Notes: a model not told the origin generated them from the sequence alone. A stretch of DNA of 36,275 nt from Gammaproteobacteria bacterium (GCA_041564355.1 JBFGQE010000002.1:1-36275); one strand, 5' to 3'; counted from the first letter of the stretch, positions 1 through 36,275 are shown. Numbers and translations: made by a program.

Positions 1-560
1 GGACCGATGTTGGTGACGAGGCCGATATCCGGCCGGGTGATCGTTGCCAGGCGGGCAATGTCGCCGGCTTTGCTGGCGCCCAGTTCGAGCACTGCATAAC
101 GATGGTTTTCCTGCAGCCGGAACAGGGTTAGCGGGACTCCCAGATCATTATTGTAATTTCCGCTGGTGGCCAGTACTTCGCCTTGCTGGTGCAGGATACT
201 GGTCAGCATTTCCTTGACCGTGGTTTTGCCGTTGCTGCCGGTGAGCGCAATCACGATCGGATCGCAGTGCTGGCGCCAGTGATGCGCGAGCTGGCCCATC
301 GCAAAAACACAGTCATCGACCTTCAACTGCGGGATTTGCGCGGCTTGTGCGGATTCGACCAGCGCCGCGACTGCCCCGTTGGCGCGGGCAGCCTCGACGA
401 AGTTGTGGCCGTCGAAATTATTGCCGCGGATCGCGACGAACAGCTTACCGCCGCAATCACCGCGACTGTCGATGGTGACGCCGTCGATCGCGACGTCGTC
501 GAGCCCCTCGGGCTCGATACCGAGTACCGCGGCCAGCTGATGCGTGCCGAGGTTAATCAT
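1..560 (-). CDS. murF: UDP-N-acetylmuramoyl-tripeptide--D-alanyl-D-alanine ligase MurF, N-terminal ~186 codons; continues beyond position 1
   Basis: Absent from the ORF track because it is open at the window edge. Hand translation from ATG 560-558 gives MINLGTHQLAAVLGIEPEGLDDVAIDGVTIDSRGDCGGKLFVAIRGNNFDGHNFVEAARANG...IVIALTGSNGKTTVKEMLTSIL...SGNYNNDLGVPLTLFRL. Mur-ligase P-loop TGSNGKTT. The ATG overlaps the murE stop by 8 nt. Position after murE matches dcw clusters. Confidence 0.92.
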   Translation of the reverse strand, partial: MINLGTHQLAAVLGIEPEGLDDVAIDGVTIDSRGDCGGKLFVAIRGNNFDGHNFVEAARANGAVAALVESAQAAQIPQLKVDDCVFAMGQLAHHWRQHCDPIVIALTGSNGKTTVKEMLTSILHQQGEVLATSGNYNNDLGVPLTLFRLQENHRYAVLELGASKAGDIARLATITRPDIGLVTNIG

Positions 561-2076
561 GGCTCACCTGCAACAGCTGCTGCACGACGTGCCGATCGCT
601 AAAGGGACGGCGCTCGTTGCCGATGATCTGCTCCTGTTCGTGCCCCTTGCCGGCGATGACCACCAGGTCCCCCGGGGCGGCCTGTGACAGCGCGTATTCG
701 ATAGCGGCCCGGCGGTTATGCACGACGCTGGCCAGCTCGGGCTCGCGCATACCGGCAAGAATATCGGCGACGATACTTTCCGGCGCCTCGGTGCGCGGGT
801 TGTCATCGGTGACGATGGCGTGGTCGGCAAGTTCTTCGACCGCGCGACCCATTCCCGGACGTTTGCCCGGATCGCGATCGCCGCCGCAACCGAATACACA
901 CCAGATTTCGCCGCCGCTGTGCTCGCGACAGGCGGCAAGGCAGGCGCGCAGGGCCTGTTCGGTATGCGCAAAATCGATCACCGCCGCGGCCATATCCACA
1001 GGCCCGGTGAACTTTTCCATGCGTCCCGGGATCGGCTTCAGGTCCTTCACCGCCAGTTCGATCTGGTCGTGATCGAGCCCGAGCGCGAGCAGCGTCGCGA
1101 TACAGGCCAGCGTGTTGACAATATTGAAGCGCCCGATCAGAGCGGTCACCGCGGTAACCTCGCCTAACGGGGTCCAGGCGCGAAGGTTTTGCCCGCGGTC
1201 GGTTATTTCTACCTCGAGCAGTCGCACCTCCGCTGCCGCGTTATCGTCGCCGACCACCGAGTAACGGTACAGCGAGTCGCTCGGCAGGCTGCGGCATAGC
1301 TGCAGGCCGAAATCGTCGTCGGCATTGACCACGCGCCCGGATAGCTCGAAATCGTGGAACAGGCGCGCCTTGGCCGCGGCGTAATTTTGCTGGCTGCCGT
1401 GGTAATCGAGATGATCGCGGCCCAGGTTGGTCAGCACCGCTATGTCGAAGTCGCAACCGTTGACGCGGTATTGTTGTAACGCGTGCGACGAGACTTCCAT
1501 GACCACGTATTCGCAACGCCGCTGCTGAAATTCGAACAGTCGCGCTTGCAGGCTGACCGCGTCGGGCGTGGTCAGCTGGTCCGGTGTCAGCCGGTTGCCG
1601 ATGCCGTAGCCCAGCGTGCCGATGCTGGCGCAGGATTTGCCGAGCCGAGTAAGCGCCTGGGTCAGCAGGTGGGTAACGCTCGATTTGCCGTCGGTGCCGG
1701 TGACGCCGATGATGGTCATCGCTTGACCCGGGTCGCCGTAAAAGCGGCTTACGATATGACCGTTGGCCCGCTGCAGTTGCTCGATGCCGACCCATTGCGT
1801 GCTGACCTGCTTGCGCAACAGCGGTACGCGTTGCCGACTGTACTCGTCGCTGGCATCGTATATCACCGCTACCGCCCCGGCCTTGACCGCGTCGATCGCG
1901 AAGTCGATACCGTTGCGCTGCAAGCCGGGCAACGCGATGAACGCCGATTGAGGGGTAATTTCCGCGCTGTTGCTCGCGATCGCGCGAATCTCGATTGGCG
2001 GCAGCGGATCGGTGCCGGCGAAACCTGCGAGCAGCTTGTCCAGCAGCATGCCACGAATTTTAGGGTCCGGCATCAT
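553..2076 (-). CDS. murE: UDP-N-acetylmuramoyl-L-alanyl-D-glutamate--2,6-diaminopimelate ligase
   Basis: 507-aa ORF. P-loop GVTGTDGKSS and DAP-type DDNPR motif near the C-terminus. ATGA overlap with the ftsI stop. dcw synteny. Confidence 0.95.
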   Translation of the reverse strand: MMPDPKIRGMLLDKLLAGFAGTDPLPPIEIRAIASNSAEITPQSAFIALPGLQRNGIDFAIDAVKAGAVAVIYDASDEYSRQRVPLLRKQVSTQWVGIEQLQRANGHIVSRFYGDPGQAMTIIGVTGTDGKSSVTHLLTQALTRLGKSCASIGTLGYGIGNRLTPDQLTTPDAVSLQARLFEFQQRRCEYVVMEVSSHALQQYRVNGCDFDIAVLTNLGRDHLDYHGSQQNYAAAKARLFHDFELSGRVVNADDDFGLQLCRSLPSDSLYRYSVVGDDNAAAEVRLLEVEITDRGQNLRAWTPLGEVTAVTALIGRFNIVNTLACIATLLALGLDHDQIELAVKDLKPIPGRMEKFTGPVDMAAAVIDFAHTEQALRACLAACREHSGGEIWCVFGCGGDRDPGKRPGMGRAVEELADHAIVTDDNPRTEAPESIVADILAGMREPELASVVHNRRAAIEYALSQAAPGDLVVIAGKGHEQEQIIGNERRPFSDRHVVQQLLQVSHD

Positions 2077-3809
2077 GCCCCCTCTTCCCGGGTTTTCGCG
2101 AGCGTCGGCAGGTCGTCCGGCGGCACGTCCAGGATACGCAACGCGTTGGCGATGACTTCCTGGAACACCGGCGCGGCCACGACCCCGCCGTAGTAACCGT
2201 TTTGCGTCGGCTCATCGATCATCACCGCCATCACCAGGCGCGGATTCGTTGCCGGAGCGATTCCGGCGAATACCGCCACGTAGTCGTCTTTCTGGTACCC
2301 GCCATCGATACTTTTCTTCGCCGTGCCCGTCTTGCCGGCAACGCGATAGCCGGCAACGGCAGCCTGCCTGGCGGTGCCCTCCGGCCCGACCACTTCGGTC
2401 ATCATGCGCAGCAGCTGCTTTGCGGTCGACGCTTTCATGACGTGGCGCGAGATCTGGTTATCCGGTCTGTCCTCGCCGTCCTTGCGTACCAGGCTCAGCT
2501 CGTGCAATCGGCCCTCGTTTGCGATCACCGCGTAGGCTCGCGCGAGTTGCGTGGTGGATAGCGATATGCCGTAACCGAATCCCATGGTCGCATGGTCCAG
2601 TGGTTGCCATTGACTATGGTGGCGAAAATAACCCGCCGACTCGGCCGGGAAGGAAACGCCGGTCGGCTCGCCGAAGCCATAGTCGCGAAAGCTTTGCCAG
2701 AGTTGTTCCGCTTCGAGCGCGAGCGCGATGCGCGATGCGCCGACGTTACTCGATTTGCGCAGAATTCCACCGAGGTCGAGTACGCCATAGTTGCGCGTGT
2801 CCTTGACCGGGTGACCGTTGACGAGCATGTGACCCGGGGAAGTATCGATACTGCTGTAAGCGTTGAAGCGGCCCTGGTCCAGCGCCGCGGCGAGGGTAAA
2901 CGGCTTAATCGCGGAGCCCGGTTCGAATACGTCGGTAAGTGCGCGGTTGCGTAATTGATCCGCCGCCATCGAATTGCGCCGATGCGGGTTATAAGAGGGT
3001 TGATTGACCATCGCGAGAATTTCACCGCTGCGCGCGTCGAGCAATACCGCGGATCCGGAACTGGCCGCGTGATACTTGATTGCGCGCGCCAGGCTGCGGT
3101 AGGCAATGTACTGCAGGCGCATATCGATGCTGGTGTAAAGATCGTTGCCGGACCTGGCCGGCTTGACCTGGGCGAGTTCCTCGATCACTTCGCCGTGACG
3201 ATCGCGAATCACGCGGCGCTCCCCGGGCTGAGCGCGCAGCCATTTTTCGTAGACCAGCTCCAGTCCTTCCTGCCCGTGGTCGTCGATGTCGGTAAAACCT
3301 ACCAGGTGCGAGACGACTTCGCCGGCGGGATAGTAACGATGATACTCGCGCTGCAGGTAAACGCCGTCAACACCGTTGGCGACGCGACGGGCAAATTCGG
3401 GTTCGAGCTGGCGCTTGAGATAGACGAACTCTCGACTCGCGCGCTGCTTCAGCATGGTAGCGGTATCCCGGTAGTCGAGGTTCAGCTTGTCGGTAACCTG
3501 TTTCAGCGCGGCCGGGTCCTGCAATATTTCGGACGGGTTGACCCAGATCGAATCGACCGGCGTGCTGATCGCGAGCGGGGTGCCGAACCGATCCAGTATC
3601 CCGCCACGGTAGGCGGGGGTCTCGATCGTGCGAATCTGGCGCTGTACGCCCTGGCTGGTGAGAAAATCCTGCTCGAAGATCTGCAGGTACAGCGCGCGAC
3701 CGGCAAGACCGGCCAGCATGGCGATCAGCAGCAGTAACACGAAGTAATGCCGCAGTGCGAAAAACACCGCGGCAAACTCCCGCTGCTGCAATTCGTCGGT
3801 CTTCTTCAT
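2073..3809 (-). CDS. ftsI: Peptidoglycan D,D-transpeptidase FtsI (PBP3)
   Basis: 578-aa ORF with an N-terminal TM helix (FVLLLLIAMLAGLAG). Transpeptidase motifs SAIK (SxxK), SSN (SxN) and KTGT (KTG). Overlaps the ftsL stop. Confidence 0.95.
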   Translation of the reverse strand: MKKTDELQQREFAAVFFALRHYFVLLLLIAMLAGLAGRALYLQIFEQDFLTSQGVQRQIRTIETPAYRGGILDRFGTPLAISTPVDSIWVNPSEILQDPAALKQVTDKLNLDYRDTATMLKQRASREFVYLKRQLEPEFARRVANGVDGVYLQREYHRYYPAGEVVSHLVGFTDIDDHGQEGLELVYEKWLRAQPGERRVIRDRHGEVIEELAQVKPARSGNDLYTSIDMRLQYIAYRSLARAIKYHAASSGSAVLLDARSGEILAMVNQPSYNPHRRNSMAADQLRNRALTDVFEPGSAIKPFTLAAALDQGRFNAYSSIDTSPGHMLVNGHPVKDTRNYGVLDLGGILRKSSNVGASRIALALEAEQLWQSFRDYGFGEPTGVSFPAESAGYFRHHSQWQPLDHATMGFGYGISLSTTQLARAYAVIANEGRLHELSLVRKDGEDRPDNQISRHVMKASTAKQLLRMMTEVVGPEGTARQAAVAGYRVAGKTGTAKKSIDGGYQKDDYVAVFAGIAPATNPRLVMAVMIDEPTQNGYYGGVVAAPVFQEVIANALRILDVPPDDLPTLAKTREEGA

Positions 3810-4069
3810 CGCAGTCGCACCAGCTTCACGTCCTCGGGCAGGCGCATTTTCAGGTCTTTGCGCGCCCGGGTTTCTACATTGCTATGCGTCGCCAGGGTAC
3901 TGTTCTGTAACTGCAGTTGTCCCCACTGGATAATTTGCTGATCCTGCTGTTTCTGCAGGCTGCGCAGTTCGGCAAACAGAACCCGGCTCTGGTGCTTGAC
4001 ATAAATCACGGTCAGTGCGCTGCCGAGAACCAGGGTCAACAGCAGACAAAACCAGAACTGGCGGTTCAT
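3806..4069 (-). CDS. ftsL: Cell division protein FtsL
   Basis: 87-aa ORF with one TM helix (FWFCLLLTLVLGSALTVIYV) followed by a Q/L-rich coiled-coil-like stretch. Sits exactly between rsmH and ftsI with start/stop overlaps. Confidence 0.85.
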   Translation of the reverse strand: MNRQFWFCLLLTLVLGSALTVIYVKHQSRVLFAELRSLQKQQDQQIIQWGQLQLQNSTLATHSNVETRARKDLKMRLPEDVKLVRLR

Positions 4070-5010
4070 CAGGCTGCTCGCTCGGCGACGCGCAGCACCG
4101 CGCTGCGCGCCCGGGGATTTCGTGCCAGCTCCGCGGCGCTGGCCTTGACGGCCTTGCCGACCAGTCTGAGTCGAATGCCGGATTTGACTTCGCTATCGCG
4201 CAGCGGCAGGCCTCGCGGCAGACGCGGCGCGGAACTTTGTGCGCGGAAGAAACGCTTTACCAGTCGGTCTTCCAGCGAATGGAAACTGATCATCAGCAGA
4301 CGCCCGCCGATCTTCAGGATATCGATCACCGAATCGAGCAATTGCTCTACCTGAGACAGCTCCTGGTTCACATGCATGCGGATCGCCTGGAAACTGCGTG
4401 TCGCCGGGTGCTTGTGCGCGCGCTGCGACCGCCGCTGCGGAATCGCCCCGGCAATCACCTGCGCGAGTGTGGCCGTATCCGTAATCGGCCGGTTTTGCCG
4501 CGCCTCGACTATCTTGCGCGCGATTCGCCGCGCGTGGCGTTCCTCGCCGTATTCCCACAGCACGCGGGCGATCTCGTCGGCTTCGGCCCGGGCCAGCCAG
4601 TCGGCAGCGGACTGGCCTCGCGCCGGGTTCATCCGCATGTCCAGCGGACCATTGTGCTGAAAACTGAAGCCGCGCTCGGCGTCGTCCAGTTGCGGCGACG
4701 ACACGCCAAGGTCGAGCAGGATGCCGTCTATTTGCGCAAGCCAGTCGAGCGCGGCAATGCGCGCGTGCAGATTGGCAAATTCATCGTGGATGATGATGAC
4801 GCGATGGTCGTCACCGAGCGCCTCACGCGCGGCGGCGATGGCCTCGGGATCGCGATCCATGACGATCAGGCGACCCTGTTCGCCCAGCGCCTCGAGGATA
4901 CTGTGGGCATGCCCGCCACGGCCGTAGGTGCCGTCGACATAGCGTCCGTCCGGCTTGATCGCCAGCGCGGCGATTACCTCTTCATGTAACACCGCGACGT
5001 GCGTCGTCAT
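4069..5010 (-). CDS. rsmH: 16S rRNA (cytosine1402-N4)-methyltransferase RsmH (MraW)
   Basis: The ORF track extends to 5091, but the first 27 codons (MERSHGQLARGRRRRRNAG...) overlap mraZ and look non-coding. ATG at 5010-5008 gives MTTHVAVLHEEVIAAL... and shares one base with the mraZ TGA. SAM-binding motif DGTYGRGGH. Confidence 0.93.
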   Translation of the reverse strand: MTTHVAVLHEEVIAALAIKPDGRYVDGTYGRGGHAHSILEALGEQGRLIVMDRDPEAIAAAREALGDDHRVIIIHDEFANLHARIAALDWLAQIDGILLDLGVSSPQLDDAERGFSFQHNGPLDMRMNPARGQSAADWLARAEADEIARVLWEYGEERHARRIARKIVEARQNRPITDTATLAQVIAGAIPQRRSQRAHKHPATRSFQAIRMHVNQELSQVEQLLDSVIDILKIGGRLLMISFHSLEDRLVKRFFRAQSSAPRLPRGLPLRDSEVKSGIRLRLVGKAVKASAAELARNPRARSAVLRVAERAA

Positions 5011-5489
5011 CACAGGGTCAGCTCCGCGAGTGCAGCCGGCATTTCGTCGCCGACGTCGCCCTCGAGCCAGCTGTCCATGCGATCGTTCCATAACCCCTCG
5101 TCCCAGAGTTCGAATTTCTTGCCCTGCCCTATCAGTACGACCTTCTTACCGAGCCGGGCATATTCGCGCAACGGTCCCGACAACAGCATGCGGCCATTGC
5201 CATCGACTTCGACCTCGGTGGCGTGACCGATCAAGAGGCGTTGAATGCGGCGCGTGGTGGGATTGAAACTCGGCAGGGCCTCGATCTTTTCTTCGATCTG
5301 TTCCCATTCGGGAAGCGGGTAGATTAACAGGCAGGGCTGATCGGTATCGATCGTGACGACCAACTGGCTCTGGCAGATTTCGAGCAAACGGTCCCGGTAG
5401 CGCGCGGGGAGAACGATTCTACCCTTCGCATCCAAAGACAGATTGGAAACCCCTCGAAATTTAACCACGCTTAACCCGTTATATGCCAC
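5010..5489 (-). CDS. mraZ: Transcriptional regulator MraZ
   Basis: Two SpoVT/AbrB-like halves with LDAKGRIVLP and VDGNGRMLLS motifs. First gene of the dcw cluster. The track start is a GTG at 5489 that lies inside a repeat box; the GTG at 5468 (giving M-VKFRGVSNLSLDAKGR, close to the usual MFRG N-terminus) may be the real start. Confidence 0.9.
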   Translation of the reverse strand: MAYNGLSVVKFRGVSNLSLDAKGRIVLPARYRDRLLEICQSQLVVTIDTDQPCLLIYPLPEWEQIEEKIEALPSFNPTTRRIQRLLIGHATEVEVDGNGRMLLSGPLREYARLGKKVVLIGQGKKFELWDEGLWNDRMDSWLEGDVGDEMPAALAELTL

Positions 5490-5547
5490 TTTGTGACACT
5501 TTTACCCACTAGACGACACAATATGGCTAATTTTTACCACAAGTCAA
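5485..5547 (-). promoter_or_regulatory. Candidate Pmra promoter plus an array of four MraZ-box-like direct repeats
   Basis: Gene orientation: TTGACT (5547-5542), 16 nt, CATATT (5525-5520), then immediately GTGTC gtcta GTGGG taaaa GTGTC acaaa GTGGC (5519-5485). That is four GTG-pentamers at an exact 10-bp period. An AT-rich UP-like tract (ATTTTTAC) lies upstream of the -35. Confidence 0.55.
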
Positions 5548-5706
5548 GTAAAAATGGGCTCTGATCCGGGGTCTTTTTTCAATAGGCTCAATAACTTAGC
5601 AGATCATCCTGATAAAGCGTGGGGATTTAATCATTCAAATCTTATGCTTAGGAAATTAACTTAAAGTGATACATTAAGTTTTGCCGAATTTTGTGCGATT
5701 TTGCAC

Positions 5707-5766
5707 AAAAATCGAGGCTCGCGGGCCGTCTCCGCGAAAGCCGGGGACGCAATTAATTGCGTCCCC
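5707..5766 (-). terminator. Tandem hairpins ending in a T-run downstream of rnpB (intrinsic terminator candidate)
   Basis: Perfect 24-nt palindrome GGGGACGCAATT/AATTGCGTCCCC (5743-5766). It is followed on the minus strand by GGCTTTCGCGG-AGACGGC-CCGCGAGCC (5742-5716), then TCGATTTTTG (T5 at 5711-5707). Confidence 0.6.
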
Positions 5767-5774
5767 TTCGAAGC

Positions 5775-6129
5775 AGGTGAGTCAGCCTGTAAGCCGGGTT
5801 CTGTCGAGGATAATCATTCATCTGGACCCGGAGTCGCCTCCCGGTCTCAAGCGACCAACCCGAAAACGGCGCGGGCCACGCCATGGTTTTCCTATTTGGT
5901 CTTGCTCCGGGTGGGGTTTACCCTGCCGCTCCTGTTACCAGGCGCGCGGTGCGCTCTTACCGCACCATTTCACCCTTACCGGGCTGCGCTTGCGCGCTGC
6001 GCCGGCGGTATACTTTCTGTTGCACTGGCCGTAGGCTCGCGCCCCCCAGACGTTATCTGGCACCCTGCCCTGCGGAGCCCGGACTTTCCTCCAGCCTGCG
6101 ATGCAGACCAGCGATTATCCGGCTGACTC
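5775..6129 (-). ncRNA. rnpB: RNase P RNA, bacterial type A
   Basis: The minus strand reads GAGTCAGCCGGATAATCGCTGG...GGAGGAAAGTCCGGGCTCCGCAGGGCAGGGTGCCAGATAACGTCTGGGGGG...ACAGAAAG...GGTAAGGGTGAAATGGTGCGGTAAGAGCGCACC...GGTAAACCCCACCCGGAGCAAG...ACAGAACCCGGCTTACAGGCTGACTCACCT. It contains the universally conserved P4/J-region blocks. P1 pairing is GAGTCAGCC (6129-6121) with GGCTGACTC (5787-5779). The plus-strand ORFs across this region are artefacts. Confidence 0.95.
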
Positions 6130-6136
6130 GGCGCCG

Positions 6137-6167
6137 ATTTTACGCGATGCCAGGCGTCGTCGTCTAA
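6137..6167 (-). promoter_or_regulatory. Candidate rnpB promoter
   Basis: TAAAAT (6142-6137) lies 7 nt upstream of the predicted RNA 5' end. Only a weak -35 is present (TTAGAC/TAGACG at 18-19 nt). Confidence 0.35.
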
Positions 6168-6179
6168 TTAATTTCGGGA

Positions 6180-6500
6180 TCAGGCCGCCGAGGCGTCCTC
6201 GTTATAGATAAGCTGTTGCAGCACGGTGAACTTTTCGTCGTTTTGCAGAAACGGACGTATCGCGCTGAGAACCTGTTGCCGCTCGGCCGAGTGAAACCAG
6301 CGGTTCCATGCATCCTCGTTGCTCCAGCGGGTTATTACCACGTAGTGGTTGGGGCGGTGAATTTCGGCCAGCGACTCGCCCGAAAGGTATCCCGGTGCCG
6401 CCGTAATCACGTTGAGCAATTCGGCAACCGCCTTTTCGTAGTACTTCTCGAGGCCTTCGGCCACCTCGCGTTCTATGATTACGCGGATCATGTCATTCAC
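6180..6500 (-). CDS. Small ABM-fold (antibiotic biosynthesis monooxygenase-like) protein
   Basis: 106-aa ORF. The pattern MIRVIIEREV...APGYLSGESL...HYVVITRWSNEDAWNRWFHSAERQ is typical of the ferredoxin-like ABM/Dabb domain. Divergent from the AOR gene. Confidence 0.7.
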   Translation of the reverse strand: MNDMIRVIIEREVAEGLEKYYEKAVAELLNVITAAPGYLSGESLAEIHRPNHYVVITRWSNEDAWNRWFHSAERQQVLSAIRPFLQNDEKFTVLQQLIYNEDASAA

Positions 6501-6543
6501 CTGATCTGCCAGAAACCGTCCGGCATTGTGTTCAAACAGGTCG

Positions 6544-6577
6544 GCAGGATATACAATCCTGCGAATAATACAATCCT
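6544..6577 (+). promoter_or_regulatory. Operator-like repeat cluster upstream of the AOR gene
   Basis: Palindrome GCAGGAT-ATACA-ATCCTGC (6544-6562). The 10-mer ATACAATCCT occurs twice (6551-6560 and 6568-6577, 17-nt period). The cluster ends 5 nt before the SD GAGGGG (6583-6588) and ATG 6596. Confidence 0.4.
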
Positions 6578-6595
6578 TAACCGAGGGGCATATCG

Positions 6596-8416
6596 ATGAC
6601 CTGGCAACGTCAAATTCTTCGCGTCAACCTGAGCGAGGGCAGCTGCAAGTTCGAACCGTTAAACATGGACTGGGCGCAGGATTACCTGGGGTCCCGGGGT
6701 CTCGGCAGCAAGTACCTGTATGAAGAAATGGATCCGTCGGTCGACGCGTTATCCCCGGAAAACAAGCTGATTTTCGCCACCGGTCCGCTGACCGGAACCA
6801 TGGCCTCCACCGGCGGCCGCTACACCGTTATCACCAAGGGTCCGCTGACCGGGGCGATCGCCTGCTCGAACTCGGGCGGCAAGTTCGGTGGCGAACTCAA
6901 GCTCGCCGGCTATGACCTGCTGATCATCGAGGGTGAGTCGGACAAGCCCGTTTACCTGCATATCGAGGATGACCGGGCCGAGATTTGCGATGCGGCCGAT
7001 ATCTGGGGCAAGACGGTCTGGGAAACCGAGGATTTCCTCGCCGAAAAATACCAGGACCCGCTGATGCGTTTCGCATCGATCGGCCGTGCCGGGGAAACCC
7101 TGTGCCGCTACGCCTGCGTGGTCAACGACAAGCATCGCGCCGCGGGCCGCTCCGGTGTCGGCGCGGTCATGGGTGCAAAAAAGATCAAGACTATCGCGGT
7201 ACGCGGCAGGAAGGGATTGAGCCATCCCGAGCCGAAAGCGTTTTTCGATATCATCAAGAATATCAACGCGCGCCTGACCGACCGCGAGGGCATGGCCCGC
7301 GACGGCACGCTGGCGATGATGGACGTGACCAACGGATTCGGCAGCCTGCCGACGCGCAACAATCGCAGCGTGCGTTTCGAAGGCGCCAACAAGCTGAACC
7401 CGGAGGCGATGCACACGCCGAACGAAAACGGCCACACCAACATCGTTCAGAACGGCGCCTGCTTCGCCTGCACCATCGGCTGCGGCCGGATCTGCAAGAT
7501 CGACCCGGCCCATTTCTCGGTCAAAGACCGGCCCGAGTATCACGGCGCCTCCGGCGGACTCGAGTATGAGACTGCTTACGCGCTCGGGTCCGCGGTCGGT
7601 GTCGACGATATCGACGCGGCGACTTTCGCGGGCTTCATGTGCAACGAGCATGGCATGGACCCCATATCGATGGGCGGGTCGATCGCCGCGGCAATGGAAC
7701 TGTTCGATATCGGCGCGATCGACGAGAAGACCACCGGCGGCATCAAGCTCGAGTTCGGCAACGCCGAGGCACTGTGCCAGATTTCAGAACTGACCGGCAA
7801 GGGCGAGGGATTCGGTGTCGACATCGGGCTGGGCTCGAAACGCCTGTGCGAAAAATACGGACATCCCGAGCTGTCGATGACGGTCAAGGGCCAGGAATTC
7901 GCCGCTTACGACGGCCGCTCGATGCAGGGTATGGGGCTGGCCTACGCGACCAGTAATCGCGGTGCCTGCCACCTGCGCGCGGATCCTTACGGGCATGACT
8001 TCGAAACCACCGAGATCGAGGGCAAGGCAAAAATCGTCGCCGATTCGCAGCGCGACGTCGCCTTCATCGATTCCAGCGGCCTGTGCCTGTTTCCCGGCGG
8101 CTGCGGCTGGACCCTGGAGGATTACCGCTCACTCGTCGATGCCGCCTGCGATGGCGACTGGTCCAGCGAAGCCCGCATGGTCGAGGTCGGCGAGCGTATC
8201 TGGAACCTGGAAAAGCTGTTCAATTTGAAAGCCGGCCTCGGCATGCAGGACGATACCCTGCCCCCGCGAATCCTCGAGGAGCCGGCCGATGTCGGCACCG
8301 GCAAGGGCCTGGTCTGCCGTCTCGGCGAAATGCTGCCCGAGTACTACGAGCATTGCGGCTGGGACCAGGACGGCGTGCCGAAAAAGGCGACGCTAGAGCG
8401 CCTCGGTCTCGCCTGA
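6596..8416 (+). CDS. aor: Aldehyde:ferredoxin oxidoreductase family protein (tungsto-/molybdopterin, 4Fe-4S)
   Basis: 606-aa ORF. The N-terminus (ILRVNLSEGSCKFEPL...YLGSRGLGSKYLYEEMDP..DALSPENKLIFATGPLTGT...GGRYTVITKGPLTG) aligns by eye with Pyrococcus-type AOR. Cluster motif CFACTIGC (CxxCxxxC), plus GLEYETAYALGS and DSSGLCLF pterin/cluster-region motifs. Confidence 0.92.
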   Translation: MTWQRQILRVNLSEGSCKFEPLNMDWAQDYLGSRGLGSKYLYEEMDPSVDALSPENKLIFATGPLTGTMASTGGRYTVITKGPLTGAIACSNSGGKFGGELKLAGYDLLIIEGESDKPVYLHIEDDRAEICDAADIWGKTVWETEDFLAEKYQDPLMRFASIGRAGETLCRYACVVNDKHRAAGRSGVGAVMGAKKIKTIAVRGRKGLSHPEPKAFFDIIKNINARLTDREGMARDGTLAMMDVTNGFGSLPTRNNRSVRFEGANKLNPEAMHTPNENGHTNIVQNGACFACTIGCGRICKIDPAHFSVKDRPEYHGASGGLEYETAYALGSAVGVDDIDAATFAGFMCNEHGMDPISMGGSIAAAMELFDIGAIDEKTTGGIKLEFGNAEALCQISELTGKGEGFGVDIGLGSKRLCEKYGHPELSMTVKGQEFAAYDGRSMQGMGLAYATSNRGACHLRADPYGHDFETTEIEGKAKIVADSQRDVAFIDSSGLCLFPGGCGWTLEDYRSLVDAACDGDWSSEARMVEVGERIWNLEKLFNLKAGLGMQDDTLPPRILEEPADVGTGKGLVCRLGEMLPEYYEHCGWDQDGVPKKATLERLGLA

Positions 8417-8428
8417 CGCGATTGCGAG

Positions 8429-8680
8429 ATGGACGTTTCGGTCACCCTGTTCGGCGGGCTGCGCCACTACCTGCCCGCCGGCAGCTCATTCAACCATTGC
8501 AGGATCAGCGTTGAAGACGGCGCGACGCTCGACCAGCTGCTCGAGCGGGTGCCGATTCCCGAGGACAAGAAATTCCTGGTTATCGTCAACGACGAGCGCG
8601 TCGCGGAGCAGGATTATGCCGGGATCACGCTGGGCGCCGATGACGAGGTCGTGCTGCTTCCCCCGATCAAGGGTGGCTGA
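8429..8680 (+). CDS. MoaD/ThiS-family sulfur-carrier-like protein
   Basis: 83-aa ORF ending ...VVLLPPIKGG (C-terminal Gly-Gly). Starts 12 nt after the AOR stop. Confidence 0.8.
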   Translation: MDVSVTLFGGLRHYLPAGSSFNHCRISVEDGATLDQLLERVPIPEDKKFLVIVNDERVAEQDYAGITLGADDEVVLLPPIKGG

Positions 8681-8747
8681 GGCATGGCGGAAGCCGGAGC
8701 GCTGCCTCGATCATCGCTGGTAGGCGATAGAGGCTTGCAGCGTCGCG

Positions 8748-10241
8748 TCAGGCGGCGCATTCCTCGGTAGAGACCACTTCGCCATCGCCATCGAGGATTT
8801 CCAGTTTGACGCCGAAGCCCCAGAGTCGGCGTAAATGCCTGAGCACTTCTTCCCGGGTATCGGCCAGCGGAACCCGATTATGCGGCACGTGGCGCAGCGT
8901 CATGGACCGGTCGCCGCGCACGTCGACGTTGTGGACCTGGATATTGGGCTCGTTCATGCTCAGGTTATACTGGTTCGACAATGACTGGCGGATGTGCTGG
9001 TAGCCGGCGTCGTTGTGAATCGAGGTCACCTCGAGTTCGCTTAGCTCGTCGTCGTCAAGAATGGAGAACAGCTTGAAATCACGTATCAGGCGCGGCGAAA
9101 GGAACTACGAAATAAAGCTTTCGTCCTTGAAATTGCGCATCGCGAAATCGAGCGTTTCCTGCCAGTCCGAGCCGGCGATATCGGGAAACCACTTGCGATC
9201 CTCGTCGTCGGGGTCGGTACAGATGCGCTTGATGTCGGTCATCATTGCGTAGCCCAGCGCATACGGGTTGATCCCGGAAAAATACTCGCTGTCGAAATCC
9301 GGTTGCGCGACGACATTGGTGTGGCTCTGGATAAACTCCAGCATGAATCCGTCGGTCACCTTGCCGCGGTCGTAGAGCGCGTTCATGATCTGGTAATGCC
9401 AGAAGCAGGCCCAGCCCTCGTTCATCACCTGGGTCTGCCGCTGCGGGTAAAAGTATTGCCCGATCTTGCGCACGATGCGCACGACTTCGCGCTGCCAGGG
9501 CTCCAGCAGCGGCGCATTTTTTTCAATGAAATAGAGAATATTTTCCTGCGGCTCCTCGGGGAAGTTCGGCAGCGTCTCCTCCTCGATCTCGGCCACCTTC
9601 TGCGGAATGGTTTTGCGCCACAGGTCGTTTACCTGCGACTGCAGGTAGGCCTCGCGCTCCTTCAGGCGCTCCTTCTCTTCGCGCATCGAAACCGGGTTCG
9701 GTCGCTTGTATCGGTCGACCCCGTAATTTTGTAGCGCATGGCAAGAATCGAGCAGATTCTCGACTTCCTCGATACCGTAACGTTCTTCGCATTCGGCGAT
9801 ATAGCGCTTGGCGAAGACCAGGTAATCGATTATCGCCTCGGCATCGGTCCAGGCGCGAAACAGGTAATTACCCTTGAAAAAAGAATTGTGCCCGAAACTG
9901 GCGTGCGCGATGACCAGTGCCTGCATCATCATCGTGTTCTCTTCCATCAGGTAGGCGATACATGGGTTCGAATTGATCACGATTTCGTAAGCCAGTCCCA
10001 TGCGTCCGCGGCGATACTGCTGCTCGTTCTTGATGAAGTGCTTACCGAAGGACCAGTGGCTGTAGCCAATCGGCATGCCGATGCTGGCGTAGGCATCGAG
10101 CATTTGTTCGGCGGTTATCAGCTCGATCTGGTTGGGATAGGTGTCGAGTCCGAATTCCTCGGCGATCGATTCTATTTCGGCATGGTACTGTTCGATCAGT
10201 TCGAAGGTCCATTCCGCGCCGGTCGATATCGGTTCTCTCAT
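8748..10241 (-). pseudogene. ycgB: SpoVR/YcgB-family protein interrupted by a single in-frame TAG (9107-9105)
   Basis: ORF 9105-10241 (378 aa, [20 protein letters not shown]...RNFKDESFIS) stops at TAG. The same frame continues without further stops as FLSPRLIRDFKLFSILDDDELSELEVTSIHNDAGYQHIRQSLSNQYNLSMNEPNIQVHNVDVRGDRSMTLRH...LWGFGVKLEILD, ending at 8748. The two parts together (about 497 codons) match the full-length family. The upstream start overlaps the yeaH stop. Confidence 0.85.
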
Positions 10242-11503
10242 CGCTGCGCCTGTTTTCTGAAAAATTCGCGGAACACGGGGTAAATGTCTTCGTACTCGCG
10301 AATATGCTGCATCGCGAAATTATCGTGGCTGTCGAGCAGATGCTCGTAATGCTCCCACAGGCCCTGATGGTCACGCCGGGTAATCTCGACGTAAGCGTAG
10401 TAGCGCAGCTCCGGCAGCAATTGCTTGGCCAGGATTTGTTCGCACAACGGCGAATCATCGTTCCAGTTATCACCGTCGGAAGCCTGTGCCGCGTATATGT
10501 TCCAGTCGGTAGGCGGGTAGCGCTGCTGGATAATATCGCGCGTCAGCTCGAGCGCGCTGGAAACGATCGTGCCGCCGGTCTCGCGCGAGTAAAAAAACTC
10601 TTCCTCGTCGACTTCCTTGGCCTGGGTGTGGTGGCGAATATAGACCACGTCGACATCACGATAGCTCCGCGTCAGGAACAGGTAGAGCAGGATATAGAAG
10701 CGTTTCGCAATATCCTTGGTTTCCTGGTCCATCGAGCCGGATACGTCCATCAGGCAAAACATCACGGCCTGCGAGGTCGGCTCGGGACGCTGCACGAAAT
10801 TATTGAAGCGCAGATCGAAGGTATCGATAAACGGGATATTGCTGATCCGCTTGCGCAGCGTGTCGATTTCTTCCTCGAGCTCGATCAACCGGCTCTCCTC
10901 GCTACCCGGTTTTTGCTGCAGCGCTTCGAGTTCGGCCTCTAGCTCGCGCAGGCGACGCCGCGGTTCCGCGCCCATCGCGACGCGGCGGGACAGCGCCGAA
11001 CGCAACGAACGCACGATATTGATATTGGTCGGCACCCCATCGCTGGTGAAACCGGCGCGCACGGTCTTGCTCTTGGTCATCTTGCGCAGCTGGTTTTTTT
11101 GTAGGTTGGGCAGCTCGAGGTCATCGAAAAGCATGTCGAGGTACTCGTCCTTGGAAATCTCGAAGGAAAAATCGTCCTCGCCCTCGCCGCTGTCGCTGGC
11201 GCGGCGTCCCTGGCCCCCGCCCTGGCTCATCGGACGCTTGATCTTGTCGCCCTTGGCAAACTCCTTGTTGCCCGGGTAGACGCCCTCGCGCACCCCGCCC
11301 TGGTCGCTGCGAAAAGTCGGCTCGGAGATATCACGCGTCGGAATCGAGACGCTTTCGCCGCTATCGATGTTGGTAATCGATCGCTCGGAGATCTGTTCCG
11401 CGATCGCCTTCTTGATCTGCGTCTTGTAACGACGCAAAAAGCGTTGCCGGTTTACCGTGCTCTTGTTCTTCGCGTTCGGCCGTCTATCGATGAGTTGCGC
11501 CAT
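10238..11503 (-). CDS. yeaH: YeaH/YhbH family protein (DUF444, vWA-like)
   Basis: 421-aa [37 protein letters not shown]..., with a C-terminal MDVSGSM vWA/MIDAS-like motif. Lies between yeaG and ycgB as in the conserved three-gene operon. Confidence 0.9.
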
Positions 11504-11532
11504 TTCAGTACTCTACCTCGCAACCGCATCGC

Positions 11533-13455
11533 TTATGACGACTTCCTGACGCGCAGATACCATTCACAGAGCAGGCGTACCTGCTTTTCGGTGTAACCTT
11601 TCTCGACCATGCGCGAGACGAAATTGGCATGTTTCTTTTCATCTTCCTCGGATGCCTTGGCGCTGAACGAAATAACCGGGAGCAGTTCCTCGGTATTGGA
11701 GAACATCTTCTTTTCGATCACCGTGCGCAGTTTTTCGTAAGAGACCCATTCCGGGTTGTTGCCTTCATTTTGCGCACGTGCCCTTAACACGAAATTAACG
11801 ACCTCGTTACGAAAATCCTTCGGGTTCGAGATCCCGGCCGGTTTCTCGATTTTTTCCAACTCTTCGTTAAGCGACGCGCGGCCGAAGTTTTCCCCGGTCT
11901 CGGGATCGCGATATTCCTGGTCCTGGATCCAGAAATCGGCATAAGTGACGTAGCGATCGAAAATATTCTGCCCATACTCGGAGTAAGACTCGAGGTAAGA
12001 AGTCTGGATTTCCTTGCCGATAAACTCGACGTAATTCGGCACCAGGAAGGCCTTGATGTGCTCGAGGTAGCGATCATGCAACTCCTGGGGAAACTGTTCA
12101 CGGGCGATCTGTTGTTCGAGCACGTAGAGCAGGTGCACCGGGTTCGCCGCGACCTCGGTCTGGTCGAAATTGAACACGCGGGACAATATCTTGAACGCAA
12201 ACCGCGTCGACAGGCCGCGCATGCCTTCGTCGACGCCGGCGTAATCGCGGTACTCCTGGTAGGACTTGGCTTTCGGGTCGGTGTCCTTCAGGCTTTCCCC
12301 GTCGTAGACTCGCATCTTCGAATAGATACTCGAGTTTTCCGGGGTCATGAGACGCGACAAAACGCTGAACTGGGCCAGCATTTCCAGCGTGCTCGGCGCG
12401 CAGGGCGCCTCGGAGAGCGAACTGTTGGCCAGCAGCTTGTCGTAAATCCGGATTTCCTCGGAAACGCGCAGACAATAGGGCACCTTGACGATATAGACGC
12501 GGTCGAGAAACGCCTCGTTGTTCTTGTTATTCCGGAACGACTGCCATTCCGATTCGTTGGAATGCGCCAGGATCGTGCCTTCGAAAGGCAGCGCGGAAAG
12601 TCCCTCGGTGCCGTTGTAATTGCCTTCCTGGGTCGCCGTCAGCAACGGGTGCAACACCTTGATCGGAGCCTTGAACATTTCGACGAATTCCATCAAGCCC
12701 TGGTTGGCCCGGCACAGCGCGCCAGAGTAACTGTACGCGTCGGCATCGTTCTGCGCGTAGTGCTCGAGCATGCGGATATCGACCTTACCCACCAGCGACG
12801 AGATATCCTGGTTGTTTTCATCGCCCGGTTCGGTCTTGGCGATGGCGATCTGGTTCAGGATCGACGGCTGGATCTTGACCACCTTGAACTGGCTGATATC
12901 GCCGCCGAACTCGTTGAGGCGCTTTACCGCCCAGGGCGACATGATCTTGTTCAGGTAACGTCGCGCAATGCCGTACTCCTGCTCGAGGATTTCACCGTCC
13001 TCGTCGACATCGAACAGCCCCAGTGGCGATTCGAACACCGGCGAATCCTTGATCGCGTAGATCGGCAGCTTTTCCATCAGCGCCTTGAGCCGGTCCGCGA
13101 GCGAAGACTTACCGCCGCCGACGGGACCGAGCAAATAAAGGATTTGTTTCTTTTCCTCGAGGCCCTGCGCGGCGTGTTTGAAGTAGGACACGATCTGCTC
13201 GATCGAATCTTCCATGCCATAGAATTCGTCGAAAGCCGGGTAGCGCGCGATCAGCTTGTTGGAAAAAATCCGGCTGAGGCGGGGATCCTGCGAGGTGTCG
13301 ATCAGTTCGGGCTTGCCGATCGCAGCCAGCATGCGCTCCGCGGCGGTGGCATACACCAGCGGGTTTTCCTTGCACAGGTGTAAATAATCCTGCAACGAGA
13401 GCTCTTCCTGCAGGTGCTGTTCGAAACGCTGTTGATAACTTTCGAAAATGCTCAT
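11533..13455 (-). CDS. yeaG: PrkA-family serine protein kinase YeaG
   Basis: 640-aa ORF, MSIFESYQQRFEQ...LSLQDYLHLCKENPLVYATAAERML. Walker A motif LLGPVGGGKSSL. First gene of yeaG-yeaH-ycgB. Confidence 0.93.
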   Translation of the reverse strand: MSIFESYQQRFEQHLQEELSLQDYLHLCKENPLVYATAAERMLAAIGKPELIDTSQDPRLSRIFSNKLIARYPAFDEFYGMEDSIEQIVSYFKHAAQGLEEKKQILYLLGPVGGGKSSLADRLKALMEKLPIYAIKDSPVFESPLGLFDVDEDGEILEQEYGIARRYLNKIMSPWAVKRLNEFGGDISQFKVVKIQPSILNQIAIAKTEPGDENNQDISSLVGKVDIRMLEHYAQNDADAYSYSGALCRANQGLMEFVEMFKAPIKVLHPLLTATQEGNYNGTEGLSALPFEGTILAHSNESEWQSFRNNKNNEAFLDRVYIVKVPYCLRVSEEIRIYDKLLANSSLSEAPCAPSTLEMLAQFSVLSRLMTPENSSIYSKMRVYDGESLKDTDPKAKSYQEYRDYAGVDEGMRGLSTRFAFKILSRVFNFDQTEVAANPVHLLYVLEQQIAREQFPQELHDRYLEHIKAFLVPNYVEFIGKEIQTSYLESYSEYGQNIFDRYVTYADFWIQDQEYRDPETGENFGRASLNEELEKIEKPAGISNPKDFRNEVVNFVLRARAQNEGNNPEWVSYEKLRTVIEKKMFSNTEELLPVISFSAKASEEDEKKHANFVSRMVEKGYTEKQVRLLCEWYLRVRKSS

Positions 13456-13751
13456 TGGGGCTACCTCTTCCTCATAATCGGATCAGGAACGGCGCCCATC
13501 GCATCGCGGCATAATGATCAGGCGCCGCCTGACCGTACTTCGTTACTCTTTCGTTTACGTGACTCGAGCTTTAATAGATTACCTAAAGCATAGTCAATAT
13601 TTAGACGAGGGGATGAGAATTTCGTTCGCATATTCAAGGACTGCTTTTGCCAAATAATTCACTAATTCGCGCCTCGTCGCGGCAGCCCATCTTAGCACGC
13701 CGCCCGGATACGATTAATGCCTTGCATGCAAGAAATCGACCAACCTGCATT

Positions 13752-13792
13752 AAAAAAAACATTGCCGCCAGCGAGGCGCCTATCACCGCCTC
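13752..13792 (-). terminator. Weak terminator candidate downstream of rsmI
   Basis: GAGGCG-N8-CGCCTC hairpin (13773-13792) and an alternative CGCC-N5-GGCG stem (13766-13778). On the minus strand these are followed by a T8 run (13759-13752). The stem-to-T-run spacing is not canonical. Confidence 0.3.
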
Positions 13793-13855
13793 GGTCGCCC
13801 AGCCCGCCCCTCGCGAGAAACCTTTAAGATTCATGCGTTTAGTGAAAACAGCGCC

Positions 13856-14704
13856 TCAGTTTTCGCCGGGCTCCCGGCGCAGAGCGAGCGCTGCCTGGTA
13901 GATTTCATTTTTCTTTTTGCCGGTCAATCGGGCGGCAATTTTAACCGCGGTTTTGACGGAAACCTCCTCGAGTAGCATTTTTATGACGTCGATATCGTCG
14001 GATTTCAGGCTCTGCTCTTCGGACCGCGTCGAATTATCGATCAGCACGACAAACTCCCCGCGCATCAGCCCGGGGTCCCCGCGCAACTGCCGCAGTATCT
14101 CGGACGCGCCGCCGCGCAAGAAGCGTTCGTGCATCTTGGTCAGCTCCTTGGCCACGACGAGCTCGCTTTGCGCGAAAACATCAGCGAGCTGCTCGAGCAG
14201 GGCCTCGATTCGGTGGCGTGACTCGAATAACACCAGCGTCGCGCGAATCGAACGTATCGCCTCGAGCCGGGCCCTGCGTTCCGCCCCGCGCGCAGGCAGG
14301 AAACCGCAAAAATAGAAACTGTCGGTGGGTAACCCGGCGGCGCAAAGCGCGGTGGCGATGCTGCTCGGCCCCGGAATCGGAACGACCCGAATTTCGGCTT
14401 GCTGCGCGGCGCGCACGAGATTGAATCCGGGGTCCGAGAGCAGCGGCGTACCGGCATCCGAGATGAGGGCAACGCTCTCTCCCGCGAGCAACCGCTTGAC
14501 GAGTTCGTCGCTGCGCCCGATCTCGTTATGCTCGTGACAGGACAGCATCGGGGTCTGCACGCCCAGGTGATCCAGCAGCGGCCGGCTGTGGCGCGTGTCC
14601 TCGGCCGCGATCAGGTCGACGGACTTCAGCGTCGTCACCGCACGGTGGCTGATGTCATCGAGATTTCCGATGGGTGTCGCAACAATATAGAGTACGCCCG
14701 ACAT
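13856..14704 (-). CDS. rsmI: 16S rRNA (cytidine1402-2'-O)-methyltransferase RsmI
   Basis: 282-aa ORF, MSGVLYIVATPIGNLDDISHRAVTTLKSVDLIAAEDTRHS (tetrapyrrole-methylase fold signature). Divergent from lpoA. Confidence 0.93.
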   Translation of the reverse strand: MSGVLYIVATPIGNLDDISHRAVTTLKSVDLIAAEDTRHSRPLLDHLGVQTPMLSCHEHNEIGRSDELVKRLLAGESVALISDAGTPLLSDPGFNLVRAAQQAEIRVVPIPGPSSIATALCAAGLPTDSFYFCGFLPARGAERRARLEAIRSIRATLVLFESRHRIEALLEQLADVFAQSELVVAKELTKMHERFLRGGASEILRQLRGDPGLMRGEFVVLIDNSTRSEEQSLKSDDIDVIKMLLEEVSVKTAVKIAARLTGKKKNEIYQAALALRREPGEN

Positions 14705-14775
14705 GTAAAAGAGTGTACACTAACCACCCGTTACAAAATCACTTGTTCTCCGCGCCACCGCCGCTGAATCATTCG

Positions 14776-16716
14776 ATGAGATCGCTTCCTACCCTCCTGT
14801 CGCTAATCGCGCTCACGCTGCTGCTAACCGCCTGCGCAACGGGCCCGTCGGCCAGGGGCGTGGCGGGTGACGCCGGCGCGACAGGGTCCGGCACCGTCAA
14901 CGAGGGCGATACCCAGCTGACGCCCTACGAGGAAACGCTGATTCGCGCCTTCGACTTCGAGGTGGCCGAAAAATGGCTGGAGGCGGCGGTGCTTTACGAC
15001 GAACTCGCCCGCGAGAGCGAACAGCCGGAACGCTCGGCTTTTCTGATCAAGGTAGGGCTGATGTATTACCAGGGGGGGCTTTATGACCAGATTGACCCGT
15101 TTTTCGACGAGCTCGGCGAACAGGACATTCTGGCGCAGGATCAGAAATACAGGGAAATCATCCAGGCCGGCGGCTATTTTGGCGAAGGCAAGATTTACCA
15201 GAGCTTGCTCGCGTTACCCGACATCGACCAGATCGTCGATTTCCAGTACAAGGCGCTGGCGCTGAATATCCGCTCACGCGGTGTGCTCGCCATCGGCAAG
15301 CCGCTGGAAAGCGCCAGGTTGCGCATGCAGATCAGCCAGTTCCTGACGACCCCGCAGGCTATCGAAAAAAATCATGACTTCATCTGGGACGCGCTGAACC
15401 GGATCACCGAATCGTCGATCATTCGCGCGCTGGGCGAACAGCAGACCAGCGAAGTGCGCGGGTGGCTCGAACTGAATCTGATCGCACGCCGCTCCAACAT
15501 GCTGCCGGCCAAGATGGAGCCCTGGATCGACCAGTGGTACCAGCTCTACGGCGATCACGCGGCGGCACCGAGCTTCGCGATCAACCTGCTCGAAGAAAGC
15601 AGGCGCATCTACATCAATCCGACCCGCATCGCGCTGATGTTACCGTTCACGGGACGCCTGGAACAGGTTTCCAATTCAATCCAGAACGGCTTTCTCTATG
15701 CCTATTATCAGGATCCCGCCCAGGTCGCGGATCTGGAAATCATCAACGCGAGTACCGATCCGGTAGAGTTCAATCTGCAGTACGAGCAGGCGATTCAAAA
15801 CGGCGCGGATTTTATCGTCGGGCCGATCAGCAAGGAGCTGATCGATCTGCTGCAACAGCGCGAACAGCTCGAGGTGCCGACCCTGACGCTGAACTACGGT
15901 AACGAAGAGGCCGAAACCGTTCAGAATCTGTACCAGTTCGGCCTGCGCCCCGAGGACGAGGCCGAACAGATTGCCGATCTCGCGCTGGCCCAGGGCCGCT
16001 ACCATGCGCTCGTGCTGGTACCGGATACCGAGTGGGGGTATCGCCTGCAGCGGGCATTCAGCAAGCGTTTCGAATCGCTCGGTGGTCGCGTGGTCGGCAA
16101 CGGTGCGTACCCCGCGAAAAAGAATGATTATTCCGCGGCGATCAAAGACCTGCTCAACCTGACCACGAGTAACCACCGCAAGACCATCCTGCAGCAGGTC
16201 ATCCAGAAGCAGGTCGAGTTCGATGCGCGACGGCGTCGCGATGTGGACATGATTTTTATCGCCGCTAATTCGCGCCAGGCCCGCCTGATCAAGCCCCAGC
16301 TCAAGTTCCACCATGCCCAGGATCTGCCGGTCTACGCAACCTCGCATATTTCATCGAGTACGGCCAACCCGGACGACGACCGAGACCTGAATGAGATCCT
16401 CTTCGTCGACATTCCTTGGATGCTGGATAATCGAGATAATCCCGACCACCGCCAGGTCAAACGCCTGTGGCCGGACACCAGCCAGCGATTCAGTCGCCTG
16501 TTCGCGCTCGGCATCGACGCCTACCGAATGATACCGTCGCTGCGCCGCCTGATGATTAATCCCGACGAGTCGATAGCACACAATACCGGCCGCCTGTCGG
16601 TGGACAAGCATGGCAGGGTGCATCGCTCGCTGTTGCTTGCGACCTATGAAAATGGCAGGGCTCGACTGCTTGAAATTCCGACCGATTCGAACCTGACCTC
16701 CCGCTTATCGCCCTAG
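14776..16716 (+). CDS. lpoA: Penicillin-binding protein activator LpoA (LppC family lipoprotein)
   Basis: The track ORF starts at 14674 and overlaps rsmI. ATG 14776 gives MRSLPTLLSLIALTLLLTAC (signal peptide plus lipobox LTAC). TPR-like N-domain and periplasmic-binding-like C-domain (IALMLPFTGRLEQVSNSIQNGF...). rsmI/lpoA/yraN synteny. Confidence 0.88.
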   Translation: MRSLPTLLSLIALTLLLTACATGPSARGVAGDAGATGSGTVNEGDTQLTPYEETLIRAFDFEVAEKWLEAAVLYDELARESEQPERSAFLIKVGLMYYQGGLYDQIDPFFDELGEQDILAQDQKYREIIQAGGYFGEGKIYQSLLALPDIDQIVDFQYKALALNIRSRGVLAIGKPLESARLRMQISQFLTTPQAIEKNHDFIWDALNRITESSIIRALGEQQTSEVRGWLELNLIARRSNMLPAKMEPWIDQWYQLYGDHAAAPSFAINLLEESRRIYINPTRIALMLPFTGRLEQVSNSIQNGFLYAYYQDPAQVADLEIINASTDPVEFNLQYEQAIQNGADFIVGPISKELIDLLQQREQLEVPTLTLNYGNEEAETVQNLYQFGLRPEDEAEQIADLALAQGRYHALVLVPDTEWGYRLQRAFSKRFESLGGRVVGNGAYPAKKNDYSAAIKDLLNLTTSNHRKTILQQVIQKQVEFDARRRRDVDMIFIAANSRQARLIKPQLKFHHAQDLPVYATSHISSSTANPDDDRDLNEILFVDIPWMLDNRDNPDHRQVKRLWPDTSQRFSRLFALGIDAYRMIPSLRRLMINPDESIAHNTGRLSVDKHGRVHRSLLLATYENGRARLLEIPTDSNLTSRLSP

Positions 16717-16719
16717 ACG

Positions 16720-17091
16720 ATGCGCGCAAATCTCGGCAAAGGATTGCATTTCGAAGAACGGGCCAGGGACTGGCTCACCGCGCGCGGACTGCAGCTGCTG
16801 CAGGCTAACTACCGCTGTCGCTTCGGCGAAATCGACCTGATCATGTGCGATCGCGAAACGCTTTGCTTCGTCGAGGTCAAGTACCGGCGCTCGTCGGCCT
16901 ATGGTGGCGCCGCGGCCGCGATTTCGCCGGCGAAGCAACGCAAACTGATCCGCAGTGCACAATGCTATCTCGCGACCCGGCGAGCGCTCGCCGATCATCC
17001 GATGCGTTTCGATGCGTTGTTGATTCAGCGCGACGCTAATGGAACCGCCTGCTTCAACTGGATTCGGGATGCCTTTCCTGCAGACGTCTAG
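16720..17091 (+). CDS. yraN: YraN family (UPF0102) endonuclease-like protein
   Basis: 123-aa ORF with GEIDLIM...LCFVEVKYR (PD-(D/E)xK-like core). Starts 4 nt after lpoA. Confidence 0.88.
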   Translation: MRANLGKGLHFEERARDWLTARGLQLLQANYRCRFGEIDLIMCDRETLCFVEVKYRRSSAYGGAAAAISPAKQRKLIRSAQCYLATRRALADHPMRFDALLIQRDANGTACFNWIRDAFPADV

Positions 17092-17117
17092 CCGTCCACG
17101 CCCCCGCCCGGGGTGCG

Positions 17118-17498
17118 CTACTTGATGACTTTCAGCGTCGGGCCGTCGCTCTTGCGCGGGGACTCGCCCGGATCATCGCTGCCCTCTCTCTCGTCGAGCG
17201 GGAACATCATGCCCTCCCCGTTCTCGCGCGCGTAAATCGCGAGCAGTGATGACATCGGGCAGTATACTTGCTGCGCCACGCCGCCAAAGCGCGCCGAAAA
17301 AACGATGCGCTCGTTGGCAATATCGAGATCCTGGACCGCGGCGGGTGCGATGTTCAGCACCACCTTGCCGTCGTTGGCAATGCCCTGCGGAATCTGCACC
17401 GCCTCGTCGCTCGTGTCGACCAGGATGTAGGGAGTTGTCTCGTTATCGAGTATCCACTGATACAGCGCGCGGACGAGATACGGCTTGCTCGGGGTCAT
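17118..17498 (-). CDS. sspB: ClpXP adaptor / stringent starvation protein B
   Basis: 126-aa ORF, MTPSKPYLVRALYQWILDNETTPYILVD...VVLNIAPAAVQDL...FSARFGG..., with an acidic tail and C-terminal LKVIK (ClpX-binding-type tail). Confidence 0.9.
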   Translation of the reverse strand: MTPSKPYLVRALYQWILDNETTPYILVDTSDEAVQIPQGIANDGKVVLNIAPAAVQDLDIANERIVFSARFGGVAQQVYCPMSSLLAIYARENGEGMMFPLDEREGSDDPGESPRKSDGPTLKVIK

Positions 17499-17510
17499 TT
17501 CGACGCGGGG

Positions 17511-18075
17511 TCAGGCCACCATGTCCCGTTCCTGCTCGGACAGGCTGGCCTGAAAAGACGGCCGTGAGAATACCCGCTTCATATAAGTCGTGATCGGCTT
17601 GGCCGATTTCGGCAATTCGATGCCATAGTAGGGCAGACGCCACAGTATCGGTGCGATGCTGCAGTCCAGCAGGCTGAATTCGGTCGACAGAAAGTACGGC
17701 ATCGCGCCGAACACCTCGGACGAGTTGACCAGGCTTTCACCGAGAGCCTTTTTCGCCTGCGCCTTTCGTTTTTCGGTGCCACGCTCGATATCGCCGAGCA
17801 GGCTGAACCAGTCGCTTTCGATGCGGAAAACGCTCGTCGAGATACTCGATCAGAACCCGCGCGTTGTACAGCACCAGGTCACGGTCCACCATGGTCGGGA
17901 CCGTTGCGTAAGGATTCAGATCCAGCAGGTCCTCGGGCAGGTTATTGGTATCCACGTCGTGGATTTCGACAGTGATGTCCTTCTCGGCCAGCACGATCCG
18001 CGCCCGATGACATTCGGGGTCGGTCGGAGAAGAAAAACAGCTCATCACCGAGCGGCGAGTGGCCACGACAGACAT
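17511..18075 (-). pseudogene. sspA: Stringent starvation protein A, disrupted by an internal out-of-frame deletion
   Basis: The N-part is in one frame (18075-17821, ...VLIEYLDERFPH). The C-part is in another frame (17825-17511, RIESDWFSLLGD...FGAMPYFLSTEFSLLDCSIAPILWRLPYYGIELP...). The junction heptamer CCGCATC (17826-17820) is shared by both readings. The conserved linker of about 20 residues between FPH and RIE is missing. Confidence 0.85.
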
Positions 18076-18091
18076 ATTCGATTCCCTCGGA

Positions 18092-18859
18092 TTAGTGTAC
18101 GTCTTTCCAGTATTCTCGCTTCAATAAATAAGCCAGAACCAGGAAACCCAGCAGAAAGATGATAACGCCGGTACCGATACTCTTACGCGTCTCCCGGTAA
18201 GGCTCGGAGAGATAGTCGAGAAACGCGACCAGATCGTAGATCGTATTATCGTACTCGGACGGGCTCATCGAGCCAGGCTTGATGATCTCGAAACCGACGA
18301 TCACATCGGTTTCATCGCCGTTGGCAGCCGTCTCCGTGCGGTATTTCGGCGCCTGCAGCCCCTGCAGTTCAGCGAGCACGTGCGGCATGCCGACGTTGGC
18401 GAACACGCCGTTGTTCACGCCCAAACCCTCGCGACTCTCGTCGACGTAGAAACCGCGCAGGTAGTTGTACAGCCAGTCGACGCCACGTGAGCGCGCCACC
18501 AGGGATAAATCCGGCGGCACGGTGCCGAAGGCTTCCTCGGCGTAAGCCGGCGTCATCGTGGTTTTCATCAATTCGCCGACCTTGGTCTTGTTGCCGTTTA
18601 GATCGGTAGTAAAAATCAGGTTATCGCGCACCAGATCGTCGGGTATACCGAGATCCCGGCCCACCCGGTTGAAACGCGAATAGGCGGCCGAGTGGCAGCT
18701 GAGGCAGTAATTGACGAAGGTGCGGGCGCCGCGTTGCATCGCGGCCTTGTCGCTCCAGTCGATTTCGATATCGTCGTTCGGATAGGTGTAACCGCCACCG
18801 GCGGCCAGCCCCTCGAAGGACAGCATCAAACCCAGCATCAATATCAGGAACTGCCTCAT
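18092..18859 (-). CDS. petC: Ubiquinol-cytochrome c reductase cytochrome c1 subunit
   Basis: The track ORF extends to 19042 inside petB. ATG 18859 gives MRQFLILMLGLMLSFEGLAA (signal peptide) and a TAATG junction with petB. Haem motif CLSCHS and a C-terminal TM anchor. Confidence 0.92.
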   Translation of the reverse strand: MRQFLILMLGLMLSFEGLAAGGGYTYPNDDIEIDWSDKAAMQRGARTFVNYCLSCHSAAYSRFNRVGRDLGIPDDLVRDNLIFTTDLNGNKTKVGELMKTTMTPAYAEEAFGTVPPDLSLVARSRGVDWLYNYLRGFYVDESREGLGVNNGVFANVGMPHVLAELQGLQAPKYRTETAANGDETDVIVGFEIIKPGSMSPSEYDNTIYDLVAFLDYLSEPYRETRKSIGTGVIIFLLGFLVLAYLLKREYWKDVH

Positions 18860-20082
18860 TATCGAACCCTCTCTGGAACCGGTTTGGTCTTTTCGTTCTT
18901 GCTGATCCACCACAGGCCGACGAAAAAGCCGAAATAACCCACGCTGAACAGGCGCGCAAACAACGTGCGTCCCTCGGTCGCGGGCAGCGCGCCCAGGTAG
19001 CCCAGTCCGATAAAGCTGACCACGAGCATGACCAGTAGCCACTTGAACGCCGTGGAACGATAGCGCACCGAGCGCACCTTGCCCCGATCGATCCAGGGCA
19101 GCACGAACAGCACGGCGATTGCAGCAAACATCGCGATGACGCCCAACAGCTTGTCCGGGATTGCGCGCAGAATCGCGTAGTACGGCGTGAAGTACCAGAC
19201 CGGCGCGATGTGCTCGGGCGTCTTGAACTGGTTGGCCGGCACGAAATTCGCGTACTCGAGAAAGTAACCGCCCATTTCCGGGGCGAAGAACACGACCACG
19301 CTGAACAGGATCAGGAACACGACGACTCCGACGATATCCTTGACCGTGTAGTAAGGATGGAACGGAATGCCGTCCAGCGGGACACCGTTTTCGTCCTTGT
19401 TCTTCTTGATCTCGATGCCGTCCGGATTGTTCGAGCCGACCTCGTGCAACGCGATAATGTGCATCACCACGAGCAGCAGCAGCACGATCGGCACGGCGAC
19501 GACGTGCAGCGCGAAGAAGCGGTTCAGCGTGGCGTCGGAGACGACGAAATCACCACGGATCCAGAGCGTCAGGTCGTCGCCGACCAGCGGAATCGCCCCG
19601 AACAGCGAAATGATGACCTGCGCTCCCCAGTAGGACATCTGACCCCAGGGCAGCAGGTATCCCATGAAAGCCTCCGCCATCAGCGCGAGGAAAATGAACA
19701 TGCCGAAAATCCAGATCAGTTCACGCGGTTTCTGGTAAGAACCGTAGATCAGCGCGCGAAACATATGCAGGTAAACCACGATGAAAAACGCCGAGGAGCC
19801 GGTCGAGTGCAGGTAGCGGATCAACCAGCCCCAGTCGACATCGCGCATGATGTACTCGACCGAGCTGAACGCCATTTCGCCATCGGGCTTGTAATGCATG
19901 GTAAGAAAGATCCCGGTGACAATCTGAATGACCAGTACAAGCAGCGCCAGCGAGCCGAAAAAATAAAAGAAATTAAAATTCTTCGGCGCATAGTACTTCG
20001 ACAAATGCTCTTCGAACATCTTGGTCAACGGAAACCGCGCGTCGATCCAACCCAGGAATCCGCCTGTATTCTTGTCGCTCAT
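18859..20082 (-). CDS. petB: Ubiquinol-cytochrome c reductase cytochrome b subunit
   Basis: 407-aa polytopic ORF with typical cytochrome b blocks: WIDARFPLTKM...NFNFFYFFGSLAL..., RYLHSTGSSAFF, PEWYF-like VWYFTPYYAILR. Confidence 0.95.
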   Translation of the reverse strand: MSDKNTGGFLGWIDARFPLTKMFEEHLSKYYAPKNFNFFYFFGSLALLVLVIQIVTGIFLTMHYKPDGEMAFSSVEYIMRDVDWGWLIRYLHSTGSSAFFIVVYLHMFRALIYGSYQKPRELIWIFGMFIFLALMAEAFMGYLLPWGQMSYWGAQVIISLFGAIPLVGDDLTLWIRGDFVVSDATLNRFFALHVVAVPIVLLLLVVMHIIALHEVGSNNPDGIEIKKNKDENGVPLDGIPFHPYYTVKDIVGVVVFLILFSVVVFFAPEMGGYFLEYANFVPANQFKTPEHIAPVWYFTPYYAILRAIPDKLLGVIAMFAAIAVLFVLPWIDRGKVRSVRYRSTAFKWLLVMLVVSFIGLGYLGALPATEGRTLFARLFSVGYFGFFVGLWWISKNEKTKPVPERVR

Positions 20083-20657
20083 TACGCTACTCCATCTTCG
20101 CCAATCAACACCACATCTTCACTGACGAAGTAGTGCGGCGGAACGGTCAGGTTGGTCGGCGCCGGAACACCCGAGTACACGCGACCGGCAAAATCGAACT
20201 TGGAGCCGTGACAGGGGCAGAAAAAGCCGCCCTGAAAATCGGAAGTGATTTCCGGCCTGTAGGTCGGCGAACAGCCCAGGTGGGTGCAGATTCCCTCGAT
20301 AATCAATATTTCCGGTCGACGCGAACGATACTCGTTGGTTGCATACTCGGGCTGAATGCTCTGGTTCGAATCCGGATCGCGCAATTCGTCGATCACCCTG
20401 GGCAGGGTTGCCAGCGCCTTTTCATCGCGCCGCACGACCCAGACCGGCTTGCCTCTCCACTTGACGATGATCTGCTGCCCGGGCTGCAGCTTGCTAATAT
20501 TCGCTTCGACCGGCGCGCCGGCGGTACGGGCCCGAGCGCTCGGCGCCCAGCTGCCGAGAAACGGCACCGCCACGAAAACCGTACCCACGGCTCCCACGAC
20601 CACCGTCCCCGCAGTCAGAAATCGCCTGCGGTTGTTATCAACATCATCTGAAGACAT
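20082..20657 (-). CDS. petA: Ubiquinol-cytochrome c reductase Rieske iron-sulfur subunit
   Basis: 191-aa ORF with a twin-arginine signal anchor (NRRRFLTAG). Rieske boxes CTHLGC and CPCHGS. Confidence 0.95.
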
Positions 20658-20821
20658 TCGAATTCTTCCCCGATTGAAAGATTGGAGTCCCGGGGCAAGA
20701 GGCCTTTGACCCGGGGATAAAAACGGTCGCTAGAATAGCTTACTTTAACTTTTTCGTCGAGGGCATGGGGGCCTAATATCAGCAATTTAGCGCTGTTTTC
20801 GGTAATTTCTTCGAGGCGCCC

Positions 20822-21568
20822 TCAAACCGGGTTGGGGATATCGATAAATTGCCAGGATAACTCGAATCGCCGCGCGATCTCGGCCGCGAGCGCCTGCACG
20901 CCGTAGCGCTCGGTGGCGTGATGGCCGGCGGCGATGTAGTGAATCCCCAGTTCCCGCGCCTGGTGGAAAGTCTGCTCGGATACCTCGCCGCTGACGAACG
21001 CATCCACGCCGCGCGCGGCGGCCACTTCGATAAATCCCTGCGCCGCGCCGGTGCACCAGGCCAGGCGCTCGATCGGATGCTCGCCGGCGCTGATGGCAAG
21101 CGGCCGCGTCTGCAGCCGCGTTTCCAGCTCGGCGCTCAACTCGTCTAGCGATCGAGGCGCCGCGAGCCTGCCTTCGCAGACCAGATCCTGCTCGCCGAAA
21201 CGCGCCTCGCACTGCCAGTCCATGATGCGCGCCAGTTGCGCGTTGTTACCGACTTCGGGATGCACGTCGAGCGGAAGGTGAAACGCGAGCAAATTCATAT
21301 CGTGCCTGATTAAACTGCCAATCCGCCTGCCCCGGGTGCCGGTGATCGGCAACGGTTCACCTTTCCAGAAGTATCCGTGGTGAACCAGCAGCGTATCGGC
21401 ACCGGCCTCGGCGGCCGCGTCGATCAGCGCCTGGCTGGCGGTAACGCCGCAGACCAGGTGACGCACCTCGTCGTTGGCCTCGACCTGTAATCCGTTCGGG
21501 CAGTAGTCGGCGAAGTCGTCCACCCGAAGGTAATCGGCGCAAAAATCACAAAGCTGTCGGAGTTGCAT
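20822..21568 (-). CDS. ybgI: Nif3-like dinuclear metal centre protein (YbgI family)
   Basis: 248-aa ORF with ...NGLQVEA...VCGVTASQALIDAA...ADTLLVHHGYFWKGE... and a C-terminal AAGHHATERYG. Confidence 0.85.
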   Translation of the reverse strand: MQLRQLCDFCADYLRVDDFADYCPNGLQVEANDEVRHLVCGVTASQALIDAAAEAGADTLLVHHGYFWKGEPLPITGTRGRRIGSLIRHDMNLLAFHLPLDVHPEVGNNAQLARIMDWQCEARFGEQDLVCEGRLAAPRSLDELSAELETRLQTRPLAISAGEHPIERLAWCTGAAQGFIEVAAARGVDAFVSGEVSEQTFHQARELGIHYIAAGHHATERYGVQALAAEIARRFELSWQFIDIPNPV

Positions 21569-21611
21569 TGCGGTAAATCCTGTGCTGTCGACGCTATGAT
21601 ACTATCGCCCG

Positions 21612-22757
21612 ATGAAACTAATCAAAGCGGTTCTTTTCCTGCTGCAGTTCGGCCTGATCGGGCTTGCGCTGGCGGTGATTTACGTGGTCTGGACCAGCGA
21701 CCGCAGCAAGGACGAGCTGGTCAGTTTCCTGTCCTCGTCGCAAGCCGTGACGCAGGGTACCGACGGCTTTACCTATTCCTATGCCGACGCGGTAGAGTCT
21801 TCGGCCGCATCGGTGGTCACGATCTACACCTCGAAAAAGGTGCGCGCGAAGACGCATCCGCTGCTCGAGGATCCGATCTTCGGCCAGATATTCGGCGACC
21901 AGTTGCAGCGCCGCGACCGCAGTCGCGACCAGTTCAACCTCGGCTCCGGCGTGATCATCGGCAACGAGGGTTACATCCTGACCAACCAGCATGTCATTGA
22001 CGGCGCCGATGAAATCCTGATTGCGCTCGCCGACGGTCGCGGCAGCGAGGCGGTGCTGGTCGGCCAGGACAAGGATACCGATATCGCCGTGCTGCAGATA
22101 CCGCTCGAGGGGATGAACGGCATTCGCGTTGCCGAATCTCGACCGCTGCGCGTCGGTGACGTGGTGCTGGCAATCGGTAATCCACTCAACGTCGGCCAGA
22201 CCGTCACCATGGGCATCGTCAGCGCCACCGGGCGCAACCGTATCGGCCTGAACACTTTCGAGAACTTCATCCAGACCGACGCGGCGATCAATCCCGGCAA
22301 CTCCGGCGGCGCGCTGGTCAACGCCCGCGGCGAGTTGATCGGTATCAATACCGCAATCTTCAGCCAGGCAGCGGGCGCGCAGGGTATCGGCTTCGCGATC
22401 CCAACCGGAATCGCGCTGGATATCATGCGCCAGATCATAGACTCCGGCCAGGTCTCGCGTGGCTGGCTCGGGGTCGAGGGCACCGAGATTACCGCGAGCG
22501 CTGCCGTCGCAACCGGGAACCCGGCTATCCGCGGGGCCCTCATCGTCGGCGTGTTCATGGACAGTCCGGCCGAGAAAGCGGGCATCCGCGCCGGCGATGT
22601 CATCGTCGAGGTCGACGGTGCATCGATCCAGGGAATCCGCGACCTGCTGGACCAGATCACGATGCAGGCCCCCGGTGACGAGGTCGAGGTCAAACTGTAC
22701 CGGGGACGGCAGGAACTGACCCTGAAAATGCAGGTCGTGCAGCGACCGCAGGGCTGA
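21612..22757 (+). CDS. algW: Periplasmic S1C serine endoprotease, DegS/AlgW type (one PDZ)
   Basis: 381-aa ORF with an N-terminal TM anchor. Catalytic blocks TNQHVI (His), DTDIAVLQ (Asp) and GNSGGAL (Ser). Single C-terminal PDZ (GVFMDSPAEKAGIRAGDVIVEVDG). Confidence 0.88.
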   Translation: MKLIKAVLFLLQFGLIGLALAVIYVVWTSDRSKDELVSFLSSSQAVTQGTDGFTYSYADAVESSAASVVTIYTSKKVRAKTHPLLEDPIFGQIFGDQLQRRDRSRDQFNLGSGVIIGNEGYILTNQHVIDGADEILIALADGRGSEAVLVGQDKDTDIAVLQIPLEGMNGIRVAESRPLRVGDVVLAIGNPLNVGQTVTMGIVSATGRNRIGLNTFENFIQTDAAINPGNSGGALVNARGELIGINTAIFSQAAGAQGIGFAIPTGIALDIMRQIIDSGQVSRGWLGVEGTEITASAAVATGNPAIRGALIVGVFMDSPAEKAGIRAGDVIVEVDGASIQGIRDLLDQITMQAPGDEVEVKLYRGRQELTLKMQVVQRPQG

Positions 22758-22793
22758 GCCTCGGGAAGCGATTACCGTCGGACTTGGATCGAC

Positions 22794-24308
22794 CTAGTCG
22801 AGTTCGACCTCGTCAGCGACGCCGTCGGGCGGTACATCGTCTTCGATCTCGACAAATCCTCCGCCCGCCAGGTCGAGCGCATCGAAAAATTCGGTCGAGT
22901 TCGCGTACCCCTCGAATACGGTGCCCAGCAACGGGTCCGGGTCAACCATGTACTCGATTCCCAGGACCGTGATGGAGAAATCCCGCGTGTAGCTGTCAAT
23001 AGCGCCCTCAAGCTTCAGGTCTTCGGGGTCGACGCGCTTGACGATGCTCGCGATAACCTCGCCATTCACTTCCTGGCCCTCGACGCGAACGAAGTTGGTT
23101 GCCTGCAGCTGGTTCAGGTTAAAGTTCTGTACCGCGCCGGTATCGTCCTTGAACAACGTCTGGCCGTTCGTCCTGACCGAAACGGTTCCGGCCAGGGGAA
23201 GATAACTGACCTCGAAACGATTGTCGTTCGCGTCGACGAAATTGACGAAAGTGCGCAACTTGGTTTCACCCTGCCTGAGTTCGACCTCGTCGGCGATCAG
23301 CGTGCCACCGACGATCTCGCCCTCGACCTCGACCTCGACGCCATTTGCAACGATCGCACCTTCGGGCGAAATTCGCGCATCGCTCGCGTTGACCCGCTGC
23401 GCGCCGATAAAGAAATCCGCATCGATATCGGTAAAGCCGGAAACGATCCCTTGCAGGCTGATATCGTCGACGTTTTCGTCGAAGTCCTCGTCTTCATACT
23501 CGACCTCATCGGCAATCACCGACAGATCGTTCTGAATAACGCCCTTTACTTCGACGTATAAATCCTCAACCAGGACGTCGCCCGGCACATCTAGTTCGGT
23601 CGCAGCATTGGTAAATATATCGGGGCCGGTGCCATCAATTTGAAAGTTTTCGTCCGGGGGCGTGCCCGACAGGTTCTTGATCGCACCGCGCAGTTCAACC
23701 TGCGTCGATCCCGGAATCAGATCGTCGCGGAATTTCACGTAGGTCGCGACAATGTCGACCCCGGAGGACGCGGGGGACCTGAATCCACTGACTTCGACGA
23801 TGTCGGGTACATTCGGATCGCCCTCCATGCCGATCTGGGTGAAGCTGGTATCTTCAAATATCGTCTTGGTTTCATCGATCGCGATCGTCTTGCCAAAAAC
23901 ACTGAAGGTTCTTCCCCCGTCGACGGGTATGCTGACCGCGGTAACCGGGCCCTCGATTTCGTCGTCGTATATGACCTTCAATGCCTTGCCGGTGTAGGCC
24001 CCGTCCTGGGTCTCGACTTCGAGCCTGACCACCATGCCGACAGCGAGATCATCCTGTCCGATGCCCGCCCCCGATGCGCCGTCGACAATGAACTGGCTGC
24101 TGCTCGTATCGTAACGGTTGCCGTTGACGTAGACGCTGCCGAAGCCGGTAATCGTGCCAAACACGATGCCGGTGCCACCGATTCCGGCCGAAACGATCGC
24201 GCTGACAACGCTACTGCTGCCACCGCAAGCGCTGAGCAGCAGGCCTGAAAGCAGGAGCGATGCGATGGTAACGCCCGGCTTCACCTTTTTTTGCCTCGGT
24301 TGTGTCAT
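22794..24308 (-). CDS. Acidic six-module lipoprotein B (DUF5666-like repeats), function unknown
   Basis: 504-aa ORF with a signal peptide and lipobox LLLSAC. The mature N-terminus is CGGSSS. Signature ITGFGSVYVNG. Six beta-rich modules ending in VEVxG...ADEVE-type strands. C-terminal FFDAL...GFVEIEDD...EVELD. The ATG overlaps the preceding stop (ATGA). Confidence 0.8.
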   Translation of the reverse strand: MTQPRQKKVKPGVTIASLLLSGLLLSACGGSSSVVSAIVSAGIGGTGIVFGTITGFGSVYVNGNRYDTSSSQFIVDGASGAGIGQDDLAVGMVVRLEVETQDGAYTGKALKVIYDDEIEGPVTAVSIPVDGGRTFSVFGKTIAIDETKTIFEDTSFTQIGMEGDPNVPDIVEVSGFRSPASSGVDIVATYVKFRDDLIPGSTQVELRGAIKNLSGTPPDENFQIDGTGPDIFTNAATELDVPGDVLVEDLYVEVKGVIQNDLSVIADEVEYEDEDFDENVDDISLQGIVSGFTDIDADFFIGAQRVNASDARISPEGAIVANGVEVEVEGEIVGGTLIADEVELRQGETKLRTFVNFVDANDNRFEVSYLPLAGTVSVRTNGQTLFKDDTGAVQNFNLNQLQATNFVRVEGQEVNGEVIASIVKRVDPEDLKLEGAIDSYTRDFSITVLGIEYMVDPDPLLGTVFEGYANSTEFFDALDLAGGGFVEIEDDVPPDGVADEVELD

Positions 24309-25105
24309 GTCTTGTCTTCCTGTTCCTTCGCGTCGGGCTCGTGGTAAAACACGCTCACGCTGAGCTCGACGCTCTCTTCGTCGTTCGATTCGTGCTGCGC
24401 GAGGTACAGGTCGACTTCTTCGAGGAAGGCCTGGCCCTTGCGCTTCAAGAACTGTTTTATTTCCGGCACCGCGGCCGGCGCGACCTGCGGGTTCGATGCC
24501 TTGCGCTGAAAGCGCAGATCGGCCTCGTTCGCGGTCAGGTTGTAATCAATGGTTTCGATCAGCTGCGCGGCATCGGTGCCGAGGATTTTCAATTTCTCCT
24601 CCGGATCATCGGACGGCAGGTAGGCGTGACTCAGCAGGCGCAGCCGGTTGTCGTCGGTGAAACGGATATTGTTCGAACTTAGTAACACTTTCTGCATCGC
24701 CGCGACCGGCATGTCGCCGCTGTATTGCCTCACCAACTCGCTGAACGAATCCTGGCCCTCGTATTCCAGGTCGCGCGGATTTCCATCCTTGCGCAGAAAT
24801 CGCGGGTCATTGATCCAGCCACCGAGCACCCGTACCGCCCGATTGTACTGCTGGCTGGCCAATTCACCTTGATCGGCGTCACGCTCGTGCAATTTCTTGA
24901 CTTCCTTGCGATTCATCCCGGTCAGGATCGCAACATGGGATATGGTCTGCTTTTTTCCACGCGGGGCGAACTCGTCGAAGGCGACATCGACGAAACTCTC
25001 CCGCGCGATGCGGTCGAACTCGCCGTAGGACATGCCGTTGCGCAGCAAGGTTTTCGCCAGAGCCATCAGTATTTTTCTCAGTGTGTTTCGCAGCGTTTCT
25101 TGCAT
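24305..25105 (-). CDS. Uncharacterised cytoplasmic protein with helix-turn-helix motif
   Basis: The track ORF starts at 25243, overlapping the upstream gene with an R/S-rich, non-coding-looking extension. ATG 25105 gives the 266-aa MQETLRNTLRKILMALAKTLLRNGMSYGEFDRIARESF.... HTH-like stretch KQTISHVAILTGMNRKEVKKL. No signal peptide. I do not recognise the family. Confidence 0.7.
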   Translation of the reverse strand: MQETLRNTLRKILMALAKTLLRNGMSYGEFDRIARESFVDVAFDEFAPRGKKQTISHVAILTGMNRKEVKKLHERDADQGELASQQYNRAVRVLGGWINDPRFLRKDGNPRDLEYEGQDSFSELVRQYSGDMPVAAMQKVLLSSNNIRFTDDNRLRLLSHAYLPSDDPEEKLKILGTDAAQLIETIDYNLTANEADLRFQRKASNPQVAPAAVPEIKQFLKRKGQAFLEEVDLYLAQHESNDEESVELSVSVFYHEPDAKEQEDKT

Positions 25106-25118
25106 GGTGTCCAGAGTC

Positions 25119-25154
25119 AGAAGCCCGAGGTCCAATTTCAACACACGGGCTTCT
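25119..25154 (-). other. Intercistronic stem-loop between lipoprotein A and the HTH gene
   Basis: AGAAGCCCG (25119-25127) pairs with CGGGCTTCT (25146-25154): a 9-bp perfect stem with an 18-nt loop and no T-run. It lies in the 55-nt gap. Confidence 0.4.
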
Positions 25155-25160
25155 CGTTCA

Positions 25161-26573
25161 CTAGTCTTCCAGCTCGGCTTTGTCGAAAACGCCGTTGCTG
25201 TCCGAATCCTCGATTTCGATAAATCGACCGACCGCGAGCGCATCGAAAAACGCCTCGGCAGTCATATTTACATCGTTTTCGTCTTCGAAAGTCGCCGCGG
25301 AAAGATCGAAATCGATTCCCAGCAGGCGTACCTTGCGGGTGGTCTTGACGAAATCCTGAAGCGGCGCCTCGATTTCGATTTCGTTGGCTGACTCGCGTTC
25401 GATTTCGACCGCATTGATCACTCCCGAACCGTCCCCGAAAGCCTCGAGCTCAACGAAGTTACCCGCGGAGAAATCAGCCAGTTGCGTGACCGGGTTTCCG
25501 GTTTGGTCTTCCAGTTCGGTCTGCGCGCTGACCCGAGCGACAACATCGCTGCCGTTAAACCTGAAGGTGACGCGATCGCTGCCCACTGCCGCAAGCGGCG
25601 CGCTGATCTTGATCTTGTTGCCGCGCTGCTTGACCTTGTCGGCAAACAGCACGCCTTTGACCACCTGCCCTTCGACTTCGACGGTCACGCCGTCGTCCAG
25701 TACCAGCGAGGTGGGAAAAAGCACCGCGCCACCGGCATCCACCGGCATACCCTGGACAATAAAACTGTCGTCGGCGGGATCGAAATCTGAAATAACGCCC
25801 TCGATTTCGAATTCGTCCACATCGTCGAAATCGTCGTCCTCGCCCTCTATCTTGTCCGCGATCAGCGACGTGCCGGCGCCATCGAGACGGCCCTCGACCT
25901 CGACCAGCAAATCGTCCGCCAGCGTGGAAATATCCTCCCGCTCGGTCGCGGTATCGTAACTGACCGGAAATCCGTTGATCGTGAAACTGGTCATGGTCAG
26001 ATTGTCGATCCGACCGCGAATCTCGATCTCGTCATCGTTGGCCTGCAATTCGACATGGGTCGCGACCAGCCCCGAGTCCGTGGTAAACCCGCTGACCTCG
26101 AGTACGTCACCCAGGGCGACCGTGGCGAAGCTCAATCCGCCATCGTCGTCGAAGATCGTATTCGCGTTGATTTCAACATTTTGTCCGAGGATCAGCAGCG
26201 TCTTGCGGGTCAGGTCAAGCGGATCAGGAGTAATACTGGCGACCGGGCCCTTGAGTTCATTGTCGTACTCGATGTGCTCGGCGCGCCAGTTGCGCCGATC
26301 GTCGGTGGAGCCGCGTACGGTTACGACCATGCCGATTCGAAGTTCGGCCTCGCTGCCAGGATTGTCGTCGACGATAAAGCGTGTACCGCCGGTATGGAAG
26401 CGAATGCCGTTGACATAGACGCTGCCGAATCCGGTAATCATGCCGCGGCTCGCAATCGAATCGATACGGGTATCGTCGGAATCCGAAGACGACCCGCCAC
26501 AGCCTGAAGCCATCGCGGCAAGCATCGCCAGCGCGATCGCGGAGATTTTACAGGTCGGTCCATTCAGTTTCAT
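25161..26573 (-). CDS. Acidic six-module lipoprotein A (DUF5666-like repeats), function unknown
   Basis: 470-aa ORF with a signal peptide and lipobox AMASGC. The mature N-terminus is CGGSSS. Signature ITGFGSVYVNG. Colinear with protein B, module for module. C-terminal FFDALAVGRFIEIEDSD...AELED. SD GAGGTG lies 4 nt before the ATG. Confidence 0.8.
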   Translation of the reverse strand: MKLNGPTCKISAIALAMLAAMASGCGGSSSDSDDTRIDSIASRGMITGFGSVYVNGIRFHTGGTRFIVDDNPGSEAELRIGMVVTVRGSTDDRRNWRAEHIEYDNELKGPVASITPDPLDLTRKTLLILGQNVEINANTIFDDDGGLSFATVALGDVLEVSGFTTDSGLVATHVELQANDDEIEIRGRIDNLTMTSFTINGFPVSYDTATEREDISTLADDLLVEVEGRLDGAGTSLIADKIEGEDDDFDDVDEFEIEGVISDFDPADDSFIVQGMPVDAGGAVLFPTSLVLDDGVTVEVEGQVVKGVLFADKVKQRGNKIKISAPLAAVGSDRVTFRFNGSDVVARVSAQTELEDQTGNPVTQLADFSAGNFVELEAFGDGSGVINAVEIERESANEIEIEAPLQDFVKTTRKVRLLGIDFDLSAATFEDENDVNMTAEAFFDALAVGRFIEIEDSDSNGVFDKAELED

Positions 26574-26585
26574 TTTTCACCTCAA

Positions 26586-26603
26586 TTGGGATTTTATTCC
26601 CAA
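26586..26603. promoter_or_regulatory. Proximal 18-bp palindrome TTGGGA-TTTTAT-TCCCAA (operator candidate)
   Basis: Perfect 6-bp arms. In gene orientation it reads TTGGGAATAAAATCCCAA, with the spacer containing TAAAAT. It ends 2 nt upstream of the SD of lipoprotein A. Confidence 0.55.
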
Positions 26604-26620
26604 AATAATAAAAAGTCTTT

Positions 26621-26647
26621 AAAAAACCCGCCAAAACATACGGCAGG
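26621..26647 (-). terminator. Hairpin plus T6 between the two palindromes (hisGD terminator or leader attenuator)
   Basis: Gene orientation: CCTGCC-GTATGTTTT-GGCGGG-TTTTTT. This is a 6-bp stem including one G-U pair (26647-26642 with 26632-27), followed by a T6 run (26626-21). Confidence 0.4.
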
Positions 26648-26660
26648 GGAATAATCATAT

Positions 26661-26694
26661 TTGGGATTATATTCCCAAATTTATCAAAGAGCAA
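26661..26694 (-). promoter_or_regulatory. Distal 18-bp palindrome TTGGGA-TTATAT-TCCCAA overlapping a sigma70-like promoter
   Basis: Palindrome at 26661-26678, extendable to the 22-bp ATTTGGGA...TCCCAAAT. In gene orientation the spacer contains a perfect TATAAT (26671-26666), and TTGCTC (26694-26689) lies 17 nt upstream. Confidence 0.5.
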
Positions 26695-26822
26695 GATTTA
26701 ATTGCCGCTCTCGGTGAAAAAATGTTAGCAATGAGGGCGAAACGCCCGCAAAGGCCGTGGTGGACGTGAACGCTCACGAGATCCCGCTTAAGCGCCGGGG
26801 CGCTGTTCGGGAGGAACCGACG

Positions 26823-28130
26823 TCAGGCGTCGGACCGCTTGATGCGATACTCGGCAGAACGGGCGTGTGCGACGAGGCCCTCGCCGCGCGCGAGCGTCGA
26901 GGCGACCTTGCCCTGCGCGGACGCGCCAGCAGCGGAGCAGCCGATCAGGCTGGATCGTTTCTGGAAATCGTAAACCCCGAGCGGCGACGAGAAGCGCGCG
27001 GTACCCGAGGTCGGTAACACGTGATTCGGTCCGGCGCAGTAGTCACCGAGCGCCTCGGCGGTGTAGCGGCCGAGGAAAATGGCGCCGGCGTGACGGATCG
27101 ATGCGGCAACCTCGCGCGCATTGTCCAGCGATAGCTCGAGGTGTTCCGGCGCGATCCGGTTGGCGACCTCGACCGCCGTCGCCAGGTCCGGCACCCCGAT
27201 CAAGGCCCCACGGGCGCTCAGCGATTGGTCGATAATGTCGCGCCGCGGCATTTCCTCGATCAGGCGCTCGATGCTCTCAGCCACGCGGTCGAGAAAGTCG
27301 CCATCCGGCGAGAGCAGGATTGCCTGCGCGTCCTCGTCGTGCTCGGCCTGGGAAAACAAGTCCATCGCAATCCAGTCCGGATCGGTCTTGCCATCACAAA
27401 TCACCAGGATCTCGGACGGTCCGGCAACCATGTCGATGCCGACCGTGCCGAATACCATTCGCTTGGCGGTAGCCACGTAAATATTGCCCGGACCGACGAT
27501 CTTGTCTACCGCCGGCACGGTTTCGGTGCCATAGGCCAGAGCCGCCACCGCCTGCGCGCCGCCGATCGTGAACACGCGACTGACGCCGGCGATATGCGCG
27601 GCGGCGAGCACGAGTTCATTGACCACGCCACGCGGGGTCGGCACGACCATGATCAACTCATCGACGCCCGCTACCGCGGCCGGTATCGCGTTCATCAGTA
27701 CCGACGATGGATACGCGGCCTTGCCGCCAGGCACGTAAAGACCGACCCGGTCCAGCGGGCTGACCTGCTGCCCGAGCAGGGTGCCATCCTCGTCGGTGTA
27801 TTCCCAGGAGTCGAGTTTTTGTCTTTCGGCATAAGTCCGAATCCGCGCGGCCGCGTGCTCGAGCGCCTCGCGTTCGGCCGTCTCGATGCCGGCGCAGGCC
27901 TCGCGCAAGCGCGCCAGCGGCATCTCCAGCTCGCTCGCCGCGCTGACGTCGAGCCCGTCGAAACGCGCGGTCAGTTCGAGCAGGGCCTCGTCCCCGTCGC
28001 TTCTGACTCGCTGCAGAATGTCGCGAACCGTGTCAACCACCCGTTCGTCGGTTCCCGCATCCCAATCCAGCAGTTCGCGCAGCTCGGCTTCGAACCCGGC
28101 GGCGCGGCTGTCGAGGCGTCGAATCTGCAT
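26823..28130 (-). CDS. hisD: Histidinol dehydrogenase
   Basis: 435-aa ORF with family-typical blocks: ...[23 protein letters not shown]..., [20 protein letters not shown]. The start overlaps the hisG stop. Confidence 0.95.
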
Positions 28131-28759
28131 CAGTCGACCGCCTGCTCTATGCGCTCGACCAGCGCGGTCACCGCGCGATTTTTCATTTTCTGCGCGGCGC
28201 GGTTTACGATCAGGCGCGAGCTGACGTCCATGATGAGTTGCAGCGGCGACAGGCCGTTCGCCTTCAGCGTGTTGCCGCTGTCGACGAGATCGACGATGAC
28301 ATCGGCCAGCCCGACCATCGGCGCCAGTTCCATCGAACCGTAGAGCTTGATCAACTCGACCTGGCGCCCCTGTTCATGGAAAAACCGGCGCGTGATTTCC
28401 GGGTACTTGGTGGCAACGCGCAGGCGGCCGTTGGGCAACGGTTTATCGGCGTATCCCGCGGTCATCATGCGGCATGGCGCAATCCCGAGATCGACGCGCT
28501 CGTAGAGGCCTTCCCCGCCATGCTCGGCAAGCACGTCCTTGCCGGCGACGCCGAGATCGGCTGCACCGTACTGCACGTAGGTCGGCACGTCCGCGGAGCG
28601 AATCAGCACCAGCCGGACGGATTCGTCGCTGGTCGCAAACACCAGTTTGCGGCTGCTGGCGACGTCATCCAGCGGTTCGATTCCGGCCCGCGCCAGCAGT
28701 GGCAGGGTCTCATCGAGAATCCTGCCCTTGGCCAGGGCAATGGTCAGGTTTTCAGACAT
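28130..28759 (-). CDS. hisG: ATP phosphoribosyltransferase, short form
   Basis: 209-aa [25 protein letters not shown]...RVATKYP...[14 protein letters not shown]. The short length implies a HisZ partner elsewhere (established knowledge for short HisG). Confidence 0.93.
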
Positions 28760-28765
28760 GGGCGA

Positions 28766-30055
<1,290 letters not shown>

Positions 30056-30136
30056 CTAGCAGGAAAAACCTGAAATTTTCCGATTTTCCCGCGGCCGACT
30101 CCGCACCCCCGAAATCCGCCGACTCGATCTTTTATC

Positions 30137-30724
30137 CTACTGCTGGTTACGCTCCTTGAGGGTTTGCAGCAGGCCGTCGACCCCGTTTTTGCTGATCGCG
30201 CGCGCAAAGCTGGATCGATAGTTGGTGACCAGGCTGACCCCATCGACGCTGATGTCGAACACCTTCCAGCCGTCATCGCCGAGGCGCAAGGTGTAGTGGA
30301 TCGGGATCGGGAATCCGCCGGCCTGTTCGATTTCGGTGCGCACGACGACCTTGCCGTCGGCTTCACTGCCCTCCGTCGGCAGGTAAATAATCTTTTGGTC
30401 GGTATACTCGAGCAGCGCGGAGCTATAGGTACGCACCAGCAGCTGGCGAAACTCGGCGACGATCGCCGGTTTTTGCTCGGCATTGACATCTTTCTCGTAG
30501 CGCCCCAGCGCGAGATCGGTCATCGCGTCGAAGTCGAAATGTGGCAATACGACATTGTCGACGAGACGGTATATATTTTGCGGGTCGCTTTTGTAAGTGT
30601 CCGCGTTGTTCTTGATCTCGGCCAGCACCTTCTCCGACGTATCCCGAATCAGGCGCTCGGGCCCGGCCGCGGCAAGCGCCGGGGACAACATGATAATCAG
30701 TAACAGGCTTGTTATTTTTTTCAC
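30137..30724 (-). CDS. mlaC: Periplasmic phospholipid-binding protein MlaC (Ttg2D family)
   Basis: 195-aa ORF with a signal peptide, MKKITSLLLIIMLSPALAAA. Family blocks VLPHFDFDAMTDLALG, EFRQLLVRTYSSAL, GWKVFDISVDGVSLVTNYRSSF. The GTG start overlaps the upstream stop (GTGA). Confidence 0.88.
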   Translation of the reverse strand: MKKITSLLLIIMLSPALAAAGPERLIRDTSEKVLAEIKNNADTYKSDPQNIYRLVDNVVLPHFDFDAMTDLALGRYEKDVNAEQKPAIVAEFRQLLVRTYSSALLEYTDQKIIYLPTEGSEADGKVVVRTEIEQAGGFPIPIHYTLRLGDDGWKVFDISVDGVSLVTNYRSSFARAISKNGVDGLLQTLKERNQQ

Positions 30725-32097
30725 TGGAAAACCCCGCTTACGCTTTGCAATCTGGCGACATGGTTATTGAAATCATTGACCGCGCGCAGGTAATCGGAAT
30801 AGGCGAGCACGTAGACCTGCATCGCGGTCAGCACCTTGTCCGCCTGTTCCAGGCCGGCTTCGAAATCGGCATAAGCCGCAATCATCCAGCGCCGCCCGGC
30901 CTGCGCGCTGTCGCGCATGGAGCGGATCGACTGGTGCCTGGCCTGCATCGCGTAGTACTGCTCGCGCACCTGGAACGGAATACCCGAACGCACGAATGAC
31001 GCCTTCTGCACGAGCGCATCGAGTTCGGCCTGGGCCTGCGCAACGCGGGCCGGCTGCGCGCCCTGCTCCCATTGCCAGCGAAGGCCGATTACCGGCGAGG
31101 CCGCCACGTGGTTAAACGGATCGTAGATATGCGGATTATCGAGACGGTCCCGGTCCGGCGCATAGGCCAGCGATCCGGCAACCCCGGCAAATACGATCGG
31201 CTTCTTGCCGGCGCGGGTCGCCTCCACCAGCGCTCTGCGCGCGGCTAGCCCGGCCTCGACCTGGGTAAATTCCGCCCGGTTCTCGAGCGCGATATCGATC
31301 CATTCCTCGAGACTTTCCAGCGGCAATGAAACGGGTTGCAGGCGGCGCTCGGCCAGCTCGATCCTGTCTTCCTCCCGACCGGTAAGCAGTTTCAATCCGG
31401 CCATTGCGATGGCCTCGATCTGTTTCGCCTCGGCGAGAAAGCTGTCCACCAGCCCCAGCCCGGACTGCAGCGCGAAGCGATCGCTCTGCTTCGCCCTGCC
31501 GCTGCCGTCCTCCAGCCATTTCTCGATCAGGTCGAGCGCAGCCTCGAGTCGACGCCGCGTATCTTCGAGCAGGAAACGGGTATCGCGCGCGGTGAGGTAA
31601 CCGTAATATGCCTTGACTACCTGAAGGCCGATCTCGTCGCGCTGCAACTCCACGTCCTGTTGCTTGACCGTGATATTGTTCTGCGCCGCACGCTGGTAAT
31701 TCTCGAGGCGGCCAAAGGTCGCCAGCGGCTTGACGATACTGAAGGTCAGCCCACCCCAGAGCGAATAGCCGTCGTCGAAATCGTAGGTATCGTCTCGCGG
31801 CTCGCAGTTACTGCTGCAGGAGGTTTCGCCGTCATCATAAAATCCGCCATCGACTCCAGTGGTGATCGCAAGGAAACTGTCGACCGAGTAGCGCAAGCCG
31901 CCCGAGCCCTCGGCTTCCTGCAGCAGGCCCTCCGCTTTGCGCACGAAGGCCTGTTTTTCCTCGATTCGCGGGTCGTGCGCGAGCGCGAGTTCGATCGCCT
32001 GCTGCAGGCTCAGTTTTTCCTGCGCCTGCAGGCTGCTGCAAACGAGCAAAAAGACAAGCCCGGAAAAATTAATACAGAAATGTTTCATGGCCGCCAT
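30721..32097 (-). CDS. TolC-family (OEP) outer membrane protein
   Basis: 458-aa ORF (alternative ATG at 32088 gives MKHFCINFSGLVFLLVCSSLQAQE, a signal peptide). It opens with LSLQQAIELALAHDPRI, typical of outer-membrane efflux proteins, and has two long helical repeat halves. Confidence 0.8.
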   Translation of the reverse strand: MAAMKHFCINFSGLVFLLVCSSLQAQEKLSLQQAIELALAHDPRIEEKQAFVRKAEGLLQEAEGSGGLRYSVDSFLAITTGVDGGFYDDGETSCSSNCEPRDDTYDFDDGYSLWGGLTFSIVKPLATFGRLENYQRAAQNNITVKQQDVELQRDEIGLQVVKAYYGYLTARDTRFLLEDTRRRLEAALDLIEKWLEDGSGRAKQSDRFALQSGLGLVDSFLAEAKQIEAIAMAGLKLLTGREEDRIELAERRLQPVSLPLESLEEWIDIALENRAEFTQVEAGLAARRALVEATRAGKKPIVFAGVAGSLAYAPDRDRLDNPHIYDPFNHVAASPVIGLRWQWEQGAQPARVAQAQAELDALVQKASFVRSGIPFQVREQYYAMQARHQSIRSMRDSAQAGRRWMIAAYADFEAGLEQADKVLTAMQVYVLAYSDYLRAVNDFNNHVARLQSVSGVFQ

Positions 32098-32289
32098 TGT
32101 TCCGTTGTGATGCTGAATAGAAACTGACTATAACCGCTGGGATGCGAGTCATTGGTCGAAGTCTAGCCGGTCTGCCGACGCAAGTGAACGGCGAAAACTC
32201 CAATTGCGGATCATTCCATAAATTTACTGGCAAATTAGTCGCATTATCGTTAGTGTTCAGCTGCATACCAATCTGATAACAAGCTTCTT

Positions 32290-32817
32290 ATGTCCAGACC
32301 GCTGACCGATCAGCATAGCTTTGGCTATGATGAACTCATTCAGTGTGGCAAGGGTAACCTGTTCGGACCCGGAAACGCCCTGCTTCCGCTGCCGCCGATG
32401 TTGATGTTCGATCGTATCATCGAGATCAACGAAACCGGCGGTCGCTACGATAAAGGCGAGATCATTGCCGAGCTCGACGTCAACCCGGAGCTCTGGTTTT
32501 TCAAATGCCATTTCGAAACCGATCCGGTCATGCCGGGCTGCCTCGGGCTCGACGCGATGTGGCAGCTGATCGGTTTTTTTCTCGGCTGGAAAGGCGGGCC
32601 CGGCCATGGTCGCGCGCTGGGGGCAGGCGAGGTCAAATATTTCGGCCAGGTCCTGCCGGACGCGCAGCTGGTGACTTATCGAATCAGCATGAAGCGCGTC
32701 ATCATGCGCAAGCTGGTCATGGGAATCGGCGACGCATCGATGGAGGTGGACGGCCGCGAAATCTACAGCGCGAGAGACCTGCGCGTCGGCCTGTTTACCT
32801 CGACCGACGATTTCTGA
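32290..32817 (+). CDS. fabA: 3-hydroxydecanoyl-ACP dehydratase / trans-2-decenoyl-ACP isomerase
   Basis: 175-aa ORF with active-site region [27 protein letters not shown] and C-terminal GLFTSTDDF. Confidence 0.93.
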
Positions 32818-32839
32818 CCCCGCCTAGACTGACACAACT

Positions 32840-33832
32840 ATGCTGATTTCAGTCGTCGCCGTGGTCGCAGGTCTGGTGTTGCTGATCTGGAGTGCCGATC
32901 GTTTTGTCGAGGGCGCCGCGGCCTGCGCCCGGCTGTCGGGCGTTTCGACATTGATCATTGGCATCATCGTGGTCGGATTCGGCACCTCGGCACCCGAAAT
33001 TGGCGTTTCCGTGGTCGCCGCGCTCGAAGGCACCCCGGATATCGCGATCGGTAACGCGCTGGGTTCCAACATCGCCAACATCGGCCTGATCCTCGGGGTG
33101 ACCGCGATTCTGGTGCCGATTCCGGTCGAAAGCCGCCTGATGAAGACCGAGTACCCGCTGCTGCTGCTTGCGACCGCGGTGATGGGCTGGTGCCTGTTCG
33201 ATCTTCGCCTGACCTGGGTCGATGGCGTCGTGCTGCTCGGCCTGCTCAGCCTGATCCTGTATTACCTGGTGCAGCAGCACCGCCGCCACGCGCGAGAATA
33301 TGCGCGCCTCGATCAGGATACCGCGCTCGTTGCCGAAACGATCGAAATCTCGGAAGACATGACCATGGCCGGCGCGGTCGGCTGGATACTGTTCGGGCTG
33401 ATCCTGCTGGTCGGCAGCTCCAAGCTGCTGGTCTGGGGCGCGTCGAACATTGCCCTCGCCTTCGGCGTCAGTGAACTGATTATCGGTCTGACCATCGTCG
33501 CGCTGGGCACCAGCCTGCCGGAACTCGCCGCGTCGATCGCCAGCCTGAAAAAAGACGTGCCCGATGTCGCGATCGGCAACGTCATCGGCTCGAATCTGTT
33601 CAACTCGCTCGCGGTTATCGGGCTACCCGCGGTCATGACTTCGTTTACCATCGATCCCGCGGCGCGATCGCGTGACCTGTCGGTGGTGGTCGCGTTAACC
33701 GTTGCGCTGATCCTGATGTCGCGCTTCCCGGGCGCATTGCCGCGTCACCTGACGCGCGGCAAGGGTATATTTCTGTTCGCCGCTTTTGTTATTTACCAGT
33801 TATATTTGTATTATCAAATCGTCGCGGCATAA
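32840..33832 (+). CDS. yrbG: Ca2+/Na+ antiporter, CaCA family (YrbG-like)
   Basis: 330-aa polytopic ORF with two alpha-repeats: GFGTSAPEIGVS...GNALGSNIANI and ALGTSLPELAAS...GNVIGSNLFN. Confidence 0.9.
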   Translation: MLISVVAVVAGLVLLIWSADRFVEGAAACARLSGVSTLIIGIIVVGFGTSAPEIGVSVVAALEGTPDIAIGNALGSNIANIGLILGVTAILVPIPVESRLMKTEYPLLLLATAVMGWCLFDLRLTWVDGVVLLGLLSLILYYLVQQHRRHAREYARLDQDTALVAETIEISEDMTMAGAVGWILFGLILLVGSSKLLVWGASNIALAFGVSELIIGLTIVALGTSLPELAASIASLKKDVPDVAIGNVIGSNLFNSLAVIGLPAVMTSFTIDPAARSRDLSVVVALTVALILMSRFPGALPRHLTRGKGIFLFAAFVIYQLYLYYQIVAA

Positions 33833-33834
33833 CT

Positions 33835-34806
33835 ATGACAGATCACGCCTACATCGAACTTGGCCTGGCCGTTTTAAAAACCGAAGCAGACGCGATCACG
33901 GCGTTGAGCAAACGCCTGGATCAAAGCTTCCACGACGCCTGTGAACTGATCCTGCAGTGCGACGGACGCATCGTCGTCACCGGCATGGGCAAGTCAGGAC
34001 ATATCGGCAACAAGATCGCGGCAACGCTTGCCAGCACCGGCACGCCCGCTTTCTTCATGCACCCCGGCGAAGCCAGCCACGGCGATCTCGGCATGATTAC
34101 CGCGCATGATCTCGTCATTGCGTTGTCCAACTCGGGCGAAACCAGCGAGATCACGCTGCTGCTGCCTTTGCTCAAGCGGCTGGGGATTCCGCTGATCGCG
34201 TTGACCGGCAAACCATCATCCACGCTGGCGCGCAGCGCCGATATCCACCTCGACGTCAGCGTCGCCCGGGAAGCCTGCCCGCTCGGCCTCGCGCCGACCT
34301 CGAGCACCACCGCGAGCCTCGCCATGGGCGATGCGCTCGCGATCGCGGTACTCGAGGCGCGCGGTTTTACCGAGGAAGATTTTGCGCTGTCGCATCCGGG
34401 CGGAGATCTGGGCCGGCGCCTGCTGCTGCGGGTCAGCGATATCATGCATACGGGCGATGCCATACCGCTGGTTACCGCGGCGACCACATTGAAGCACACG
34501 CTGATCGAAATGACCGCGAAAGGTCTCGGCATGGCCGGCGTCATCGATGACGGCGACAGGCTGATCGGGATCTACACCGATGGCGACCTGCGCCGCACCT
34601 TCGAGAAAATGCCCGACATCGCGACCGCGCGGGTAACCGATTTCATGACCGCCAATCCGGTTACCATCGAAGCCGAGCGAATCGCCAGCGAAGCCCTGAA
34701 GCTGATGCACGATAAAAAGATTAACGCGCTGATGGTAGTCGATGCAGAGCGTCGCGTTCAGGGTGCGTTAAACATGCATGATTTACTAAGGGCCGGTGTC
34801 GTCTAG
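33835..34806 (+). CDS. kdsD: Arabinose-5-phosphate isomerase
   Basis: 323-aa ORF with an SIS domain (VVTGMGKSGHIGNKIAATLASTGTPAFF) and a tandem CBS pair at the C-terminus. Confidence 0.93.
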   Translation: MTDHAYIELGLAVLKTEADAITALSKRLDQSFHDACELILQCDGRIVVTGMGKSGHIGNKIAATLASTGTPAFFMHPGEASHGDLGMITAHDLVIALSNSGETSEITLLLPLLKRLGIPLIALTGKPSSTLARSADIHLDVSVAREACPLGLAPTSSTTASLAMGDALAIAVLEARGFTEEDFALSHPGGDLGRRLLLRVSDIMHTGDAIPLVTAATTLKHTLIEMTAKGLGMAGVIDDGDRLIGIYTDGDLRRTFEKMPDIATARVTDFMTANPVTIEAERIASEALKLMHDKKINALMVVDAERRVQGALNMHDLLRAGVV

Positions 34807-34815
34807 AGGACAAGC

Positions 34816-35340
34816 ATGAGCACGATTGCCGACCAGGCCAGAAAGGTACGATTGCTGATCGTCGATATCGACGGTGTACTGACCGATGGTGGACTGCAAT
34901 TCGATAATAATGGCGAAGAGTACAAGACCTTCAACTCCCTCGACGGTCATGGCATTCGCATGCTGCTCGACTGCGGCATCGACGTGGCGGTCATAACCGG
35001 CCGCGAGTCGGCCATCGTGCGACATCGCATGGGCGAACTCGGCGTGACCCACGTCTACCAGGGCAATCGCGACAAGCTGGCCGCACTGGAACAGCTGCTG
35101 GCGGCAACCGGGCTCGACGCGGACCGGCTCGCCTACGTCGGCGACGATCTGCCCGATCTGCCGGTGATGCGCCGGGTCGGCTTTGCCATCGCGGTGCAAA
35201 ACGCGCATAGCTTTGTCAAGCAGCACTGCGACTGGGTGACCACCCTGCCGGGCGGCAAGGGCGCGGTGCGCGAGGTCACGGACTTCATCCTGCAGTCACA
35301 GGCGCTGCTCAAGGATAAACAGGACAGCTATCTCGAATGA
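34816..35340 (+). CDS. kdsC: 3-deoxy-D-manno-octulosonate 8-phosphate phosphatase
   Basis: 174-aa ORF with HAD motif I (VDIDGVLTDG) and YVGDDLPDLPVM. Confidence 0.92.
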   Translation: MSTIADQARKVRLLIVDIDGVLTDGGLQFDNNGEEYKTFNSLDGHGIRMLLDCGIDVAVITGRESAIVRHRMGELGVTHVYQGNRDKLAALEQLLAATGLDADRLAYVGDDLPDLPVMRRVGFAIAVQNAHSFVKQHCDWVTTLPGGKGAVREVTDFILQSQALLKDKQDSYLE

Positions 35341-35900
35341 AATCTCGAATTCTGATATTTGTCGTCCTGCTCGGCCTCGCCGCGATCGCGATCGGCTGGG
35401 TTTACGAAGCCCGTCTCAAGCCGGAAATCCGCCAGGCCGAGCTGATCATTCCGGATAATATCGATTACTTCTTAACCGGCCTGCATTATCGCGCGATGAA
35501 CGCGGACGGCGTGCTCGACTACGAGTTCGACAGCCGACGCCTCGAGCATCATCCGCGCACCGATGTGAGTCACATCGAGCTGCCATCACTGCAGATTCAC
35601 CGGGCGGGAGATCGCTGGCGTATCGATTCGCGGCTCGGCCGGTTCGAGCATCGGCAAAATCGGCTTCACCTCGAACAGGACGTGGTGGTGGAGAAATTCG
35701 GCGAAGCGCCGCTGCGCCTGCTCGGCGAACGCATCAGTTTCGAACCGGACCGCGACCTGGTCAGCAGCGACAGTCGCATCGTCATCCTCACCGACGAGTC
35801 GCGTATCGAGGCCGAGCAGGCCGTGTTCAACATCGCCGATGGGATCTATTCCCTGCGTCGAGCCAAAGCGGTTTACCGGGATGCCGATCAAGCCGGTTAG
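35337..35900 (+). CDS. lptC: LPS export system protein LptC
   Basis: 187-aa ORF with an N-terminal TM anchor. Sits between kdsC and lptA with an ATGA overlap to kdsC. Confidence 0.85.
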   Translation: MKSRILIFVVLLGLAAIAIGWVYEARLKPEIRQAELIIPDNIDYFLTGLHYRAMNADGVLDYEFDSRRLEHHPRTDVSHIELPSLQIHRAGDRWRIDSRLGRFEHRQNRLHLEQDVVVEKFGEAPLRLLGERISFEPDRDLVSSDSRIVILTDESRIEAEQAVFNIADGIYSLRRAKAVYRDADQAG

Positions 35901-36275
35901 CCTGCTCGCGCTGTTGCTGTTACCCGCCGTCAGCCTGGCGTTGTCGACCGATGGCGACCAGCCGATCGCGGTCGAGGCGGATCACCTGGAGGTTCGAGAC
36001 AAGGACAATATCAGTATTTACCGGGGCAACGTCAGCCTGGTACAGGGCAGTCTCGAAATCCGTTCCGATCGACTGGTGATTCATTTCAACGATCGGCGCG
36101 AACTGGTGCTGATGGAAATGACCGGGCAACCGGCGACTTTCCGCCAGCTCGACGACGAGCGCAAGGAAATGCTCGGCCAGGCGAACAGGATAAATTACAT
36201 CGAATCCGAGTCCCGGCTGGAGCTGTTCGACGAGGCCCGCTTCAGCCGTAACGGCGATACCATCGAGAGCAACCA
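35881..36275 (+). CDS. lptA: LPS export periplasmic protein LptA, N-terminal part; continues beyond the window end
   Basis: Not in the ORF track (open at the edge). Hand translation from ATG 35881 gives MPIKPVSLLALLLLPAVSLALSTDGDQPIAVEADHLEVRDKDNISIYRGNVSLVQGSLEIRSDRLVIHFND...GQPATFRQL, i.e. a signal peptide plus an OstA-like fold signature. Overlaps lptC by 20 nt. Confidence 0.88.
   Translation, partial: MPIKPVSLLALLLLPAVSLALSTDGDQPIAVEADHLEVRDKDNISIYRGNVSLVQGSLEIRSDRLVIHFNDRRELVLMEMTGQPATFRQLDDERKEMLGQANRINYIESESRLELFDEARFSRNGDTIESN

What the first reader, a model, noticed from the sequence alone, without database searches (positions are those of the whole stretch)
22794..26700. Uncharacterised three-gene operon: two paralogous acidic lipoproteins bracketing a cytoplasmic HTH protein
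A compact minus-strand operon sits between the convergent algW/degS gene and hisGD. As I recall, Pseudomonas carries hisC at this position. The first gene is lipoprotein A (25161-26573, 470 aa, lipobox ASG|C). A 55-nt gap with a stem-loop follows. The second gene encodes a 266-aa protein with no signal peptide and a canonical HTH stretch (KQTISHVAILTGMNRKEVKKL). The third is lipoprotein B (22794-24308, 504 aa, lipobox LSA|C), whose ATG overlaps the preceding stop (ATGA). A and B are colinear paralogues. They share the mature N-terminus CGGSSS, the signature ITGFGSVYVNG, the six-module layout and the C-terminal FFDAL...F[IV]EIED...EL.D tail. Both are strikingly D/E-rich. I recognise the GFGS.xVNG-type module as Pfam DUF5666 (recollection, not searched), for which I know no assigned function. 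I do not recognise the middle protein. A regulator-like gene embedded between two exported paralogues, with dedicated palindromic sites upstream, looks like a self-contained envelope module of unknown role. Cation binding, a surface scaffold or a sensing device are only guesses.
Basis: partly seen in the sequence, partly recalled or inferred. Interest (0 to 1): 0.75.

Follow-up and report, generated by a model that had tools for sequence, protein, structure and literature searches.

The report
Self-regulated HetR-like regulator and acidic lipoprotein module
The three genes are real, but the conserved unit is a widespread two-gene cassette: a DNA-binding regulator whose predicted fold resembles the cyanobacterial developmental regulator HetR, sitting on its own promoter, plus a very acidic lipoprotein built of six small barrel domains; here an extra copy of the lipoprotein has been added, and what the lipoproteins do is still unknown.

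Summary
Three minus-strand genes lie at the stated coordinates. A and B are colinear paralogues and each gives six DUF5666 hits. The middle protein is Pfam DUF6502. None of the three has a characterised function.

In 80 species-level loci the DUF6502 gene is followed at once by a DUF5666 lipoprotein gene. Of the 82 DUF6502 genes, 75 have this partner and 42 overlap it by ATGA. Lipoprotein A occurs only in the window's own clade.

A palindrome, TGGGA-N6-TCCCA, marks the cassette promoter. I found 90 perfect sites in 887 kb against 0.85 expected. Its spacer is the -10 box. In about 42-44 of the 82 genes a TTGACA lies 16-17 bp upstream and the start codon 2-4 nt downstream, which predicts a leaderless mRNA. 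An independent metagenome scan found the 18-mer upstream of DUF6502 or DUF5666 genes in 52 of the 92 occurrences with a scorable downstream gene.

The AlphaFold model of DUF6502 (pLDDT 86) has one significant PDB match, HetR bound to DNA (Foldseek E 7e-5), with no sequence signal. The model of B resembles the six-domain ribosomal protein bS1.

Best reading: a HetR-fold autorepressor controls polyanionic envelope lipoproteins. The lipoprotein's own role is a guess.

The parts
26661..26678 (-). Operator/promoter site 1 (P1). It reads TTGGGAATATAATCCCAA on the minus strand. The palindrome half-sites TGGGA/TCCCA flank a consensus -10 box TATAAT. A -35-like TTGCTC lies 17 bp upstream.
   Evidence: Perfect match. 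The same element sits upstream of the cassette in 63 of 79 loci. P1 has a -35-like TTGNNN hexamer, or a near match to it, at about 17 bp throughout the clade.
26621..26647 (-). Intrinsic-terminator-like hairpin (CCTGCCG...CGGCGGG) followed by a T-run, lying between the two operator sites.
   Evidence: the 87-nt stretch containing it folds at -21.7 kcal/mol, z -2.3. In clade relatives a hairpin of different sequence plus a T-run and 'AAAGACTTT' occupies the same place. Its role is unexplained.
26586..26603 (-). Operator/promoter site 2 (P2). It reads TTGGGAATAAAATCCCAA on the minus strand with -10 TAAAAT. It is followed by ttGAGGtgaaaaATG, the Shine-Dalgarno sequence and start of gene A.
25161..26573 (-). 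Lipoprotein A: 470 aa, lipobox ASG|C25, six DUF5666 modules, pI 4.07. It is a clade-specific paralogue of B.
   Evidence: A-like genes are upstream only in L010-L012, L016, L017, L019, L020, L025 and L026.
25106..25160 (-). A-to-DUF6502 intergenic spacer with a 9-bp stem-loop (25119-25154). The loop sequence GTTGAAATT is conserved across the clade.
   Evidence: The covariation test was inconclusive.
24305..25105 (-). DUF6502 protein: 266 aa, cytoplasmic. It is the predicted HetR-fold HTH transcription factor and the proposed autorepressor.
   Evidence: Pfam PF20112, 176.5 bits. AlphaFold pLDDT 85.9. Foldseek match to HetR-DNA 4j00_A, E 7e-5.
24890..24952 (-). Helix-turn-helix of DUF6502 (K52-L72). 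The recognition-helix motif TG[LM]x-RKE-[VA]-K is nearly invariant across the family.
22794..24308 (-). Lipoprotein B: 504 aa, lipobox LSA|C28, six DUF5666 barrel modules, pI 4.05. It is the universal partner of DUF6502 and its start overlaps the DUF6502 stop (ATGA).
   Evidence: AlphaFold pLDDT 84.8. Foldseek top match is the six-domain ribosomal protein bS1, E 2.9e-7.

Best explanation
This is a self-contained, self-regulated envelope module.

Core cassette. The ancestral core has two genes. The first encodes a DUF6502 protein, a cytoplasmic dimer-type HTH transcription factor whose predicted three-part fold resembles HetR. The second encodes a DUF5666 lipoprotein: a lipid-anchored string of six small OB/S1-like beta-barrels with a net charge near -60. 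Its translation is usually coupled to that of the regulator.

Proposed regulation (inferred, not shown). The regulator binds the palindrome TGGGA-N6-TCCCA. The two half-site centres lie 11 bp apart, about one helical turn. The half-sites flank the -10 hexamer of the cassette's own sigma-70 promoter, so a bound dimer should block RNA polymerase. An unknown signal, presumably sensed by the non-DNA-binding parts of the protein, should release it. In most lineages the start codon lies 7-8 nt after the -10 box, so the regulator's message is predicted to be leaderless.

This window. In the window's clade a second, paralogous lipoprotein gene (A) with its own Shine-Dalgarno sequence sits between the promoter and the regulator gene. 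The promoter-operator is duplicated, with a terminator-like hairpin between the two copies. An intercistronic stem-loop follows gene A.

Wider set of sites. The same operator also precedes other genes for exported proteins in related genomes.

Lipoprotein role (a guess). The most likely job is that of a polyanionic, probably outer-membrane-anchored rod or scaffold that binds cations such as Ca2+, Mg2+ or metals, or positively charged or mineral surfaces, in the envelope.
For: Gene pairing. The DUF6502-then-DUF5666 order is kept in 75 of 82 DUF6502 genes. Of these, 42 share a 4-nt overlap and 19 have a gap of 0-15 nt. The pair also occurs in Desulfobacteraceae-type contigs. No other neighbouring gene family is shared by more than 15 loci.

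Operator. There are 90 perfect TGGGA-N6-TCCCA sites in 887 kb of loci against 0.85 expected. 63 of 79 loci have one within 420 nt upstream of a cassette gene. The half-sites do not vary and the spacer is a -10 box: TATAAT 12 times, TATATT 9, TATAGT 6. A perfect TTGACA -35 occurs in 23 of 44 cases, mostly at 16-17 bp. The start codon follows 2-4 nt after the palindrome in 44 of 82 genes; one or two of these may be chance in-frame ATGs.

Independent scan. An exact 18-mer scan of metagenome contigs gave 122 occurrences. 30 were directly upstream of DUF6502 genes, 22 of those with a 2-3 nt gap. Another 22 were upstream of DUF5666-like genes. The same design is seen in the Desulfobacteraceae-type loci.

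Regulator. G63, R66 and K67 of the HTH are invariant, and T62 and E68 nearly so. The motif TGLxRKE[VA]K is almost unchanged across loci that are only about 40% identical overall. This matches the unvarying half-site. The AlphaFold model has pLDDT 85.9. Its only significant PDB match is HetR bound to DNA: E 7e-5, probability 1.00, 304 aligned columns; the next hit has E 0.2. HetR binds GGG-N5-CCC through an HTH in a five-helix N-terminal domain (PMC4649674).

Lipoproteins. Lipoboxes are conserved in the partner proteins, which have 12-25% D+E and 3-7% K+R. The B model has pLDDT 84.8 and six all-beta modules. Its top Foldseek match is six-domain bS1, followed by other tandem S1 and cold-shock proteins.
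Against: No binding, transcript or localisation data exist. Every functional step is inferred from sequence.

The HetR resemblance is at fold level only. TM-scores are 0.42 and 0.38 with rmsd 13 A. hmmsearch against PDB sequences, hhalign against HetR and lenient Pfam scans of 46 members show no sequence relationship.

The HTH and the operator half-sites are both invariant, so co-variation of specificity could not be tested.

In the window itself the -35 elements are weak: 3 of 6 matches for both P1 and P2. The regulator gene here is not leaderless.

The purpose of translationally coupling a cytoplasmic regulator to an exported protein is unexplained. Nothing speaks directly to cation binding: B has no His, no Trp and no Cys beyond the lipid anchor. 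The bS1 match is a match of architecture, not of function.

Two loci (L064, L075) have a DUF6502 gene without a DUF5666 partner.
Confidence: 0.6

Rival explanations
1. The palindrome is the site of some other regulator, for example a global one, and the cassette is simply one of its targets. On this view DUF6502 is not a DNA-binding protein. It would be a cytoplasmic partner of the lipoprotein, for example a chaperone, targeting factor or modification factor for the very acidic precursor, which would explain the translational coupling.
For: Translational coupling is typical of proteins that meet physically. The motif also precedes genes with no DUF6502 gene immediately beside them. No sequence-level membership in a known transcription factor family was found.
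Against: The site lies at the DUF6502 gene's own promoter across two phyla. The model shows a canonical HTH, and its only strong structural match is a DNA-bound transcription factor. The weaker matches are also mostly winged-helix and HTH regulators. The most conserved residues are basic residues of the recognition helix.
Confidence: 0.15
2. The palindrome works as RNA, as a 5'-UTR hairpin controlling translation or stability, or is just an unusual promoter feature with no dedicated binding protein.
For: In the window, site 2 would be transcribed from P1 and is predicted to pair as a hairpin just before the Shine-Dalgarno sequence of gene A. The CCC just downstream of the -10 box could act as a C-rich discriminator (own knowledge of promoter-sigma region 1.2 contacts).
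Against: The stem bases never change, and there is not a single compensatory substitution in 79 sites, while the 'loop' keeps -10 character. That is the pattern of a protein-DNA site, not of an RNA helix. In the commonest layout the palindrome lies upstream of the predicted transcription start and would not be transcribed. No Rfam family matches above threshold.
Confidence: 0.05
3. The module is a feedback loop like HetR-PatX. The exported lipoprotein, or a fragment released from it in the periplasm, reports envelope status back to the HetR-like regulator. That would explain why the two genes are locked together.
For: There is a precedent. HetR is inactivated by a peptide cut in the periplasm from the Sec-exported precursor PatX (PMC12756182), and the peptide binds the C-terminal hood domain (PMC4649674). 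Here a HetR-like fold is always encoded next to an exported protein. In the window and 14 other loci a DegS/AlgW-type periplasmic protease gene lies next to the cassette.
Against: No RGSGR-like motif is evident in the A and B sequences or in the A4 consensus. The protease adjacency is confined to one clade and belongs to conserved backbone synteny. No re-import route is evident. The hood-like part of DUF6502 has no detectable sequence similarity to the HetR hood.
Confidence: 0.1

Closest known systems
HetR, master regulator of heterocyst differentiation in filamentous cyanobacteria (PDB 4j00, 4yrv, 3qod)
   Same: It is the only significant structural match of the DUF6502 model, and the match runs the full length. 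Both are about 270-300 aa. Both start with a five-helix domain carrying the HTH, followed by mixed alpha/beta parts. Both recognise a palindrome built on a G-triplet and a C-triplet: HetR GGG-N5-CCC and here GGG-N8-CCC. hetR is described as autoregulated (title of Black et al. 1993, seen in the reference list). HetR is paired with an exported partner, PatX.
   Different: There is no detectable sequence similarity. The triplet spacing is 3 bp longer. HetR is chiefly an activator that binds upstream of promoters (own knowledge), whereas this site covers the -10 box, which implies repression. HetR is reported only from cyanobacteria, while DUF6502 is found in Gammaproteobacteria and Desulfobacteraceae-type genomes. 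Intertwined dimerisation and peptide control could not be tested.
Classical autorepressors whose operators overlap their own promoter and whose mRNA is leaderless (lambda cI at PRM, Tn1721 TetR; own knowledge)
   Same: The regulator gene comes first, the operator covers core promoter elements, and the start codon sits at the predicted transcription start.
   Different: The fold family is different. Here the -10 hexamer lies exactly in the spacer of the palindrome, and this geometry is fixed across the two phyla sampled. No transcript ends have been mapped.
Ribosomal protein bS1 and other tandem S1/cold-shock (OB-fold) proteins
   Same: The model of B is a string of six small five-stranded barrels, and bS1 is its best PDB match (E 2.9e-7).
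   Different: A and B are exported, lipid-anchored and strongly acidic (pI about 4), so nucleic-acid binding is implausible. There is no sequence hit to S1 or CSD families. Global TM-score is only 0.13 because the beads are arranged differently.
Periplasmic OB-fold proteins such as the BOF family (YgiW, YdeI) and CusF (own knowledge; not tested here)
   Same: They are small beta-barrel modules exported to the envelope and linked to stress or metal handling.
   Different: They have one domain, not six. CusF binds metal through Met, His and Trp, which B lacks. No sequence or fold match to them was obtained.

Membership tests
Pfam DUF5666 (PF18914) | Score above the curated gathering threshold (27 bits) | tested here: met
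   A scores 139.9 bits with six stretches and B scores 86.6 bits with six stretches.
Pfam DUF6502 (PF20112) | Score above the curated gathering threshold (27 bits), near full-length match | tested here: met
   176.5 bits, residues 5-240 against profile positions 4-240 of 268. All 46 diverse relatives also match.
Bacterial lipoproteins | N-terminal signal peptide ending in a lipobox with an invariant Cys | tested here: met
   ASG|C25 in A and LSA|C28 in B. A lipobox pattern was found in 54 of 62 partner proteins, and most of the others show one by eye. C28 is nearly invariant in alignment A4. This is a pattern-level test only; no dedicated predictor was run and there is no lipidation data.
HetR family (Pfam Peptidase_S48 / HetR_C) | Detectable sequence membership | tested here: not met
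   No Pfam hit other than DUF6502 even at E up to 10 in 46 members. hhalign against HetR gives probability 0.3%. hmmsearch against PDB sequences does not find HetR.
HetR family (Pfam Peptidase_S48 / HetR_C) | Three-domain fold: DNA-binding domain, flap and hood | tested here: inconclusive
   Foldseek E 7e-5, probability 1.00, 304 aligned columns, but TM 0.42/0.38 and rmsd 13 A. No per-domain superposition was possible.
HetR family (Pfam Peptidase_S48 / HetR_C) | Recognition of the GGG-N5-CCC palindrome | tested here: not met
   The associated palindrome is GGG-N8-CCC (TGGGA-N6-TCCCA). It has the same triplets at a different spacing, and binding itself was not tested.
HetR family (Pfam Peptidase_S48 / HetR_C) | Intertwined homodimer; inhibition by RGSGR-type peptide at the hood | not testable with these tools
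   Only monomer prediction was available. No RGSGR-like motif is evident in the A and B sequences or in the A4 consensus.
Leaderless mRNA genes | Transcription start at, or within a few nt of, the start codon | not testable with these tools
   Only promoter geometry supports it: the -10 box ends 7-8 nt before the ATG in about 42-44 of 82 genes. This needs 5'-RACE or dRNA-seq. It does not apply to the window's own DUF6502 gene.
Autorepressor with promoter-overlapping operator | Palindromic site overlapping core promoter elements of the regulator's own transcription unit | tested here: met
   Occupancy by DUF6502 was not tested.
S1 / OB-fold nucleic-acid-binding proteins | Sequence membership and a basic or aromatic binding face | tested here: not met
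   No S1 or CSD Pfam hit. pI about 4 and no Trp in B. The resemblance is of fold and architecture only.
Known anti-phage defence or phage protein families | Match to PADLOC or PHROGs models | tested here: not met
   No hits for any of the three proteins.

The most novel reading that the evidence does not exclude
DUF6502 is an ancient non-cyanobacterial branch of the HetR fold, a fold so far described as cyanobacteria-specific and 'novel'. On this reading the pairing of a HetR-type regulator with a co-encoded exported protein is older than cyanobacterial patterning. The cassette would be an envelope-to-cytoplasm feedback loop in which the state of the lipoprotein, or a fragment of it, sets the regulator's activity, in the way PatX acts on HetR. 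Its regulon would consist of exported proteins, including PKD/multihaem-cytochrome lipoproteins.
Probability: 0.12. Interest if true: 0.85.

Novelty: new variant of a known kind. Interest (0 to 1): 0.62.

Why it matters
Two large families are currently labelled only 'domain of unknown function'. DUF6502 alone has 3692 clusters at 50% identity with E up to 0.001. This work gives both families a concrete, testable framework: one cognate operator sequence, one promoter design and one obligatory gene pairing.

If the HetR resemblance is real, the developmental master regulator of cyanobacteria has relatives in sediment Gammaproteobacteria and Desulfobacterota. That bears on where HetR came from.

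The fixed design, with the -10 box inside the operator and the start codon at the predicted transcription start, would be an unusually clear and conserved case of leaderless expression in Proteobacteria.

The operator also gives a direct handle for defining a regulon. Exact or near-exact copies lie upstream of genes for DUF5666 lipoproteins, PKD/multihaem cytochromes and a membrane Fe-S flavoprotein in uncultured marine bacteria.

Tried and rejected
- NCBIfam gave nothing useful.
- Sequence searches of PDB found no relative, either with the single proteins or with family profiles.
- hhalign of the DUF6502 profile against HetR gave no signal, and lenient Pfam scans of 46 members found no HetR family. 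I therefore do not file DUF6502 as a HetR family member.
- PADLOC and PHROGs gave no hits, so a defence-system or phage origin was dropped.
- The first genome scan, with a 46-sequence alignment, failed because no stretch was conserved enough. It was repeated with 12 sequences.
- My first motif pattern had the wrong spacing and found nothing. It was corrected.
- tblastn for remnants of gene A in relatives that lack it found only divergent full-length DUF5666 genes in L022 and L024. The 14-of-27-residue C-terminal remnant in L021 is my own reading of the sequence and is only suggestive.
- The covariation test of the A-to-DUF6502 intergenic hairpin was inconclusive: 2 compensatory pairs and consensus energy -3.1 kcal/mol.
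- Rfam gave only a sub-threshold manA-II hit over site 1 and the terminator (30.6 bits against a threshold of 100). I treat it as chance.
- Literature searches for DUF6502, DUF5666, their Pfam accessions and 'HetR-like' found only incidental listings.
- Co-variation between recognition-helix residues and operator bases could not be used, because both are invariant.
Full report
**Observation.** The three minus-strand ORFs are at the reported coordinates. They are lipoprotein A (25161-26573, 470 aa), a 266-aa protein (24305-25105) and lipoprotein B (22794-24308, 504 aa).
- The B start overlaps the preceding stop (ATGA).
- The 55-nt gap between A and the middle gene holds a perfect 9-bp stem that folds at -20.3 kcal/mol, z -3.3.
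- A and B are colinear paralogues: 33% identity over their whole length, E 1e-41.
- Both have lipoboxes and are very acidic, with pI about 4.05 and net charge near -58.
- Flanking genes are a convergent DegS/AlgW-like protease on one side and hisD-hisG-murA on the other.

**Family assignment.** A and B each give six hits to Pfam DUF5666. The middle protein is a full-length member of Pfam DUF6502 (176.5 bits). NCBIfam, PADLOC, PHROGs and PDB sequence searches gave nothing. The held literature mentions DUF5666 only in lists and does not mention DUF6502 at all. DUF6502 is a large family, with 3692 clusters at 50% identity scoring E up to 0.001.

**What is conserved.** I fetched 80 species-level genomic loci encoding DUF6502 relatives at 40-78% identity. 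All are Gammaproteobacteria or unresolved Proteobacteria, and nearly all are metagenome-assembled genomes. They include Thiohalobacter, Thiogranum, Ectothiorhodospiraceae, Halioglobus and NOR5-3. I searched their six-frame ORFs with A, B and the middle protein.
- The DUF6502 gene is followed directly by a roughly 500-aa DUF5666 gene in 75 of 82 cases. Five of the rest are contig ends and two are true exceptions, L064 and L075.
- 42 pairs share the ATGA or GTGA overlap and 19 have a gap of 0-15 nt.
- The same pair occurs in two Desulfobacteraceae-type contigs.
- No other neighbouring family is shared by more than 15 loci.
- An A-like gene upstream is present only in the window's close clade (L010-L012, L016, L017, L019, L020, L025, L026). 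It is missing in equally close relatives such as L001, which keeps the algW/NIF3/petABC flank.
- Several A-less relatives keep the promoter block and the sequence around A's stop codon. One, L021, appears to keep a C-terminal stub of A, by my own reading.

So A was probably ancestral to this clade and later lost repeatedly. The core module is the regulator gene plus B.

**The operator is the promoter.** The two palindromes upstream of A (TTGGGA-N6-TCCCAA at 26586-26603 and 26661-26678) belong to a family-wide element.
- Across the loci there are 90 perfect TGGGA-N6-TCCCA sites in 887 kb, against 0.85 expected. 63 of 79 loci have one within 420 nt upstream of a cassette gene.
- The ten half-site bases do not vary. 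The spacer is a -10 hexamer, most often TATAAT, TATATT or TATAGT.
- A -35 box (perfect TTGACA in 23 of 44) lies mostly 16-17 bp upstream.
- In 44 of 82 genes the start codon follows 2-4 nt after the palindrome. One or two of these may be chance in-frame ATGs in the close clade.
- The usual layout is therefore TTGACA-N16/17-[TGGGAA TATAAT CCCA]-aat-ATG. This predicts a strong sigma-70 promoter, an operator straddling its -10 box and a leaderless message.
- The same layout appears in the Desulfobacteraceae-type loci.
- An unbiased exact scan of metagenome contigs for the 18-mer gave 122 occurrences. 30 were directly upstream of DUF6502 genes and 22 upstream of DUF5666-like genes. 30 lay at contig edges and 40 were next to other genes, some of them clearly unrelated gut-metagenome repeats.

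The stem bases never change and show no compensatory substitutions. In the common layout the site lies upstream of the predicted transcript. A protein-DNA site therefore fits far better than an RNA hairpin.

**The regulator.** AlphaFold, run with a 136-sequence alignment, gave a confident model: pLDDT 85.9, pTM 0.71.
- It has five N-terminal helices, with the HTH at residues 55-73.
- A mixed alpha/beta middle part and two long C-terminal helices follow.
- Foldseek against PDB returned one significant match, Fischerella HetR bound to DNA (4j00_A): E 7e-5, probability 1.00, 304 aligned columns. The next hit has E 0.2.
- HetR has a five-helix DNA-binding domain with an HTH, a flap and a hood. It forms an intertwined dimer and recognises GGG-N5-CCC. 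Its flap and hood were described as novel folds (PMC4649674).
- HetR is treated in the literature as arising within cyanobacteria.

The parallels are a full-length fold match and a palindrome built on G and C triplets. The limits are clear, however. TM-scores are only 0.42 and 0.38. No sequence signal exists. The triplets are 3 bp further apart. I therefore say that DUF6502 folds like and probably binds DNA like HetR. I do not call it a member of the HetR family.

The HTH motif TG-L-x-RKE-[VA]-K is almost unchanged among proteins only about 40% identical overall. This mirrors the unvarying half-site, but it also prevents a co-variation test.

**The lipoproteins.** The partner proteins keep a lipobox Cys followed by a Gly/Ser linker. 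They have 12-25% D+E against 3-7% K+R. The AlphaFold model of B (pLDDT 84.8) has six all-beta modules. Its best PDB match is the six-domain ribosomal protein bS1 (E 2.9e-7), followed by other tandem S1 and cold-shock proteins. A DUF5666 module is thus an OB/S1-like barrel, and the protein is a string of beads. Export, lipid anchoring and pI 4 rule out nucleic-acid binding. No solved relative exists at sequence level.

**Other genes carrying the site.** Exact or one-mismatch copies of the site, all intergenic, lie upstream of the following genes:
- further DUF5666 genes (L022, L024, L062, L077);
- a membrane Fe-S flavoprotein followed by an ankyrin-repeat protein, seen repeatedly (L001, L010, L014, L017, L027, L198; one mismatch except in L198);
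- PKD-domain multihaem cytochromes, one MtrC-like (L059) and one with a lipobox (L179);
- a beta-propeller protein (L075);
- a PKD/DUF3466 protein (L141);
- a c-type cytochrome (L083);
- a DUF4956 protein (L036).

Many of these look exported, but I did not test that for all of them. The picture suggests a regulon weighted towards envelope proteins, and it gives no clear inducing signal.

**Anatomy in this window.** Reading along the minus strand:
- The hisD stop is at 26823.
- P1 (site 1) has a TATAAT -10 box.
- A terminator-like hairpin with a T-run follows at 26647-26621. The 87-nt stretch containing it folds at -21.7 kcal/mol, z -2.3.
- 'AAAGACTTT' comes next.
- P2 (site 2) has TAAAAT, then GAGG and the ATG of A.
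- Gene A is followed by the stem-loop with the conserved GTTGAAATT loop.
- The DUF6502 gene has only a weak GGA as a ribosome-binding site.
- B is coupled to it through ATGA.

The P1-terminator-P2 block is conserved across the clade, with hairpins of different sequence in the same place. Why a good promoter fires into a terminator about 45 nt later is unexplained. It could be a small RNA, an attenuator, an insulator or simply paired operators 73-84 bp apart. The hairpin after A may stabilise the A message or hide an internal promoter. The covariation test was inconclusive.

**Mechanism and confidence.** I think the following is most likely.
- A DUF6502 dimer sits on TGGGA-N6-TCCCA, whose half-site centres are 11 bp apart, and blocks the -10 box.
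- This gives tight negative autoregulation of an intrinsically strong promoter.
- An unknown signal releases the regulator, which then produces a burst of polyanionic, probably outer-membrane-anchored bead-string lipoproteins.
- In this clade A would be made in excess over the regulator and B.

The regulatory half rests on strong comparative evidence, and I give it about 0.7. The lipoprotein's job, as a cation- or surface-binding rod or scaffold, is a guess based on charge and architecture; I give it about 0.3. My overall confidence in the statement as worded is 0.6.

The rival explanations are a different binding protein with DUF6502 acting as a cytoplasmic partner of the lipoprotein (0.15), a HetR-PatX-like feedback loop from the exported partner (0.1) and an RNA-level role for the palindrome (0.05).

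**Novelty.** Both families are catalogued but uncharacterised. In the searchable literature I found no description of any of the following: the obligatory pairing, the cognate operator, the operator-in-promoter and predicted leaderless design, the HetR-like fold outside cyanobacteria, or the OB-bead architecture of DUF5666. In kind it is a transcription factor with its regulated operon, so I rate it a new variant of a known kind rather than categorically new.

Noticed in passing
window 26621-26678 (minus strand); also L007, L008, L010-L014, L017, L019, L021: The block 'promoter/operator 1, then about 45 nt, then a hairpin with a T-run, then AAAGACTTT, then promoter/operator 2' is conserved. 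The hairpin differs in sequence between relatives but keeps its position. A good promoter appears to fire straight into a terminator, and the purpose is unknown (small RNA, attenuator, insulator or paired operators).
   Followed up: partly
window 25106-25160; 12 relatives aligned in A5: The A-to-DUF6502 intergenic hairpin has a loop of conserved sequence, GTTGAAATT, which contains a -35-like TTGAAA. The stems vary between relatives. RNAalifold found only 2 compensatory pairs, so it could be an RNA element or an internal promoter.
   Followed up: partly
L021 about 7900-8000, L015, L001 9814-9990: Close relatives that lack gene A keep the sequence around its stop codon (gacTAGTGAA). In L021 there is an apparent stub of the C-terminus (IIIETRDSDSNALFIRAQFED against FIEIEDSDSNGVFDKAELED). 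This suggests A was lost repeatedly. tblastn was too insensitive to confirm it.
   Followed up: partly
L001 6186; L010 2963; L014 4163; L017 2958; L027 4187; L198: The same operator (one mismatch, except the exact 18-mer in L198) recurs upstream of a gene for a membrane-anchored 4Fe-4S plus FAD/pyridine-nucleotide oxidoreductase. In L001 this gene is followed by a 688-aa ankyrin/Sel1-repeat protein and lies beside multihaem cytochrome genes.
   Followed up: partly
L059 4793; L179; L075 5660 and 5739; L141; L083 12914: Operator copies precede genes for a PKD-domain, MtrC-like multihaem cytochrome (L059), a PKD lipoprotein with haem-binding motifs (L179), a beta-propeller protein (PF09826), a PKD/DUF3466 protein and a c-type cytochrome. 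These hint at a regulon of exported redox proteins.
   Followed up: partly
L036 1337-3744 and 7989-10333: One genome carries two complete DUF6502-DUF5666 cassettes 6.6 kb apart, each with its own operator-promoter.
   Followed up: no
L204 9056-10318; L205 9395-10660: In the Desulfobacteraceae-type loci the pair is followed by a gene for a DUF4382 plus CarboxypepD_reg-like protein and preceded by an HDOD-GGDEF gene.
   Followed up: no
window 5774-6130 (minus strand): Bacterial RNase P RNA class A (324 bits), lying in the low-GC stretch next to the mraW-ftsI-murE cluster.
   Followed up: yes
window 6596-8416 (plus strand): A full-length aldehyde:ferredoxin oxidoreductase (AFOR_N plus AFOR_C), a tungsten-type enzyme that I would not have expected in an apparent gammaproteobacterium.
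   Followed up: no
window 9105-13455 (minus strand): A PrkA - DUF444 - SpoVR gene triad (the yeaG-yeaH-ycgB type stress module).
   Followed up: no
window 23001-27000: GC content is 56-59% across the operon against 62-66% in the flanking genes. This could reflect acquisition or simply the many GAN codons for Asp and Glu.
   Followed up: no
L090, L093, L114, L134, L142, L180, L200: The exact 18-mer also occurs 29 nt upstream of an identical 391-aa P-loop/ATPase-like gene (GPRQVGKST motif, not annotated) in several contigs, at least one of them from human gut. This is probably an unrelated repeated element and counts as background in the motif scan.
   Followed up: no
window 26620-26683 (minus strand): A sub-threshold Rfam hit to the manA-II motif (30.6 bits against a gathering score of 100, E 0.022) over site 1 and the terminator. 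I treat it as chance.
   Followed up: partly
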